Source: an uncultured Nitrososphaerota archaeon (lineage in GTDB: Archaea; Korarchaeota; Korarchaeia; Korarchaeales; Korarchaeaceae). From it: 64,000 bases of DNA. The position numbers were made by a program, and so were the translations under genes. Positions 1 to 64,000 of this stretch are shown piece by piece. The notes beneath the pieces are model-generated. The model saw only the letters and a list, made by a program, of their open reading frames with translations. It ran no database searches and was not told the origin of the DNA. The first letter of the stretch is position 1. Every line of letters starts with the position of its first letter. The stretch covers positions 1 to 64,000 of the forward strand of contig CAZQNA010000003.1 of the NCBI GenBank assembly GCA_964594835.1. Direction: 5' to 3'.

Positions 1-134
1 TGCTCACCTACTACGAGTTCAAGCACCCCATCTCCGACAGGCTGACCGACGAGTCGTGGAGGGAGATGCTCGTCCAGCGTCCGCCCGATTTCCCGATCTG
101 GATCTCCGACCTCTACGCTGAGAACTGGTGTTAA
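1..134 (+). CDS. 3' end of a DUF3160-family protein (partial)
   Basis: Frame from nt 3 reads LTYYEFKHPISDRLTDESWREMLVQRPPDFPIWISDLYAENWC*. YYEF..RLTDE.W is the typical DUF3160 C-terminal motif. TAA at 132-134. Confidence 0.75.
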   Translation, partial: LTYYEFKHPISDRLTDESWREMLVQRPPDFPIWISDLYAENWC

Positions 135-189
135 AAGAATCTAACGCCCCTAGCACAGTCGCCCGACCAATGGCTAAGCCTTTCAGGGC

Positions 190-210
190 CCTTTTTTCTT
201 CTCTTCTTCC
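190..210 (+). terminator. Archaeal pyrimidine/T-rich terminator candidate
   Basis: CCTTTTTTCTTCTCTTCTTCC about 55 nt after the DUF3160 stop. Confidence 0.4.
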
Positions 211-506
211 AGCCTCTACTCTTGAGTGCTCACGTAAGGCGTCATGATCGACGTATAATTCAACTTAGGCGACACAATTCGATGAATATCCAAAGATCTT
301 TTATATATAATGTTGAACGCTGCACCCAGATATCCCATGTATTCAGGAGCCTGGAGGGACATGGTGCTCAGAGGACCTGAGGTGGAGCGCATGTACGGAT
401 CTTGGGGCAGGGCCAGAATGCGCACCTACCGTCGCTCCAGCTGTGGCAAGCAATACCAGTCCTCATCCACTCTGTGTTCAGGAAAAGGTAGCGGGGGGTG
501 GCATTA

Positions 507-1337
507 ATGGATAAAGAACTTCCCTTCTGGGTGCTAGTTGGCCTAGCTGCTGTCCCCTTTGCCCTCGGCCCGCTAGTGGCCATCTTGAACCTTGGGGCTT
601 CCGCCCCCTTCGCCTTACTCGCGTCCCTAGCGGCCTCGGCTCTCCTTGCGGTTCTTGCCGCGGTGACCCGCAGGAGCCTACTCATAGCTATCGCCCTCAC
701 TATCCCTCTGATTGCGCACGCGGCACTCGTTCCGAGGCCTCCCCCCACCGACTGGGACTTCTACTCAGTCTTTGTTTACGAGAACAGAGAGTTCCCCATC
801 CCGAGGAGGGCCGGATTCCAGAAGTGGGTCCGCAGCATGCCAGGGAGGCCAGTGTCCATTCAGATAGTCGTAGAACCCCCAGAGGGGTGGGAAGGAGAGG
901 TCAGGGTCGAGTGGAGGCTAGCCAGCGGTGACGAGGTACTCTGGATGGGCGAGGAGTCGATCACCCCGTCTGAGCCAGTTTCTATCGTGGCGGAGGCCAG
1001 CCCAGAGGTTCTAGAGAAGTTGGGGCAGGGCGTGGAAGCGATAGTCCTGGATATCTGGGGAGAAGGACGCCTCCCGAATGGAACGACTCTGTTCGTCGCC
1101 GACTACAGGGGCGTTGCCAATGTCTTCTATGACCAAGACGGGAGGATTCGGCTAGTTCAACTAAAGCTCCCCAGAGGTCCGATAGAACCCCACGCGGCGC
1201 TGCCGACTCCATCCGAGTTGATTGGAGACTGGACCGTTGAGTGGATAGGGTTCGCTGGGAGCTTAGTGGATGTGACAGGAGTGGCATTCGCGGCTGGGGC
1301 GGTACTCTATAGAGCCTTTAGGGGGAGGCGGAGATGA
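507..1337 (+). CDS. Hypothetical membrane protein (N-terminal TM helices, soluble domain, C-terminal TM)
   Basis: ORF of about 276 aa from ATG 507 with hydrophobic N-terminus and C-terminal TM plus basic tail (LYRAFRGRRR). Overlaps the next gene at ATGA. Confidence 0.75.
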   Translation: MDKELPFWVLVGLAAVPFALGPLVAILNLGASAPFALLASLAASALLAVLAAVTRRSLLIAIALTIPLIAHAALVPRPPPTDWDFYSVFVYENREFPIPRRAGFQKWVRSMPGRPVSIQIVVEPPEGWEGEVRVEWRLASGDEVLWMGEESITPSEPVSIVAEASPEVLEKLGQGVEAIVLDIWGEGRLPNGTTLFVADYRGVANVFYDQDGRIRLVQLKLPRGPIEPHAALPTPSELIGDWTVEWIGFAGSLVDVTGVAFAAGAVLYRAFRGRRR

Positions 1338-1993
1338 GGCGCCCCGCCCTCCTTCTGCTCGCCTTGCTGTGGGTTCCTATGGTGTTAGGAACGCAAGCCC
1401 AGACCGCGATAGTTTCGCCTACACAGGTAGAAATCCAAGTCCGTTGGGATGGCTTGACATTCTTCAACCTGACCATAGAAGGCGAGAACCTGACCGTGAA
1501 CCTGAGCGGATTTCCCGACGCTATATGGCCCCTCGACGCAGCCTATGCCGAGAACGCCAGTGTCACACTGGTGAACTACATAGGCAACGTGACTGGGTGG
1601 GTCAACGGCAGCTACTACTGGTCTCTAGGTTTAGAGGAGGTCACCGAGGCGGAGCGCAGGGACGGGATACGCGCTCACCACCGCTCCAGCGATGGGAAGT
1701 GGCAGTACCGCCTGCACTCGGAGCCATGGATAGTGGTGAGGCCCTGCTGTTCGGCCTCATAGGGTTGCTGGGGGTCTTTGGTTCACCTACACGGAACTGT
1801 GGAACTTGTCGGAACTGTTCGACAGGAAGGCCCGAACGGAGATTCTCAGACGACTCTTAGCGGGAGGAAATGGGGAATGTTCTGGAAGCTAGCTGGCGCC
1901 GCGACCTGGATATGCCCGCTCATCCTGTTCCTTTATCTCACGTGGAGGGATAGGAACAAGATGGGAGGTGTTGGGAGTGGGCAAGAGGCATAG
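1334..1993 (+). pseudogene. Exported/membrane protein broken by three apparent single-G deletions (or sequencing errors)
   Basis: Signal peptide MRRPALLLLALLW and several N-X-S/T sequons. In-frame TAG at 1760-1762. Adding one G at each of the runs 1740-41, 1770-74 and 1862-64 gives a continuous protein with two TM helices ending at TAG 1993. Confidence 0.6.
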
Positions 1994-2720
1994 GCCTTCG
2001 GGGTTGGATGTTCTCTTCTGGATTCTATACGCAACTGCATGGAACCTAGTCTTGGGGGCGGATCGGCTCCACGCGGTGGTTCCAGCGGAGGAGATCCCCT
2101 CTACTGCCCCGTCCTTCTCTCTCACGCTGGCACTCGTCCTCCTCGCGGCGGGAGCCGGAGGCGCCCTGGGATCTTGGCTGAGAATTGGTCGCCTGAAGGT
2201 CATGGCCCTCCTACTCACTCTCTTGGTGATAGGGGGAGGAACCTACTCTATAGTGGCCTCTCCAGCCCCGCGGCTGTTTGTCCTCCATCGGGCGGGTGGG
2301 TCTGAAGAGATTCTAGAGGAAGGCCTTCGCACGCTGAGCGGGGGAAGGCTCGCAATAGTGTACTCCGCTGAGCCAGAGACAGATGCTTGTGTGGCATTTG
2401 AATTGGGTGAAAACCCTTCGTGCGATTTCCCACAGATGAAGAGCAACTTGGCGGGAGTCCCACAGAACTGGACTATCGGGGAGATAGTGCTGAGCGAGAT
2501 CCACACTCAAGCGCGCTTCTGCGCTGAAGTCGAGGATAGGTTCCTCAAGGAGAGGTACCAGGTGCGGGGCGTGGTCTATCCACTCGATGGGTTTTGGAGG
2601 CTGAACATCCACTACAGCTGGGAGGACACTGAGGCATCCTTCGCGGTCTGGGTGGCAGCAGCTTCTGTGATCGCCAGCACGATCTTAGGCTATTTAGTTG
2701 AGAAGAAGTTGAAGAAGTGA
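1968..2720 (+). CDS. Hypothetical membrane protein (3 N-terminal TM, extracellular domain, C-terminal TM)
   Basis: 250-aa ORF (start may be GTG 1977) with hydrophobic segments and C-terminal TM + KKLKK. Confidence 0.75.
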   Translation: MLGVGKRHRPSGLDVLFWILYATAWNLVLGADRLHAVVPAEEIPSTAPSFSLTLALVLLAAGAGGALGSWLRIGRLKVMALLLTLLVIGGGTYSIVASPAPRLFVLHRAGGSEEILEEGLRTLSGGRLAIVYSAEPETDACVAFELGENPSCDFPQMKSNLAGVPQNWTIGEIVLSEIHTQARFCAEVEDRFLKERYQVRGVVYPLDGFWRLNIHYSWEDTEASFAVWVAAASVIASTILGYLVEKKLKK

Positions 2721-2847
2721 GGCACTTTGTCTTATTTGCTTGCATTGATGCCAAAAAACTTGAAGTCTGATGACGGACTCCATTTCTTTCGACCTCTTTG
2801 ATCAGTTGGAATAAGAAGAGAATAAGGTTATCGTTTGAAAATTATAA

Positions 2848-3846
2848 TTAGCTCATTATTAATCTAACTTTTTCAGGTCTGAAGAGAACCTTTTCTTCCT
2901 CCGGTGGTTCGGAAAGGACAAGCTCGACCTCCTGTCCGTTAACGCTGGCCTTCACCCTGTGGGCGGACCTGGATCTCGACACTGCCATCACTCTGCCGAT
3001 CACGCCGTCTCCCGCGAGCTTTACCTCCTCGGGGTAGAAAGCCACCTTCACCTCCTCTCGTTCGATCCCCTCAAGCCTGATTCGGAATCTGTCGATTGCG
3101 TAGACCCCCTCCTCGACTCTTCTTAGCGAGAGGACGTTGGCCCCTAGGAACCTGGCTACGAACTCTATTCTCGGGTCGTCCACCACCTCGCCAGCGGGTC
3201 CCTCCCTCAGGATCCCGCCGGCCCTCATCACCGCCAGCCTGTCCGCTATGGCCAGGGCCTCAGCCTGGTCGTGGGTCACGTGAATGGCCGTGAACTCCCT
3301 CTCGGCGTGGAGCCTCCTGACCTCCCAGAGGAGCTCCTCCCTGAGCCTGGCGTCGAGGGCCCCGAAGGGCTCGTCCAGGAGGAGGACCCTGGGCTCGGGG
3401 GCGAGCGCCCTGGCTATGGCAACCCTCTGCTGCTGCCCACCGGAGAGCTGGTGCGGGTACCTCGACTCGAGGCCCTCGAGCCTCAGGAGCCTCAGGTACT
3501 CCCTCGCCCTGCGCCTGGCCTCGACCCCCTCCACCCCCCTGGCGACCAGCCCGAAGGCCACGTTGTCCAGGACGGTCATGTGGGGGAACAGCGCAAGGTC
3601 TTGGAACACCATGCCGACGTTCCTCTCCCTGGGGGGCACCTCCGTCACGTCGACCCCGTCGAACAGAACCCTCCCCGAGTCGGGCCTCTCCAGGCCCGCG
3701 ACCACCCTCAGCATTGTGGTCTTGCCGCACCCGCTGGGGCCCAGCACCGCCGTGACGGCCCCCTCCGGGACCCTGAGGGAGACGGAGTCCAGCGCGACGA
3801 CATCGCCGAACCTCTTGCTCACCGACCTCAGCTCGACCTCAACCAC
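2848..3846 (-). CDS. thiQ: Thiamine ABC transporter ATP-binding subunit
   Basis: Walker A GPSGCGKT, signature LSGGQQQRVA, LLLDEP, C-terminal TOBE-like region. Real start is GTG 3846 (VVEVELRSVSK) inside the longer ORF. Last gene of the operon. Confidence 0.88.
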   Translation of the reverse strand: MVEVELRSVSKRFGDVVALDSVSLRVPEGAVTAVLGPSGCGKTTMLRVVAGLERPDSGRVLFDGVDVTEVPPRERNVGMVFQDLALFPHMTVLDNVAFGLVARGVEGVEARRRAREYLRLLRLEGLESRYPHQLSGGQQQRVAIARALAPEPRVLLLDEPFGALDARLREELLWEVRRLHAEREFTAIHVTHDQAEALAIADRLAVMRAGGILREGPAGEVVDDPRIEFVARFLGANVLSLRRVEEGVYAIDRFRIRLEGIEREEVKVAFYPEEVKLAGDGVIGRVMAVSRSRSAHRVKASVNGQEVELVLSEPPEEEKVLFRPEKVRLIMS

Positions 3847-5429
3847 CTCATCCTCCCCTCCACGATCTGCTTGGCCCAGAGCGCCCCCCAGGTCAGCAGG
3901 GCGACGAGAGACGAGACCGCCGCGGCCTCCTGGAACCTCCTCACCCCGGCGTACCTCAGGGCCACCACGGTCAGGGTCTGCGTCGCCGGGGAGGCCAGCA
4001 GGGTGCTGGCCGCGGTCTCCGAGAGCGAGAGGGCGAGGGCGTAGAACGCGCCCGAGAGCACCGCCGGGGCAGCGGCCGGCAGGAGGACCCTGAAGGTGGC
4101 GTCCAGCCTGCTGAGGCCCAGGGTCTCTGCGGCGTCCAGCAGGCTCTCCGACAGCCCCGAGACGCCGGACTCCACGGCCCTCATGGCGAAGGGCGCCGCG
4201 ATCAGGACGTGGCTGGCGGCGATGAGGGCCCAGCCCGGGGCACCCAGCCTGAGGCCGAGGGCATAGAGCCCTAGGGCGGCCGTGATGGACGAGGTCCCCA
4301 GGGGGAGTGAGGAGACCTCCAGCGCCAGCGACCTGGCCCTGGGGGGCGCCGACGCCACCAAGGCGGCGAGGGAGAGGGTGACTATGGCAGTCACGGCGGC
4401 GAAGAAGGCGCTGTTGAGGAGACCCCTGGCGGGCATGGTCCCGAGGGAGGCGTCGTAGGCTGTCGAGAGGATCCTGGAGTAGACCGAGGGGTCGAACCTG
4501 TCGGTCAGCGGGTCGAAGAGCGAGCGGGCGACCAGGTATGCGACTGGGTAGACCGCGACGGCGGCGGAGGCGTACGCGTAGAGCGCGCCCAGGGGCGCCC
4601 AGGACCCCCTCAGGGGCCTCCGCCTCCTGATCTCCCCCGCTGCCCCCAGGGACGACCACCTCAGCGAAGCCCACGCAACGGCCATCGTGGCCGCCAGCTG
4701 AATCAGAGCGGCGGCGGAGGCGCGCTCGGTGTCCAGGAACACCTTGTACAGGGAGTAGATCTCGACCTCGAGCGTCCTGTACCTGGGTCCCCCCAGGAGG
4801 AGCGGTATGGCGAAGCTGGTGAAGCTCAGGGCGAACGTGAGGGAGAAGCCTGCCGCGACCCCCCTCAGGGCGAGGGGGAGCGTGATCCTGAAGAACCTCG
4901 TCAGAGGCCCGGCGCCGAGGGTCTCGGCCGCCTCCTCGAGCCTCACCCCCACGGCCCCCAGGGAGGCGGAGATCATCTGGGCGCAGACGCCGAAGTTGAA
5001 GTAGGCGTGGGCCAGGACTATGGCTGGCCAGCCCTGCGGCACGAGGCCAGCCCTCGCGAGGAGCAGGAAGGCCAGGGCCACGGAGACCGTGGGAAGAGTG
5101 AATGGGAGGGCCACGAGGCTCTCCACGAGACCCCTGCCCGGATACTCATAGGTCGAGTTGAGGTAGGCGAGGGGCAGGGCGAACAGGACGGCCGCGCCCG
5201 CGCTGGCGAGGGCCTGGAGGAGGGAGAACCTCAGGGACCTCAGGACGACGGGGTCGGTTGCGGCTTCGGCCAGGGCTCGGAGCCCCTCGACCAGCAGCGC
5301 CCCCGCCGAGGAGGTCCACAGTGAAAAGAGCAGGGCGGAGGCGAGGAGGGCCGGGAGCCAGTCTCCCGCATCCCATCCCAGCCGACCGCCCTTGGGGAAC
5401 ACGCGTATCGCCTTTCCCGCCTCTGCCAA
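3828..5429 (-). CDS. thiP: Thiamine ABC transporter permease (duplicated TM domain)
   Basis: 533 aa with two EAA loops (LEEAAETLGA, LLDAAETLGL), between the binding protein and the ATPase. Confidence 0.88.
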   Translation of the reverse strand: MAEAGKAIRVFPKGGRLGWDAGDWLPALLASALLFSLWTSSAGALLVEGLRALAEAATDPVVLRSLRFSLLQALASAGAAVLFALPLAYLNSTYEYPGRGLVESLVALPFTLPTVSVALAFLLLARAGLVPQGWPAIVLAHAYFNFGVCAQMISASLGAVGVRLEEAAETLGAGPLTRFFRITLPLALRGVAAGFSLTFALSFTSFAIPLLLGGPRYRTLEVEIYSLYKVFLDTERASAAALIQLAATMAVAWASLRWSSLGAAGEIRRRRPLRGSWAPLGALYAYASAAVAVYPVAYLVARSLFDPLTDRFDPSVYSRILSTAYDASLGTMPARGLLNSAFFAAVTAIVTLSLAALVASAPPRARSLALEVSSLPLGTSSITAALGLYALGLRLGAPGWALIAASHVLIAAPFAMRAVESGVSGLSESLLDAAETLGLSRLDATFRVLLPAAAPAVLSGAFYALALSLSETAASTLLASPATQTLTVVALRYAGVRRFQEAAAVSSLVALLTWGALWAKQIVEGRMRWLRSS

Positions 5430-5430
5430 G

Positions 5431-6540
5431 TTAGGATCCCACGGCCCTCCTCCACTCGTCGAGCCACTGCTTAAGGTTGGCCGCCACCTCTTGGGGGGAC
5501 AGGACCTCGTTCATAAGCTTGATCTTAGTGGGATCGATGGCGTACTGCACGTACTCCGGCGGGAGCTGGACGTTCTTGTTGGCGGGGTACATCCAGTTGT
5601 TCAGCGGTATGATCCTCTGCACGTCTGGGCTGAGGAAGAATTCGATGAACTCCTCGGCCAGCTCCCTGTGCGGCGCGCCCTTCACCAGGCCTATGCCCTC
5701 TATCTGGAGCCACCCCCACTGCTCGCCGTCGTGGGTCACCAGCGTCGCCCTGTACCTCGTCTCCTGGTAGAAGTGATAGGAGTAGGCCCCGTCGGTCCCG
5801 TAGCTCACCACTATAGGCCTGCCCTGGGCCTCGTCAAGGAAGACGTCATAGGCGTCTCCCCAGCTCCCCGCCACCAGGAGGCCGTTGTCAATAGCCCGGG
5901 TCCACCAGTCCCTCCAGTCCCCGCCGGTCATCTTGTAGTAGGCGATCTGCCAGAGCAGGAAGCCGAGTCCGGTGCTGCTGACGGTCGGGTCCTCCGCGAC
6001 CAGCTTGGAGGCGTACTCCGGCTTGGCCAGGTCGTCGAAGGTGAGCCCGCTCATCTCCCCCTCCGAGATGCGCTGGCCGTCGTACACCAGGGCGATGAGG
6101 CCGTAGTCGTAGGGCACCACGTGGTGCGTCGGGTCGAGGGAGCTGACCAGCCAGTCGTGCACCTCGTCTAGGTTGCCTGGTGTGTAGGGCTCGAGCACTC
6201 CTGCCTCGATGGCCTCGTGTATGAGCACGTTGTCTATCCCTATGATCACATCCGCCTGCGGGTTTCCCTTCTCCTGGATCAGGGCCAGCAGCGCGGACCT
6301 CGCGTCGTCGAACTCCCTGACCTCGACCTCACAGTTGTACCTGCGCTCGAACTCGCCGTAGACCGCGTCTAGCGTGGCGTTGGGGTCGTCTCCCCACTTG
6401 AGCAGGCTCTCGTATGTGTAGATCACCAGCCTCCTCTCGGCCTCAGTCTCGCCGGACCTCTGCAGGGCCACGTACGCGGCGGCCAGCAACACCACCGCCG
6501 CCAGCGCGAGGGCCAAGATCCGGCCGGCAGTCCACCTCAC
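5431..6540 (-). CDS. thiB: Thiamine ABC transporter substrate-binding protein (TbpA/ThiB)
   Basis: LVIYTYESLLKWG, ADVIIGIDN, PYDYG, DPTVSSTG, SYGTD, QIEG, NWMYP motifs of TbpA. N-terminal TM anchor from GTG 6540. TPP riboswitch upstream. Confidence 0.9.
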   Translation of the reverse strand: MRWTAGRILALALAAVVLLAAAYVALQRSGETEAERRLVIYTYESLLKWGDDPNATLDAVYGEFERRYNCEVEVREFDDARSALLALIQEKGNPQADVIIGIDNVLIHEAIEAGVLEPYTPGNLDEVHDWLVSSLDPTHHVVPYDYGLIALVYDGQRISEGEMSGLTFDDLAKPEYASKLVAEDPTVSSTGLGFLLWQIAYYKMTGGDWRDWWTRAIDNGLLVAGSWGDAYDVFLDEAQGRPIVVSYGTDGAYSYHFYQETRYRATLVTHDGEQWGWLQIEGIGLVKGAPHRELAEEFIEFFLSPDVQRIIPLNNWMYPANKNVQLPPEYVQYAIDPTKIKLMNEVLSPQEVAANLKQWLDEWRRAVGS

Positions 6541-6599
6541 ACCATACCCCCTCCCGGCAGACACCGGAGGGGCCGCGGGAGTCGGCATAAGGAGGTGCC

Positions 6600-6703
6600 G
6601 CGGGCACGCTCCCTACGCCGGCATTACCCGGATCAGGTTCCAGGGGTCGGCGGCGCGCTAGCCGCCCTCTCAGCCGGGTTGCCCCAGCTCCCCCGGTGCC
6701 CGC
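6600..6703 (-). ncRNA. TPP riboswitch aptamer (THI box)
   Basis: Minus strand reads GCGGGCAC-C-GGGGGAGC...GCUGAGA...GACCCCUG-GAACCUGAU-CCGG-GUAAUG-CCGG-CGUAGG-GAGC-GUGCCCGC. It has the CUGAGA and CCUGAU..UAAUG..GCGUAGG signatures and an 8-bp P1, and sits upstream of thiB. Confidence 0.95.
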
Positions 6704-6725
6704 CGGGCCCCCGCGTCGGGAGATG

Positions 6726-6738
6726 TATAAATCGTTTA
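6726..6738 (-). promoter_or_regulatory. BRE/TATA promoter of the riboswitch-thiBPQ transcript
   Basis: Minus strand TAAACGA-TTTATA about 23 nt upstream of the aptamer 5' end. Confidence 0.7.
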
Positions 6739-7068
6739 CACTTACCTGGAGGACGTCCGCTCGCTCCCTCTCATCCACCGCCCCCGTGCGGATCGACGTT
6801 AGGTCCCACCATCAGCCCTGTGGGAGGAGTTTACTTCGACAGGGACTGGGAGGGAGGGGTTCAACGCCCTTAGGAGTCCCTACAAGTCGGGTTGGCCTGT
6901 GACTTCGGATCACCATCCAGTCCGTCGGAGGTGGGGGGTCCTTCGAAGGGGGGCGGTCTATAAGGCTGGAGAGATTGACGGAGATCGGAGGGCGTGGGCC
7001 ACTCTGAGTGCCGATGGATTTAATGGGGTTAATGGGAAGGGGCAGCGGGCGGGGCAGAGTTCTGGCGC

Positions 7069-7674
7069 GTGGTGAGGGTCTTGGGTGTTGAAGAGCGAGT
7101 TGAGGAGATGAGGAGGGCTTTTGAGGAAGAAATCGCCGAAGAGCTGGCCCAGGAGCCCGATCTGACTAAGAGAATCCTGACCTTTCTATCCTGGCTGAAC
7201 GAGTACCTCGAGGCCCAGGGTCTGGGCAGGCTAATCCTCGTAGGCGGCTTTGCGGTGGAGGTGTACACGGGATCGACCTACAGGACCCTGGATGTCGACA
7301 TAGTCGTCACGGGCGGGGCCGGTCTCGTGAGGTCCTTCCTCGACGCGATAGCCGACAGGACGGGGAGAACCTGGGTTCCCAGGCTTCGCCCCCTCGCCAA
7401 GAAGGGGATCGACCTGGTCGGGACCGTCCTCACCGGAGAAAAGAGGCCCGTGGAGCTGAGGATAAGGGGGAGGAGGCTGTACGTGGAGGCGCCCGAGGAT
7501 CTGATTGTAAAGTCTCTGGCGGGCTGGAAGTTCTGGAACTCTGAAGAGGATAGAGATAAGGCCATCCTGCTCTTGGAGGCTCTCCGGGGGCGCATAGATC
7601 TCGATTACCTGAGGAGAAGGGCTAGAGAGGAGGGAGTCCTCGACAAGCTAGAGGAGGCGGAGGGCGTTGCCTGA
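7069..7674 (+). CDS. Nucleotidyltransferase (DUF6036/AbiEii-like Pol-beta superfamily)
   Basis: ILVGGFAV..Y....RTLDVDIV (GG..DxD motif), plus PEDLIVK and DRD motifs. Confidence 0.8.
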   Translation: MVRVLGVEERVEEMRRAFEEEIAEELAQEPDLTKRILTFLSWLNEYLEAQGLGRLILVGGFAVEVYTGSTYRTLDVDIVVTGGAGLVRSFLDAIADRTGRTWVPRLRPLAKKGIDLVGTVLTGEKRPVELRIRGRRLYVEAPEDLIVKSLAGWKFWNSEEDRDKAILLLEALRGRIDLDYLRRRAREEGVLDKLEEAEGVA

Positions 7675-7942
7675 GGAAGGCGGGCTCCAAGTCGTGGACT
7701 GGGATGAGCTCGAGTCCTCGAGGGATGAGGGGGCCCTGAGGAAGGCCCTCCTGGCCAGGGAGAGGGGGAGGCTCAGGGGGTCTAGGAGGAGCCTGAGTGA
7801 CGTGAGGAGGCTTGGAGAGCTGGCAAGGCTCATTTTGGCGGAGATGGAGGAGAGAGGAGAGATCTCTTTCTTACTTGACGAGATGGGGGCGATAAGGGCT
7901 GTGTACATTGGGTCTCGCCCCTCAGGACGGAGCGAACGCTGA
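7667..7942 (+). CDS. Small hypothetical protein, putative partner of the nucleotidyltransferase
   Basis: 91-aa charged ORF overlapping the NTase stop by 8 nt (TTG start, GGAGGG upstream). Confidence 0.65.
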   Translation: MPEEGGLQVVDWDELESSRDEGALRKALLARERGRLRGSRRSLSDVRRLGELARLILAEMEERGEISFLLDEMGAIRAVYIGSRPSGRSER

Positions 7943-7978
7943 CCCAGGCCGGAGTTTTAACGATCGACCCGCGCCGGG

Positions 7979-8995
7979 TTGGAGGCGGTGGCTCCCGTGT
8001 CCGGAAAGGCCCGTAGGGAACTCCTGGAGCTGATCACCAGGCTGTCCGGCGCCAGGCGAGGGGAGGTCGAGGTCCCCCCGAACCCGCTGCTCGACGCCGG
8101 CGTCGTGGCGGGTTCGAGGTCTAGGTACGTCTGGGCAACCGACCCAGCCCTGGGAGTTCCCAGGGAGCACCTGGGGATACTCGCCTTTCACTTCACGGCC
8201 TCGGACGTGGCCGTCCTGGGGGGGAGGCCAGAGTACGTAGCCGTTGACCTCCTGCTCCCGCCGGACTCCCCGAGAGAGGAGCCTGTGGAGATCATGAGGC
8301 AGATCCACGACGAGGCCCGGAGGTACGGGGCCTCGATCGTGACCGGGCACACCGGCTGGTACCCGGGCGTGGGGGAGCCGATCGTGGTGACAACCATCGC
8401 CGGCAGGGCGGAGAGGGTGCTGCTACCGTCCAACGCCTCTCCCGGGGATCGAATACTCCTCGCCGGCGTCATAGGCGGGGAGCTCCTGTACTCCCTCGCG
8501 CACTTCAGGCCCGACCTCATCGCCGACTCCTACGGCGAGGAAGGTGTCAGGAGGTGGGGGGGCTACTTCAGGGACCTGTCCGTGGTTGACGCGGCCCTGC
8601 TGCTGTCTAGGAGGGGGCTCGCCCTCGCCATGAAGGACGGGGCCGAGGGCGGTCTCGTCAGGGCGCTCCTCGACCTGGCCGACTCGGCCGGGCTCGGGTT
8701 TCACGTCGAGGAGGACAGGCTCCCCATCCCACCTGAACTCCTGGCGCTGGCCGACGAGTTCGGGTTCGACCCGCTGGCGGCCTCCAGCTCGGGCCTGCTG
8801 GTGGCCGCCGTCAGCCCCGAGTGGGCCAGGGAGGCGGTCTGGCACATGGGCCTGCTCGGCATCCCAGCGGAGGTCGTGGGGACCTTCCACGAATCCCCGG
8901 GGGACAGGTGGATACTGGGCCCATCGGGCAGGAGGAGGTTCCCCAGAGAGGCCGAGGATCCCTACGCCTCAATGCTCGGGGGCCGCCAGCCTTAG
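7979..8995 (+). CDS. AIR-synthase-related (PurM/HypE/ThiL-like) protein
   Basis: DAGVV, ATDP, SDVAVLGGRP, IVTGHT, MKDGAEGGL, DPLAASSSGLL motifs. Confidence 0.8.
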   Translation: MEAVAPVSGKARRELLELITRLSGARRGEVEVPPNPLLDAGVVAGSRSRYVWATDPALGVPREHLGILAFHFTASDVAVLGGRPEYVAVDLLLPPDSPREEPVEIMRQIHDEARRYGASIVTGHTGWYPGVGEPIVVTTIAGRAERVLLPSNASPGDRILLAGVIGGELLYSLAHFRPDLIADSYGEEGVRRWGGYFRDLSVVDAALLLSRRGLALAMKDGAEGGLVRALLDLADSAGLGFHVEEDRLPIPPELLALADEFGFDPLAASSSGLLVAAVSPEWAREAVWHMGLLGIPAEVVGTFHESPGDRWILGPSGRRRFPREAEDPYASMLGGRQP

Positions 8996-9087
8996 CTAGA
9001 TCCCGCGGGCTGGGGGCTAACGGGCGACGATTCTCGAGGAGGCTAACCCTCGACCACGGGTGTGTCCGTCATGCCGCGGCCCGGAAC

Positions 9088-9198
9088 TCACTCCAGGCCC
9101 AGCTCCCTCCTCCACCTCCTCCCGAGCAGGTAGAGGACCAGGTAGGTCACGAAGGCCGTGGCTATCACGAAGGCCGTGATGATCACCTTGACCCCCAT
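9088..9198 (-). CDS. Small single-TM protein (36 aa), not in the ORF track
   Basis: MGVKVIITAFVIATAFVTYLVLYLLGRRWRRELGLE*. Host-like codons, positive-inside tail, TTTTAA box at ~9230-9235 on the minus strand. Confidence 0.7.
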   Translation of the reverse strand: MGVKVIITAFVIATAFVTYLVLYLLGRRWRRELGLE

Positions 9199-9280
9199 CC
9201 GCGGCACCCTGGCCAGACCCCGCCGATCGTTAAAAATTGAAATCCTGTCGGCGGAGGGCCGCGCCGAGGGTCGATCGAGA

Positions 9281-10579
9281 ATGGCCCAGGGGTCTGAGAG
9301 CCAGCTCGCTCATAACGGGCATGGATCTCCTGACTCTCCTGGAATGAACAAGCGAGAGAGGATAGACAGGCTCTACGGCGAGTACTGGAGCCCTAGACTG
9401 GTGACCACCACCTACATGCTGGTCTACCTGACCGAGGGCGCGGTGAGGAGCCTCGGGATCTTCCTCCCCTTCTACCTGTCCGAGAAGTTCTCCCTGGGGC
9501 CCGTCGACATTAGCTTCTTCGTCGCCACGGCCTACATCGCCTGGCACTTCAAGTTCATCATAGGCCTGCTCATGGACCTGACGCCCTCCGTGAGGGGCTG
9601 GAGGCGCAGGATCTACCTGATGGCGGGGAACGTCATGAGGATGGGCGGGTTCTTCCTGCTGGCGAGAGCCTCCGACCCCTGGACCCAGGCCTTTCCAGCC
9701 GCCCTGATCATATTCTCGGGAGACGCCCTCCTGGACATCTCGGCTGACGCCCTCCTGCTGGACGTCACCCCGCCCGACTACCACGGGATGGGGTTCGGAT
9801 TCGGCTGGGGGGGCAGGGCCATCGGATACTCCTTCTCCGCCCTCTTCGTGACCTGGGCCGTCTCCAGGTTCGGGTGGGACGGGGCAATCTTGCTAATGAC
9901 CCTCTACACCCTGCCCGCCTTCGCCATGGCCGCCGTCAGAGAGCCCCCGCTGACCGAGGAGAGGAGGATAAACAGGAGGGTCCTCGCCCTCACCTTCACG
10001 GACCCCAGGCTGCTCGCCGCCGTGATCTTCGCCATATTCGGCGCATCGGTCTACTCCTTCGACCCCAACAGGGGAGTTTTCTCCCTGATAGTCAAGGAGC
10101 TCTCGGGGAGGAGCCTGAGGGGAGGGGGGCTGGCGTCCGTCGCCTTCGGACTGGCCGTGGCCGTCGGCTCGCCGCTCACCGGAATGCTCGCCGATCGGAT
10201 AGGCCACAAGAGGGCCTACTACTTCTCCCTGGCCGGGGCCGCCGCCTCCCTCGGGGGGATGGCCCTGCTGACACCGGAGAGGGTCTGGCTCATGTACCCG
10301 CTGTCGTTCTCGCTCGGGTTCTTTGAGGGGTTCAACTTCACCACGTGGGAGACGGTCTTGGGGGACCTCTGCCCGCCCGAGTTCCCGTCGTTCCTCTTCC
10401 AGTACTTCATGTCCATGCTGCACGTCTCCGCCTACCTAACGGCCGTGTTCGTGGGGTGGGGGATCGAGGCCCTCGGGCCCAGAATGACGGTCCTGCTGTC
10501 GGCCCTGTACATATCGGTGGGGTTCGTACCGGCGTACTTCGTCAGGCCACTGGCTACTGGAAAGGCGGAGAGGATATAG
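9281..10579 (+). CDS. MFS transporter (AmpG/BT1-like)
   Basis: About 12 TM helices, W.FKFIIGLLMD, GWRRRIYL, DISADA, GMLADRIGHK motif A. Start ATG 9281 or 9344. Confidence 0.85.
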   Translation: MAQGSESQLAHNGHGSPDSPGMNKRERIDRLYGEYWSPRLVTTTYMLVYLTEGAVRSLGIFLPFYLSEKFSLGPVDISFFVATAYIAWHFKFIIGLLMDLTPSVRGWRRRIYLMAGNVMRMGGFFLLARASDPWTQAFPAALIIFSGDALLDISADALLLDVTPPDYHGMGFGFGWGGRAIGYSFSALFVTWAVSRFGWDGAILLMTLYTLPAFAMAAVREPPLTEERRINRRVLALTFTDPRLLAAVIFAIFGASVYSFDPNRGVFSLIVKELSGRSLRGGGLASVAFGLAVAVGSPLTGMLADRIGHKRAYYFSLAGAAASLGGMALLTPERVWLMYPLSFSLGFFEGFNFTTWETVLGDLCPPEFPSFLFQYFMSMLHVSAYLTAVFVGWGIEALGPRMTVLLSALYISVGFVPAYFVRPLATGKAERI

Positions 10580-10663
10580 AAGCCCCTCTCTTACAACTGC
10601 GACTGAGATCGCACCTTTAGAGATCGGCTTATTTACTCTCACTCGGCGTCTCGGGCGGGGAGT

Positions 10664-11608
10664 ATGGGTAGGAAGGCGCTTTACGTCGTCGGATTTGTCC
10701 TCGCGTCGGCGGTAGTCGGCGCCGTGATGACCGGCCTAGCGGGGTTCTTCCCTGCGGGGAGGAGGATCGGCCCGGTGATCGACGCCGGAATCGCTCCAGG
10801 GGTCAAGGGAGTCGGTCGAGGTGTCCCAGAGCCCCTGGCGGTCGAGGGGGCCTATGGCGGTGCGGTCCCCATGGCCCCGCCCACGACCGCCTACCCGACC
10901 GAGTGGAAGGGCGGAGAGGAGCCAGGGGTTCCAACGGCCTACGCCGGTCGGTCGCTGATAGTCAGGGTCGAGCTCACCCTAGAGGTCCCCGAGGGTCAAG
11001 TGGGTCAGGCAGCCGCGGCCATTCAGGACATCGCAGCCTCCCTCGGCGGGTGGGTGGAGCACTCGATGGTCACCGACGAGTACGCCACCGTCACCGTGAA
11101 GGTGCCGGCCGGCAGCCTTGAGTCCGCGCTCTCTCAGATAAGGCGGGTGGGCACAGTGAAGAGCGAGAGCAGGAGCGCGACCGACGTGACCGATCAGCTC
11201 GTAGACCTCGACGCCCGGCTGAGGAACGCCAGGGCGGAGGAGCAGAGGCTTCTCCAGATCTTGGAGAGGGCCGAGACCGTCAGCGAGATACTCCAGGTCG
11301 AGGATCGCCTCTCGTACGTCAGGGAGAGGATCGAGAGGCTGGAAGCTCAGAAGAAGATGCTCGAGGAGCAGGTGGACTACGCCACGATCACGGTCTCCGT
11401 AACGATCCCGCAGGAGGAGCCGGAAGAGCCTATACTGCCTGGATTCAGCCTTAGAGATCTGGTGAGATCAGCCCTCAGGGCCCTCGTGCTGGCTGTGACG
11501 ATAATAGTGGTCGGAGCAGCCTTCCTAGCGCCCGTGGTGGCGGTCGGGTGGGCCATCCTGCTGGTCTACCGCCGGACTAGGCAGAGGCCGGGTGGTCAGG
11601 GGGCCTAG
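10664..11608 (+). CDS. DUF4349 domain membrane protein
   Basis: RSLIVRVEL, VKVPA, DVTDQLVDLDARL, IERLEAQ..LEEQVDYATITV, N- and C-terminal TM. Confidence 0.85.
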   Translation: MGRKALYVVGFVLASAVVGAVMTGLAGFFPAGRRIGPVIDAGIAPGVKGVGRGVPEPLAVEGAYGGAVPMAPPTTAYPTEWKGGEEPGVPTAYAGRSLIVRVELTLEVPEGQVGQAAAAIQDIAASLGGWVEHSMVTDEYATVTVKVPAGSLESALSQIRRVGTVKSESRSATDVTDQLVDLDARLRNARAEEQRLLQILERAETVSEILQVEDRLSYVRERIERLEAQKKMLEEQVDYATITVSVTIPQEEPEEPILPGFSLRDLVRSALRALVLAVTIIVVGAAFLAPVVAVGWAILLVYRRTRQRPGGQGA

Positions 11609-11672
11609 GCCGGGGGCGACGGTGGGGGGTGATCTCCCACCTCCTCCCGGCCCGGGCCGGGGCGGCCGTCGT

Positions 11673-13631
11673 CTACTGAACCCGCCTCGCATCCAGCTCT
11701 CTCCAGACGATCCTGTACAGGCGACTGAGGAGGGACGAGGCGGTCTCCTCGTCCACGCCCAGCATACCCAGGACCGCTAGGTCCAGCTGCCAACGCCCCT
11801 CCCGATCGAGCTGGTCCGGGAGGGCCGGTAGACTCCCTGAGCCGAGCCTCCCCAGAGACTCTGCGGCCCTCTCAACCCTCTCCCGGGAGAGGGAGGGGAT
11901 GTTGGGCGTAGGGATACTCCTGTAGTCGTCCAGCAAGAACCTCAGCCAGCTGGGGCCTATCTCCCGGCCCGCCACCAGGAGGTACGCCAGAAAGGGCGTG
12001 GAGTTGTACCAGGCCGCCAGGGCGGCCTCCCAGACCGGGTCGCCGCAGTCGATCAGGTAGAAGTTCTTGGTGGCCGAGACCTGCTCCGGGCAGAAGAGGG
12101 CCAGGCTCCCCCTCCGGTTGGGGTCGAGCTTGTCCAGCAGGAAGAGCCTCGCAAAGGGCCTCTTGGTCCTCACCTGCCTTGACACGTGGGCCCACCATGC
12201 AGGCCCGAAGGCCCTGATGGCTGGCCCTGCCGCCCCCGACTCCTCTCCCCACCTCACGTACCTCCTGACGTCCTCCGTGGACTCTGACAGGTCCTCCGGC
12301 AGCGCCAGGAGGAGGTGGGACGGGAAGGCCACAGCCGTCCACCTGTGCGACTCCGGCTTCCTGAAGGCCGGGATCAGGAGTTCTCTGGGGATCAGGATCT
12401 CTCCACAGGCCTCTCCGACGATCAGGGCCCCCTCCTCCCCCAGGCCCCTGAGGGACCAGTGCCTGTTGGGGATGAGGAAGAAGTCCGGCCCGTACATCTC
12501 GACCCCCCTCAGGGCCCTGCACGGCGGCCCCCTCCTCAGCGCCCCGCTCGAGAGCCCCTCGAGCAGCAGCGGCAGGAGCAGGTCCTTGATCGGGTGCCTC
12601 CTGACGGCCGCCAGGAAGCTCGGGAACGCCCTTGCCTCCTCCCCTATCCTCTCTACTGGGAGCGTTCTCCTCCCGACGAGCCTCTCGGCCCGCTCCAGGG
12701 CCTCCTCGGTCAGGCGGATGTGCTCGATCCCCCTGAGCCCCAGCCCCCTGGAGGCCAGGAGGACGACCTCCTTGAACCCGCTGTCCACGCTGGCGGAGTG
12801 CCAGGGCCCCTCGACCAGGGCGACGTGGTCGAACCTGTCCCTCAGCATCCTGACTATACCCCTACCGTAGAGGGTGTAGAAGGTGGAGGCGGGCAGGACG
12901 CTCGCCAGGACGCCCGCGTCCCTCAGCAGCCTCTCGGCGAGCCCGAGGGCGAAGGCCTGCAGGGAGGGCTGTCCCTTCAGGTCGTCCGGAACGCCGAGGT
13001 CCCTCAACGAGCTGAGGAGGAAGGTCCTGTACTCGCGCCCCAGAAGCTCCCACCTGGTGAAGGGCGGGTTCGTGAGGATCGCGTCCACCTCGGAGGACTC
13101 CGAGGACAGCGTTACGAAGCTGTCCCCGACCCTCACGTCCAGGGGGTCCTCGTCCCCCCTGAGGGCCGTTAGCGCAGTCGCGTAGCACGCCAAGGCCGCC
13201 TCCGGAACTATCTCAGAGGCTAGGATCTCCCTGGGCGTCACGCCCGACATCACGGCCTCCCAGATGGTCACGCCGGCGCCGGCGAACGGGTCAGAGATGT
13301 CCGGAGAGGGCCCGAGGATCCTCCTGGCCGCCCGGGCCATCATCCTGGCGACTGGCCTAACGGTGTAGTATGCGGCCAGCCTCTTCCTCGCGTCCCCGAG
13401 CTTGGGGGCCAGCGAGTCCTGGAGCTCCCTGGCCAGCCTCATGGCCCCGTGCCTCGAGAGGCCCCTTGCCCTCCTGACGGCCTCCTGGATCAATTCGGGG
13501 TCAAGGTCCTCCACGCTCATGCCAGAGAGGCCCTCGGGCTGGTCGAAGCCCTCGGCCGAGGTCACCCCCCTCCAGAAGGCGATCAGGGCCAGGGACTCGA
13601 CGGCCTCCCTCCTGAGGCCGGGCCTGATCAT
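11673..13631 (-). CDS. N6-adenine DNA methyltransferase (gamma class, N-6 DNA methylase/Eco57I-like) with TRD
   Basis: YYT motif X, DPFAGAG (motif I), NPPFTRW (motif IV), long C-terminal TRD. Start ATG 13631. Confidence 0.85.
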   Translation of the reverse strand: MIRPGLRREAVESLALIAFWRGVTSAEGFDQPEGLSGMSVEDLDPELIQEAVRRARGLSRHGAMRLARELQDSLAPKLGDARKRLAAYYTVRPVARMMARAARRILGPSPDISDPFAGAGVTIWEAVMSGVTPREILASEIVPEAALACYATALTALRGDEDPLDVRVGDSFVTLSSESSEVDAILTNPPFTRWELLGREYRTFLLSSLRDLGVPDDLKGQPSLQAFALGLAERLLRDAGVLASVLPASTFYTLYGRGIVRMLRDRFDHVALVEGPWHSASVDSGFKEVVLLASRGLGLRGIEHIRLTEEALERAERLVGRRTLPVERIGEEARAFPSFLAAVRRHPIKDLLLPLLLEGLSSGALRRGPPCRALRGVEMYGPDFFLIPNRHWSLRGLGEEGALIVGEACGEILIPRELLIPAFRKPESHRWTAVAFPSHLLLALPEDLSESTEDVRRYVRWGEESGAAGPAIRAFGPAWWAHVSRQVRTKRPFARLFLLDKLDPNRRGSLALFCPEQVSATKNFYLIDCGDPVWEAALAAWYNSTPFLAYLLVAGREIGPSWLRFLLDDYRSIPTPNIPSLSRERVERAAESLGRLGSGSLPALPDQLDREGRWQLDLAVLGMLGVDEETASSLLSRLYRIVWRELDARRVQ

Positions 13632-13714
13632 CACCGACCCTCTGGGCGCCCGGGCAAAATAAGGGTGTGGGGGGCAGGGCCGACCCGGCACCAAGATCTC
13701 CCGGGGTCATCAGG

Positions 13715-14611
13715 TCAGGCCAGCGCCCCCTGCAGGACGATCCCCAGGGTCGTCCCCAGAGGGGTGAGGAGGGTGGCCTGGACGTTGGCCGCCATGTATG
13801 GTACCAGCCTCTCAACCTCGTCTGCGTGCCTCAGCGCCCCTGACACGGCCTTGAGGGCGGGGACTGCGCCGATCAGCCCGAGAAGCGCCCCCTCGGGGAG
13901 AACTCCCGAGGCCGCCAGGGTCACCAGGCTGAGGAAGGCCAGCGCGTGGGTGGCCGCGAACACCTGGGCCGAGGACTTCCTCCCTATCATTATGGGGAGC
14001 GTCCTCCTACCGCCCCTCGCGTCCGCCTCGACGTCCGGGAATTCGTTGAGCAGGAGCAGGTTGGAGGTGAGCAGCCCCACGGGCACCCCGGCGAGGAGGC
14101 CGGCCAGGTCGATCCTCCCAGTCTGGACGTAGTAGGACCCGAGGACCATGAGCGGGCCGAAGTTCAGTCCCGTGAACAGCTCGCCGACCCCGAGCCTCGT
14201 CAGGAGGGGGGTGTAGAGGTAGGCCGTCGCCGCCCCCGCGAGCCCGAGGGCGAGGACCCAGGGGCCCACGGCCAGGGTGAGGTACGCCCCGACGGCAAGC
14301 CCGCCCGCCAGGAAGGCCACGCCGAGGGCGTACACCGACTTGGGCTCCAGCAGCCCCGCCGGCAGGACCCCGCTCCCCCCGGAGAAGGGGGTCCGCCTGG
14401 TGTGGAGGTCGACCCCGCTGACGTAGTCGAAGTAGTCGTTGAGCACGTTCACGGCGACGTGGAGCAGGAGGGCCCCCACGAGAGTGAAGGCGAAGAGGGC
14501 GGGGCTAAAGCTTCCCCTGTACCACGCCAGGGCGGCGCCTAGGGAGACCACGTCCGGCGTCAGGAGGAGAAAGGGCACCCTGACCTCAGTCAGCCATACC
14601 CTGACACCCAT
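13715..14611 (-). CDS. menA: UbiA-family prenyltransferase, MenA/UBIAD1-like
   Basis: VRVPFL, NVLNDYFD..SGVD, PFSGGSG, NEFPDVEAD..GRRTL. Confidence 0.8.
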   Translation of the reverse strand: MGVRVWLTEVRVPFLLLTPDVVSLGAALAWYRGSFSPALFAFTLVGALLLHVAVNVLNDYFDYVSGVDLHTRRTPFSGGSGVLPAGLLEPKSVYALGVAFLAGGLAVGAYLTLAVGPWVLALGLAGAATAYLYTPLLTRLGVGELFTGLNFGPLMVLGSYYVQTGRIDLAGLLAGVPVGLLTSNLLLLNEFPDVEADARGGRRTLPIMIGRKSSAQVFAATHALAFLSLVTLAASGVLPEGALLGLIGAVPALKAVSGALRHADEVERLVPYMAANVQATLLTPLGTTLGIVLQGALA

Positions 14612-14620
14612 CCGAGCTCC

Positions 14621-15034
14621 TCACCCCGTCTCTCGCGGGGCGAGGCGCGCCGTGCCTATAAGCTTCTGCATCCGCCGGCAGATCCCCTCTATGTTGTCCT
14701 TCTCTATCGAGTAGACCTTGAACCTCCCGGCCCTCTTCTCGCGGACCAGGCCGGCCATCTTGAGCTCGGAGAGGTGGTGGGAGATCAGAGACTGATCCTT
14801 TCCGAGGAGCTTGGATATGGCGCAGACCGGGAGGCTGGCCTGGCTGAGGAGAGAGAGGATCTCAAGCTTGGGCTCGGAGGATATGAGCTTAAAGAGCCTT
14901 GAGACCTCGTAGATCTCCTCCTTGGAGGGGAGGATGATCCTCTCAGGTATCCCCTCCTCGGCGCTCACGACCCCCAGGCAGTCTTCCCCAATCAGCTCCC
15001 GGATGTTGTCCGACCTGAGGACCGCTCTGGCCAT
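14621..15034 (-). CDS. ArsR/SmtB family transcriptional regulator
   Basis: LFKLISSEPKLEILSLL..LPVCAI..QSLISHHLSELK.AGLV HTH. Confidence 0.88.
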   Translation of the reverse strand: MARAVLRSDNIRELIGEDCLGVVSAEEGIPERIILPSKEEIYEVSRLFKLISSEPKLEILSLLSQASLPVCAISKLLGKDQSLISHHLSELKMAGLVREKRAGRFKVYSIEKDNIEGICRRMQKLIGTARLAPRETG

Positions 15035-15125
15035 CGAGGCTCCTTTGCTTTCCTCAGCTTGACAGATTTAAATGTTAGAATAATGAAAAAGTGTATGTCT
15101 GACTCAAGCTTGGCCTCCGCGCCGC

Positions 15126-15350
15126 TCACTCCGCGGGGACCTGGGTTATCACCACCGGACCCGGGAAGAAGCCCTTCGACCAGAGCCTGGCCAGCAGACC
15201 GTGGTAGTCCCTGGAGTGGCCCACGAGCCTCCCCCCGAGGACGGCGACGAACTCCCCGGGGTAGCTCCTCTTAAGGCTCTCCATGTTCCTGTTGACCCAC
15301 CGCCAGGATTCTGACAGCAGCCTGAGGTCCTTGGACGTCCGGAAGGCCAT
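15126..15350 (-). CDS. DUF5678-like small protein
   Basis: W...NMESLKRSYPGEFVAVLGGRLVGHSRD pattern. Start ATG 15350. Confidence 0.7.
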   Translation of the reverse strand: MAFRTSKDLRLLSESWRWVNRNMESLKRSYPGEFVAVLGGRLVGHSRDYHGLLARLWSKGFFPGPVVITQVPAE

Positions 15351-15515
15351 CCAAGTCTCTTCGGCGGGCGCCGGTTTTAACGGGTCGGGGTTGCTCGTAA
15401 TACGTGGGTATGATGGGCCCGCCGGCCGCCGGCGGGTCTCGCCCACCGATCGGCCTGAGCGGCGCGCGCCTCCGTTAAGCGCACCGTTAAATCTAACGCG
15501 CCCAGGCCCCCTCCG

Positions 15516-16880
15516 GTGGCATCACAGGGAGGCTCCCCGGGGCGGGTGGGCAGGCTGACCCCCTCGAGGTTGGCCCTGCTTCTGGCTCAGATCGCCCCTA
15601 TCGCCCTACTGATCTCGGCGGTGGCGGCCCGCCCGGACCTCTGGCCGGTCAGGCGGTCCCAGACGGCCGCGGAGGCCGCCTTCATGATAGTGATGTTCGG
15701 CGCCGTGAGCTGGGTCCCCCCCTTCTCGCTCCGGGAGGCTTGGATTATACTGAAGAGGCCGACGCTTGGGAGGGTCCGACTCTTGATGTCCATGGGCGCC
15801 GCGGATGTCGCCCTGGGCCTCTGGATCCTGGCGTTCGGAGAGTTCAGGGAGATCCCTCCGCCGGTCCTCGGACTCACCGCGCTATCCCTGTATGCGGGAA
15901 CCCTCCTCATCTCTCTCGAGGGGGTGGGCGCGTTGTCCAGGCTCTCCGAGGTGGAGTACTCCCCGTTTGAGCTGGGCGGGCTAAGCCGCCTGTGGTACAC
16001 CGTGGGGCTCGCGGCCACCATCCCACTGCTCGCCGCGGCGATCTCTATCCTGTCGGGGGGCGTCGGGGTGGTCCGAGACCCCAGGCTCTTCGTCGCCCTC
16101 GCCGGCCTCGCCCCCGGGCCGGCCCTCGTCCTCGCGTGGTGCCTCAGGGCGAGAAAGTCCCTCCCGCTCATGGCCGGGAGAGAGGGTGAGTGGCTCTGCG
16201 CAGCCGTGGCGACTCACCTTATCTCGATCGCCCTTTTCTCCGCCTCCTTCTCCCTGACGCCGAGGCTCCTGTGGCTGGCCGCGACCCTAGGCGTGGCCTC
16301 CGCCAGCTCCATGGCGTTCGACAGGGCCATAACCTACTGGTCGCTGAACTCCCTCTTCCAGCGAGTGACCATACCCGTGAGGCCCTCCAGGGAGAGCGTC
16401 GTCCTCCTGGAGGCGGAGCCGGCGGCCTACACCGGGAGGCTGCTTGCCGCGGTTCAGGACCTGATCGGCGAGTCCAGGGCGGTACTCCTGCTGACCAAGA
16501 GGGGCTCCCAGCTGGCCCGGCTCGTCCGGGGTCTGGAGGGCGCGGCCGTGGCCTACCTGACCTCTACCTCGCTAACTCACCCCAGCCCCCTCGACGAGGC
16601 CGGGCTCGAGTACGCGGTAGCCCCCTCGGTGTCCCAGCTGACCTCCCTTGTCAGCATGGTCTCCAAGAGGATGGGCGGTCCGCTAACCGTCGTGATAGAC
16701 TCCTTCAACGACCTCCTGAGCAGCCTGGGAATGGGGGAGGCCTACTCCCTCGTCAGAGTCTTGTCGGACCTGGTCCTGTCCCAGGGGGGCAGGGTGATAC
16801 TGATCTCCTTCCCTGCGGCTCTGGGGGCCAGGGAGGCGGCCGTCGCGAGGACCCTCGCCACGGAGATAGTCCTCGTGTGA
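15516..16880 (+). CDS. Multi-TM sensor-like protein with C-terminal DUF835 (degenerate KaiC-like) domain
   Basis: About 8 TM helices followed by VLLLTKRGS..VVIDSFNDLL..G..EAYSLVR.LSD. Confidence 0.7.
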   Translation: MASQGGSPGRVGRLTPSRLALLLAQIAPIALLISAVAARPDLWPVRRSQTAAEAAFMIVMFGAVSWVPPFSLREAWIILKRPTLGRVRLLMSMGAADVALGLWILAFGEFREIPPPVLGLTALSLYAGTLLISLEGVGALSRLSEVEYSPFELGGLSRLWYTVGLAATIPLLAAAISILSGGVGVVRDPRLFVALAGLAPGPALVLAWCLRARKSLPLMAGREGEWLCAAVATHLISIALFSASFSLTPRLLWLAATLGVASASSMAFDRAITYWSLNSLFQRVTIPVRPSRESVVLLEAEPAAYTGRLLAAVQDLIGESRAVLLLTKRGSQLARLVRGLEGAAVAYLTSTSLTHPSPLDEAGLEYAVAPSVSQLTSLVSMVSKRMGGPLTVVIDSFNDLLSSLGMGEAYSLVRVLSDLVLSQGGRVILISFPAALGAREAAVARTLATEIVLV

Positions 16881-16915
16881 TCAGATCAGGTCAGGTCAGA
16901 TCAGGTCAGGTCAGG
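16881..16915 (+). repeat. Pentanucleotide tandem repeat (TCAGR)7
   Basis: TCAGA TCAGG TCAGG TCAGA TCAGG TCAGG TCAGG, directly before GTTATAT. Confidence 0.9.
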
Positions 16916-16954
16916 GTTATATCGAGCTCGAAGTCGGCCGAGGGGGGCTCCGGC

Positions 16955-17647
16955 ATGATCGAGGTCACCGCCGACGCCTCCCGCCTGGGGGCCTACGTGG
17001 CCGCCGGCTCGGTGACGGGCGTTGAGGTGAGGGACGACTGGCCCGGCCTAGCCGACCTGATCTCCTCGGCCGAGGAGAGGCTGAGGTCCAGGCTCGACCT
17101 GTCCACGCTCAGGGACGACCCCACAGTCAGAGCGTTCAGGGACTTCTTCTGGAGGATCGGGATAGACCCCACGAAGGTCAGGCCCTCGGCGGAGGCGCTC
17201 GCGAGGCGGGTGCTGGCGGGCAGGGGGATGCCGAGGATAAACAACGTAGTGGACGCCGGTAATGTCGCCAGTCTCGAGCACCTCATACCCATAGGCCTCT
17301 ACGACGCCGACAGGGTCTCGCCGCCCCTGAGTCTCAGGCTCGCCGAGCGGGGCGAGAGGTTCACGCCCATCGGGGGGAGGGAGAGGGTCCTGAGGGGAGG
17401 AGAGCCCGTCCTGGCCGACTCCGCCGGCGTGATACACCTGTTCCCCCACAGGGACAGCCTGAGGACCATGATCAGGCCGGAGACCACTGAGGTCCTCGTC
17501 GTCGCCTGCGGAGTCCCGTCCGTGGATCCCTCCAAGGTCCTCGAGGCCGCGGGGCTCGCCGCCCGACTGGTGGCCGAGTACGCAGGAGGCAGGGTGGCTG
17601 GGGGTGTGAGTCTGTGCGGAGCACACGAGGGCGACTTAACGTTTTAA
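16955..17647 (+). CDS. Stand-alone B3/B4 domain protein (PheT-like tRNA editing/deacylase family)
   Basis: FRDFFWRIGIDPTKVRPSAEALARR, PRINNVVDAGN..S, PIGLYDAD. Start ATG 16955. Confidence 0.88.
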   Translation: MIEVTADASRLGAYVAAGSVTGVEVRDDWPGLADLISSAEERLRSRLDLSTLRDDPTVRAFRDFFWRIGIDPTKVRPSAEALARRVLAGRGMPRINNVVDAGNVASLEHLIPIGLYDADRVSPPLSLRLAERGERFTPIGGRERVLRGGEPVLADSAGVIHLFPHRDSLRTMIRPETTEVLVVACGVPSVDPSKVLEAAGLAARLVAEYAGGRVAGGVSLCGAHEGDLTF

Positions 17648-17671
17648 CCTTCCCCGCCCCGGGGCCCGGGG

Positions 17672-18046
17672 GTGAAGCCTCTGTCCATATCCGAGGAGCT
17701 ACAGAGCCTGATCAAGGAGATGAGGAGGAGGATACCGGATCTCCTCTACTCTGCCGTGATAAGCGCCGACGGGCTGGTCATCGTGGCAGATCTCCCCCCA
17801 GAGGTGGACGAGGACCTCTTCGCCGCCACCCAGGCCGCCCTGATCAGCGTCAGCGAGAGGGTGGTCGGCGAGGTCGGCATAGGACCCCTCAGCGAGATCG
17901 TGGTGGCCGGAGGCAAGGGCCGCGTTGTGGCCATGCAGGCTGGCCCAGAGGCCATCCTAGTGTCTGTAGTTCCGGCGGACGTGAAGCTCGGCCTTCTCCT
18001 GGTTGAGATGAGGAGGCTGGCGAAGGAGATCGCCAGCAGGTTCTGA
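17672..18046 (+). CDS. Roadblock/LC7 domain protein
   Basis: SAVISADGLVIVADLP..DEDLFAA, KLGLLLVEMRRLAKEI. Confidence 0.9.
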   Translation: MKPLSISEELQSLIKEMRRRIPDLLYSAVISADGLVIVADLPPEVDEDLFAATQAALISVSERVVGEVGIGPLSEIVVAGGKGRVVAMQAGPEAILVSVVPADVKLGLLLVEMRRLAKEIASRF

Positions 18047-18061
18047 TAGCGTCCCCTCGGG

Positions 18062-18580
18062 GTGGGGCCGGAGATGGCCAGGGAGTTCCCGCGAGGCGCG
18101 CTCGAGTTCGACGACGAGGGCAGGCTGACCCTCTTCGGCAGGCCGGTCATCCTCATGGGGAGGGACACGATAGCCCAGCTCCAGCACTCGGTCGAGACGG
18201 TCCTCGGGTCCAGGACCGCCAAGCTCGCCTTCTACCACGCGGGGATGTCCGTGGGGAGAGACCTGGCCGAGAGGTACTCCGACGTGGGGGACCACGAGTC
18301 CGCCCTGAGGGAGCTCGCGGGGTGGGCCTCCCTGGCTGGCTGGGCCTCTAAGATGGAGGTGGTCAGGATCACCCAATCTCCCCCCGGGGCGATCGTCAGG
18401 GCGTGGGGGACGTACGCCGAGAGCTACCCCACGAAGCCCTCCGAGGGGGTGTGCCACCTGATAGCCGGGCTCCTCGCGGGCTTCTTGTCGGCCCGGCTTG
18501 GCCAGAAGGTGGTGGCCAAGGAGACGTCCTGCCTGGCCAAGGGCGACGAGTACTGCGAGTTCGTTATATCTGGGAGGTGA
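18062..18580 (+). CDS. V4R domain protein
   Basis: GRLTLFG, FYHAG..VG, AGW, VCHLIAGLLAGFL, ETSCLAKGDEYCEF. Confidence 0.9.
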   Translation: MGPEMAREFPRGALEFDDEGRLTLFGRPVILMGRDTIAQLQHSVETVLGSRTAKLAFYHAGMSVGRDLAERYSDVGDHESALRELAGWASLAGWASKMEVVRITQSPPGAIVRAWGTYAESYPTKPSEGVCHLIAGLLAGFLSARLGQKVVAKETSCLAKGDEYCEFVISGR

Positions 18581-18628
18581 CCGCGCGGACCCGGGGGTTC
18601 CCCCGAGGGTCTCCAGGGTTGATGCGGG

Positions 18629-19540
18629 TTGGGGGGCTCGACCAGGCTGATCGAGGCTGCCGCCATGGCGGCCGCCCTGATGCTCGTCGCCGCGGCCACG
18701 GCGGGCGCGCCCAGGCTGTCCGAGCCCGCCCCTCCTCGGGGGGAGCGGGCCGGGACTGGCAGGCTGCTCGTGGTCGCGGGCGCGGTGTGGTCACTCGCCC
18801 TTATAGCCGCCTCCCTGGCCGCCGTGAGGAACGTCAGGATCGTTCAGGCCGGTGGAAGGTCCAGCTGGATGAGGCTGGTGAGCCCCCTGATCTCCCTGAT
18901 ACTCATCCTGGTCGCCCTGAGGTTCGCACGCGGGTCCGCCACTTCGGAGGGGTACGGCCAGGTTGCCGGCGCCGGAGACAGGTTCTCACCGCCCGACTGG
19001 CTCTCCAAGGCGCCGATAGGGGCGCTGCGAGACGTCACGCTCATCCCCGCCCGGTCGGGGGCCGAACTTGCCCTATGGCTGGTTGTGGCGGCCGGCGCCG
19101 CGATTCTGGCCCTCTCTCTCGTCGCCCTGCTCAGGCCCGGGGTCAGCCTATACGGTGGACTGCTCGGGTGGCCGACGGGGGCGGGCGGGCCTATGGCCCC
19201 GGCCCGCTCGGAGGACGCGGGCTCCGCGCGGAGGAGGACCTGGAGGGGGGCGCGCCTGCGGATCATCGAGTCCTACAGGTCGGTGGTCGACCACCTTCGG
19301 TCTCTCGGAGTACCGATGAGGCCCAGCTGGACGCCCAGGGAGCACCTGGAGTACGTCCTCAGGATGGGCCTCCCCCAGGCGTCTCCGCTAGGGGAGCTGG
19401 AGAGGCTCTTCGAGCTGGCCAGGTACAGCGAGAGGCCTCTGAGCTCCGACCACGCGAGGCTGGCCGAGCGGCTCGCGAGCGCGATAAGGGGCGAGTCAGA
19501 GGAGGGGGGTGTGGGAGGAGGTGGAGAGGGGGAGGCTTGA
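18629..19540 (+). CDS. DUF4129 domain membrane protein
   Basis: TM region then IIESY..LRSLG..RPSWTPREH..LFELARYS. Confidence 0.8.
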   Translation: MGGSTRLIEAAAMAAALMLVAAATAGAPRLSEPAPPRGERAGTGRLLVVAGAVWSLALIAASLAAVRNVRIVQAGGRSSWMRLVSPLISLILILVALRFARGSATSEGYGQVAGAGDRFSPPDWLSKAPIGALRDVTLIPARSGAELALWLVVAAGAAILALSLVALLRPGVSLYGGLLGWPTGAGGPMAPARSEDAGSARRRTWRGARLRIIESYRSVVDHLRSLGVPMRPSWTPREHLEYVLRMGLPQASPLGELERLFELARYSERPLSSDHARLAERLASAIRGESEEGGVGGGGEGEA

Positions 19541-19949
19541 GGTCGCGCTCGTCCTCCTGCTGGCTCTGGTGGCGGCGGCGCCCCTCCACTTCCTCCTGAG
19601 GTGGCTGGCGCTGGTGGCGCTCACCGTCTGGGCGGGCGTGACTACGCTGTCCTCACTCCCACCGCCGAGCGGGCGCGCGGAGCGCCCAGAGTCCTCCTGG
19701 AACAGGCTCGAGGTCCTCACCGGGGTGGTCAGGTCGGCTCTTGAGGGCTCGGCCCAGTCGAGGCGGATACTGGCCGAAGAGCTGGCAGACCTGGTCAGGG
19801 AGGCCGGGCTGCCGGCCGGTGACGTGGAGCGCGCCCGGAGGGGCCTCGCGGAGGGGGACCTTGCGTCCTCCCTGGAGGCCTGGCTGTCCAGGGTCAGGGC
19901 CCCCGGTGGGTACCGCGGGAGCGTTGGAGGTGCCGCCGATGGAGGTTGA
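19509..19949 (+). CDS. Small membrane protein of the MoxR operon
   Basis: Two N-terminal TM helices, between DUF4129 and MoxR. Confidence 0.6.
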   Translation: MWEEVERGRLEVALVLLLALVAAAPLHFLLRWLALVALTVWAGVTTLSSLPPPSGRAERPESSWNRLEVLTGVVRSALEGSAQSRRILAEELADLVREAGLPAGDVERARRGLAEGDLASSLEAWLSRVRAPGGYRGSVGGAADGG

Positions 19950-20889
19950 GCGAGTCAGGGAGAGGGTCGGGCTCGTCCTCGACGAGGTCTCCAGGGTGAT
20001 AGTCGGCAAGAGGGACGTCCTGGAGCTTCTGATGGCCTGCGCCCTCTCTCAGGGCCACGTGCTCATAGAGGACGTCCCGGGCCTGGCCAAGACCCTCATG
20101 GCCAAGACCCTGGCCGGGGCCATGAGGCTGGAGTTCTCCAGGATTCAGTTCACCCCCGACCTGCTCCCCGCCGACATAACCGGGACCTACGTGTTCGATC
20201 AGTCCACCGGGCAGTTCAAGCTGAGGAGGGGGCCGGTGTTCGCCAACATAGTCCTGGCCGACGAGGTGAACAGGGCGCCCCCCAAGACGCAGTCGGCGCT
20301 CCTGGAGGCCATGCAGGAGCTCCAAGTCACGATAGAGGGGGAGACCCACAGGCTGGAGAGGCCGTTCATGGTCGTGGCCACCCAGAACCCCATAGAGTTC
20401 GAGGGGACCTACCCGCTCCCGGCCGCCCAGGTGGACAGGTTCCTGGTGCGCCTGAGGGTGGGGTACCCGACGGAGGACGAGGAGGTGGAGATCCTCGCCA
20501 GGAGGCTGGACAGGCGGTCGGACGAGGTCTCCGTCGACCCGGTGATAGGGAGGGAGGAGCTGCTGGAGATGCAGGAGGCCGTGGAGTCCGTCCACGTCGA
20601 CGAGTCGCTGCTAAGGTACATGGCCAGGGTCGTGAGGAGGACGAGGGAGGTGCCCGAGGTGGAGCTCGGGGCCAGCCCCAGGGGGACGCTAGCGCTCCTG
20701 AAGCTCTCAAGGGCGCTGGCGGCCATGGACGGCAGGGAATACGTCACCCCGGACGACGTGAAGCGGGTCGCGGTTCCGGCGCTGGCCCACAGGCTGATCC
20801 TGAGGAGGGAGCTCTGGTACACGAGGGTGACCCAGGAGTCCGTCGTCGAGTCGGTCCTGAGGCAGGTGGAGGTCCCCAAGTTTGAGTGA
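19939..20889 (+). CDS. moxR: MoxR family AAA+ ATPase
   Basis: HVLIEDVPGLAKT, RIQFTPDLLPAD, LADEVNRAPPKTQSALLEAM, ATQNPIE. ATG 19939. Confidence 0.95.
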   Translation: MEVERVRERVGLVLDEVSRVIVGKRDVLELLMACALSQGHVLIEDVPGLAKTLMAKTLAGAMRLEFSRIQFTPDLLPADITGTYVFDQSTGQFKLRRGPVFANIVLADEVNRAPPKTQSALLEAMQELQVTIEGETHRLERPFMVVATQNPIEFEGTYPLPAAQVDRFLVRLRVGYPTEDEEVEILARRLDRRSDEVSVDPVIGREELLEMQEAVESVHVDESLLRYMARVVRRTREVPEVELGASPRGTLALLKLSRALAAMDGREYVTPDDVKRVAVPALAHRLILRRELWYTRVTQESVVESVLRQVEVPKFE

Positions 20890-22147
20890 GGAGCCGCCCC
20901 TCACGCTGGGGCCCGCAGCCGGACCCATCCTGCTCGTCCCCGTCGCTCTGATGGGGCTGGCCCTTGCGACCTTCAGGTGGCACGTCCTGGCCGCCGCGGC
21001 GCCGCCCCTCGTACTCCTGGCCCTCTCGCTCGCCATGTCCTCCGCGAGGCCGGTCAGGGCGGAGAGGAGGATCGACAGGGACGTGGTCGCCGAGGGGGAG
21101 CGGGTAGGCGTTGAGGTCGAGCTGACTTTCGAGGGCGCCGGCGTCGCGGCCCTGGAGGACGATGTTCCCCCCAGGGGGAGCGTGGAGTCGGGATCCCCCC
21201 GCCTCATCTGCGGGGCCCACGGTCGAGTCAGGCTGGAGTACTCGCTGAGGACCGCCAGGGGCTTCTGGGCGTTCAGGTGGGTGAGGGTAGGGTTCAGGGA
21301 CCCGCTGGGGATATTCGAGAGGTGGGTGGAGGCGGAGTGCAGGGGCTACCTCTCGGCCATGCCCTCCCTCGCGAGGGCAGGGGGGCTTCGGGCGGAGGCC
21401 AAGGGGGTGAAGCCCCTGCTGGGGAGGTCCCCCTCGGACTCCCCCGGGATGGGGACCGAGTTCTACGCGCTGAGGGACTACGCCCCCGGGGACCCGATGA
21501 GGGCCATCAACTGGAAGGCCACGGCACGCCTCGGCAGGCTGATATCCAACGACTACGAGGCCGAGAAGGCCGCCGACCTGGTGATAGTGGTCGACTCCAC
21601 CCTCCCCACCGGGGTCTCCGGGCCGGGCGGAGACACCCTCCTGGACGTCGAGGCCAGGGTGGCCATAGCGCTGGCCGACGAGGCCCTGAGGTCGGGGCTG
21701 AGGGTCGGGCTGGCCAGCGTGGGCGGGCCGGGCGTGTGGGTCGGACCGGACTGGGGGAGCAGGCAGCTCCTCAAGCTGGGGAGGGCGCTGGCCGTACTCT
21801 ATCCCTCCGGTGGAGCCGACACCGCTCCCCTGGTCGCCGAGTCGATCTCTGTCCACGTGGGGCCGAGGACCCAGGTGGCCGTCGTGACGCCCCTGACAGG
21901 AGAGCGGTGGGTCGAGGCCGTGGCGAGGCTCTCTTCCGCCGGCCGGAGGGTGACGGTGATATCTCCGTCGCCCAACGCCTTTGCCCTGCCAGAAGAGCCC
22001 GATCTCGCCCAGAGGCTGGCCTTCAAGATGCTCGAGGCCAGGAGGAGTCTCCTCCTGGCTAGGCTGAGGCCCTACGCCGATGTGGTCGACTGGGATCCGA
22101 GGACCGACCTGGGGGCCGTTTGGAGGAGGGTGAGGCTGGGTGCGTAG
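20882..22147 (+). CDS. DUF58 domain protein
   Basis: GTEFYALRDYAPGDPMRAINWKATAR, follows MoxR. Confidence 0.92.
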   Translation: MSEEPPLTLGPAAGPILLVPVALMGLALATFRWHVLAAAAPPLVLLALSLAMSSARPVRAERRIDRDVVAEGERVGVEVELTFEGAGVAALEDDVPPRGSVESGSPRLICGAHGRVRLEYSLRTARGFWAFRWVRVGFRDPLGIFERWVEAECRGYLSAMPSLARAGGLRAEAKGVKPLLGRSPSDSPGMGTEFYALRDYAPGDPMRAINWKATARLGRLISNDYEAEKAADLVIVVDSTLPTGVSGPGGDTLLDVEARVAIALADEALRSGLRVGLASVGGPGVWVGPDWGSRQLLKLGRALAVLYPSGGADTAPLVAESISVHVGPRTQVAVVTPLTGERWVEAVARLSSAGRRVTVISPSPNAFALPEEPDLAQRLAFKMLEARRSLLLARLRPYADVVDWDPRTDLGAVWRRVRLGA

Positions 22148-22616
22148 GCTCAGGATGGTCTCCACTGCCTGCTCGGCCGCCCTAGGCCTAGCCTGCCTCA
22201 GCTGGTGCCCCGCCTACGTCGCGGCCCTCCCGGCGGCGTCCATCCTGGCGTCCCTCGCGGGCTGGGTCGGGGCGTACTCGGTGGCCTCAGGCGCGGCCTG
22301 GGTGGCGCTGTCGGCCCTGGCCCCGGGCCCGACGGAGGCCATCCTCCGATCTTGGGTGGGGCTCGTCGCGACGGTCTCGGGCCTGGCCGCCCTCGAGGCC
22401 GACAGGCGGGGGTACTCGGTCTCGCGCCCCCGGCTCCTCCTGAGCCTCCAGGCTCTCGAGCTGTCCGCCCCCCTGGTGATCCCCCTCTCGATCTCCGTCG
22501 CGATTGAGGAGGTCGGCGTGAGGGTCTGGCTCACGCCCCTGGCTGCCGGGGCCCTGGTGCTCGCCTGGCTGGTCGTCAGGGCCCTGAGGTCGGAGTGGAC
22601 AGGACCTCGACGATGA
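22140..22616 (+). CDS. Hypothetical membrane protein (MoxR operon)
   Basis: Hydrophobic 158-aa ORF overlapping the DUF58 stop. Confidence 0.6.
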   Translation: MRRLRMVSTACSAALGLACLSWCPAYVAALPAASILASLAGWVGAYSVASGAAWVALSALAPGPTEAILRSWVGLVATVSGLAALEADRRGYSVSRPRLLLSLQALELSAPLVIPLSISVAIEEVGVRVWLTPLAAGALVLAWLVVRALRSEWTGPRR

Positions 22617-24216
22617 CGACTCTCCCGCTCGGGGTGTCCCTCTGGTACACGATCCTGAAGTGTGGGGAGTTCAGGAACTTCTCCTCGCAGACCTCCACGC
22701 CGAACCTATAGCCGTTGAGGCTCGATATCATGTTCCCGTACCACCTCATCATGTCCGAGTAGTAGATGTGGGTGAGGTTGTATCTCCTGGCAATCTGGAG
22801 GGCCTCCTCCGCGCTGCACGTGGAGTACATCCGGTATAGGTCGTCCTGGACCGTGCCGGGGGCCCTGATGTACGGATAGTCGACGTTCCTCAGGGGGAAG
22901 GCCCCTCCCAGGAGAGCGCGTCCCCCGCAGACGCCGGAGAACATCTGGGCCCGGTAGTAGTCGGCGCTTATCCTCGCCCACTCGCCCGTGTGCTCCCTGA
23001 ACCACACGGCCGCCTCGTACTCGTCTATGGTCATTCCGGCGTTGGTGATCTTCCCGCCCAGGTCGTACGTCGCCACGTCCACCCCCGCCCCCACGAGGAT
23101 CAGGCCCAGGGCCAGGAGCCGCCTCCTCCTGGAGGACAGGCTCAGGCCCCAGAAGAGGGCGACCCCCGCCGCAAGGGCCAGGGGCTGGGCGAGGAAGGGG
23201 AAGAACCTGTACTCCTCGAGAGGCTTGGCCAGGGTCGACCAGCTGAGGTGGATCGCGCCCAGCGCGCTGAGTATGCGCTCCACCTGGGACTCGACCGCGT
23301 TGGGGACCACCCACATCAGCAGGGGCGCGTGCTCCCTCCAGTTCTCTAGGATCAGGAGGACGCCGGCCGCTCCTATGGCGGCGGCGAAGGGCCCGTAGAG
23401 CAGGATCTCCTTTGTTATCGCCTGCAGCCCGCTGGAGGTCGTCAGCGCCTCGATCCACCACCAGTACAGGTTCCTCGGGAGCCACCAGGGGGCGGCGATG
23501 AGCTGGGATATCCCTATGACGGCCAGGAGGTCCCTGAATATCCACCTCCCGGCCCTCCGCTGGATGTAGAGGCCCAGGCTGAAGACGATGAGGTCGAGGG
23601 CCTCCAGGAAGTAGGAGAGGTGAACGAGGAAGTTGAGCCCCATCAGCCCTCCGACCAGGAGGACCTTCCCCCTAGAGGGGTCGGAGGCGTGCCTGTGCCA
23701 GATGGCCAGGATCAGGGGGATCATGAACATCGTGAAGGACTGGGGGTCGGCTATCCCCGTGAAGTAGAGGAAGTTCGGGGTGAGGGCCAGGATGAGCAGC
23801 GCCGCCGCCCCGACCCAGCGGTCGTACATCTCCCTGCCCAGCACGTAGAGGGACAGCGGGGACAGAGCCTCCAGGAACGGGACGATCCTGGTCACCACGG
23901 TGGGAAGATCGAGGCCCGTGAGCCTGGCGAGGAGGGCCAGGAGGAACGGCGACCCCGGGGGGTACCACATGGGGACGTAGCCGTAGGGGGCGTACCTGAT
24001 GTCCGGCTCCGGCAGGGCCCAGTGGTCGAGGACGTATTGGGCCATGCAGATCCTGTACCAGACGTCGGCCATGAAGGCTGGCAGGTGCGGATCGACGGAG
24101 AGCTTGGGGACGAGCCTCAGGGCGACCCCCAGGGAGTAGACGGCCGCCAAGAAGGCCAGCTCCAGTCTGCTGAACCTTAGGAGGTCTCTGAGCCCCCCTC
24201 CCCCCGACGCGACCAT
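22576..24216 (-). CDS. GT-C fold membrane glycosyltransferase-like protein (PMT/AglB-like)
   Basis: First-loop acidic motif ADVWY, YPPG, many TM helices, C-terminal soluble domain (AAVWFREHT..RYNLTHIY). Confidence 0.7.
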   Translation of the reverse strand: MVASGGGGLRDLLRFSRLELAFLAAVYSLGVALRLVPKLSVDPHLPAFMADVWYRICMAQYVLDHWALPEPDIRYAPYGYVPMWYPPGSPFLLALLARLTGLDLPTVVTRIVPFLEALSPLSLYVLGREMYDRWVGAAALLILALTPNFLYFTGIADPQSFTMFMIPLILAIWHRHASDPSRGKVLLVGGLMGLNFLVHLSYFLEALDLIVFSLGLYIQRRAGRWIFRDLLAVIGISQLIAAPWWLPRNLYWWWIEALTTSSGLQAITKEILLYGPFAAAIGAAGVLLILENWREHAPLLMWVVPNAVESQVERILSALGAIHLSWSTLAKPLEEYRFFPFLAQPLALAAGVALFWGLSLSSRRRRLLALGLILVGAGVDVATYDLGGKITNAGMTIDEYEAAVWFREHTGEWARISADYYRAQMFSGVCGGRALLGGAFPLRNVDYPYIRAPGTVQDDLYRMYSTCSAEEALQIARRYNLTHIYYSDMMRWYGNMISSLNGYRFGVEVCEEKFLNSPHFRIVYQRDTPSGRVVIVEVLSTPTSGP

Positions 24217-24280
24217 GTTCCCGGGACCTTCGGGCAGGCTGCGTGATATACTTTTTCTCTAAACCCCCGAGGGCGGGGCG

Positions 24281-25243
24281 GTGGGCGACGTGGCCAGGAA
24301 GGTGATTCTGGACGTCGACACGGGAGTCGACGACGCCGTGGCCGTGATCCTGGCCCTCAGATCCCCCGAACTGGAGGTACTCGGGATCACGACCGTCGCC
24401 GGAAACGTGGACATCCGCACGGCGACTAGGAACACCCTCCACGTGCTCGAGCTCCTCGGGAGGACCGACGTCCCCGTGTGTCCCGGGCCTGGGGGACCGA
24501 TCACCCCCGGGTCTTGGAGCGTCGGGGAGAGGTTCCACGGCGCCGGGGGGCTGGGCGGAGTGAGGGTGCCCGAGCCCTCCGCGAGGCCGAGGGGCGAGCA
24601 CGCAGTCGACTTCATCAGGCGCGCGGTTCGGGAGGAGGGCCCCGGCGAGGTGACGCTCATAACGACGGCCCCCATGACGAACGTTGCCCTGAGCCTCCTG
24701 ATCGAGCCGGACCTGGCGGAGAGGCTCGCCGCGATAGTCTCGATGGGCGGGGCCTTCGGCACCACGAGGGAGGGGGCCGGAAACAGCTCTCCCAGGGCGG
24801 AGTTCAACGTCTGGTTCGACCCCGTGGCGGCCAAGGTGGTGTACGGTTCCGGCGCCAGGGTGTACGCGGTGGGGCTGGACGTGACGACGAGGCGGGACGC
24901 CTCAATCTCGAGGGAGACCTACGATCGCCTCGCCGAGAGCCCGGACCCCGTCGGGAGGTTCGTCCACTCCATCCTGGGGGCCTACGTGGAGGCGGTGGGG
25001 TACGCCCCCATGCACGACCCGATGGCGGTCGCCTCGGTGATCGAGCCGGACCTGCTGACCTTCGAGCTGCTCCCGGTAGACGTCGAGGTGTGCGGGGAGC
25101 TCACTAGGGGGGAGACCGTCGCCGACTTCCGCGAGTTCGACGCCGAGGTCCCCAGGGGGAGGCCAAACGTTCACGTGGCCGTAGACGTGGACGGGCCAGG
25201 TTTCCTGCGGCTCCTCCTGGGGAGGGTGGCCGGCCTGGCATGA
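24281..25243 (+). CDS. Inosine/uridine-preferring nucleoside hydrolase
   Basis: DVDTGVDDA, TVAGN, PMTNVA, MGGA, AEFNVWFDP, MHDP. Confidence 0.95.
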   Translation: MGDVARKVILDVDTGVDDAVAVILALRSPELEVLGITTVAGNVDIRTATRNTLHVLELLGRTDVPVCPGPGGPITPGSWSVGERFHGAGGLGGVRVPEPSARPRGEHAVDFIRRAVREEGPGEVTLITTAPMTNVALSLLIEPDLAERLAAIVSMGGAFGTTREGAGNSSPRAEFNVWFDPVAAKVVYGSGARVYAVGLDVTTRRDASISRETYDRLAESPDPVGRFVHSILGAYVEAVGYAPMHDPMAVASVIEPDLLTFELLPVDVEVCGELTRGETVADFREFDAEVPRGRPNVHVAVDVDGPGFLRLLLGRVAGLA

Positions 25244-26250
25244 GGAGGGAGGCGGAGGTGGGGGGTTTGGCGGGATCCAGAGACCTGATGGCGACCTGCG
25301 GCGCCATAAACTGGGACATCAGCCTGTTCGTGGAGAGGTTTCCCGAGCCTGGTGAGGAGGTCAGGGTCCTCAGGGTGAAGAGGGTCCCGGGGGGCACCGC
25401 GGCCAACGTGGCCGTCGCCGCCGCCAGGATCCTCGGGCCCGGGAGGGTGGCCTTCCTGGGAGCGCTGGGAGACGACGAGATAGCCAGGAGGCAGGTCGGG
25501 GAGCTTCAGAGGGAGGGGGTCATCACCGACGCGATAGAGATGATCGAGGGGGAGGAGTCCGGTCAGGCTTACATAGTGGTGGACTCTGCCGGTCAGAACG
25601 TCATCCACACCTACTTCGGGGCCAACCTGAGGGTCGGCGCCGACTACGTGGCCAGCGGCCCCGTGAGGGAGATCGTGGGGAGGTGCCGCGTGGTGGTCAT
25701 AATGGACCCTCCCCTCGAGGCGGCCGACGCCCTGGCCGGGCTGGCGAGGGAGGCCGGGGCCACGGTCGTCTGGGACCCGGGCGTCCACGTCGACCTCGGG
25801 CTGGAGGGGCTGGCTGGCGTGATGGAGGAAGTCGACTACTTCGTCCTTAACGAGGTCGAGACGAGGCGCCTGCTGGGCTCCACCGACCCGGCGGCGATAG
25901 CGTCCAAGATGGCCGAGATCTCCCCCAGCTCAAAGTTCGTCGTGAAGCTGGGCGCGAGGGGGTCGATGATGGTGGACGTCGCCACGTCAAGCTGGGTCAG
26001 GGTGGGGGCGCCTCCCCTCGACCGTCTCGGGATGAGGGTGGTCAACACCGTCGGGTGCGGGGACGCCTTCATCGGAGCCCTCTCTGCCTCGAAGTACGAG
26101 GGGCTCGACGACGTGGAGTCCCTCCTCAGGGCGAACGCCGCGGGGGCTCTGAAGGCCACCAGGGTGGAGACGAGGGGCAGCCCCACCAGGGAGGAGCTCC
26201 TGAGCTTCCTCGAGGCGGCCAGGCCCCTGATGGAGGTCCGCGAGGGCTGA
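25240..26250 (+). CDS. PfkB/ribokinase family sugar kinase
   Basis: PGGTAANVAVAAAR, NEVE, VVNTVGCGDAF, coupled to the nucleoside hydrolase. Confidence 0.92.
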   Translation: MRREAEVGGLAGSRDLMATCGAINWDISLFVERFPEPGEEVRVLRVKRVPGGTAANVAVAAARILGPGRVAFLGALGDDEIARRQVGELQREGVITDAIEMIEGEESGQAYIVVDSAGQNVIHTYFGANLRVGADYVASGPVREIVGRCRVVVIMDPPLEAADALAGLAREAGATVVWDPGVHVDLGLEGLAGVMEEVDYFVLNEVETRRLLGSTDPAAIASKMAEISPSSKFVVKLGARGSMMVDVATSSWVRVGAPPLDRLGMRVVNTVGCGDAFIGALSASKYEGLDDVESLLRANAAGALKATRVETRGSPTREELLSFLEAARPLMEVREG

Positions 26251-26263
26251 CCCGATCCCTCGG

Positions 26264-26668
26264 CTAGGTTCGGTCAGGCCCCCTCAGCGCCTCCAGCCCC
26301 GAGAGGACCTCGTCCAGCCTGTCGAGCAGGATCCGGAGGGCCTCCTCCACGCTCGCGAAGCCGACGACCAGGGGGTACCTGCCCGACCCCCTTATCCTGA
26401 GGTAGTTCGGGCCCATGCGGGCCGCGAGGAACACGTCCACGTCGGACAGGATCCTCTCAACCTCTCTAAACTTCCTCGGATCCCCGTGCTCGGCCTCCTC
26501 CAGCTCCCTGGCGAGGTTCGGGCGGGCCTCGACGAACTCGATCCGCCCGTCCCTGTCGACGTCGTAGATCAGGAATGAGTGGGAGTCGCCGAAGTGCTCG
26601 CGGCTCAGGCGCCTCCCGCTCTCGTCCACGCCCACGGCGACCCTGATCCTCGCCGCGCCTGTCGACAT
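26264..26668 (-). CDS. NifX/NifB-like (FeMo-cofactor biosynthesis domain) protein
   Basis: RVAVG..LSREHFGDS..FLIYD, E.RPN, DVDVFLAARMGP. Confidence 0.85.
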   Translation of the reverse strand: MSTGAARIRVAVGVDESGRRLSREHFGDSHSFLIYDVDRDGRIEFVEARPNLARELEEAEHGDPRKFREVERILSDVDVFLAARMGPNYLRIRGSGRYPLVVGFASVEEALRILLDRLDEVLSGLEALRGPDRT

Positions 26669-26671
26669 GGC

Positions 26672-27388
26672 TCAGCCCCCTCCGCGCCCCGCTTGCCTGG
26701 GCGAGGTGAGCCTCCTGTAGATCTCCCTCCCGATGGACCTCCTGGGCTCCTCCCCCCTGATGGCCGGCCCGATGAGATCGGGTCTCTCGGTGACCACGAC
26801 GTCGACACCCAGCTCGACCAGGAGCCTCGCCTGGTCCGCGTCGTTCACGGTCCAGGCCGCGACCAGCATCCCCGAGGAGTGGAGGTCCTCCACGAGCTCG
26901 GCGTCCACGAACCCCACCTCCACCGACAGCCCCCTGGCCCCGGCGGCCTCGACGATCCGGATCGGGTCTACTAGCCGGCACTGTATAGACGCCAGGACTG
27001 TGGCCCCCTCCAGCCTGCGGGACAGGGACCTGAGGAGGGGGTGGAACTTCGACGTCACTATCAGCCCCCTCCTGGCCTCCGCCTCGATGAGGGAGACCAC
27101 CCGGCCGGTGAGGCCCGGGGACTTGAGGTCCAAGACGAGCGGGATGTCTCCCTCGACGCCAGAGAGGAAGTCCTCGGCCAACATGCCCTCCCCGTTCCCC
27201 AGGTCGGCGATCCTCCTGAAGATGGCCTCCCGGAGGGTGGCTGGCTTTATGGACCGGGGTCCGTGGTCTATGAACCCCTCGTAGAGATCTATCTCAACGG
27301 CGTCGACACCCTGCCTGAGGTACCTGCTGAGCTTCGCCAGCGTGTTGGCCCTGTGCCCCACGAGGAGCGGCCGATCTCCCCCGCCCAA
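26672..27388 (-). CDS. Glycerophosphodiester phosphodiesterase family protein
   Basis: LVGHRA, VEIDL, LDLK, AWTVND, GVDVVVTERPD. Start probably TTG ~27388. Confidence 0.85.
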   Translation of the reverse strand: MGGGDRPLLVGHRANTLAKLSRYLRQGVDAVEIDLYEGFIDHGPRSIKPATLREAIFRRIADLGNGEGMLAEDFLSGVEGDIPLVLDLKSPGLTGRVVSLIEAEARRGLIVTSKFHPLLRSLSRRLEGATVLASIQCRLVDPIRIVEAAGARGLSVEVGFVDAELVEDLHSSGMLVAAWTVNDADQARLLVELGVDVVVTERPDLIGPAIRGEEPRRSIGREIYRRLTSPRQAGRGGG

Positions 27389-27534
27389 CTCAGCGGGCGA
27401 GTGAGCCCCCAAGGATTTGAACTTATCGCGGCGGAACCCGTCGAGACCCAGTCGACAGCGAGATCCGCCGCCGGAGGCGACGCAATCCCGGGAACGAATA
27501 TTAGTAGGCCCGGAGACCAATTCGGGGATGTGAG

Positions 27535-28701
27535 ATGAGAAGAGAGGCCGCGGCGGCGGTCCTGGCGATCGCCGTCGTACTGTCCCTCCTCCCCCTCCAA
27601 CCCTCTCAGGCCTGGTGGTCCAACGGGCACCGGCTCATGACCACCAGGGCCATTGGGCTGATACCCGACCCTGAGTGGAGGGAGTTCTTCGAGCACTACG
27701 CCTACTTCCTCAACGAGACGTGCGTCTGGCCGGACTCCGTGTACAAGGCGGAGGATCCGATGGAGGAGCCGAGGCACTACTACGACCTGGAGATCCCGCC
27801 CGGACAGAGGACCTACCGAGACGGCGTCCTGCCCCAGGCGGTCCACAACTTCACCCTGGAGATGGCCGAGGCCCTGAGGAGGGGGGACTGGTTCGAGGCC
27901 CTGGCCCTGGCCGGCAGGGTGGCCCACTACGTCGAGGACGCCCACCAGCCCTACCACTGCACCGTGAACTACAACCCCATGGACAAGCACGGCCTCGCGG
28001 ACTCCCTGATCGAGAGGCACTGGGGCGAGCTCACCCTCAACCTCTCTGCCCTGATCGAGCCCGTCGACAACCTGACCCAGTTCGCCCTGGACATAATCGT
28101 CGACAGCAACCGCAAGGTGGCCAGGCTGAACGCCACCCTCATCGGAGACCCGGACGATCCCAGCGACGACAGGGAGTGGAGCGACGACCTCAGGGACCTG
28201 ATCAGCGAGCAGGCCAGCAGGGCCATTGTAGCTGTGGCGAGGGTCTGGTGGACCGCCATAACAATGGCGGGGGTCGAGCCCCCGGACCTCTCCCAGTCCT
28301 ACTCGATCGGCGTGGAGCTGGCCGCCCCCGACAGGGCGAAGACCAGGCTGCTGGCGGAGGCCACAGTTCTGGACGGCCTGGGCATACCCCTCGACGCGGA
28401 GGTCACCTGGACCTTCGGGCAGGACTCGGGCGAGGCCAGGAGGGCCGACGCGGGCGTCTACAGGATCAGGCTTGACAGCGACGTGCTCCAGAGGTACGCG
28501 GGCCAGACCGTGACGCTAACCGTCAGGGCCTCCAAGAGTGGATACGGGACGGCGGAGGCCTCTGCCCAGGTCTACGTTGAGCCGCTGGAGGTCGCGCCCG
28601 GGCCCTCGGGCCCCACTCCCTGGCTGAAGTGGGTGGTCCTGGTCGTCGCGATCGCAGCGGTCGCCGTCGTCGCCTTCTTCCTCCTCAGGCGGCGGAGCTG
28701 A
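27535..28701 (+). CDS. Membrane-anchored Zn-dependent phospholipase C / S1-P1 nuclease family protein
   Basis: Signal peptide, mature W..GH, WPD, HYYD, HYVEDAHQPYH, C-terminal TM + RRRS. Confidence 0.85.
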   Translation: MRREAAAAVLAIAVVLSLLPLQPSQAWWSNGHRLMTTRAIGLIPDPEWREFFEHYAYFLNETCVWPDSVYKAEDPMEEPRHYYDLEIPPGQRTYRDGVLPQAVHNFTLEMAEALRRGDWFEALALAGRVAHYVEDAHQPYHCTVNYNPMDKHGLADSLIERHWGELTLNLSALIEPVDNLTQFALDIIVDSNRKVARLNATLIGDPDDPSDDREWSDDLRDLISEQASRAIVAVARVWWTAITMAGVEPPDLSQSYSIGVELAAPDRAKTRLLAEATVLDGLGIPLDAEVTWTFGQDSGEARRADAGVYRIRLDSDVLQRYAGQTVTLTVRASKSGYGTAEASAQVYVEPLEVAPGPSGPTPWLKWVVLVVAIAAVAVVAFFLLRRRS

Positions 28702-28742
28702 CCGGAGATCACCCTCTCCACCTTTTTATTGATCCGCCGCCC

Positions 28743-29138
28743 TCAGCCACCCCGCAGGAGCTTGGACAGGAACCTCTCCCTGTTCACGACGAACCTCTCG
28801 TGGGTCCCCTCTCCGACTAGGGTGTCGCCGTGGAGGCACTTGACCTCGAATACGAGCCTCCTCCCGTCGACCTCGACGAGCCTGGCCCTCACCGTGACCT
28901 CCCCACCCACCGGGGCCGGCGCAAGGTGTCTGACGTTCACGGCGGTCCCAACCGTGGTCTCCTCAGGTGGAAGGTGGGGCTGGACCAGGTCCCTGGCGGT
29001 GGTCTCCATCAGGGCTATCATCGAGGGCGTCGACAGCACGGAGACGTCTCCGCTGCCTATGAAGGAGGCGGCCATGTCCTCGGTGACCTCAAACCTCCTC
29101 TCGGCCTCAATCCCGACCTCCAGCCTCCGGCCGGTCAT
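28743..29138 (-). CDS. Hotdog-fold thioesterase (FlK-like)
   Basis: GSGDVSVLSTPSMIALME, TVGTAVNVRHLAPAPVG, GTHERFVV. ATG 29138. Confidence 0.92.
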   Translation of the reverse strand: MTGRRLEVGIEAERRFEVTEDMAASFIGSGDVSVLSTPSMIALMETTARDLVQPHLPPEETTVGTAVNVRHLAPAPVGGEVTVRARLVEVDGRRLVFEVKCLHGDTLVGEGTHERFVVNRERFLSKLLRGG

Positions 29139-29198
29139 CCCGATCCCCGCGGGCCCCAGGGGGAAATGTGAAATAAGCATGCCAGCGGCCGCCCGCGG

Positions 29199-29963
29199 AT
29201 GCCCGGATCCGCGGCGACCTTCGTCAAGGTGGGCGGCTCGGTCATCACGGTCAAGGACGCCCCCGAGCCCACTCCCAGGGCGGAGGTGATCGAGGAACTC
29301 GCCGGAGAGCTCGCAGAGGTTCACTCGCAGGGAGAGCGCCTCATCGTAGCCAACGGGGCCGGGAGCTTTGGACACCCACTGGCAAAGAGGGCCGGCCTCG
29401 ACCGCGGGCTCACGAGGGGCAGGGAGCTCCCCTCCGCGATAACGGCCCAGTCGGCCCTCAGGCTGAGCCTCATGCTGGTGGAGGGGCTCCTCGACAGGGG
29501 GGTGCCCGCGATCTCCTTCTCCCCAAGATCGTACGTCTACGGGACAGATCGGGGATGGTCGGCCGAGATCTCTCCCATCAGGATGGCGCTGGAGAGGGGG
29601 TTCGTCCCGGTGACGTTCGGGGACGTCGTCATGCACGAGACCAGGGGTGCGGCCATATTCTCCGCCGACGACGCCCCCTCCGTGCTCACCCCGCTGATCG
29701 AGAGGGCGATCTTCCTGGTCGACGTCCCCGGGGTGCTGGGCCCAGGCGGGGAGGCCCTCGAGGTCGCCAGCCCGGAGGTCCTCGGGTTCGCGGGCAAGGC
29801 CGGGGGGACCGACGTCACCGGGGGTATGGCGGAGAAGCTCAGGAAGGGATTCGAGCTGGTTCGCAGGGGTATAGAGGTCAGGATAGCCGGCTACTCCTCG
29901 GCCGGCGACCTGAAGAGGGCGCTCAGGGGGGAGGCCGGGACCCTCCTGGTCGTCCCAGAGTGA
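29199..29963 (+). CDS. ipk: Isopentenyl phosphate kinase
   Basis: KVGGSVIT.K, GAGSFGH, PVTFGDVV, SAD, DVTGGMAEKL. Confidence 0.88.
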   Translation: MPGSAATFVKVGGSVITVKDAPEPTPRAEVIEELAGELAEVHSQGERLIVANGAGSFGHPLAKRAGLDRGLTRGRELPSAITAQSALRLSLMLVEGLLDRGVPAISFSPRSYVYGTDRGWSAEISPIRMALERGFVPVTFGDVVMHETRGAAIFSADDAPSVLTPLIERAIFLVDVPGVLGPGGEALEVASPEVLGFAGKAGGTDVTGGMAEKLRKGFELVRRGIEVRIAGYSSAGDLKRALRGEAGTLLVVPE

Positions 29964-30026
29964 GGGGAGGGGAGGAGGGGGGCCGTCGGCCGACGGCCCC
30001 GATGGGCGGGGGAGCCGGGTTGAGGG

Positions 30027-30414
30027 CTACAGCGCGGCAAGCACGGAGATCAGGATGGGTTGAATCACCTTCGTGGAGACTATGGTCATCCCTATAGCCC
30101 TGTCCAGCTCCCTGGGCTTGGACAGCGGGTCGCGGATCAGCCCCACCAGCGCCAGCCCCGGCAGGAAGGTCGGCGCGGCCGCGGCCAGCTGCCAGGGCGT
30201 ACTCCGACAGGATGTAGCCCGGCCTCTCCTCCGCCAGCACCTCCGGGATCCTCTCAACGAACCACCTCTTGTACCTCTCCCAAGACCGGTCCCCCTCGAC
30301 CCTCCTGAAGATGGTCATGCTGGACCTGAACCTGCCTATGCGGGAGCGGTCCAGGGTGTAGGGCGGCCTCCTCACCCTCCTGACCCGACCTCCTATCGAC
30401 TGAGCGGGGCCCAT
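30027..30414 (-). pseudogene. Chimeric gene remnant (glycosyltransferase-like N-terminal fragment joined to a prenyltransferase-like C-terminal fragment)
   Basis: Two out-of-frame coding-like pieces: ..WERYKRWFVERIPEVLAEERPGYILSEY.. and PWQLAAAAPTFLPGLALVGLIRDPLSKPRELDRAIGMTIVSTKVIQPILISVLAAL*. Confidence 0.4.
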
Positions 30415-30474
30415 AGGCGATCGGGTCGCCGCCCCCGTGAAAACAAAGTGGGCCTCCCGGAGCGGACCCGGGAC

Positions 30475-30774
30475 CTAGGCCTCCTCGTCCCCCCAAGCGC
30501 GAGGGGGGCCCCAGAAGAGGTCCCTCAGCATCGTCGAGAGCGGGTGGTCGGTGAGCCTCACCAGGACCACCCTGCCGACCCTCCTCACCTCGACGAGCCC
30601 AAGCTCCCTGAGCCTGTCAACGTGGGACTTCGTGGACTCGTAGCTGAGCCTAGACTCCCTCGCGAGCCTGCTCATGTTGACCTGGCCCACCAGCGAGAGG
30701 ACCCTCAGTATCCTGACCCTCCCCCTGCTCCCGACGGCCTCCTCGATCAGCTCTCCCCAGGTGAGCCCCCCCAT
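30475..30774 (-). CDS. Winged-helix (ArsR-like) transcriptional regulator
   Basis: GSRGRVRILRVL..VNMSRLARESRLSYESTKSHVDRL.ELGLV. Confidence 0.85.
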   Translation of the reverse strand: MGGLTWGELIEEAVGSRGRVRILRVLSLVGQVNMSRLARESRLSYESTKSHVDRLRELGLVEVRRVGRVVLVRLTDHPLSTMLRDLFWGPPRAWGDEEA

Positions 30775-30822
30775 GTCGCCTCAGCCGCCCTCCAGCGGGG
30801 CCGGGGCTCGGTCCGCCTGGGA

Positions 30823-32103
30823 CTAACCCCCGGCCCTCTCCCTCCTGATCTCGGCCAGAACCTCCCTGGCCACGTCCTCCCTGATCTTCTTCAGCCTCAC
30901 GAGCCTCTCCACCACGAGGTCGACCTCCTCGCCCACCGCTCCGACGGCCATGGCAACGTTCCTCGCGTGCAGCTTCATGTGGCCGGCCTGGATCCCCTCG
31001 GTCGCCAGGGCCCTCAGGGCCGCGAAGTTCTGGGCCAGGCCGACGGCGACCATGACCTCAGCCAGCTGCCTGGCGGTCCTTATGCCGAGGATCTTCAGGG
31101 CGAGCTTGGCGACCGGGTGGACCTTCGTGACCCCCCCGACGACGCCGACGGCCATGGGCATCTCGAGGTACCCCTCCAGGTTGCCGTCGTCGTTCTTCCA
31201 CCAGGTGCTGAGGCTCGTGTACCTGCCGAACCTGGCCGCGTAGGAGTGAGCCCCCGCCTCGATGGCCCTGGTGTCCTGCCCCGTCGCGCGCGCTACCGCG
31301 ATGACCCCGTTCATAATCCCCTTGTTGTGAGTGGCGGCCCGGTAGGGGTCGTTCGCCGCGAACTCGTACGCGTAGACTATCCCGTCGACCACCTCCTCCC
31401 CACCGATGTCCTCCGCCCTGAAGACCGCGTGCGCCCTGGCCAGCCTCCGGTCGGCCAGGTTCGAGATTATCCTCAGCAGGGACCTCCCCCTCGTGATCCT
31501 CTCGAGGAACGGCGCCACGGCCTCGGCCATCGTGTTGACCGCGTTGGCGCCCATGGCGTCACGCACGTCGACAAGCAGGTGGACGATCACCATGGGGCCC
31601 ACCCCGGTCTCAATCACCCTGACCTCGACGTCCCTCGCCCCTCCCCCGAACTTCACGAGCACAGGGTCCTGCTCGTTGGCTATCTCCAGTATCCTGCCCC
31701 TCTCCATGAGGATCTGCATCCTGGCCTCTTCCGGGTCGGGGACGTTCACCAGCTGGACCTGGCCTATCATTATCGAGTCGGTCGAGCTGGCCCTGAACCC
31801 CCCGGCTGGCCTGGCCATCTTGGCGGCGTTGCTGGCCGCGGCCACGACCGACGGCTCCTCAATCGCCATGGGGACGAGGTAGTCCCTGCCGTTGATCAGG
31901 AAGTTCGTCGCCACCGCGAAGGGCAGCGGCCACGTGCCGATGACATTCTCTATCATCCTGTCGGCCACCTCAATGGGGAGGGGGCCCTCCTTCCTCAGGA
32001 GCCCGACCTCCTCCTCGGTGAGGTCGGCGAACTCAGAAACGGCTTCTAGCCTCTCCTCGATGGAGAGCCTGTAGAACCCAGGGATGCGGGAGGTCTTCGC
32101 CAT
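30823..32103 (-). CDS. mvaA: HMG-CoA reductase, class II
   Basis: SRIPGFY, ENVIG, PMAIEEPSVVAA, DAMGAN, THNKGIMNG, GIQAGHMKLH. Confidence 0.95.
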   Translation of the reverse strand: MAKTSRIPGFYRLSIEERLEAVSEFADLTEEEVGLLRKEGPLPIEVADRMIENVIGTWPLPFAVATNFLINGRDYLVPMAIEEPSVVAAASNAAKMARPAGGFRASSTDSIMIGQVQLVNVPDPEEARMQILMERGRILEIANEQDPVLVKFGGGARDVEVRVIETGVGPMVIVHLLVDVRDAMGANAVNTMAEAVAPFLERITRGRSLLRIISNLADRRLARAHAVFRAEDIGGEEVVDGIVYAYEFAANDPYRAATHNKGIMNGVIAVARATGQDTRAIEAGAHSYAARFGRYTSLSTWWKNDDGNLEGYLEMPMAVGVVGGVTKVHPVAKLALKILGIRTARQLAEVMVAVGLAQNFAALRALATEGIQAGHMKLHARNVAMAVGAVGEEVDLVVERLVRLKKIREDVAREVLAEIRRERAGG

Positions 32104-32207
32104 CTTGTCCCCCGGGGGACCGGCTCTCCATCCCTAAAAAGGGGTCACCGCCAGGGCGAGCATCGGCCCCCACCGGGGCGGCGCCTCCCCGGGCCGCCAC
32201 CCTGACC

Positions 32208-32858
32208 CTAGCCCTCCTCCTGATCCCCCGCCTCCTCCCCCCCTTCACCCTCTCCCTCGCCCTCGCGACCTCCCTCGCGTCCGCTCCTCCTGAGGATGAC
32301 CCTCGCCACGCTCCTGACGATCCTCTTGGAGACGGTGGGGATCCTCCCCTCCATGTAGGCCTCCTCGTCCAGGTGGCTTATCTTCCCGGAGACGACTCCC
32401 CCCACGTCCACCCACCAGGCCTTGGATCCCTGTGGGTCCGGGAAGACGCTGGTAAGGCTGGCCACGACCCTGGCCTCGGGGGATATGGACTCCACCAGCT
32501 CCTTCCAGGCCCTTGCCTGACCCCCATCCTCCCTCGTGCAGACCACCACGTACCTGGCGTACCTGACGATGTCCGTCTCCTCCTCCGAGAGCCTGGACCC
32601 CTCCTCCAGCCTCCTCCCCCTGAGGCTCATCACGATGAAGTCCACGTCCCCCTCCCTTGCGGCAGACCTGAGGGCCTCCCTCAGCCAGGTGAGCCTCCCC
32701 TCCCTTGCGGCCGACTCCATGTCAACGCCGAGGGTTATTGTTGCGCAACCTCTGGACTTCAGCTCGTTGCTCAGCATCTTGACCAGGACCCCCTTGCCCG
32801 ACCGGGGCTCTCCAACCACCAGTACGACCTCCGCCCGTCCGGCGCGGCTGGCGCTCAT
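32208..32858 (-). CDS. P-loop NTPase-fold protein resembling the Csx3-associated AAA domain (degenerate)
   Basis: VLVVGEPRSGKGVL Walker-A-like motif and W.ELV..VVASLTS..G.ISHL pattern. Family call is by recollection. Confidence 0.55.
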   Translation of the reverse strand: MSASRAGRAEVVLVVGEPRSGKGVLVKMLSNELKSRGCATITLGVDMESAAREGRLTWLREALRSAAREGDVDFIVMSLRGRRLEEGSRLSEEETDIVRYARYVVVCTREDGGQARAWKELVESISPEARVVASLTSVFPDPQGSKAWWVDVGGVVSGKISHLDEEAYMEGRIPTVSKRIVRSVARVILRRSGREGGREGEGEGEGGEEAGDQEEG

Positions 32859-33184
32859 CGAACCGGATCACCACCCTCGTAAGACCGGCGCTCACGTCTG
32901 CGCCACACCAGAGAGTCCACCTCCTGACGCGGGTCGATCCGCCCGGCCTGGCGCCTCGCCCGGCCAACATTTAAGCGGATCTGTCTCCGGGCAGCGAGCG
33001 GTCGGCCCGCGGGCTGGCTTACGTCAGGACCGCAGCGAGTCCCCTCGATCCCGACGTGGACGTATATTGTTCCTGCGTGGGGCTCTCCGGGCAGCTGGGT
33101 TTCACCTCCGCTCCGAGGGGACCTCCTCGTCGGCCGACACCCGGAGCGGTAAAGAATTTTAGCAGGTCGCGCGGCGGGCGCCAT

Positions 33185-33424
33185 ATGCCCAAGTTCAAGG
33201 TGACCATCGACAGGGACCAGTGCATCAGCGACGGCGTGTGCTGGGCCCTCTGCCCCCAGGTCTTCGAGATGAACCCCGACGACGGGAAGTCCCAGATCGT
33301 CGAGGAGTATAAGACCGACGACATCGGGACCGGCGTCGTGCCAGAGGACCTGGCCGACTGCGTGAAGCAGGCCGCCGACGCCTGCCCGGTCCAGATAATA
33401 CACGTCGAGGAGGTGGAGGGCTGA
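33185..33424 (+). CDS. fdx: Monocluster ferredoxin
   Basis: MPKFKVTIDRDQ-CISDGVC-WALCP...ACPVQII. ATG 33185. Confidence 0.95.
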   Translation: MPKFKVTIDRDQCISDGVCWALCPQVFEMNPDDGKSQIVEEYKTDDIGTGVVPEDLADCVKQAADACPVQIIHVEEVEG

Positions 33425-33444
33425 GCCCCCAACCGGGGCTCACC

Positions 33445-33465
33445 CCCTTTCTTGCTTTTGCTTCC
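33445..33465 (+). terminator. T-rich terminator candidate after the ferredoxin
   Basis: CCCTTTCTTGCTTTTGCTTCC between convergent genes. Confidence 0.45.
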
Positions 33466-33480
33466 TCACCCTAGTGGCGT

Positions 33481-34326
33481 TCAGGGCTGAGACTGCCCGT
33501 TTATCAATCTGCTCAGGGCCTTTGCCCTCTCTGTGGCCGCCTCTACGGCCTTCATCACCGAGGACCTGACCCCGCCCTCCTCGATGTAGAAGATCCCCTC
33601 GATCGTCGTGCCCCCGGGAGTCACGACCATCTCCTTGAGCTGGGCCGGGTGGATCCCCTGCTCCAGCACCATCTTGGCGGCCCCGAGCATGGTCTGGGCG
33701 GCGGACTTCAGGGCCACATCCCTCGGCAGGCCGACCTTCAGCCCGGCGTACATGAGGGCCTCTATGAAGAGGGCGGCGTACGCGGGGCCGCTTCCGCTCA
33801 GGCCCGTCACGGCGTCCATCAGCTCCTCGTGGACCTCCTCGCAGGTCCCCATGCATCCGAACAGCTCTCTCACGAGCTTGATGTTCTCGTCGGTCACGCC
33901 AGGCCCCCGGCAGAAGGCCGTGAATGACTCCCTCACGGAGACGGCCAGGTTCGGCATGGCCCTGACGATCCTGGCCCCCGGGGCAGCCTTGGAGAGGGTG
34001 GACGTGCTCACAGCCGCCGCCAGGGAGATGAGGAGCTTCCCCCTGACCGCCTCCGAGATCTCTGAGGCCACTCTGGCGGCCTTGTGGGGCTTGATGGCCA
34101 GGATCACCAGGTCGGCCCAGTCGGCGGCCGCCACGTTGTCGGACGTGACCCAGATCCCCCTCTCCTCGAAGTGCCTGATCCTCTCCACCCTCCTCCTCGT
34201 GGCCGCGACGCGGTACCCGGCGTCGGCCAGGGCCAGGGCGACGGCCCCTCCTATGGCCCCGGCCCCGATCACCGCCACCTTGAGCCCCTCGGACGAGCGG
34301 ATCTCGGAGTCGCTGGAGTCGAGCAC
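33481..34326 (-). CDS. proC: Pyrroline-5-carboxylate reductase
   Basis: VIGAGAIG, AIKP, RAMPN, GLSGSGPAY, VTPGGTTIEG. Start approximate. Confidence 0.95.
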   Translation of the reverse strand: MLDSSDSEIRSSEGLKVAVIGAGAIGGAVALALADAGYRVAATRRRVERIRHFEERGIWVTSDNVAAADWADLVILAIKPHKAARVASEISEAVRGKLLISLAAAVSTSTLSKAAPGARIVRAMPNLAVSVRESFTAFCRGPGVTDENIKLVRELFGCMGTCEEVHEELMDAVTGLSGSGPAYAALFIEALMYAGLKVGLPRDVALKSAAQTMLGAAKMVLEQGIHPAQLKEMVVTPGGTTIEGIFYIEEGGVRSSVMKAVEAATERAKALSRLINGQSQP

Positions 34327-34372
34327 AACCCTCACCCCTCCCGGGGTATAAGAGGATTTCCCCGGGTTGGGT

Positions 34373-35287
34373 TCAGCGCCCGAACTCCAGGTGAACGTAC
34401 TCCGCCTCCACCACACCGCCGTGCCTCAGGTAGAGAGAGGCCCCTGGGGCCAGCCTGTCGAGATAGACAACCGTGTTCACGACCATCCTCTCGACGCCGA
34501 GCCCGGCGGCCCTCCTCAAGACATCCAGCAGCAGGGCCCTGCCTATCCCCCTCCCCCTGCGGTCTGCCCTGACGAAGACTCCGGCCAGCTGGCCTTCTCT
34601 CCCGCCGGCGTAGAACCCCGCGAGGCCGACCGCCTCCCCTCCCGACCGCGCCCCCACCCAGACGAGCCCGCCCCCCGGATCGAGCCATCCCCGACAGGCG
34701 GACAGGAGAGCCTCTCTACCCCCCATGTCGTCGACGAACCAGTCCCAGTGGGGGTGGAGGGCGTCGACGAGGAGGGAGGACATCTCCCCCACGTCGTCTG
34801 AGGTCAGGGGCGCCAGCTCCATCCCCTCCGGGGCGCCCAGCTCCTCATCTACTCTTAGGGGGTCCCAGACCACCCTCAGGATCCTCCTGATCGGCCTGAA
34901 ACCCTTCCTCTCGTAGGCGGACACCAGGTAGTCGAATGGAATGGTGCTGCCCCTCACGAGCGCCGGCTTCAGCGGCAGTATCCTCCTGAGACCTTCCTCA
35001 ATCAGAGTCTCCTCGATCCCGCGCCCCCGTAGGGGCGGCGGGACGGAGAGATCACGGAACTCCCACCGGTTCCCGGACGGCAGCCTTTGGATCCAGAGGC
35101 AACCGGCCGGGGTACCGTTCAGTTCGGCCAGCAGGAGGTGAGAGGAGGCGCCCTCCCCAGACTCCATGATCCTCCTGAGCTCCTCCGGGGTCCTCCTCTC
35201 AAGCCCGCCAAACGTGCGGTCGAGCAGGTCAAGCCATACATCCGCGTCCCTCAGGGGCTTTACCTCGATCAAGTGGCTCGGCCCCAC
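34373..35287 (-). CDS. Tandem GNAT N-acetyltransferase
   Basis: Two motif-A copies (VPPPLRGRGI and VRADRRGRGIG). Confidence 0.85.
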   Translation of the reverse strand: MGPSHLIEVKPLRDADVWLDLLDRTFGGLERRTPEELRRIMESGEGASSHLLLAELNGTPAGCLWIQRLPSGNRWEFRDLSVPPPLRGRGIEETLIEEGLRRILPLKPALVRGSTIPFDYLVSAYERKGFRPIRRILRVVWDPLRVDEELGAPEGMELAPLTSDDVGEMSSLLVDALHPHWDWFVDDMGGREALLSACRGWLDPGGGLVWVGARSGGEAVGLAGFYAGGREGQLAGVFVRADRRGRGIGRALLLDVLRRAAGLGVERMVVNTVVYLDRLAPGASLYLRHGGVVEAEYVHLEFGR

Positions 35288-35354
35288 CAGCTGCCCGTGG
35301 GGACGTATTAACCTCTGAACCAGCGGTCGACGTGTTTCATAGTAGTAAATTTAA

Positions 35355-35380
35355 AGTAGAAGTTATTTAAACTTCATACT
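35355..35380 (+). promoter_or_regulatory. Imperfect inverted repeat in the vapBC promoter (autoregulatory operator candidate)
   Basis: AGTAGAAGTT-ATTTA-AACTTCATACT in an AT-rich patch directly before the antitoxin ATG. Confidence 0.6.
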
Positions 35381-35385
35381 AGAAG

Positions 35386-35616
35386 ATGCCGAGGGTCAAG
35401 GTCACAAGGAACTACCAAGTGACGATTCCGAGGGAGATTAGAGAGAGGGTGGGGCTGCGCGAGGGAGACTACCTAGAGGTGTCACTCGACCGTCAGGGGA
35501 GGATCGTGATGAGGAGGGTTAAGCCAACCCGGAGAACCCTCAGGTCGGGGAGGAAACTCACTCCAGAGGAGATCGAGAGGCTCATCGAGTCTGGTATGAG
35601 GGGGGCCCTGCCGTGA
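35386..35616 (+). CDS. vapB: AbrB/MazE-type antitoxin
   Basis: KVTRNYQVTIPREIRERVGLREGD, overlaps the PIN gene. Confidence 0.92.
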   Translation: MPRVKVTRNYQVTIPREIRERVGLREGDYLEVSLDRQGRIVMRRVKPTRRTLRSGRKLTPEEIERLIESGMRGALP

Positions 35617-36026
35617 GGGCTGTTCTGGACACAAACGTCCTTGTCTACGACACGTTCGAGGATTCCGTCTTCCACGACGAGGCCAGGCGCCTCCTGGATT
35701 CCCTGGACGTGTGGGTGATACCCGTCATCGTGCTCTACGAGTACGTGTGGCTGATGAGGAGCCTTGACATCGATCTAGCTGACCTGGCCGAGAAGGTGTG
35801 GGAGTACGCCTGGGACCACAGGGCCCGGGTAGTGTCGGGCGGGAGGGAGGCCGTCAGGTGGGCGCTGGCGGTCCTCAGAGAGGAGGGGCGCCCCCTCTCG
35901 AGATTCAACGACAAAGTCGTGCTAGCCGTGGCTCAGAGCGAGGGGCTCCCCCTCGCCTCATTCGACGAGAGGCTGCGGAGGCAGGCCAGGAGGCTGGATA
36001 CGAGGGTCCTGCCCGAGGCCCTCTAA
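35613..36026 (+). CDS. vapC: PIN-domain toxin
   Basis: VLDTNVLVY, E, ND..VLA, ASFDERL. Confidence 0.92.
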   Translation: MRAVLDTNVLVYDTFEDSVFHDEARRLLDSLDVWVIPVIVLYEYVWLMRSLDIDLADLAEKVWEYAWDHRARVVSGGREAVRWALAVLREEGRPLSRFNDKVVLAVAQSEGLPLASFDERLRRQARRLDTRVLPEAL

Positions 36027-36133
36027 GACCCAGCGACCGCGTGGGTCATGAGGGCCCCGCGTGATGACCCCAAGACGTGGGTGAGTGAATGAAAGAAGGA
36101 AGGAAGGGGTTAGGTGCCGGGGAAAAGGGGCGC

Positions 36134-38005
36134 CTACTCGCTCAACTCAACTCCGGCCCTCTCCAACCCTTCAATCACGTAGTCGAGGCCAAACTCCTTT
36201 AGCGTGGACCTCTTGGGTATCCCACGCTCATCCCATCCCCTGATCTCGTAGTAGTAGCCGAGGAGCTGGTCGTAGATTCCCCTGTCGAGCTTCTGCCCCG
36301 CGTACGGCCCCACGGTGAGCGGGTGCTCGAACCACCTGTCGGGCGGGTAGTCCATCCCCCTGTCCCAGCTCGGGTTCTCACGCACCCAGAAAGCCCTGAC
36401 CAGGTTGTAGATCCTGTCCGCGATCCTCTTCAGGTCGTCCCACTTGAACTCCAGCCCCGTGGCGGCAAGCAGGTACTTCTCGTACCACTCCAGGTCGAAG
36501 CCCAGCTCGATCCACGGGAGCCTGCAGGTCACGGCCGCCTCGAAGAAGCCGCCCCTTATCCTCTGCATCTCGATCAGGCTCTCAACCTTCTCCCTGCTGA
36601 CTATCTCCCTGCCCATCTTTAGCTCCCAGGAGATGAACCAGGCGTCCTTGTGGTGGGCGCCTATCGGGCTGGTCCCGTAGGCCAGGGCCATCCCGGGGAG
36701 GGTGTGGCAGTCGTACGCGGAGATCTCCAGGCCCTTGACGTGCATGGCGAACTTCTCCGCCTCCGGGCCGAGTCCCTTCGCCAGGCTGGCGGTGCCCTCG
36801 GCCATGGCGTCGCCGAACCCCCTCCTCTCGGCCAGCATCTCCGCCAGCCTGAGCATGGCCTCTCCGTCGCCCCACTTGGGCCTGACCCCATCCAGCTTGG
36901 CGTCCGAGATCATGCCCAGCTCGTAGGCCTCAGTGACGAACGCGAGGACGCTCCCCACGGATATGGTGTCGATGCCCTGCTCGTCGGCAAACAGGTTGAG
37001 AGTGAGCACCCAGTTCATGTCGTCGATCCCCAGGTTTGAGCCCAGCATGGCGCAGTTCTCGTAATCCAGCTCGGTCCTCTTCCCGGAGAACGGTCCGGCC
37101 TTGATCTCGTTGACCATGCCGCAGACCATGTTGCAGTTGGGGCAGCCCTTCTGGGCCACCTTGAACTCCTTCTCCATGGTGAGTCCGCTGATCCCCTCCC
37201 AGCCGTCGAACACGCCCTCCCTGAAGTTGAACGTCGGGAGGGTGCCGTTCTTCTGGCACCACTCCACCGTCATCATGGTGCCCTGCCTCATCCAGAAGGC
37301 GTAGGCGTCGGAGTCCCTCACGGCCAGGTACCCCTGCCTGCCCAGCTCCAGGAGTTCGTCCCTCCTGGCCGCCGGGATCTCCTTGGTTCCCCTGACCACG
37401 ACGGCCTTCAGGTTCTTGGATCCCATCACGGCCCCCATGCCGGGCCTGCCGCCGGCCCTGCCGTGCTCGGAGGTGATCACGGCGAACTTGATCAGCCTCT
37501 CCCCGCCGGGCCCTATGGTGAGGATCCCGGCTCCGGGGTACCTCTCCTCCAGGGCGTCCTGGGCCTCCTCGGCGCTCTTGCCCCAGAGGTCTCCCGCCCC
37601 CTCGAGCCTCACGTCCTCGTCCTCTATCACCAGCACGCTCGGCTGTGGGGCCCTCCCCTGTATCACCAACACGTCGTATCCCGCCTTCTTCAGCTGAACG
37701 GAGGCCTTGGTGCCGACGTTCCCGTCTCCGTAGCCGCCCGTGAGCGGCGACTTCGCCGCCACGACCAGCTTTCCGCTGCTGGGGAGGAGGAGGCCCGTCA
37801 GCGGTCCGGTGGCCAGGATCAGCCTGTTCTCGGGAGACACGGGATCGGTCCCCGGCTCCAGCTCGTCCCACAGGATCTTGGCCGCGAACCCCCTCCCGCC
37901 GAGGAGTTCCACGGCCACCTTTGGGCTGAGGTCTTGAACGGAGTGCTTACCCCTCTCCAGATCGACCCTGAGTATCCGACCGGTCCAGCCTCCGGAGATC
38001 CTCAT
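36134..38005 (-). CDS. Tungsten aldehyde:ferredoxin oxidoreductase, FOR-type
   Basis: GWTGRILRVDL, KSPLTGGYGDGN, GMGAVMGSKNLKA, FWMRQGT, CPNCNMVC, DYEN, GAHH. Confidence 0.93.
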   Translation of the reverse strand: MRISGGWTGRILRVDLERGKHSVQDLSPKVAVELLGGRGFAAKILWDELEPGTDPVSPENRLILATGPLTGLLLPSSGKLVVAAKSPLTGGYGDGNVGTKASVQLKKAGYDVLVIQGRAPQPSVLVIEDEDVRLEGAGDLWGKSAEEAQDALEERYPGAGILTIGPGGERLIKFAVITSEHGRAGGRPGMGAVMGSKNLKAVVVRGTKEIPAARRDELLELGRQGYLAVRDSDAYAFWMRQGTMMTVEWCQKNGTLPTFNFREGVFDGWEGISGLTMEKEFKVAQKGCPNCNMVCGMVNEIKAGPFSGKRTELDYENCAMLGSNLGIDDMNWVLTLNLFADEQGIDTISVGSVLAFVTEAYELGMISDAKLDGVRPKWGDGEAMLRLAEMLAERRGFGDAMAEGTASLAKGLGPEAEKFAMHVKGLEISAYDCHTLPGMALAYGTSPIGAHHKDAWFISWELKMGREIVSREKVESLIEMQRIRGGFFEAAVTCRLPWIELGFDLEWYEKYLLAATGLEFKWDDLKRIADRIYNLVRAFWVRENPSWDRGMDYPPDRWFEHPLTVGPYAGQKLDRGIYDQLLGYYYEIRGWDERGIPKRSTLKEFGLDYVIEGLERAGVELSE

Positions 38006-38113
38006 GGGAACCGACCGATCCGTCCAGAGTGTAAAAGATATAAACCTCCATTTTCGGCCCGCCGGGAGAGGGAAGCCCCGGTCCTGGGGCCGGGACCCGG
38101 CCGGCCGCCCATC

Positions 38114-39061
38114 TCAGGCCCCCTCGCCGAGCCCCGGCTCGCGACGGGACCCGACCCTGGAGAGGCTGAGGTCCTGGACCAGGACGACCTCCCCCTCCGA
38201 CAGGGGCTCCTCGCCCCCGGGAGACCACAGGCCTCCGACCAGACGGGCGAGCACCCTGAGCCCCATCCCCTCCAGCTGGCCGGGGGTGGCGCCGACGAGC
38301 CTGCCGGTCACGCGGACCGGCGAGGGGATGGGGGCCGAGCCTTCGACGTCCAGCTCGGCGGCGACCGCGAACAGGTCCGAGGATATCTCGCTGGTGCTGA
38401 GGGTCACGTCCGCCGCGCCCCCTGACCTCAGGAGCTCGCCTACCTCGCTCCTGAATGTCCTGACCACGATCCTGAGCCGCGGGTTCATCTTCCTGGCCCT
38501 CTCAGCTATGGTCGCGTTGGTCAGGTCGTCGTCGACGGTGACCAGGAGGACCCTCGCCCTCGGGACGCCGGCCCTCTCCAGGGCCGGGCCCGTGGTGGCG
38601 TCTCCGAACACCACCCTGACGCCCCGCCCCCTGAGCTCCTCTATGGCCTCGTTCCTCTCTCTGTCGGAGGGCAGGACCAGGGCCACGACGTCCACTCCGG
38701 CCCGCCTGAGGTCTCTGGCTACCCTCCTCCCGAGGTGACCCAGGCCAACCACCACCGCGTGCCCCTCCATAGCCCTCACCTTGATCTCCGTCCTGGCGTC
38801 GCGGTCGAGGCTCGCGACCTCCACGAAGCCGAGGACCGGCACCATCCTCAGCGAGAAGAAGGAGATCCAGATGAGCCACTCGTGCAGGCCCTGCGGGGCC
38901 CTGATCTCCTCCGCCAGTTCGAAGACCCCCTGGAGGCTCTCTCCCCCGACGTAGGCCGAGACCGCCGCGACCAGCGTCATGACCCCCACGAAGGCCAGGG
39001 TGGTCCTCAGGGCCTGCGAGTAGGCGACGATGGTCCTGACCGCCAGACGGAGCCCCCTCAT
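38114..39061 (-). CDS. TrkA-N/RCK NAD-binding domain membrane protein
   Basis: TM N-terminus, GHAVVVGLGHLG, VFGDAT, DDDLTN..ARKMNP. Confidence 0.8.
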   Translation of the reverse strand: MRGLRLAVRTIVAYSQALRTTLAFVGVMTLVAAVSAYVGGESLQGVFELAEEIRAPQGLHEWLIWISFFSLRMVPVLGFVEVASLDRDARTEIKVRAMEGHAVVVGLGHLGRRVARDLRRAGVDVVALVLPSDRERNEAIEELRGRGVRVVFGDATTGPALERAGVPRARVLLVTVDDDLTNATIAERARKMNPRLRIVVRTFRSEVGELLRSGGAADVTLSTSEISSDLFAVAAELDVEGSAPIPSPVRVTGRLVGATPGQLEGMGLRVLARLVGGLWSPGGEEPLSEGEVVLVQDLSLSRVGSRREPGLGEGA

Positions 39062-39235
39062 GTGGGTGAGACCACCAGGGCCCGGGGCTCCCGGATGGAG
39101 TTAACTGTTAACCGCCTCCTTGGGTGACAGGGGGTCCGAAGGTCCCGACCGCCAAGAGGAGCCCCAGCCAGCCTCGGTCGAGGCCCCGCTGGGCCGCCAG
39201 AGTTTATATCGTAATCGCGCCGGCTCCCCGGCGCG

Positions 39236-40216
39236 ATGGAGCGTCTGTCCATCTTCATCCTCCTCTCCCTCGCCGCGATCTTGGTCCTCGGCGCCGCGGC
39301 CGCGACTACGGCGTCGGACGGCGTTCAGTTCTCGATCACCTGGCACTTCAAGCAGTGGGCCGAGGATCAGGCGGGAGATCCCGTCTGGGTCTACCAGCCG
39401 GGAGAGATCGCCGTGGTGGAGCTGAACCTCACGAACGAGTGTGAACTCACCTTCGAGGTGCGCAGCGTCCGGCTCAAGGCCGAGTGGGCCCCCGAGGAGG
39501 CCTCAACCTTGAGCCTCCCGAACCCGGTCAGGGTGGCCCCCGGCGAGACGGTCAGGCTTGGGAAGATCTCCCTCAGGATTCCGAGAGACCTGCGCCCGGG
39601 GGCCTACTACTACGAGTTTGAGGTGGAGACGGCGAGCCCGGGGGGCGACGGCTGGCAGGTCGAGAGCTGGACGTTGGAGGGATACCGGAACCTCCTGATT
39701 GTTCCCAGCAGGGTCGAGTTGGACATCGACTACGACCTCGAGAAGGGGTTCCTAGTGAGGGCCGGAGGGGAGGCCAGGTTCCAGGTCCACCTGACCAACG
39801 AGGGGTCCAAGACCGCTACGGTCGAGTACGTCAGGATCTACCCGGGCTGGCCAGGCGAGGCCTACGAGGGTGAGTTCTTCAACTGCCTCCGGCCGGGTGA
39901 GGAGCCCGTCCTGGAGCCGGGCCAGGAGATCGAGTTGATGTGCAGGATCCCCATACCCCCCGACCTCCCCGAGGGGAAGTACAACTCCAATCTGGAGGTG
40001 GCCACCAGGGCCGAGTACCTCGGGGGGACCTACAAGGAGTACTGGGTGCCGGACTACTACGTGGACTACCAGATCTTGAAGCCGGAGTCCTTCCTCGAGA
40101 AGTACAAGGAGGCGCTTGGAGTGCTCACCGCCACGGCCTCCGCGATCTCTGTGATTATCGGGGTCTACAAGAAGTGGAAGGGGGGAGGCCCAAAGGAGAG
40201 GGAGAAGGGGGATTGA
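39236..40216 (+). CDS. Surface protein with two Ig-like (NEW3/CARDB-like) domains
   Basis: Signal peptide, repeated LTN..PGE..IP.DL..G.Y modules, C-terminal TM. Confidence 0.75.
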   Translation: MERLSIFILLSLAAILVLGAAAATTASDGVQFSITWHFKQWAEDQAGDPVWVYQPGEIAVVELNLTNECELTFEVRSVRLKAEWAPEEASTLSLPNPVRVAPGETVRLGKISLRIPRDLRPGAYYYEFEVETASPGGDGWQVESWTLEGYRNLLIVPSRVELDIDYDLEKGFLVRAGGEARFQVHLTNEGSKTATVEYVRIYPGWPGEAYEGEFFNCLRPGEEPVLEPGQEIELMCRIPIPPDLPEGKYNSNLEVATRAEYLGGTYKEYWVPDYYVDYQILKPESFLEKYKEALGVLTATASAISVIIGVYKKWKGGGPKEREKGD

Positions 40217-40244
40217 GGGGATTCGGCCGCGGCCGAATCCCCTC
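40215..40244. repeat. Perfect 30-bp palindrome
   Basis: GAGGGGATTCGGCCG|CGGCCGAATCCCCTC, overlapping the upstream TGA. Confidence 0.9.
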
Positions 40245-40505
40245 CGCCTAAGCGCACCTCCTCCCGCTTCAAGGGGCGAACTCCTGAATGCCGGGCCTCC
40301 CTCGGGTCAAGACGGAGAGTCTGATGCCACGCCAGCCTGATCGCACCCCTCCCTCTCACTAGACCTCGCCGCTCCCCACTCCACGGTCCCCTAGATCTCG
40401 AGCGGCAGACCGCCGACTGGCTGAGTCCGCCGCTCACGAATTGAACTTCGACCGGGATCGCAGTAAACGCTCGGGGTTTATTACGCTCGTGGAAGGACGG
40501 TTTGA

Positions 40506-42068
40506 GTGGTGAGAGGTCCGTTGAACGCCGGTCGCCTGTCGAGGCGGATCCCAGCCGTCGCGGCGGTCTGCCTCTTGGCCGTCCTGGCAGCGCCAGGACT
40601 CGCGTGCTTCAGCCCGGCAGATCGATACGCCGTCGAGGTCCTCCTGAACAAGCCGGGACTGTCCTACAACTTGTCCAGGCTCCCTCAACTCGCCGAGACC
40701 GTCCAGACGAGTTCTGGCGCCTTCGTCTTCCGGAGCCGCCACGACGACAGGCTAATCGTGGTGATCTCGGAGCAGCGACTCAGCCTTGCGGGGGTCGAGC
40801 CGGCGAGTGAGGGACCTGTCGCCTCCTTTGAGGCGACTTCGGAGATGAGCCCGGGAGAGCTGGTCGACGCCGTGGAGAGGGTCCTGGCCGGGGGACCGCA
40901 GGGCTGGAAGGTGACCGAGTACGTGTTCCCCGGCGGTCTTGAGGGGTTCGTCTTCACGAGGGACGTTGGCGACTCGGTCGTGAGGGTCTACGTGGGGGTG
41001 GCCGCAGGCAGAGTACGGATCGGCCTGTCGGTCGCGTGCGAGCCGTGCGAGGGGGAGCTCGAACCGGGACTGGCCTCCGAGATAGAGTCGGAGATCGAGG
41101 ACCTGTTGACGGAGCTGGGGCTCTCCGAGTTCCGTGACCTCATAGGTCCGCTCGAGGTGGAGGGGTCCCTCGTACGTGGGGGCGGCTGGCCTGAGAGGTA
41201 CCTGGCCGTCAGGATACAGGTGCCGATCGTCCAGAGGACGGAGACGGTCACCGTCTTCGAGTGCCACCTGGTCCGGGGGGACGTGAGACCCTCGGAGCTG
41301 AACCCGGAGGCGGCCGAGGGGCTCGGGTGGATCGTAGCCGAGGAGGGGGAGGGAGGCGGCCTGAGGTTCACGATGGAGAGGCTGATCGAGGGGGCCACCG
41401 TGAGGATAGCGGGCTCCGTGGACGCGGAAGGCGTCCTGAGGCTTGTCGTGAGGGTGGAAGGAGATCCCGAACTGGAGGAGGGCGTCTTGAGGGAGATCCG
41501 GTCCGCCCTCGGTGCGGCGGGGCTGGGCGGGCTCGGCGTGGACGCTGAATCCTTTGAGAGGTTTGAGGAGAGCGTCGGCTCCAACGTGGCGCCGGCGTTC
41601 AACGTGAGCGAGGCCGAGGTCAAGGAGGCGCTGCGATTCGAGTTGGAGCTTCTCCAGAGCCAAGGCGTCGTATCCGGCCTCACAGAGGGAGACGTCTCGG
41701 AGATAGCCGCGAGGGCCGAGCTCGGCGACTCCGGGTGGAACGAGAGGCTGGTGTGGTGGGAGGGGAGGTGGGTCCCCTACAGCGAGACGGGGCTGCCCCT
41801 CGTGAAGTGCTCGCAGCCCGTCCCCGAGTTCCTCTCTCCGGGGACCCTCGACGCCCTTGGAGCGGGAGAACTTGGCCTGGGCACCTCTCTCGGTCAGGGG
41901 ACGGTTCACGAGCCCTTCGCCCTCTGCGGAACGAGCGAACTGCCCCCCGGGAGCCAGGTCGAGGATTGGTCAGAGATCCTCCTCGTCGCGGCCCTCTCCG
42001 CGGCCGGCCTCGCCGCGGCCGCGCTGGCCCTCTTGGCTGCGAGGAGGCGGGCGGGGGCGGCGAGGTAG
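40506..42068 (+). CDS. Surface protein related to the Thermococcales CGP-CTERM-anchored Cys-rich family
   Basis: Mature start CFSPADRYAVEVLLNKPG, LAVRIQVP, GVVSGLT..D..EI..A.LG.SGWN, C-terminal TM + RRR. Confidence 0.7.
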   Translation: MVRGPLNAGRLSRRIPAVAAVCLLAVLAAPGLACFSPADRYAVEVLLNKPGLSYNLSRLPQLAETVQTSSGAFVFRSRHDDRLIVVISEQRLSLAGVEPASEGPVASFEATSEMSPGELVDAVERVLAGGPQGWKVTEYVFPGGLEGFVFTRDVGDSVVRVYVGVAAGRVRIGLSVACEPCEGELEPGLASEIESEIEDLLTELGLSEFRDLIGPLEVEGSLVRGGGWPERYLAVRIQVPIVQRTETVTVFECHLVRGDVRPSELNPEAAEGLGWIVAEEGEGGGLRFTMERLIEGATVRIAGSVDAEGVLRLVVRVEGDPELEEGVLREIRSALGAAGLGGLGVDAESFERFEESVGSNVAPAFNVSEAEVKEALRFELELLQSQGVVSGLTEGDVSEIAARAELGDSGWNERLVWWEGRWVPYSETGLPLVKCSQPVPEFLSPGTLDALGAGELGLGTSLGQGTVHEPFALCGTSELPPGSQVEDWSEILLVAALSAAGLAAAALALLAARRRAGAAR

Positions 42069-42097
42069 GCGCAGCACTCCGACTCCAACTCTCCGGG

Positions 42098-42451
42098 TCA
42101 ATCGCGGGCCTTATTCAACTCGTCTAGAAGGTTCCAGAGTTCAGACGCGGACCTGAGGATCCGGCCCGCGGCCTCGGCCCCCTTCTCCGTGGGCCTGTAG
42201 CAGGTGACGTACCTCAGCCCCCTGAGACACCTGAACCTCCTGACGTATCTCTCCCTCTCCAGCCTCTCCAGGTGCGCTCCGAGGTTGCCCGGAGTGAGAT
42301 CGAGCAGGCCCTGAATCTCGGAGAACGTCGCCTGGCCCCTGAGGAGGAGGGTCAGCATTATCGCCAGCCTGGTCGGGGAGGAGAGGGGGCCCTGTGAGAG
42401 GGTCGAGAGGAACGCCCTGACCGCCTCGCCCAGGTCACCCTCGGCGTCCAC
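42098..42451 (-). CDS. Winged-helix regulator (HTH_34/MarR-like)
   Basis: PTRLAIM..L, TFSEIQGLLDLTPGNLGAHLERLE, YRPTEKG. Confidence 0.88.
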   Translation of the reverse strand: MDAEGDLGEAVRAFLSTLSQGPLSSPTRLAIMLTLLLRGQATFSEIQGLLDLTPGNLGAHLERLERERYVRRFRCLRGLRYVTCYRPTEKGAEAAGRILRSASELWNLLDELNKARD

Positions 42452-43109
42452 CGGCGAGCACCCTCTTGGCCTTCGCCGCATAGGAGAGTCCTGCCCACGC
42501 GTAGCTCAGGGAGATCATCAGTATCATCGCGCCGTACTGCGTGACGTCGTTCCCTATGGGGAGCAGGAGGGGTATGGAGGCCAAGTTCACCACGCCGACT
42601 ATCGCGGGCTCCCTGCCGGGGCCCCTCCCTCTGAGCCTCTCTACGGCCCAGTTCGACGCGTTTCCCAGTCCGAGTGCCGAGCAGAGACTTATTGTGAGCT
42701 TGTCTGCCCACGTGAGCTCCGTGAACCTCCCGACGACGAAGGGGAGCCCGACCCCCACCGCGAACGCGAGGAGCCAAGTGGCCGCGACCCTCGACCACTC
42801 TCCGCCCCAGGCGCCCTCCTCCGACAGGGTCCGGGAGAGCTCCTCGACCCTCGACATGTTCTCGGCGAAGGCCCGCGTTATCAGGGCGGCTATGGTCAGC
42901 CATATCGCCGCCTGCAGGGCCCCGACGGTGGCGGGGGAGGCGGGCAGGGCGCTGACGGCGAGAGAGGCGGCCCCTCCCAACAGCCCGGCAACGGACCACC
43001 AGGCGTAGAGCTTCGAGATGGCGACTATTCGCTCGTACTCCAGGTATCTCCTCAGGCGGTCCAGGGTCCTAGTGAGCTCCCTAAGGTCCTCTAGGTCTAC
43101 TCCCGACAC
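42435..43109 (-). CDS. Membrane protein (~6 TM) co-transcribed with the regulator
   Basis: 224-aa hydrophobic ORF divergent from the ABC exporter. Confidence 0.75.
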   Translation of the reverse strand: MSGVDLEDLRELTRTLDRLRRYLEYERIVAISKLYAWWSVAGLLGGAASLAVSALPASPATVGALQAAIWLTIAALITRAFAENMSRVEELSRTLSEEGAWGGEWSRVAATWLLAFAVGVGLPFVVGRFTELTWADKLTISLCSALGLGNASNWAVERLRGRGPGREPAIVGVVNLASIPLLLPIGNDVTQYGAMILMISLSYAWAGLSYAAKAKRVLAGGRRG

Positions 43110-43207
43110 GGGTCGGAGGGGGCAGCGTCTAAATTAACGCCCTATCTTTGTCTGCGGCGCAGAGGACCGACTCACCTTATAACTCGGACTTTGGGAACTA
43201 AGGCAGG

Positions 43208-44143
43208 ATGCGCGCGGTGGAAGTGAACGATGTTTACAAGTCCTATGGCGACGTGGTGGCCCTGGACGGGGTCTCGCTCTCGGTCGAGGAGAGGGAGATA
43301 TACGGCCTCCTCGGACCCAACGGAGCCGGTAAGACCACGCTCATGGAGATCATAGCCGGGCTCAGGACGCCCGACTCGGGAGAGGTCAGGGTGCTCGGGA
43401 GAGACGTCCTCAGAGAGCCCAGGGAGGTGAGGAGGCTGGTCGGCTTCAACCCGCAGGAGACCTTACTCTACGACTCCCTCACGGCCAGGGAGAACCTGGA
43501 GTTCGTCGCGTCCCTCTACTCCATGCCCCACGAGAAGTTTCAGGAGAGGCTCGAGGAGCTGACGGACCTGCTGGGGATGGGAGACTTCTTGGACAGGAGG
43601 GTAGGGAAGCTCTCAGGCGGCCAGAGGAGGAGGGTCAGCCTGGCCGCCTCGCTCCTCCACAGGCCGCCCGTCATAATCCTCGACGAGCCGACCGTCGGTC
43701 TCGATCCCGACGCCAGGAGGGACTTCTGGGACCTCATAGAGCGGCTGAGGTCGGAGGAGCGCACGGTGCTCATCAGCACCCACTACATGGAGGAGGCGGA
43801 CGAGCTGTGCGACAGGGTCGCGATAATAGACCGGGGCAGGATAGTCGCGGTCGGGAGGCCGGAGGAGCTGAAGGCCAGGCACGGGGGGAAGTCCAAGATC
43901 ATCGTGAGGGTCAGGAGGAGGCAGGTGGACAGGGCGCTGGAGATCCTGAGGGGCCGCTCGCCCGAGCTGACCCCGGAGGGCATCGTGATCGAGGCGGACG
44001 ACCCGAGGACCCTCGTCCCCGACCTGGTGTACGACCTCCAGTCTGGGGGCGTCGACCCGGAGAGCGTCGAGATCAGGTCCCCGACGCTCGAGGACGTGTT
44101 CCTGAACCTCACCGGGAGGAGGCTCGCGGAGGTGGTGGAATGA
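43208..44143 (+). CDS. ABC-2 exporter ATP-binding subunit (DrrA-like)
   Basis: GPNGAGKT, LSGGQRRR, LDEPTVGLD, THYMEEA, LEDVFL. Confidence 0.95.
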   Translation: MRAVEVNDVYKSYGDVVALDGVSLSVEEREIYGLLGPNGAGKTTLMEIIAGLRTPDSGEVRVLGRDVLREPREVRRLVGFNPQETLLYDSLTARENLEFVASLYSMPHEKFQERLEELTDLLGMGDFLDRRVGKLSGGQRRRVSLAASLLHRPPVIILDEPTVGLDPDARRDFWDLIERLRSEERTVLISTHYMEEADELCDRVAIIDRGRIVAVGRPEELKARHGGKSKIIVRVRRRQVDRALEILRGRSPELTPEGIVIEADDPRTLVPDLVYDLQSGGVDPESVEIRSPTLEDVFLNLTGRRLAEVVE

Positions 44144-45369
44144 GGCCTTGGGCGGCGATCGCGAAGAAGGACGCGCTCCTCTTCTTCAGGAGCAGGTCCA
44201 CCCTCTTCTGGACCCTCGCGTTCCCCCTGGTCATGATGCTGCTCTTCTCGGCCATATTCGGGGGACAGGACGGCTCCATGTACGACGTCGCGCTGGTGGA
44301 TCGCGACGGGGGTCAGCTGGCCCGCGTCTTTGCGGAGGCGCTGAACTCCACGGACCTGTTCAACCTCCACCGGTTCGACGACCTCGAGGCCGCGAAGGAG
44401 GCCGTGAAGCTGGGGAGGGAGGACCTGGTGGGTCTCCTGGTGATCCCGCCGGGGTTCACCGAGAACCTGACCTCCGGGCGGGGGGCGAGGATCCAGTTCT
44501 TCGTCAGGGAGGGGAGCCCGCAGACGCAGCAGGCCATCACCTCCATGGTGACCGGGTTCGTCGAGGGGTTCAACGAGGAGTACAGGCGGAGGTCCCTGGA
44601 GATGATGTCCGCGTACCTGCCGGAGAACCTGTCGATCCCGGGGCTCGGGGGCTCGATGTCTCGAGAGGACCTGATCGAGTACATGGAGACGTTCGCCCAC
44701 CCCGTTGACGTCACGGTCGCCCTGATCAGCAGGCCTGAGGTGACCTCCGAGACCGCAGCCTACTGGGAGAACGAGGGGCACTGGGTCTCCATCATGTTCG
44801 CCTACTCGTTCATATTCTCCGGCATGGTGGGGGCCGCCGCGCTCCTAGCCAGCGAGAAGATGACCAAGACGCTGAAGAGGATCAAGATGTCCCCGGCCTC
44901 GATATGGCAGCTCTTGGCGGGGAAGGTCGTCGGCGAGCTGATCATACTCACGCTGTCCCAGGTAATTCTCGTCGCCGTCACGGTCCTGATTCTGAGGCCG
45001 GAGATAAACTGGAGCCCGGCCCTCGTGCCGCTGATCCTGACGGGTGACCTGGCGGGATCGAGCCTGGGCCTCCTCGTGGCGGAGGCCTCGCCAGACCCGA
45101 GGGCCGCGGCCGAGGCGACGACGGCAGTCGGCGTTTTCCTGCAGTTCTTCATAGGGATGTACTTCCCGATTCAGTTCCTACCCGGTCCGCTGAGGGCGTT
45201 CGCGAAGGTCCTGCCCTTCACCAAGGCCGTCCAGGCCCTAGACCTGGTCCTCCTGCAGGGGTACGGCCTGGAGCAGGTGGTGGCCCCGGCCGCCTACCTC
45301 GCTGTCTCGGCCGTCACCTTCACGGCCTTGGCGGTGGCGCTGTTCCCGAAGTGGGCCGGCGAGGAGTAG
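44140..45369 (+). CDS. ABC-2 exporter permease
   Basis: FW..AFPL, large extracellular loop, EK..TLKR, FP.QFLP. ATG 44140. Confidence 0.9.
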   Translation: MRPWAAIAKKDALLFFRSRSTLFWTLAFPLVMMLLFSAIFGGQDGSMYDVALVDRDGGQLARVFAEALNSTDLFNLHRFDDLEAAKEAVKLGREDLVGLLVIPPGFTENLTSGRGARIQFFVREGSPQTQQAITSMVTGFVEGFNEEYRRRSLEMMSAYLPENLSIPGLGGSMSREDLIEYMETFAHPVDVTVALISRPEVTSETAAYWENEGHWVSIMFAYSFIFSGMVGAAALLASEKMTKTLKRIKMSPASIWQLLAGKVVGELIILTLSQVILVAVTVLILRPEINWSPALVPLILTGDLAGSSLGLLVAEASPDPRAAAEATTAVGVFLQFFIGMYFPIQFLPGPLRAFAKVLPFTKAVQALDLVLLQGYGLEQVVAPAAYLAVSAVTFTALAVALFPKWAGEE

Positions 45370-45421
45370 CCGAGGGTCGCGGAGCCGGGCGAGGTGGAGA
45401 GGGGGGAAGGGGGGGTCGCCC

Positions 45422-46708
45422 TCACCCCCGCCCCTCAGTCCTCTGCCTCCTCCCCCACCTTATCTTTGCGGTGAGTATCTTCTCGGAGGAGAATATCCTG
45501 TCGGCCACCGCGGCCACCCCGAGCGTCCACGCGCAGAGGTAGAGGACGCTGACGGCGTACGAGGTCCAGTCCCGCCACACGAGCGCCTGAGATGCAAGGG
45601 CAAGGTGCGAGAACGGGATCGCCTGCAGGGCCAGCGCCGCAGCCCTGGGGAGGGACTGGATGTCGGCGAACATGAGCAGGAACGCAGGCAGGAAGACCAG
45701 GATGAACAGGTTACTCACAAGCGCCTGGGCCGACCTCACGTCCTCGGTGAAGGCCGCCAGGACCGTGGCCAGCGTCAGGGCGAGCATGTTCGCCGTCACC
45801 AGCGCGACGCCGAGAGCAACGACCTCCCTGGGGCCCAGCAGGCCCAGCTCCGCCGCGGGCCCCTCAGCGCCGGTGAGGATCACCATCTTCATGTAGTACG
45901 CGAGCCCGGCTATCACGCCCACGCTGCCAAGGGTGGCCACGACGGCTGACCCTGAGAGCTTGGCTAGGAGTATGCTCCTCCGGCTCACGGGGAGGGTCAG
46001 CAGCGTCTCAAGGGTCTTCTCCTCTTTCTCCACCGCGATCGAGGTCGCCGCGATCTGCATCGCGAATATCAGGACGAGGGAGGCGACCATGGGCAGCATG
46101 GTCGCCTGCCCCGCGATCGCGCCCGCGACGGCGTCGGGCGGGACGTCGAGCACCTGCCCCCTGAACACCGAGGAGTAGGAGACCTGGAGCGGGTCGAGCA
46201 CAGCCTGCGGGTCCGAGACACCCAGCTCCGCCACAAGGGTGGACGCGAGCGCCTGGGAGGCGGCGTCCAGGGCCCCGCCGAGCCTGCCCGTGAACATGAC
46301 GGAGGAGAACCCTCCCCTCTCGAAGAAGACGGTAACCCTCACCGAGACCCTCTGTCCAGACCTGAGGGCCTCTCCGAACCCATCTGGTATCTCTATCAGG
46401 GCCCCGGCCCCCAGGGACAGGGCCTCCCGCACCGCGTCCTCCGGCGACGCGATCTCGAGCACGGTCCCGGTGGCCTTCAGCGCGGCGACCACGACGGCCG
46501 ACTCCCTGGAGCGGTCGAGGTCAAGCACCGCGACGGGCGTGGTGAGCGCCGTCTTCTCGGCCGCGGACATCGAGGCCCTGGTGGCGAGCCCTATGACGGG
46601 GTAGAGGATCGTTGGCAGCAGGATCATCCCGACTAGGATCTTGCGGTCGCGCAGGAGGTCGAGGACCTCCTTCCTGACGAGGCTCCTCAGCGCCCTCCTC
46701 CCGCTCAT
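45422..46708 (-). CDS. ABC-2 permease (NatB-like)
   Basis: KEVLDLLRDRK, IAVEKEEKTLETLLTLPVSR..LLAK. ATG 46708. Confidence 0.9.
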   Translation of the reverse strand: MSGRRALRSLVRKEVLDLLRDRKILVGMILLPTILYPVIGLATRASMSAAEKTALTTPVAVLDLDRSRESAVVVAALKATGTVLEIASPEDAVREALSLGAGALIEIPDGFGEALRSGQRVSVRVTVFFERGGFSSVMFTGRLGGALDAASQALASTLVAELGVSDPQAVLDPLQVSYSSVFRGQVLDVPPDAVAGAIAGQATMLPMVASLVLIFAMQIAATSIAVEKEEKTLETLLTLPVSRRSILLAKLSGSAVVATLGSVGVIAGLAYYMKMVILTGAEGPAAELGLLGPREVVALGVALVTANMLALTLATVLAAFTEDVRSAQALVSNLFILVFLPAFLLMFADIQSLPRAAALALQAIPFSHLALASQALVWRDWTSYAVSVLYLCAWTLGVAAVADRIFSSEKILTAKIRWGRRQRTEGRG

Positions 46709-47433
46709 ACGGCAGCCACCCCCACGAAGACCTCCTCGAGGTCGCCGGCGTTGTACCTGGCCTTGAGCTCTGAGGGCTCGCCCTCGATCAGCAGGCTCCC
46801 GCGGTGCAGGAGGCCGACCCTGTCGCACAGCCTCTCGACCTCCAGCATGTTGTGGCTCGACAGGATCACGGTCAGCCCCTTCTCATCCACGTACTCCCTG
46901 ATCACGCTCCTCACGTGGTGGGCGTGTATCACGTCGAGCCCGCTGGTGGGCTCGTCCAGTATGGCGAGCCTGGGCCTGACCATGAGCGCCCTGGCGAGGG
47001 TGAGCCTCCTCTTCATGCCCCGGCTGTAGGTCTTCACCCTGTCCCTTATCCTGTCCCCCAGCGCGGCTATCCTGACGCCCTCCTCCACCATGTCCTCCAG
47101 CTCGGACTCGTCCCTTGCGTAGAAGGAGGCCATGAACCTCAGGAACTCCAGGCCCGAGAGGTTCCTGTAGGCGCCCGCCTCCTCGGGCAGGTAGCTCATC
47201 ACGGCCCTTGCCTCCTCAGGCCTCTCCAGCACGTCTATCCCGAAGACCTCGACAGAGCCGGAGTCTGGCCTCAGTAGGGTTGCCACTATCCTCAGGGTGG
47301 TGGTCTTGCCCGCTCCGTTGGGGCCTATGAGGCCGTATATCTCGCCCTCGTTGACGACGAGATCCAGCCCCTTGAGGGCCTCCACCTTGCCGTAGCTCTT
47401 CCGGAGCCCCCTTATCACCACGGCCGGAGGCAT
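46705..47433 (-). CDS. ABC ATP-binding subunit (NatA-like)
   Basis: GPNGAGKTT, YSRGMKRR, LDEPTSGLD, SSHNMLEV. Confidence 0.95.
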   Translation of the reverse strand: MPPAVVIRGLRKSYGKVEALKGLDLVVNEGEIYGLIGPNGAGKTTTLRIVATLLRPDSGSVEVFGIDVLERPEEARAVMSYLPEEAGAYRNLSGLEFLRFMASFYARDESELEDMVEEGVRIAALGDRIRDRVKTYSRGMKRRLTLARALMVRPRLAILDEPTSGLDVIHAHHVRSVIREYVDEKGLTVILSSHNMLEVERLCDRVGLLHRGSLLIEGEPSELKARYNAGDLEEVFVGVAAV

Positions 47434-47725
47434 CGGCCCGCCACCCTTCTCACGAATTTTAACTGTTCACGGACGCGGTCGGGGAGCCGGCCCCCAGAGG
47501 GGAGGGGGGAGTAAGGGGCAGGTCCGCCACTCGGCCCTCGATGGGACCTGGCCAACGCCTCCGGGATTGCGAGTGGGACCAGTCGAGGGCGGGGGGAGAG
47601 CCCTCAGCGCTCTCCTGGGACCGACCCTCCGCTGGCCTGCGGCCCCGGCGTGGGGACCATTCGTCTATAGGATTTGTTCCAACCGGTTTTGTCTCCGAAG
47701 TTCACCGGGTGGAGCGGTGGTCCTC

Positions 47726-48100
47726 ATGCCGTGGGCGTGGATACCCAGGAAGAGAAGGAGGCCCCTTCGCCCGAGGAGGGGGGCTCCCCTTCCGCCGCCT
47801 CCCCCGCCGCCCCCCAGGAGGGGTCTCCTGAGGCCTCCCCTGGGCGGGAGGCGAGACGACGGGGTCGACCTGGGGGACGTGGCCAGGTACGGAGGGGCCG
47901 CGGCGCTAGGGGCCGGGGCAGCTCTCCTGTTCGCCTACAGGGACAAGATAGTCAGCGCCCTGAGGGGGAAGGATGAGGTCACGGAGGAGGAGATCAGGAA
48001 AGCCGTTGAAGACGCCGTGGCCGGGTCTGGGGGAGAGCTGACGGAGGAAGACAAGGAGGAGATAGTCAGGAGGGTCCTCGAGCAGCTCAGGGGGGAGTGA
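47726..48100 (+). CDS. Hypothetical protein with Arg/Pro-rich N-terminus, Gly-rich hydrophobic segment and acidic helical C-terminus
   Basis: ATG 47726: MPWAWIPRKRRRPLRPRRGAPLPPPPPPPPRRG...GGAAALGAGAALLFAY... Confidence 0.65.
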   Translation: MPWAWIPRKRRRPLRPRRGAPLPPPPPPPPRRGLLRPPLGGRRDDGVDLGDVARYGGAAALGAGAALLFAYRDKIVSALRGKDEVTEEEIRKAVEDAVAGSGGELTEEDKEEIVRRVLEQLRGE

Positions 48101-48144
48101 GCGACCCCCCACCCACTATTATTTCTCCCCGGACACGTCCGACC

Positions 48145-48648
48145 GTGCCGGCGCGGCTGGACGAACTCGACCTCAGGATCCTGTCCGAGCTGTCGAGAGA
48201 CGGCAGGGTTCCCCTCTCCAGGCTCGCTCAGAGGCTGAGGGTCCCGAGGACGACGGTGAACTTCAGGCTCCTCAGGCTCAGGGAGGAGGGTATTGTAGGG
48301 GGGTTCAGGGCCGAGATACCCCCTGAGAAGCTGGGATACAGGCTGGTGGCGTTCGTCCTGGTGAAGGTGAGGAGGACCAGGCCCATCGACGGGATGTCCA
48401 ACCAGGAGGTGCTGGCGAGGTCCCTGGTGAGGCAGACGGCCGAGGACCCGTCCCTCCCGTGGGTGGAGGAGGCCCACATAATCACGGGGGAGTACGACCT
48501 CCTACTCAAGGTCCGGGCGAGGGAGCTGGATCAGCTCACGAGGTTCCTAATAGCACACATGGCGACCCACGACGACGTGGTGCAGACCCACACCCTCCTG
48601 GCTCTGGAGACGATCCACGAGGATCACACACCGCCCCTGAGGCCTTAG
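48145..48648 (+). CDS. Lrp/AsnC family regulator
   Basis: LDELDLRIL..L.RDGR, R..RL.EEGI, ITGEYDLLLKV. Confidence 0.95.
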   Translation: MPARLDELDLRILSELSRDGRVPLSRLAQRLRVPRTTVNFRLLRLREEGIVGGFRAEIPPEKLGYRLVAFVLVKVRRTRPIDGMSNQEVLARSLVRQTAEDPSLPWVEEAHIITGEYDLLLKVRARELDQLTRFLIAHMATHDDVVQTHTLLALETIHEDHTPPLRP

Positions 48649-48654
48649 CATTTC

Positions 48655-48764
48655 GACGACTCTGGGGCCATGGTAAGATTAGGTAGACGATGAATCCTCC
48701 TCAAATATTCACCTCAGCCGCCAAAGAAGTCGATCCATTCTCAAAGTGACGACAAGGGTTTTAT
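48655..48764 (+). promoter_or_regulatory. Putative Lrp binding array plus BRE/TATA of asnA
   Basis: GACGA at 48655, 48686 and 48748 and GCCGC at 48717 (31-bp period), ending at AAGGGTTTTATC. Confidence 0.55.
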
Positions 48765-48785
48765 CGGCCTCTGGCGGGGCGGCGG

Positions 48786-49850
48786 GTGATCAGAGGGAGA
48801 ATGCCGGAGACCTCGGCGATACACCCGTCCGTCGTCAGGTTTGTCGAGGCCTCCCGCGAGGGGTCGAGGTACCTCAGGGACCTCGAGAGGAGGCTGTCCC
48901 GACCACACGTCCTCGCCAGGGGTGAGCGGGCCAGGGCCGTGCTGAGGGTCCAGTCGGTCGCCCTGAGGGCCATCAGGGAGTTCCTCGACTCACGCGGGTT
49001 CATTGAGCTCCTTCCACCCATACTGGGGCCCGTCACGGACCCTGGGATCAGGGGGGCCAGGCAGGTCGTGGTCGACTACTACGGCTGGCCCTACAGGGTG
49101 ATGAGCAGCGCCATCCTGTACAAGCAGGCCGCCGCTTCGGCCCTCGGGAGGATCTACTTCGTGTCCCCGAACGTGAGGCTCGAGCCCCCTGAGGCTGCCC
49201 TCACCGGCCGGCACCTGGCGGAGTTCGTCCAGGTGGACGTCGAGGCCTCCGGGATAGGCTACGAGGATGCCATGGACCTTGCCGAGGGGCTGCTTAAGCA
49301 CGTCGTGGCCGTCGTGAAGGGGGAGGCGTACAGGGAGCTCGAGACCCTCGGGAGAAATCTGCCGGACTGCTCGGACCCCTTCCCAAAGCTCACCCACTCG
49401 AGAGCCGTGTCGATGCTCCGCTCCCTGGGCGTCGAGGTCGACGAGGCGGGGGAGATCCCCTGGGAGGGGGAAGTGATCCTCTCCGGACTGTTCAGGTCCC
49501 CCTTCTTCATCACCGACTACCCGCTGGGCTCCAGGGGGTTCTACGACAGGGAGGACCACGAGCGTCCGGGGGTACTGAGGGACTTCGACCTCATCTACCC
49601 GGAGGGGTTCGGGGAGGCAGCCAGCGGGGCGGAGAGGGAGCACGAGTACGAGAGGGTCCTCGCCAGGCTGAGGGCCTCGGGAGAGGACCCGGAGGAGTAC
49701 GGCTGGTACCTAGACATGCTCATGGACGGGATCGAGCCGACAGCGGGCTTCGGGATAGGCGTCGAGAGGCTGACGAGGTTCCTGTGCGGCCTCGGCTCGG
49801 TCTGGGAGGCCAGGTTCTGCCCGAAGGTTCCGGGGGTCTACTCGCCCTGA
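48786..49850 (+). CDS. asnA: Archaeal asparagine synthetase A (AsnRS-like, lacking the anticodon domain)
   Basis: VTDPGIRGA, MSSAILYKQ, SPNVRLE, TGRHLAEF.Q.D, GEAASGAERE, AGFGIGVERL. Confidence 0.9.
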   Translation: MIRGRMPETSAIHPSVVRFVEASREGSRYLRDLERRLSRPHVLARGERARAVLRVQSVALRAIREFLDSRGFIELLPPILGPVTDPGIRGARQVVVDYYGWPYRVMSSAILYKQAAASALGRIYFVSPNVRLEPPEAALTGRHLAEFVQVDVEASGIGYEDAMDLAEGLLKHVVAVVKGEAYRELETLGRNLPDCSDPFPKLTHSRAVSMLRSLGVEVDEAGEIPWEGEVILSGLFRSPFFITDYPLGSRGFYDREDHERPGVLRDFDLIYPEGFGEAASGAEREHEYERVLARLRASGEDPEEYGWYLDMLMDGIEPTAGFGIGVERLTRFLCGLGSVWEARFCPKVPGVYSP

Positions 49851-49910
49851 GGGCCTCGCCGCCCCAGGCCCGTTTAAACGGTGTCCCTGCAGGGGGCGGC
49901 GGGTCGCAGG

Positions 49911-51716
49911 ATGCCAGCCGTCGGTAGGAGCAGGCTCGAGGACGTGACCAAGATCCTGGTGGACGCGGCCATGGGCCGCGTCAAGGCCGACCTCGTCGTG
50001 AGGAATGGGAAGCTCGTCAACGTCTTCACGGGGGAGATCCTGGAGGGAGTAGACGTCGCGGTGAAGGGCGACAGGATAGCCCTAGTCGGGAGGGCCGACC
50101 ACACCATCGGCCCGGACACCCAGGTGATCGACGCCTCCGGGAAGTACGTCGTCCCGGGCTTCATGGACGGCCACGTGCACATAGAGAGCTCCATGCTGAC
50201 GGTCACGGGGTTCGCCAGGGCCGTCCTGCCCCATGGCACCACGGCCGTGTTCGCCGACCCCCACGAGATCGCGAACGTCCTCGGCCTGGACGGCGTGAGG
50301 CTGATGCTCGAGGAGTCCAGGGGCGTCCCCCTGAAGGTGTTCATCACCCTCCCGTCCTGCGTGCCGGCCACGAGCCCGGAGTTCGAGACGGCCGGGGCCG
50401 AGATCACCCCGAGAGACGTGGAGGAGGCCATGGGGTGGGAGGGCGTCATCGCCCTGGGCGAGGTGATGAACTACCCTGGCGTCCTGGCCGGAGACGACAA
50501 GATGCACGGGGAGATCGCGGCGACTCTCAGGGCGGGGAAGGTGGTCGAGGGGCACTTCTACGGAAACCTGGAGGAGGAGCTCAGCGCGTACGCCGCGGCC
50601 GGGATCTCGTCGTGCCACGAGTCCACTACGAAGGAGGCGGGGCTGGCGAAGGCCAGGGTCGGTATCTACACCATGATCAGGGAGGGCTCGGCCTGGAGGG
50701 ACCTGTCGGAGGTCATAAGGGCGGTGACCGAGACCAGGATCGACACCAGGAGGTTCTGCCTGGTCAGCGACGACCGGCACCCCGAGCACCTGATCTCCGA
50801 GGGGCACATGGATCACATAGTCAGGAGGGCCGTCGAGGAGGGCCTCGACCCGATCACGGCCATCCAGATGGCCACGCTGAACACGGCAGAGCACTTCCGC
50901 GTCGATCAGGATCTCGGCGCCGTCGCGCCCGGGAGGTACGCGGACATGCTGCTCCTGAAGTCGCTCAGCAGGGTCGAGGTGGACACGGTCATAGCGGACG
51001 GGAGGGTCGTCGCCAGGGGGGGCAGGCTCACGGTGGAGATCCCGACCCCAGAGTACCCGGACTTCGCAAAGAACACGGTCAGGCTCCCCAGGCCGGTCGA
51101 GCCCGGGGACTTCGAGGTGTCGGCCCCCGTCCTCGAGGGGACCGCCAGGGCGAGGGTGATCCAGGTTCAGGAGGCCAGCGTACTCACCAGGGAGGTGGTC
51201 ATGGACGTTCCCGTGTCCGCCGGCAAGGCGCAGGCGGACCCGGAGGCGGACCTCGCCAAGGTGGCCGTGATCGAGAGGCACAGGGGGACGGGCGGGAGGT
51301 CGGTGGGGTTCGTCACCGGGTTCGGGTTCCGGCGGGGCGCGGTCGCGTCGACGGTGGCCCACGACAGCCACAACCTCTTGGTCGTCGGGGTCAGCGACGG
51401 GGACATGGCCAGGGCGGCCAACGCACTCAGGGAGGTGGGCGGCGGGATGGTGGCCGTGGCAGACGGGCGGGTCCTGGGGATGGTTGAGCTCCCCATAGCC
51501 GGCCTCCTGTCCGACGAGCCGGTCGAGGGGGTGGCCGAGAAGGTAGCCGGCCTGGCCGGGGCGTGGAGGGAGCTCGGGTGCGAGATGGTCTACCCGTTCA
51601 TGACCATGGCCCTCCTGGCCCTTCCCGTAATACCCGAGCTCAGGATAACCGACAGGGGCCTGGTGGACGTCACGAGGTTCAAGATGGTGGAGCTGTTCCC
51701 GGGCGGCGGGGGATGA
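49911..51716 (+). CDS. ade: Adenine deaminase
   Basis: PGFMDGHVHIESS, DPHEIANV, LGEVMNYPGV, IREGS, STVAHDSHN. Confidence 0.95.
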   Translation: MPAVGRSRLEDVTKILVDAAMGRVKADLVVRNGKLVNVFTGEILEGVDVAVKGDRIALVGRADHTIGPDTQVIDASGKYVVPGFMDGHVHIESSMLTVTGFARAVLPHGTTAVFADPHEIANVLGLDGVRLMLEESRGVPLKVFITLPSCVPATSPEFETAGAEITPRDVEEAMGWEGVIALGEVMNYPGVLAGDDKMHGEIAATLRAGKVVEGHFYGNLEEELSAYAAAGISSCHESTTKEAGLAKARVGIYTMIREGSAWRDLSEVIRAVTETRIDTRRFCLVSDDRHPEHLISEGHMDHIVRRAVEEGLDPITAIQMATLNTAEHFRVDQDLGAVAPGRYADMLLLKSLSRVEVDTVIADGRVVARGGRLTVEIPTPEYPDFAKNTVRLPRPVEPGDFEVSAPVLEGTARARVIQVQEASVLTREVVMDVPVSAGKAQADPEADLAKVAVIERHRGTGGRSVGFVTGFGFRRGAVASTVAHDSHNLLVVGVSDGDMARAANALREVGGGMVAVADGRVLGMVELPIAGLLSDEPVEGVAEKVAGLAGAWRELGCEMVYPFMTMALLALPVIPELRITDRGLVDVTRFKMVELFPGGGG

Positions 51717-51772
51717 GGGCCCCTCCCGCCGCTCCCCTTTTTTACCCCCGGCCGGGGGTCGGTGTTGAAGAG

Positions 51773-52915
51773 ATGGACGCGAACGTGGCGCGGCTCGCGA
51801 TCACGATAGCCGCGAGGAGCCTCAAGAGGAGGAGATTCCGATCCGCCCTCACCCTGCTAGGCGTCGCCGTGGGCATGAGCACGGTAGTGGCCCTCACGTC
51901 GGTCGCCCTCGGCGCGAGGGAGGCCGCGGTGGGCGTGCTCACCCAGACCACGGACTTCATGGTCATGCCCAGGGGCGGCTCCGAGTTCCAGGCGGAGCTC
52001 CCGGAGAGCCTGGTGAAGCACATCAAGCTCTACCCCGAGGTGGAGATGGCCGGGCCCGTCCTGTCTCAGATGCTGTTCCTCGAGAAGGAGCCGGCATGGG
52101 CGATGGGCGTGACGGACGAGTCGGCCGACATAACCAGGCTCTCCCTGGTGGAGGGGAGGAGAGTCGAGGAGCCGGGGGAGATCGTGGTCGGCTACACCCT
52201 CGCCCAGGACCTGGGGATAAAGGTGGGGGACGTCCTGAGGCTGAGCGTGTCGCTCGACGAGCCCGGAAAGCCCATGAAGGTGGTCGGCATCCTGGAGCCG
52301 ACGGGCGGCGTCACCGACATGGCGGTCTACCTTAGCCTAAGCGAGCTGCAGGAGATGGTGGGGAAGCAGGGCAGGATATCCTTCATCATGATCAGGCTCA
52401 AGGACCCGAGGGTGGCCGACGAGTTCAAGGAGAGGGTGGAGGAGAGGTACCCGGACCTGGAGGTCTACGACACCAAGCAGATCGCCGAGAATGTCGGCAG
52501 GGTTCTCGACATGATGAACAGCCTCATCCTGGCGATCGGCGGGATATCGCTCCTCGTGGGTGGGCTCGGGGTCATGAACACCACGATGGTCAGCGTCCTG
52601 GAGAGGACCAGGGAGATAGGCGTCATGAAGGCCATCGGCGCCAAGAGGTCCCACATCCTTACGATCTTCCTCATGGAGTCCTTCATCCTGGGCGTCATGG
52701 GCGGGGTCATAGGTGTTGCGGGGGGTGTGGTCCTGGCCAAGCTCGCCAGTACCCTGATACCCAAGATGGTCGGCTTTCCGCTCCCGGCCAAGCTGACCTG
52801 GTGGCTGGTGGTGAGCCCGGTATTCTTCGCCGGTCTCCTGGGGGTGATCGCGGGCTTCTACCCCTCGTGGAGGGGCGCGAGCGTCAGGCCGATGGAGGCG
52901 ATAAGGTATGAGTGA
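51773..52915 (+). CDS. MacB/FtsX-type ABC permease
   Basis: RSALTLLGVAVG, ISLLVGGLGVMNT..VSVLERTREIGVMKAIGA, YPSWR...P.EAIRYE. Confidence 0.92.
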   Translation: MDANVARLAITIAARSLKRRRFRSALTLLGVAVGMSTVVALTSVALGAREAAVGVLTQTTDFMVMPRGGSEFQAELPESLVKHIKLYPEVEMAGPVLSQMLFLEKEPAWAMGVTDESADITRLSLVEGRRVEEPGEIVVGYTLAQDLGIKVGDVLRLSVSLDEPGKPMKVVGILEPTGGVTDMAVYLSLSELQEMVGKQGRISFIMIRLKDPRVADEFKERVEERYPDLEVYDTKQIAENVGRVLDMMNSLILAIGGISLLVGGLGVMNTTMVSVLERTREIGVMKAIGAKRSHILTIFLMESFILGVMGGVIGVAGGVVLAKLASTLIPKMVGFPLPAKLTWWLVVSPVFFAGLLGVIAGFYPSWRGASVRPMEAIRYE

Positions 52916-53804
52916 CTGGGAGGGTCCGGCGGCCGTCGAGCTGAGGGAGGTCAGCAAGGTCTACATGGTCGGGAGCCAGGAGGTCAGGGCCCTCGACAGG
53001 GTGAGCCTCAGGATAGACAGGGGGGAGTTCATCTCGGTGATGGGGCCCTCCGGATCCGGGAAGACTACCCTGCTCAGCGTCATGGGCTGCCTCATAAGGC
53101 CGTCCAGCGGCAGGATCCTGATAGGGGGAGAGGACGTCACCGACTTGGACGAGGACAGGCTGGCCGTGTTCAGGGCGAAGAAGATAGGGTTCGTCTTCCA
53201 GTTCTTCAACCTGATCTCCACCCTCACGGCCCTGGAGAACGTCATGCTGCCCATGGTGTTCGCCGGCGACATCCCAAGCTGGGAGATGAAGGCGAGGGCC
53301 ATGGAGCTCCTTGAGGCCGTCGGGCTGTCGGACAGGGCGAATCACAGGCCCCTAGAGCTCTCGGGAGGGCAGCAGCAGAGGGTGGCCATAGCCAGGGCCC
53401 TGGCCAACGACCCCGAGATCGTCCTCGCCGACGAGCCCACGGGAAACCTCGACAGCCACACCGGCTCCGAGATCATGGACCTCATGGAGCAGCTCAACAG
53501 GGAGCTGGGCAAGACGTTCGTCATAGTGACCCACGACCCGGCCGTGGCCAGGAGGACGAAGAAGATACTCTACATGAAGGACGGCCGCCTCTACGACCGG
53601 CCCCCGGAGGAGGCCGAGAGGAGGAGGGTGGCGAGCAGGGACGAGAGGGTGGAGGTGCTCAGGCGCCTCCTGGGGGAGGTGAGGAGGCTGAGGTCTGAGG
53701 CTCAGGTCGTGTCCCCCGGGATGGGCCTGGGGGAGCTGGAGGACCTGGCCGTCGGGCTGAGGATGGGTATTGCTAGGATAAGGAGGGAGTTGAGCAGGGT
53801 ATGA
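52908..53804 (+). CDS. MacB/LolD-type ABC ATPase
   Basis: GPSGSGKT, GFVFQFFNL, LSGGQQQRVAIARAL, ADEPTGNLD, C-terminal helical extension. Confidence 0.95.
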   Translation: MSDWEGPAAVELREVSKVYMVGSQEVRALDRVSLRIDRGEFISVMGPSGSGKTTLLSVMGCLIRPSSGRILIGGEDVTDLDEDRLAVFRAKKIGFVFQFFNLISTLTALENVMLPMVFAGDIPSWEMKARAMELLEAVGLSDRANHRPLELSGGQQQRVAIARALANDPEIVLADEPTGNLDSHTGSEIMDLMEQLNRELGKTFVIVTHDPAVARRTKKILYMKDGRLYDRPPEEAERRRVASRDERVEVLRRLLGEVRRLRSEAQVVSPGMGLGELEDLAVGLRMGIARIRRELSRV

Positions 53805-56077
53805 GGGGCTTGAGACTTATGGGGGACCGCGGACGCGCCTCCCGGGCACAGGCCGTCCTCCTCACGCTGATCGCGCTTGTTCAGGCCACCGCGGTCAACG
53901 CTGGCCCGGGCGCCGTGGAGGGATCGAAGTCGCAGACCGTCTACTACAAGGTGGACCCGGCGGGTGTGGTGTCCGAGGGGTCAGTGGAGGTCCTCATCCG
54001 AATGAGCTCGCCCACCGGGGAAAAGGTAGTCGGGAGCCTGGTGGACAGGGTCCAGCTGGTAGACCCGGGGACCATCTCGCCGCTCCTGGGGACCCCGGGG
54101 CCCTCCTCCATAGAGGACTTCTACGGCCACCAGATACTCGTGTGGCCCGAGGTCAGCGTGGAGCTGGGGGACTCCGAGTTCAGGTACACGGCCCAGACCT
54201 CCGCCCCGCCCCCCCTCCTCGTGAACGTCACCCTCTCGGTTAACGGTGTGCCCGTCTCTCCGGTGGAGCTTGAGGGCGGGTGGTACGTCGAGGTCGACCC
54301 GGGGGACGAGTTCAACCTGACGTTCAGGGTGGAGAACCTGAGGCCCACCGTGAGGACGGACATCAGCTACGGGAAGCCCCCCGTGATGTACACCGTCCAG
54401 GTCAGCCTGTCAAAGTCCCACTTCTCCGAGCCTTCGGGCCACCCCGCCCCCTCCATGGTGTTTCCTACCTCCGACGAGTGGGTGCTCTCGTGGGTCGGCG
54501 TGCTGTGGGACGAGCCGGAGAACGTGACGGTCTCCGCTAGGGTGAGGGTCTCGGCCCCTGAGGGCTTCTTGGACATGCCCTCTATCACGGTCCAGGCCAG
54601 CTACGACGTCTCACCAGTCGTCGAGCAGCTGGAGTCGGCGAGGGACAGCCTGGACGAGATAATAGAGTCCCTCGAGCAGATGAACGACTCCATGGCCCAG
54701 ATGGTCGAGGGCATGGAGGAGCTTTCCTTCTGGCTAGGAGAGGCTCGCTCCAGGCTTAGTGAGGCAGAGGACGGGCTGTACAAGCTCGCGGACGCGCTGG
54801 AGGAGGCTGGGAGGCTCAGCGGGGAGGCGGCCGAGGAGGTGGACCGGGCGGCCGAGGAGGTGGACCACGCCCTTGGGGACGCCAGGTCCGCGCTGGCCGT
54901 GGTGTCGGACCTCAGGCGCAGGGTGGAGGAGTTCCAGGAGTCGTATCAGAACCTCACCTCCGCCATCCGAGACCTGCTGGAGGACCTCAACGTGAGCCTC
55001 CCTGGTCCCCCGCCACAGGGCGGCGTCCTCGCCGCGATAGAGGCGGCGGAGTCGCAGATAGAGTCGGTCCTGAGGAGGGGGGACCAGATCGTCAATTCCA
55101 TGACCGGCCTCGCCTGGGCCATGAGGAACGCCAGCACCTCCTTCGAGTCGGCCGCCGAGATGGCCAGGTCCTCGGCCAAGGACGTCGAGTCCCTCTCCGA
55201 GGCCCTGAGCTTCGCCCAGTCCGCGGCTGACAGGGGGGCCGAGTCGGCCCGAGAGGGGCTTGACGACCTTCAGGAGAGGCTGAAGGATGCCAGATCCCAG
55301 AGGGAGGAGATCCTGCTGAAGATCTCGCTGGCCAAGTCTCCCTGGATCGGCGCCGGAGTGGCGGAGTTCACATCCGGGGGCTCTACGGCGAGGGTGGACC
55401 CCGTGTCGAGCGAGCTCAACGGCAGTTGGGTGACCTGGGCGGTCTCGGCCCTCGGATCCAGCGGGACCGCCGCCGGGGTCGCCGTCCACCTCCAGCAGGG
55501 GGACAGAGCGACCGTGCTGATGCTGGGCCCGGGCGGGTGGGGGGAGGTGAGCCCCGGGGAGCTCGTTCGATACGGGATAGTGTACGACGAGGGAGACTCC
55601 GTCCTGTATCTCCCGGGCCCGCTCAACCTCTCGGCGGACGGCCCGACCAACCTGACGGTCCAGGGAATACCGGTCAGCGTATCCTCCTCCAGGCCTCCAG
55701 CCTACGCCGAGGTGGACCTCGTCTCTGGCCAGCGGCTTGAGGTCGAGAGGAGGGTCATACTGAAGGTGAGCCTCCCGACGCTTGCCGTTGGAATACCCGT
55801 GACGCCCCGCGAGGAAGGGACCCCGGAGACCGCCCCGCCTGAGGCGGCGGGGAGGTCTCGTCCCCAGGTGTGGCCCTTCGCCCTCGGCGCGGCCGCCGTG
55901 GCCGCGGCGGTGATGGCCCTCCGCCTTGCCCAGCAGAGGGCCGAGGAGCGCAGGGTCCTCCTCGCCAGGATAGGGGAGATGGTCTCCCAGCTCGAGGAGT
56001 TGGAGGAGGACATAGTTGACAGGCTCCGGGAGCTTGGGGAGGATGGCGGAGAAGGTGTGGTCGGGGCGGGAGAGTGA
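53801..56077 (+). CDS. Large membrane-anchored coiled-coil protein (YhgE/Pip-like N-terminus)
   Basis: Signal/TM, K.QTVY..VD..G beta domain, long central heptad-rich region, second beta domain, C-terminal TM and cytoplasmic coil. Confidence 0.75.
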   Translation: MRGLRLMGDRGRASRAQAVLLTLIALVQATAVNAGPGAVEGSKSQTVYYKVDPAGVVSEGSVEVLIRMSSPTGEKVVGSLVDRVQLVDPGTISPLLGTPGPSSIEDFYGHQILVWPEVSVELGDSEFRYTAQTSAPPPLLVNVTLSVNGVPVSPVELEGGWYVEVDPGDEFNLTFRVENLRPTVRTDISYGKPPVMYTVQVSLSKSHFSEPSGHPAPSMVFPTSDEWVLSWVGVLWDEPENVTVSARVRVSAPEGFLDMPSITVQASYDVSPVVEQLESARDSLDEIIESLEQMNDSMAQMVEGMEELSFWLGEARSRLSEAEDGLYKLADALEEAGRLSGEAAEEVDRAAEEVDHALGDARSALAVVSDLRRRVEEFQESYQNLTSAIRDLLEDLNVSLPGPPPQGGVLAAIEAAESQIESVLRRGDQIVNSMTGLAWAMRNASTSFESAAEMARSSAKDVESLSEALSFAQSAADRGAESAREGLDDLQERLKDARSQREEILLKISLAKSPWIGAGVAEFTSGGSTARVDPVSSELNGSWVTWAVSALGSSGTAAGVAVHLQQGDRATVLMLGPGGWGEVSPGELVRYGIVYDEGDSVLYLPGPLNLSADGPTNLTVQGIPVSVSSSRPPAYAEVDLVSGQRLEVERRVILKVSLPTLAVGIPVTPREEGTPETAPPEAAGRSRPQVWPFALGAAAVAAAVMALRLAQQRAEERRVLLARIGEMVSQLEELEEDIVDRLRELGEDGGEGVVGAGE

Positions 56078-56107
56078 GGTTAATTCTTTTAGCATGCGGC
56101 GCTGCTT

Positions 56108-56485
56108 GTGGCCCTGGGCCCCGGTGAGAGCTTGGGAGACGTCGAGGAGTCGCGGCGCAGGGCGGTCGAGCAGCTCCTCGCTTTCGGCTTCGCCTCCAGT
56201 GGGTGGGCCACCTTCGAGGTCCTGGCGAGCTTGATGACCAGGAAGCTGAGGGGTGACTGGAGGGAGCAGTTCTACCGCAGCCCCAAGAGGTTCTTCAGGG
56301 CGCTGGTGGAGTCTCTCGGCGGGGACACGATGGCCTACATGGTCCTGAGGATCGCGACGAAGAGGCTCAGGGAGATGGGGATAGACGTGAACGGTTCCGA
56401 GATATACGACGCGCTCAGGAAGGGCGACTCGGCCAGGCTGGTCAGGCTGGTCGACCAGCTCGCCGTCGCCCTCGGCTTCATCTGA
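56108..56485 (+). CDS. NitrOD5/DUF3227-like small protein
   Basis: FY.SPKRF..AL..SLGG..A..VL pattern. Confidence 0.5.
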   Translation: MALGPGESLGDVEESRRRAVEQLLAFGFASSGWATFEVLASLMTRKLRGDWREQFYRSPKRFFRALVESLGGDTMAYMVLRIATKRLREMGIDVNGSEIYDALRKGDSARLVRLVDQLAVALGFI

Positions 56486-56489
56486 GGCC

Positions 56490-57158
56490 TCAGGCCACGA
56501 TCATGTCTATCTTGACGGCCTCGGGACCCTCGTCCTTCGGGAGCAGGGAGACCATTATCTGGGGCTTCGCCGCCCCGAAGTACCTCCTGAGGAACCTCTC
56601 AAAGGCCGAGCCCAGCTCCGGGTCGCTCGCCCTCACGTTGACGCTCACGACCTCCTTCTTGAGGATCTTCATCTGGGTGAAGAACTGGTCGAGGGTGCTC
56701 CTCAGGTCGGCGACCTTCTCCATTATCGTCTCCCCAGCCGGGGTGAACCCCTCCAGTATCAGGATCCCTCCCTCCGTCCGGACCTCGGCCCCCTTCTCAA
56801 CCCTGAGCATCTCTAGGAAGACCCTCTCCTGTATGAGCCTCCTCCTCCTCTCCTCGATTCTCTTCTCTATCTCCCTCTCCCCCAGCATGCTGCCGATCTT
56901 GGAGAAGATGGGATACAGGCTCACCGTGACTATGCCCCAGACGGCGAAGCTCTTCCAAAGCAGCCCCTTGACCTGCTCGAAGCTCGGGAGGGTCTCAGGC
57001 CTGTTGACCCAGCCGATCATGACGTACAGAAGGTAGGCGAGCCAGATCCCTGTGGTGAGGGCCATTCCCACCTGGACTAGGATCGTCCTGTACTTCTCCT
57101 TCGTCCTCTCCAGAAGCTCGATCCTGTCAAGAGCCCCCTCAAAGGTCTCCAGCGACAT
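56490..57158 (-). CDS. Two-TM protein with C-terminal degenerate RidA/YjgF-like domain
   Basis: ATG 57158, two TM helices, coiled linker, then GILILEGFTP..VVSVNV..D..YFG..P..LP..VKIDMIVA. Confidence 0.65.
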   Translation of the reverse strand: MSLETFEGALDRIELLERTKEKYRTILVQVGMALTTGIWLAYLLYVMIGWVNRPETLPSFEQVKGLLWKSFAVWGIVTVSLYPIFSKIGSMLGEREIEKRIEERRRRLIQERVFLEMLRVEKGAEVRTEGGILILEGFTPAGETIMEKVADLRSTLDQFFTQMKILKKEVVSVNVRASDPELGSAFERFLRRYFGAAKPQIMVSLLPKDEGPEAVKIDMIVA

Positions 57159-57182
57159 GTCGAGTCTTAACCCTGAGCGGCA

Positions 57183-57190
57183 GTTATAAC
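57183..57190. promoter_or_regulatory. Palindromic, probably bidirectional TATA box
   Basis: GTTATAAC about 22-25 nt from both divergent start codons. Confidence 0.55.
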
Positions 57191-57211
57191 CTTCCCGTGC
57201 CCCGGCGGAGG

Positions 57212-58456
57212 GTGTCGAGGCTGAAGCTCCTGGCGGTCGCCTCTCCCCTCGATCCCGGACTCGAGGCCTCACTGAGAGGTGCAGCCTTCTCCCTCCTGTC
57301 GTCTGCCGAGTCCCGCGGGGTGGAGGTGGAGTTTCTTGGGCTGAAGAGGAGGCTGGACGAGGAGCCATCGGCCGGCGAGGGGGACCTGGCCCTAGCCGTC
57401 ATGACCGGAGGCACCGAGGCCATGGTCCTGAGGGTCGCCCGGGCCTGGGACGGAGGTGTGGCCCTCCTTGCCACCCCCGTCGCCAACTCCCTAGCCGCCT
57501 CGCTGGAGGCCGCGGCGGCCCTCAGGGCAGAGGGGCGACTCGTCAGGGTGGTGAAGTCAGAGTCCTGGTCCGACGTCCGCTGGGATGCGGTCCTGTCATC
57601 GATCAGGGCCTCGAGAGCCGTTCAGACCCTGACGAGGGCGAGGTTCGCCCTGGTCGGGCCGCCGTCGGACTGGCTGGTGGCGAGCCCGGCCACCCTGGGC
57701 CTACTGGCCGAAAGGGGCGCCAGGCTGGACGAGGTCCCGATGGACGACCTGATGGGAGCCCTCAAGGAGGCCCAGGCGGATCCGCGAGAGGTGGAGGAGG
57801 TCCTCTCAGGCGCCAGGGACTCGGCGGTCAGAGGTGAGGACGTCGAGAGGGCCCTCAGGGTCAAGGTCGCCCTCCAGCGCCTGATCAGGTCCCGGGGATA
57901 CCTCGGCGTCACCGTCAGGTGCTTCGACCTGATACCCGCGGGCATGACGGCCTGCCTGGCGGCCGCCCTGCTGAACGACGCCCACACGATCGTGGGGTGC
58001 GAGGGCGACGTGCCCGCCATGGTCTCCATGGCCCTCCTGGCCGCCCTGTCCGGGTCGCCCGCCTGGATGGCCAACACCACAGACGTAGGTCGGGACTTCG
58101 TCCTGCTCTCCCACTGCACCTTCCCCCTGGGGCTGGCCAGGGGATACTCTCTCAAGACTCACTTCGAGTCGGGGATCAGCGTAGGGGTGGACGCGGAGCT
58201 CCCAGAGGGAGAGAAGGTCACCCTCGCCAGGGTGGACCCGGCTGGGCGCAGGGCCACAGTTGGGTCCGGGGTGGTGAGGGAGTCCTCCATGGGCAGGGAG
58301 GGCATGTGCCGGACTCAGGTTCTGGTCGAACTGCCGAGGGCTGACAGGCTCCTCTCGCTCCCGGTGGGCAACCACTTCGCCCTCACGAGGGGAGACCTGG
58401 CAGACGAAGCCAGCGAGGTTCTCGAGTTCCTAGGGTTCTCGGTGTCCCGCCTATAG
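57212..58456 (+). CDS. L-fucose/L-arabinose isomerase-like protein
   Basis: TGGTE, NSLAASLE, PSDWLVAS, RCFDL, CEGD, HCT, THFESG, CRTQ, GNH. Confidence 0.8.
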   Translation: MSRLKLLAVASPLDPGLEASLRGAAFSLLSSAESRGVEVEFLGLKRRLDEEPSAGEGDLALAVMTGGTEAMVLRVARAWDGGVALLATPVANSLAASLEAAAALRAEGRLVRVVKSESWSDVRWDAVLSSIRASRAVQTLTRARFALVGPPSDWLVASPATLGLLAERGARLDEVPMDDLMGALKEAQADPREVEEVLSGARDSAVRGEDVERALRVKVALQRLIRSRGYLGVTVRCFDLIPAGMTACLAAALLNDAHTIVGCEGDVPAMVSMALLAALSGSPAWMANTTDVGRDFVLLSHCTFPLGLARGYSLKTHFESGISVGVDAELPEGEKVTLARVDPAGRRATVGSGVVRESSMGREGMCRTQVLVELPRADRLLSLPVGNHFALTRGDLADEASEVLEFLGFSVSRL

Positions 58457-58939
58457 GTCCCAGTCCTCGGCTCCAGCCTCGGCCTCGGCGCCGGACTCGG
58501 ACTCGCCCCTGGACTGGCCCCGTCTCTGAGGGCGGGAGGACTCGGTCCTCCCCTCGCTCCCCCTCTTCAGGAGTTCCTGAATCTCCTCCTCGAGCCTCCG
58601 GGTCGCCCTGCTCAGGGCGAGGACCTCGACGGCCAGCCTCTCCTCCTCCTCTATCAAGCTCTCCTCAGCCAGATCCACCGTGAGCTTGACCAGGGCCCCC
58701 ATTCCACCGAGCACGGCAAACAGGGCCATGAACGCGAACATGAGGGTGGGCCTGAGCAGCCACCTGGCCACCTCCTGAACCGACGGCGGCCCCATCAAGG
58801 AGAAGGGAATGAACGGCTCGAGCACGTCCGCGAGGGGATTCGCCAGGAGGAACCCGACGAGAAGTCCCAGCAGCGCCCAGCTGATAATCAGGAAGGCTAT
58901 CCTGACTGCCGTCAGGTAGGCCTTGTCCCACCCGACCAT
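58451..58939 (-). CDS. Hypothetical two-TM protein
   Basis: 162 aa with 2 TM helices and a coiled-coil tail, TATA-like box at ~58965-58975. Confidence 0.7.
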   Translation of the reverse strand: MVGWDKAYLTAVRIAFLIISWALLGLLVGFLLANPLADVLEPFIPFSLMGPPSVQEVARWLLRPTLMFAFMALFAVLGGMGALVKLTVDLAEESLIEEEERLAVEVLALSRATRRLEEEIQELLKRGSEGRTESSRPQRRGQSRGESESGAEAEAGAEDWDL

Positions 58940-59016
58940 CTCAAATCTGGCTGCCCTCCCGCCAATTTTAATAAAGAGGTTCTACGTCTGTCCCACCGCG
59001 TTCCTGATAAGTTGGA

Positions 59017-59907
59017 CTATACGTGGAGCCTCCAGTGAACCCCCCTCTCGTCCGCGACCGCCTCCGCAAGGCCCTCATCGACCAGGTGAGACAGCATGGA
59101 CCTCAGAGTCACGCACGCGAGTATCACGGAGGAGGGCGTGACATCCGCCCCTCCGCGCCTGAGGACCCTGGCGGCCAGCTCCTCCACGCCGAGGGCTCTT
59201 CCCGAGGATGCCTCTCTGGCTAGGCGCGGGAGGTCCTCGAGGGCCCTGAGGTTGGCCTCTATCAGCTCCAGGGCCCTGCCGCCTGAGACGACGGGGCCGT
59301 GGGAGGGCACGACCTTCCTGAACGAGTCGACCTGGCCCTCCAGCTCTCGGAGGGTCTCCAGCGCCCGGGCGTAGTCCTGGTGGTAAGGGACGGCGACCGA
59401 CCTCATGAGCCTGTCTCCGAAGAGGCAGTCTCCCGCGTAGAGGACGCCCGACGGGGCGAGGTAGCTGACGTGGCCGAAGGAGTGCCCGGGCGTCGGGAGG
59501 GCCTGGAGGCCTGCCACCTCCGCGGGGGGCCTGAAGGTCTCGTGGACCCTGGCCGGGAGGGCCTGCAGGGAGTGGATGAAGTCCGAGGGAGGCCTGCCGC
59601 CAAAGGTGAGGGAACCTCTCAGCTCGGGGCTCTCTGCCGCGCAGGCCTCCAGCCTGGGGGCGATCACCCGCGCCCCGGTGGCCTCGGCGAGGCCGTCCAC
59701 GGCCGCGACGTGGTCCGAGTGAGAGTGGGTGAGCGCCACGGTCGTCTCCCCGCCCGTCAGACCAGAGACGAGCCGCGCCAGCTCCCTCGACCTCTCGGCG
59801 GGGTATCCCGGGTCCACTACCGTGATCCCGAAGTCGGTGGGAACCAGCAGCGTCGAGGGAGACCCCGGCAGGAGGAGCAGCCCCTCCCCCAGCTTCCTGA
59901 TCTTCAC
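59017..59907 (-). CDS. MBL-fold metallo-hydrolase
   Basis: THSHSDH, TPGHSFGH, AGD, PSHG, C-terminal wHTH-like region. Confidence 0.92.
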   Translation of the reverse strand: MKIRKLGEGLLLLPGSPSTLLVPTDFGITVVDPGYPAERSRELARLVSGLTGGETTVALTHSHSDHVAAVDGLAEATGARVIAPRLEACAAESPELRGSLTFGGRPPSDFIHSLQALPARVHETFRPPAEVAGLQALPTPGHSFGHVSYLAPSGVLYAGDCLFGDRLMRSVAVPYHQDYARALETLRELEGQVDSFRKVVPSHGPVVSGGRALELIEANLRALEDLPRLAREASSGRALGVEELAARVLRRGGADVTPSSVILACVTLRSMLSHLVDEGLAEAVADERGVHWRLHV

Positions 59908-59937
59908 CCCCCTTCTCCTCGAGGGTCAGCTTTTACC

Positions 59938-60576
59938 TCATGCCGCGTCGAGCCTGGGGATCGCGATTCCCTCCCGCCCCCCAACCACCTCCGCCCTGCC
60001 CTCCAGGAGTAGGGCTCCCGTCACAGCGGCCAGGGCCGCGTCCACCTCGTGCACGTTCCTGATCCCTCCCTCCGGGGGCTCAGCGGAGATGCCCGCGATC
60101 TCCAGGGCCGCGAGAACTCCCTCCGGGGTCCTGGGAACCCCCAGGATCTTGGCCGTCGATCCCGGGTGCACCTCGACGACCCTGAGGCCCCTCGACCTCA
60201 TGACCTCCGCGAGCCTGAGGCCCCTCTCAGTCAGGAGCCTCATGGGGCCGAGGAGCGGCGGGAGGACCCTGAGCCCCCTCCTGATCAGCTCCCTGTCCGA
60301 CTCTCGGAGCCACCCCGTGGTGGGGCGAGACAGGGGGGCGTCCACCGCGACCAGATCGGGCCCTCGAGAGGACGCGAGCTCCAGGATCTCGCCGTCTGTG
60401 AAGACGGTCAGGCACGCCAGCGAATCGGGGGTGAGGACGGCCGCCCCGGTGGGTCTCCCCTCCCTCCCCGCCAGATCTATCCCCAGGACGACCCAGCCCT
60501 TCGACCCGCTCGGGCGGCCGCTCGACGGGGCCCTGGAGTTCGGATCGCGCTTCAACCCACTCCCAGTCGGCGGCAT
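59938..60576 (-). CDS. DUF429 predicted nuclease (RNase H-like fold)
   Basis: GIDLAG, VAVDAPLS, LRESDREL, VEVHP, HEVDA. Start may be TTG 60555. Confidence 0.88.
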   Translation of the reverse strand: MPPTGSGLKRDPNSRAPSSGRPSGSKGWVVLGIDLAGREGRPTGAAVLTPDSLACLTVFTDGEILELASSRGPDLVAVDAPLSRPTTGWLRESDRELIRRGLRVLPPLLGPMRLLTERGLRLAEVMRSRGLRVVEVHPGSTAKILGVPRTPEGVLAALEIAGISAEPPEGGIRNVHEVDAALAAVTGALLLEGRAEVVGGREGIAIPRLDAA

Positions 60577-60608
60577 GGTTCTATATACCCTCCGACCCGC
60601 CTGCGGCG

Positions 60609-61709
60609 ATGGACCTCGATCGGGAGATTCCCCTCCCCTCGCAGCAGGCCATTCTGGCCATGAGGGAGGCTCTCTCCACGTACCTGGAGAGGCTCGCGCT
60701 GAGGATAGACTCGAGCGTCCGCTCCGGGACCTCCGGCGAGTTGAGGGTGATCCTGGGAGAGCCGGTCGACGTCGGCAGTCGGGCGGACCTGGACCTCCTC
60801 GCTGCCGCCGCCGACGGTGGGAGCGTCGTCTACTCGCTGAGCTCGGCGAGCTTCGGGGTGGCGGTGGCGATCTCGCTCCAGCTTAGGGTGGGAGGGTCCG
60901 TGGCCCGCGGCCCGGCCAGGTCGGAGGTCGTTCCCGAGGATCCCTCCGAGGCCGTGACGCTCACCCCGCAGGAGGTTGACCTCGTCCTCTCCCCCCTCAG
61001 GGAGGCCATGGTCGCCGAGGCGGCGCTGACGGCGGTCAGGGGTGGGCTTGGGGAGAGGCCGGACCTCCTCATATTGGACGGGCCGCTGATACCGCCGAAG
61101 CCCGTCTGGCTCGCTCGGAGGGCGAGCGGGCACTCCGGGCTGGCGGCCCGGGCCGTCTCCAGGTACCTCGAGGCTCACTCGCGCCTGATCAGGGCCTCGA
61201 GGGAGGAGGGGGTCACCCTTGTGGGGTTCGTCAAGAGGCCTAGGGCTCACTACCTGTCCGCCCTCGCGGGGGTCGAGGAGTTGGCCCTCAGCGACAGCGC
61301 CGTGGCATCCGAGGTCCTTGGGAGGGTCGGACAGATGGCCCCCGAGGAGCCGATCACCCTCCGCGAGGGGGAGCTGGAGCTCATGCTCGGGGAGGAGGCG
61401 AGGGGCTCCATAGAGCCGGGCTCCATATCCTTCGCCTTCCTCAGGACCTCCAGGAGGAGGCCCCCCTACAGGGTGGACTTCGGCCCGATCCACGAGCCGT
61501 TCGGAGGGCCGGCGGACGTGGCGTCCTACCTAGTGGCGACGGCCGACGCCGACGGCATCCCCATGGCCGTGGTGAAGGCCGACGAGTCCGTCAAGGTCAC
61601 CAGGAGGGTGGCCAGGGACGCCTACCTCGAGTCCATGAGGAGGATGCTCGCCAGGGCCCCCGACGCCCGGAGGGTTCTTCAGCTACTCACCCCAATGTAT
61701 GGTGAGTGA
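60609..61709 (+). CDS. nurA: NurA-family 5'-3' nuclease
   Basis: AAADGGS, E..A, LILDGPL, VGFVKR, LSDS, GIP.AVVKAD..VKV. Confidence 0.85.
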   Translation: MDLDREIPLPSQQAILAMREALSTYLERLALRIDSSVRSGTSGELRVILGEPVDVGSRADLDLLAAAADGGSVVYSLSSASFGVAVAISLQLRVGGSVARGPARSEVVPEDPSEAVTLTPQEVDLVLSPLREAMVAEAALTAVRGGLGERPDLLILDGPLIPPKPVWLARRASGHSGLAARAVSRYLEAHSRLIRASREEGVTLVGFVKRPRAHYLSALAGVEELALSDSAVASEVLGRVGQMAPEEPITLREGELELMLGEEARGSIEPGSISFAFLRTSRRRPPYRVDFGPIHEPFGGPADVASYLVATADADGIPMAVVKADESVKVTRRVARDAYLESMRRMLARAPDARRVLQLLTPMYGE

Positions 61710-61710
61710 C

Positions 61711-63186
61711 ATGCCAGAGGTAGTCGGCCACGTGTTCGAGGAGTCCGGATACTACAGGCCCACCTCCTTCGACGTCGTCCTGAGGGACGGCGTCTCCGTG
61801 GAGCCGGGCGAGTTCCTATGGATCGAGGCCGGGGGGACCAGGGTCTACTACCAGGTCGTCGAGGTGGTCGTGAGGAGGAGGCCAGCCGCCTACGACGAGA
61901 TCATGCTGAAGACGGGGAGGGCAGTCGAGGACGTCGAGTCGGACTTCCCGAGGGCCAGAGTCGAGCAGGTGGGCTTCGTTCGGTCCGGGAGGCTGGAGGC
62001 TTACACGGGGCTTGTCAGGCCCCACGCTGAGGTCTTCAGGGCGGAAGAGGCGGATCTAAGGGCGCTGCTCGGGTGGGAGGGGGAAGGGGCCAGGGGGCCG
62101 AGCGTCCCCCTCGGCGAGGTCAGGCCCGGGGGCCTCGAGCTGAGGCTGAGGGTCTGGGACCTGATGAGGAGGGGCCTCGTCGTCTTTGGCGGGGTCGGCT
62201 CGGGGAAGACGACGACCCTGCTCAACCTCGTGGTCAGGCTGCTCGGGGAGGTGAGGCGGGCCGGAGGGACTCCAAGCGCCCTGGTGGTGGACAAGGACGG
62301 GGAGTACGGACCCGTGCTGAGGGAGAGGCTCGGCGCCGACATCCTGGACGCGAGCAGCCTGGTCCCCTCCGGCGAGGGGGAGGATGTCTACTCCCGGCTG
62401 AGGGATCTGTTGGGAATCCAGGGTAGTTCTAGGGAGGGCAGGGCGCTGAGGAGCGCCGTCTCGGCCACCCTGGGGGGTCTCAAGGGGTCGTTCGACCGGT
62501 CGACGGTCTCTGCCATCAGGGACAGGCTCCGCAGCCTCGGAACCCCGGAGGCCGACTCGGTGGCGGAGAGGCTCAGCGACCTCATGGACTCCATCCCGGA
62601 GCCGGGGGAGGGGGTCCCGGCGGGGGAGCTCGACGGGGTTGTGAGCGGGCGGGTGGTGGTGCTCGACCTGACGAGGGTCGAGGACTGGGACGCCACCTAC
62701 CTCGCGCTCTCTGAGGGGCTGCAGGCCTGCTACAGGAGGGCCCTCTCCGACAGGGGGTTCGGCCTCTTGGTGGTGATGGACGAGGCTCACCTGTTCACTC
62801 CAGAGAGGGGAGGGGTCTCGCTGGCGGAGGACCAGGCCACCAGGGCCCTGAGGTCCACCCTGAAGATAGTCGCCACCACCGGGCCGAGGAACGGGATGAC
62901 GCCCTTCATCGCCACCCAGAGGCCCGCGCTGATCGACAAGACCCTGACGACGCAGCTGGGGCAGAACGTCGTGAGCCACAGGGTAGAGGACGTCGACCTG
63001 GAGAGGGTCGAGGAGATGATAGGGAAGATCGCCGAGGCGGTGAGGCTGTTCCCCGAGGGCAGGGCCGTGGTGAAGAGCACAGCGGCCCCGCTCCCAAGGC
63101 CCGTGGTGGTGGACATCTCGGCGGAGGTCTTCCCGGCCTCGACGGGGTGGACTGCGCTGGACAGGTGGCTGCGGGGGCAGCCCTAA
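61711..63186 (+). CDS. herA: HerA-family ATPase/helicase
   Basis: N-terminal HAS-barrel-like region, GGVGSGKT, VVDKDGEY, VMDEAHLF, ATQRP, coupled to nurA. Confidence 0.88.
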   Translation: MPEVVGHVFEESGYYRPTSFDVVLRDGVSVEPGEFLWIEAGGTRVYYQVVEVVVRRRPAAYDEIMLKTGRAVEDVESDFPRARVEQVGFVRSGRLEAYTGLVRPHAEVFRAEEADLRALLGWEGEGARGPSVPLGEVRPGGLELRLRVWDLMRRGLVVFGGVGSGKTTTLLNLVVRLLGEVRRAGGTPSALVVDKDGEYGPVLRERLGADILDASSLVPSGEGEDVYSRLRDLLGIQGSSREGRALRSAVSATLGGLKGSFDRSTVSAIRDRLRSLGTPEADSVAERLSDLMDSIPEPGEGVPAGELDGVVSGRVVVLDLTRVEDWDATYLALSEGLQACYRRALSDRGFGLLVVMDEAHLFTPERGGVSLAEDQATRALRSTLKIVATTGPRNGMTPFIATQRPALIDKTLTTQLGQNVVSHRVEDVDLERVEEMIGKIAEAVRLFPEGRAVVKSTAAPLPRPVVVDISAEVFPASTGWTALDRWLRGQP

Positions 63187-63348
63187 GACTGTCTCAGCGG
63201 TCTGTGGGCCTCTGTTCCTACGGGAGCCAAACCGATCCTCCAGGCTTCAATCTAAAGACGACTCCGTTCGCTAGAATTTCATCATAGTCCATCTCGACTT
63301 CTTCACACCACGTCAGCTGGTGACCGTAAAGGATCGCTCGTCTGGGAC

Positions 63349-63786
63349 CTACACCTCGCGGAATACGAGGTCTATCCCGTACTCCCTCGGCTCTCCACCT
63401 TGGAACGCCAGCCTCACCCCTCTAGAGGAGTAGACGACCTGAATACTTGCAATGTAGGGGCAGAGCACAAGTGGAACTCTCTTCCTCATGAGTTCCTGCA
63501 GAAAGTCCGTCAACGTGGGCCTCACTACTTGCACCACCAGCCGGTCACCCTCCTCAACGATCTTCACATCCTCTGCGAGGCCGAGCTTCTTCACTAGCAG
63601 ATCCCTGAGCTCGTTGTTGCTCATGTCCCTGCGAGCCAGGCCCATATCCTCTAGGAATTCGAACATGCCCTCCGCGATGCACTTGGAGATTGCCCTGCCG
63701 CCAGATTCCGTCATTATTCGACTGAAGGCCTTGTTCACGCCAAACAAGATGGAGCTGACGAAGGCCTGAGAGACCGACTTGGACAT
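63349..63786 (-). CDS. Hypothetical protein with V4R/HNOX-like effector-domain character
   Basis: 145 aa helix-rich N-terminus, beta strands and LCPY motif, SD GGGGGT. Confidence 0.55.
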   Translation of the reverse strand: MSKSVSQAFVSSILFGVNKAFSRIMTESGGRAISKCIAEGMFEFLEDMGLARRDMSNNELRDLLVKKLGLAEDVKIVEEGDRLVVQVVRPTLTDFLQELMRKRVPLVLCPYIASIQVVYSSRGVRLAFQGGEPREYGIDLVFREV

Positions 63787-63867
63787 CAGGAGACCCCCCT
63801 TGAGCTTTCAAAAAGAGGGACCCTTGAGGTAAGTAGCGGGAGATCGTCTCTAGCCTGTTGTTAACAC

Positions 63868-63890
63868 TTATATATGTATCTGTGATACGT
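63868..63890 (+). promoter_or_regulatory. TATA box plus inverted repeat (PadR operator candidate)
   Basis: TTATATA followed by ATGTATC-TGT-GATACGT before ATG 63902. Confidence 0.55.
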
Positions 63891-63901
63891 CTACATCTGA
63901 T

Positions 63902-64000
63902 ATGAGCAAGTGTCGAGGCCCCTGCCGGCCGGGTCCTCCCGGCCTCATACCGCTCCTGATACTTAGGCTGGCGTATGAAGGGCCGGTTCACGGCTACCAA
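63902..64000 (+). CDS. PadR family regulator (5' partial)
   Basis: MSKCRGPCRPGPPGLIPLLILRLAYEGPVHGYQ carries the L.IL.L...GPxHGY motif. Confidence 0.8.
   Translation, partial: MSKCRGPCRPGPPGLIPLLILRLAYEGPVHGYQ

Follow-up and report, generated by a model that had tools for sequence, protein, structure and literature searches.

Does the leader of the thiB-like gene in this korarchaeal DNA hold a functional TPP riboswitch, and if so, how might closure of an aptamer at the 5′ end of the transcript reach a ribosome-binding site located well over 100 nt downstream? The stretch analysed (64,000 nt, here called the window) comes from a 1.82 Mb archaeal genome with a G+C content of 64.9%; a 16S fragment, which reaches 653 bits with the archaeal SSU model, bears out the archaeal host that had been assumed. 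A search with the Rfam covariance models finds RF00059 at 6604–6699 on the minus strand, with 62.8 bits against a gathering cut-off of 54.3 (E = 5.9e-10). RF00059 is the sole Rfam family over its cut-off in the 64-kb window, and the same locus is the single RF00059 match genome-wide. The sequence-only reading of this DNA had placed a canonical THI aptamer at 6703–6600 and named this search as its check; the match agrees, and the full 8 bp P1 helix gives exactly those ends. The elements of the aptamer are as follows.

6600–6704, minus strand: TPP aptamer, from the RF00059 match and the fold
6703–6696 with 6607–6600, minus strand: P1, 8 bp
6694–6691 with 6646–6643, minus strand: P2
6688–6673, minus strand: P3
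6666–6649, minus strand: P3a
6637–6612, minus strand: P4/P5

Aligned to the consensus of the model, the RNA has two sensor arms, P2/P3 with CUGAGA and P4/P5 with GCG, closed by P1. The isolated aptamer is predicted to adopt the canonical fold at 37, 75 and 85°C. For comparison, 33 unique leaders were analysed, drawn from 56 full-length korarchaeal-type leaders; those cut by contig ends or failing the motif filter (for example L007 and L028) were excluded. In the alignment used (A1), L092 and three rows of the L012 type are out of register, and these are counted as unpaired in all the pairing figures given below for the aptamer, the X:Y helix, the anti-aptamer helix and the SD hairpin. The aptamer helices are 98–100% paired over 31 distinct sequences, with three covarying pairs in P1 and one in P3a. 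The core is nearly invariant in the same 31 sequences, and the conserved blocks are CUGAGA, ACCUGAUC and GCGUAGGGA.

RF00059 occurs in 27 of 61 sampled relatives, in 27 of the 40 genomes of the class and, leaving aside the genome of the window, in 24 of 35 from its family. The genes that follow the korarchaeal copies encode thiB-like proteins, NCS1 permeases and ThiC, all of them thiamine-related. The upstream genes here (DUF6036 and an AIRS protein) have no synteny with the riboswitch at other loci. Judged by its score and its recurrence in the class, the aptamer exceeds what chance would be expected to give. On this comparative evidence the element is a real, canonical TPP riboswitch and no new class. 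It shares with RF00059 the P1–P5 architecture, the conserved blocks and the placement before genes of thiamine transport or biosynthesis; the aptamer itself does not differ, and what is particular here is the thermophilic korarchaeal host and the G+C-rich P1. It would be expected to bind TPP selectively.

Three genes follow on the same strand.

5431–6540, minus strand: thiB-like substrate-binding protein (TIGR01254), 369 aa, starting at GTG 6540
3828–5429, minus strand: two-domain ABC permease (BPD_transp_1 twice), 533 aa, resembling ThiP in its length and coverage
2848–3885, minus strand: ABC ATPase (ABC_tran); the listed 608-aa open reading frame is over-extended and the start is approximate

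The first protein scores 202 bits on TIGR01254, the thiamine ABC substrate-binding subfamily (cut-off 93), and falls under the cut-off of the thiB equivalog model. GTG 6540 opens a conserved N-terminus (MRW...) that aligns with those of relatives. ThiP models cover 40–515 of 519 positions of the permease with scores under their cut-offs; the ATPase reaches 170 bits with the thiQ model, which is also under the cut-off and is exceeded by many other ABC ATPase models. The proposed thiBPQ operon behind the element stands, described here as thiBPQ-like.

The ribosome-binding site lies within a hairpin.

6548–6572, minus strand: SD-sequestering hairpin, from sequence and folding prediction
6572–6564, minus strand: anti-SD arm, CCCCUCCGG
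6563–6558, minus strand: hairpin loop, UGUCUG
6557–6548, minus strand: SD arm, CCGG(G)AGGGG
6550–6554, minus strand: Shine–Dalgarno core GGAGG, 9 nt before GTG 6540

The hairpin comprises nine base pairs and one bulged G. Earlier it had been drawn from 6572 to 6547, burying the SD just upstream of the thiB GTG. It is indeed present with GGAGG in its 3′ arm, and its start holds; its end is 6548, as 6547 takes in one G too many. All of the elements listed in that reading lie on the minus strand and within 1 nt of where it had put them. At 37, 75 and 85°C its predicted free energy is −18.2, −7.4 and −4.5 kcal/mol, respectively, and in the nearest-neighbour model the hairpin is stable up to 85–95°C, the energy parameters at 75–85°C being extrapolations. 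Considered alone it is not unusually stable for its G+C-rich composition (z = −1.24; 22 of 200 shuffled sequences fold equally well or better). Each of the 33 unique related leaders has an equivalent hairpin; with the register fixed, 81.9% of its cells on alignment A1 are paired, and just one pair covaries. Support for the hairpin comes from this recurrence and from the conserved alternative pairing described below, and not from its own stability.

The claim that no U-tract terminator follows also stands. The longest run of U in this leader is 2, runs above 2 are likewise absent from 32 of the 33 leaders, and there is no terminator-like site within 6350–6850. Use of SD sequences by this host is plausible. 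In a crude profile based on open reading frames, GGAGG is enriched ∼2.5-fold in this genome at spacings of 7–10 nt before the starts (counts of 34, 32, 43 and 31, against ∼14 elsewhere). Two genomes from the same family have a 16S 3′ end that reads GAUCACCUCC, containing CCUCC, the end in the present genome being unassembled.

Masking of the SD by a downstream hairpin would provide the OFF half of a switch, and here the earlier proposal of an OFF switch acting by SD sequestration is supported by the hairpin and the lack of a terminator. The ON half was absent from it. Closure of the aptamer is linked to the anti-SD arm by a mutually exclusive alternative pairing, in which an X:Y helix is predicted to form together with an anti-aptamer hairpin (6620–6603 with 6599–6583).

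6690–6704, minus strand: switching sequence X, GGCGGGCACCGGGGG, supplying the 5′ strand of both P1 and P2, complementary to Y
6556–6570, minus strand: Y, CCUCCGGUGUCUGCC, running from the third nt of the anti-SD arm through the entire loop to the second nt of the SD arm
6609–6620, minus strand: 5′ arm of the anti-aptamer hairpin, CGGCGUAGGGAG, the 3′ strands of P5 and P4 with the junction
6607–6603, minus strand: inner arm of the anti-aptamer hairpin, GUGCC
6583–6599, minus strand: conserved linker GGCAC-CUCCUUAUGCCG, the 3′ arm of the anti-aptamer hairpin

X is the first 15 nt of the leader, and forms 15 contiguous pairs with 6570–6556. The complementarity is present in 33/33 unique leaders, and in every one the best duplex between leader nucleotides 1–17 and the platform involves the anti-SD arm together with the loop (at 75°C, −9.3 to −17.2 kcal/mol). 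Pairing occupies 91.4% of the X:Y cells in alignment A1, compared with 49–54% when the partner is slid by 1–3 columns. Five of the 15 pairs (29 cells) have compensatory changes on both sides, and the covariation score is reached by none of 500 shuffles, although such controls overstate the support since the 33 leaders are related. When partners are swapped among 17 haplotypes the pairing falls only from 8.6 to 7.0 of 10.

In every unconstrained minimum free energy (MFE) fold the linker is paired with 3′ aptamer sequence (6594–6583 with 6620–6609). The 12 pairs of this anti-aptamer helix are formed in 91.6% of cells, with no both-sided changes on alignment A1 because the aptamer side is invariant. 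For 32 of 33 leaders at 75°C, the free ensemble exposes the ribosome site more than does the ensemble with the aptamer forced (median difference 0.25). At the same temperature the aptamer-closed state is predicted to lie 5.5–15.3 kcal/mol above the free ensemble (median 10.5), a cost which we take to be at the limit of what binding of TPP could pay. A purely thermodynamic switch is doubtful in these calculations, since the cost of closure is so near to the energy available from the ligand, and the choice between the folds may be kinetic rather than thermodynamic.

Other roles considered for the linker were discarded. The ATG at 6588–6586 would make an N-terminal extension that is not conserved; g7 leaders have no AUG there, and in g3 leaders the frame terminates at the main start. 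Pairing of the linker with the start-codon region in the OFF state appears in the constrained fold of the window and is inconsistent in other subtypes.

The ON fold would place the 5′ terminus of the mRNA in the X:Y helix, so that the position of the transcription start matters.

6724–6737, minus strand: archaeal promoter-like element, read from the sequence
6737–6732, minus strand: BRE-like A-rich AAACGA
6731–6724, minus strand: TATA-like TTTATACA, that is TTTATA(CA)

The TATA box said to precede the aptamer is recovered as this TATA-like sequence, and of 30 distinct sequences upstream of related leaders, 28 have their most A/T-rich 8-mer starting 23–32 nt ahead of the leader's first base. 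A transcription start at any position between ∼6704 and 6700 would be compatible with the TATA-like box. With the RNA 5′ end at 6704, 6707 or 6710 the MFE structure at 80°C contains X:Y and no SD hairpin in 12/12 combinations of ends. If the RNA begins at 6702 or 6700, X:Y is found in just 1 of 32 predicted MFE structures, and the SD remains paired (predicted unpaired probability 0.16–0.46). The folding model thus predicts that exposure of the SD without ligand requires an RNA start at or before 6704.

We consider it probable that the locus is a translational TPP OFF switch with two mutually exclusive folds, located at the 5′ end of a thiBPQ-like mRNA in a thermophilic korarchaeon that is seemingly unable to make thiamine. 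A preprint (10.1101/2023.09.28.559970) predicts a growth optimum of 70–85°C for the phylum. With TPP bound the aptamer would be closed, including all 8 bp of P1. The C/U-rich arm 6572–6564, left free, would then pair with 6557–6548, burying GGAGG 9 nt before GTG 6540 in the hairpin. When TPP is absent the conserved linker 6599–6583 would invade the 3′ part of the aptamer (6620–6603), and the freed 5′ end of the RNA (6704–6690) would pair with the anti-SD arm and loop (6570–6556), leaving the SD and start codon single-stranded. The two-state model is well supported by the comparative and folding evidence; the mechanism built on it is what we would infer from the same data, with translation rather than mRNA decay as its probable output.

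That TPP might act instead on the transcript, by premature termination or endonucleolytic decay with masking of the SD secondary, we regard as clearly unlikely. In general, mRNAs that are masked and left untranslated have lower stability, so that decay might be a consequence of masking. Any termination would have to be factor-dependent because there is no U-tract; U-runs do not exceed 2 in 32/33 leaders, no terminator-like site is present, and the conserved elements are exactly those required for masking and unmasking the SD. It is distinctly improbable that the hairpin is constitutive, or an RNA thermometer uncoupled from the aptamer, with X:Y a by-product of G-rich and C-rich composition. 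Such a view could draw on the unexceptional stability of the hairpin against shuffles, on a predicted fold that depends on temperature under some choices of boundary, and on the part of X:Y in which GGGGG faces CCUCC, which simply follows from an SD-like P2. The non-trivial half of the helix, however, in which the 5′ strand of P1 pairs with the loop, covaries with changes on both sides at columns 1, 3, 8 and 10, the loop copies the 3′ strand of P1 (GUGCCCGC) in some genera, and in the slid controls the share of paired cells drops to 49–54%. Highly improbable is an aptamer that is a relic, or a sensor of another thiamine-related ligand, with no regulation by TPP. Variant TPP-like motifs with altered specificity exist, and binding of TPP to this aptamer is a prediction from its sequence; but the score of the full RF00059 architecture exceeds the cut-off, both sensor helices being present along with the CUGAGA and GCGUAGGGA blocks, the core hardly varies, and the regulon consists of thiB-like, NCS1 and thiC genes.

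A further reading retains the two folds and makes the switch dependent on temperature and on the 5′ end. The mRNA 5′ terminus would be the anti-sequestrator, and the ON fold would beat the SD hairpin only near 70–85°C, phylum-wide and shared with a second, unplaced lineage from soil and peat metagenomes. If true, the uptake genes would be locked below 70–85°C whatever the level of TPP. We find this reading rather unlikely. A requirement of the ON fold for high temperature was set aside, its outcome depending on the choice of RNA ends. The leader pattern of the second lineage is missing from 401 sampled archaeal genomes. Matches of the linker pattern in Actinotignum (7 of 26 loci) are attributed to chance; the one tested (L049) has no TPP aptamer.

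The translational switch that we favour has known counterparts. In bacterial translational TPP riboswitches of the E. coli thiM type, ligand-stabilized P1 frees an anti-SD sequence and the SD is masked, with no terminator. The OFF logic of the korarchaeal element is the same as in the thiM case, and bacteria are already known to have the aptamer as well as the logic of masking the SD. In contrast to the thiM type, the competitor for the anti-SD is here the 5′ strand of P1/P2, at the mRNA 5′ end ∼135 nt upstream, and it would pair with the loop of the hairpin as well as with the anti-SD arm; a second hairpin, formed by the linker, would inactivate the 3′ half of the aptamer, and promoter and ribosome are archaeal. 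ThiR was reportedly described by Rodionov and colleagues in 2017 as a ThiN-domain transcription factor of archaeal thiamine genes. It likewise exerts feedback control of archaeal thiamine uptake and synthesis genes, acting as a DNA-binding protein where the korarchaeal element is RNA.

That riboswitches are rare in archaea, as the sequence-only reading held, agrees with McCown et al. 2017 (PMC5473149), where one riboswitch is counted in Korarchaeota; the TPP class would thus already be on record for the phylum. Its view that SD sequestration is barely characterized in archaea is likewise in keeping with two papers (PMC8241225, PMC11549558). According to these, the Thermococcus fluoride riboswitch is the only native archaeal riboswitch tested; the way in which archaeal TPP riboswitches control expression has so far been predicted. 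That riboswitch, from T. kodakarensis (Speed et al. 2018, as cited in PMC8241225 and PMC11549558), is also native to a hyperthermophilic archaeon and thought to be translational. It differs in aptamer class and ligand, and in having been tested experimentally. Among the papers listed in our literature search, none gives a prior description of a korarchaeal TPP expression platform, and the word ‘riboswitch’ is absent from the Korarchaeota preprint cited above.

Together with its relatives, the locus is a candidate of compact size (∼165 nt) for testing natural translational riboswitch control in archaea. The advantages are an explicit two-state model backed by covariation, defined mutations that would be expected to lock the switch ON or OFF, and a thermostable design fit for probing in vitro and for reporters in tractable thermophilic archaea. 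For the host itself, no match to ThiC, ThiN or NCS1 was found in this genome, which is 97% complete. The organism appears unable to make thiamine, import of thiamine looks essential, and with no ThiN-domain match the host may have no thiamine regulator other than the riboswitch. This suggests that in korarchaea without ThiC and ThiN the uptake of thiamine may be under the control of RNA alone.

The elements of the locus follow one another on the minus strand as TATA-like box, leader, aptamer, conserved linker, hairpin and the GTG start codon at 6540:

6731-6724, minus strand: TATA-like TTTATACA, read in the sequence
from ~6704, minus strand: start of the G+C-rich leader, read in the sequence
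6703-6600, minus strand: TPP aptamer, counting in the full 8-bp P1 (6703-6696 / 6607-6600)
6572-6548, minus strand: SD-sequestering hairpin, with CCCCUCCGG (6572-6564), UGUCUG (6563-6558) and CCGG(G)AGGGG (6557-6548)
6554-6550, minus strand: GGAGG, within the hairpin's 3′ arm and 9 nt upstream of GTG 6540

The aptamer itself is unremarkable within its family. The covariance model RF00059 (Rfam) matches 6699-6604 with 62.8 bits against a gathering score of 54.3 (E 5.9e-10), and together with the ends of the 8-bp P1 this bears out the extent of 6703-6600 proposed in the sequence-only reading. It is the sole Rfam family exceeding its cut-off within the 64-kb window, and the RF00059 search finds a single TPP aptamer across the whole genome. 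The TATA box of that reading is present as a TATA-like element and, as it stated, no U-tract terminator follows; the leader contains no U-run longer than two, and a scan of 6350-6850 gives no terminator-like sites. The hairpin that it described as burying the SD upstream of the GTG stands, with GGAGG in the 3′ arm, though its end is read as 6548 and not 6547. The aptamer score, the GGAGG within the hairpin and the lack of a terminator thus confirm the original observation. Taken alone the hairpin is unexceptional against same-composition shuffles (z = -1.24, with 22 of 200 equally or more stable), so its significance depends on comparative evidence.

Leaders were collected from genome loci and one metagenome scan (at least 120 matches). 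At least 56 are full-length and korarchaeal-type, and 33 unique ones were analysed. All 33 have a hairpin directly upstream of the start codon, in which a G-rich SD-like sequence is paired with a C/U-rich segment. On an alignment of the leaders (A1) it is 81.9% paired in a fixed register, a bulge shifting some rows, with one covarying pair. Two further conserved complementarities, of the linker with the aptamer and of the leader 5′ end with the platform, complete the switch, supplying the half absent from the sequence-only description.

The linker after P1, CUCCUUAUGCCG (6594-6583) extended by GGCAC (6599-6595), is complementary to the aptamer's 3′ portion, namely CGGCGUAGGGAG (6620-6609) with GUGCC (6607-6603). 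The resulting anti-aptamer hairpin is present in all unconstrained folds, and its 12 pairs are 91.6% paired on A1; with the aptamer strand invariant, the changes are one-sided. When the aptamer is forced to fold in the window's leader, the linker GGCACCUCCUUAUGCC (6583-6599) is freed and pairs with the start-codon region (6526-6546, minus strand), enclosing the SD hairpin; this second lock is inconsistent in other leader subtypes.

The linker also contains an AUG (6588-6586, minus strand) in frame with thiB, the source of the 385-aa call of the ORF finder. It was rejected as the thiB start, since the conserved N-terminus MRW... points to GTG 6540. A linker AUG occurs in 25 of the 33 unique leaders, in frame and with no stop in 15, while the other 10 frames end 0-19 nt beyond the main start. 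It is probably incidental to the pairing with GCGUAGGGA, or may be the start of a small upstream ORF.

X (GGCGGGCACCGGGGG, 6704-6690), the initial 15 nt of the leader, supplies the 5′ strand of both P1 and P2. It is complementary to Y (CCUCCGGUGUCUGCC, 6570-6556), which covers the greater part of the anti-SD arm and runs through the loop to the second base of the SD arm. For all 33 leaders the best duplex of the first 17 nt with the platform is at the X:Y site (-9.3 to -17.2 kcal/mol at 75 °C). The 15 pairs of X:Y are 91.4% paired on A1, against 49-54% with the partner slid by 1-3 columns, and five of them show two-sided changes (e.g. column 3 C-G to A-U and column 8 A-U to G-C). The covariation score is matched by none of 500 shuffles, a statistic that overstates the support because the leaders are related; when partners are swapped among 17 haplotypes, pairing is still 7.0 of 10, against 8.6 unswapped. 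The hairpin loop is a copy of the P1 3′ strand GUGCCCGC in one genus.

A second set of TPP leaders is found on metagenome contigs (L070, L074, L079, L080, L084, L095, L119, L149, L167, L177 and L178). The P1 5′ strand GAAGGUACCGGGGG is complementary to UCCUCGGUGACCUUC, immediately upstream of the SD GGAGGUGA, and would follow the same 5′-strand anti-sequestrator logic. These leaders have a common upstream GTTAAGTCTAAAT motif and a membrane-protein ORF downstream; the pattern was not found among 401 sampled archaeal genomes.

In 28 of 30 distinct upstream sequences an A/T-rich 8-mer, often AAAACTTTTTAAG, starts 23-32 nt ahead of the first base of the leader, and from this spacing the 5′ end of the mRNA is probably at P1 or a few bases from it. 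In a crude ORF-based profile, taken at the first start of every ORF with 200 codons or more, GGAGG is over-represented 7-10 nt before the start (34, 32, 43 and 31, versus ~14), a range that includes the 9 nt at GTG 6540. The 16S 3′ end is GGAUCACCUCCC in two genomes of the same family; that of the window's genome is unassembled.

The isolated aptamer is predicted to fold canonically from 37 to 85 °C. The predicted energy of the SD hairpin is -18.2 kcal/mol at 37 °C, -7.4 at 75 °C and -4.5 at 85 °C. In the MFE structures of the leader (6704-6526) this hairpin is retained at 37 and 60 °C, whereas those for 75 and 85 °C comprise X:Y and the anti-aptamer hairpin, with the 30 nt 6555-6526 (SD core and start codon) unpaired. 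The predicted ON fold depends on the RNA ends chosen. For RNAs beginning at 6704, 6707 or 6710, the MFE structure at 80 °C has X:Y and no SD hairpin in all 12 end combinations, and from 6707 this is so at all four temperatures; for RNAs beginning at 6702 or 6700, X:Y forms in one of 32 folds and the SD remains paired. For 32 of the 33 leaders at 75 °C, the free ensemble leaves the ribosome site more accessible than the aptamer-forced one does (median difference 0.25). Aptamer closure carries a calculated penalty of 5.5-15.3 kcal/mol (median 10.5) across the 33. A penalty this large points to kinetic control during transcription, or else to sizeable tertiary and ligand energy outside the model.

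A translational OFF switch is the best-supported reading. On binding TPP the 5′ end would be held in P1 and P2, and the SD masked by the anti-SD arm. Without TPP the 3′ half of the aptamer would be disabled by the linker, and the anti-SD arm and loop captured by the leader 5′ end, exposing the SD and GTG; the output would be translation and not decay. The E. coli thiM riboswitch is an SD-masking TPP riboswitch, and bacterial elements of this type have the same logic. Unlike them, the korarchaeal platform would use the very start of the mRNA as the competing strand, and it has a separate anti-aptamer hairpin.

RF00059 is present in 27 of 61 sampled relatives. Counts for the class and for phylum members with completeness of at least 80% are 27 of 40 and 23 of 32 genomes. 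Among the sampled relatives it is found in the window's genus (4/4), in two other genera (g3, 17/21; g5, 3/4) and in a second family of the class (2/2), and in none of five g2 genomes or of 23 genomes from 21 other families (f2, f4-f23). The genes behind it in the relatives encode thiB-like substrate-binding proteins, NCS1 (Transp_cyt_pur) permeases and thiC. The aptamer-linker pattern occurs at 26 loci in species genomes, 19 in archaeal MAGs (including Candidatus Korarchaeum sp. and Thermoproteota archaeon isolate Kor2) and seven in Actinotignum; the latter were rejected as chance matches, the single one checked having no TPP aptamer. One korarchaeal genome has two same-strand TPP aptamers 1.5 kb apart (G019:C2:749598-749709 and 751244-751357; 55.2 and 76.1 bits). 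In a relative (G017; L005:1393-1458, minus strand) a riboswitch-led thiC has an in-frame TAG after codon 21, beyond which a thiC-like frame resumes; a pseudogene, misassembly and recoding are all possible explanations.

The assembly (1.82 Mb, 24 contigs, 97% complete, 64.9% G+C) contains a 16S fragment scoring 653 bits with the archaeal SSU model, and the genome belongs to a high-G+C korarchaeal genus. The thiBPQ operon of the sequence-only reading is upheld as thiBPQ-like. A substrate-binding protein, a permease and an ABC ATPase are encoded downstream of the leader, the first passing the TIGR01254 thiamine-binding subfamily (202 bits, cut-off 93) but failing the thiB equivalog; the second, a two-domain permease of 533 aa, has ThiP-like coverage but scores under the cut-off of the ThiP model. 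ThiC, ThiN and NCS1 have no match in this 97%-complete genome and, with its only TPP aptamer leading the importer, the organism probably relies on this riboswitch-led thiamine uptake. It is probably without a ThiR-type regulator.

Nearby, a 608-aa ORF call (2848-4674, minus strand) is over-extended and overlaps the permease gene, its ABC ATPase domain running from ~3885. An AIRS/AIRS_C protein (7979-8995, plus strand) scores 77 bits with HypE and 64 bits with ThiL, both below cut-off; its gene and the riboswitch are on opposite strands, the gene lying 1.3 kb upstream, and the two are not adjacent in other loci. A 673-aa ORF (11673-13694, minus strand) without a Pfam match contains ...ILTNPPF..., a motif known from N6-adenine DNA methyltransferases.

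The class is not new to the phylum, since one riboswitch in Korarchaeota is already counted by McCown et al. 2017 (PMC5473149). In a Korarchaeota preprint (10.1101/2023.09.28.559970), growth optima of 70-85 °C are predicted across the phylum and high-G+C vent genera are mentioned; the word 'riboswitch' is absent. The literature searched, Gupta and Swati 2019 and Rodionov et al. 2017 apart, contained no description of the platform. According to two papers (PMC8241225, PMC11549558), the Thermococcus fluoride riboswitch is the sole native archaeal example to have been tested. The korarchaeal element is moderately interesting, since it could serve as a tractable system for studying how native archaeal riboswitches may act on translation.
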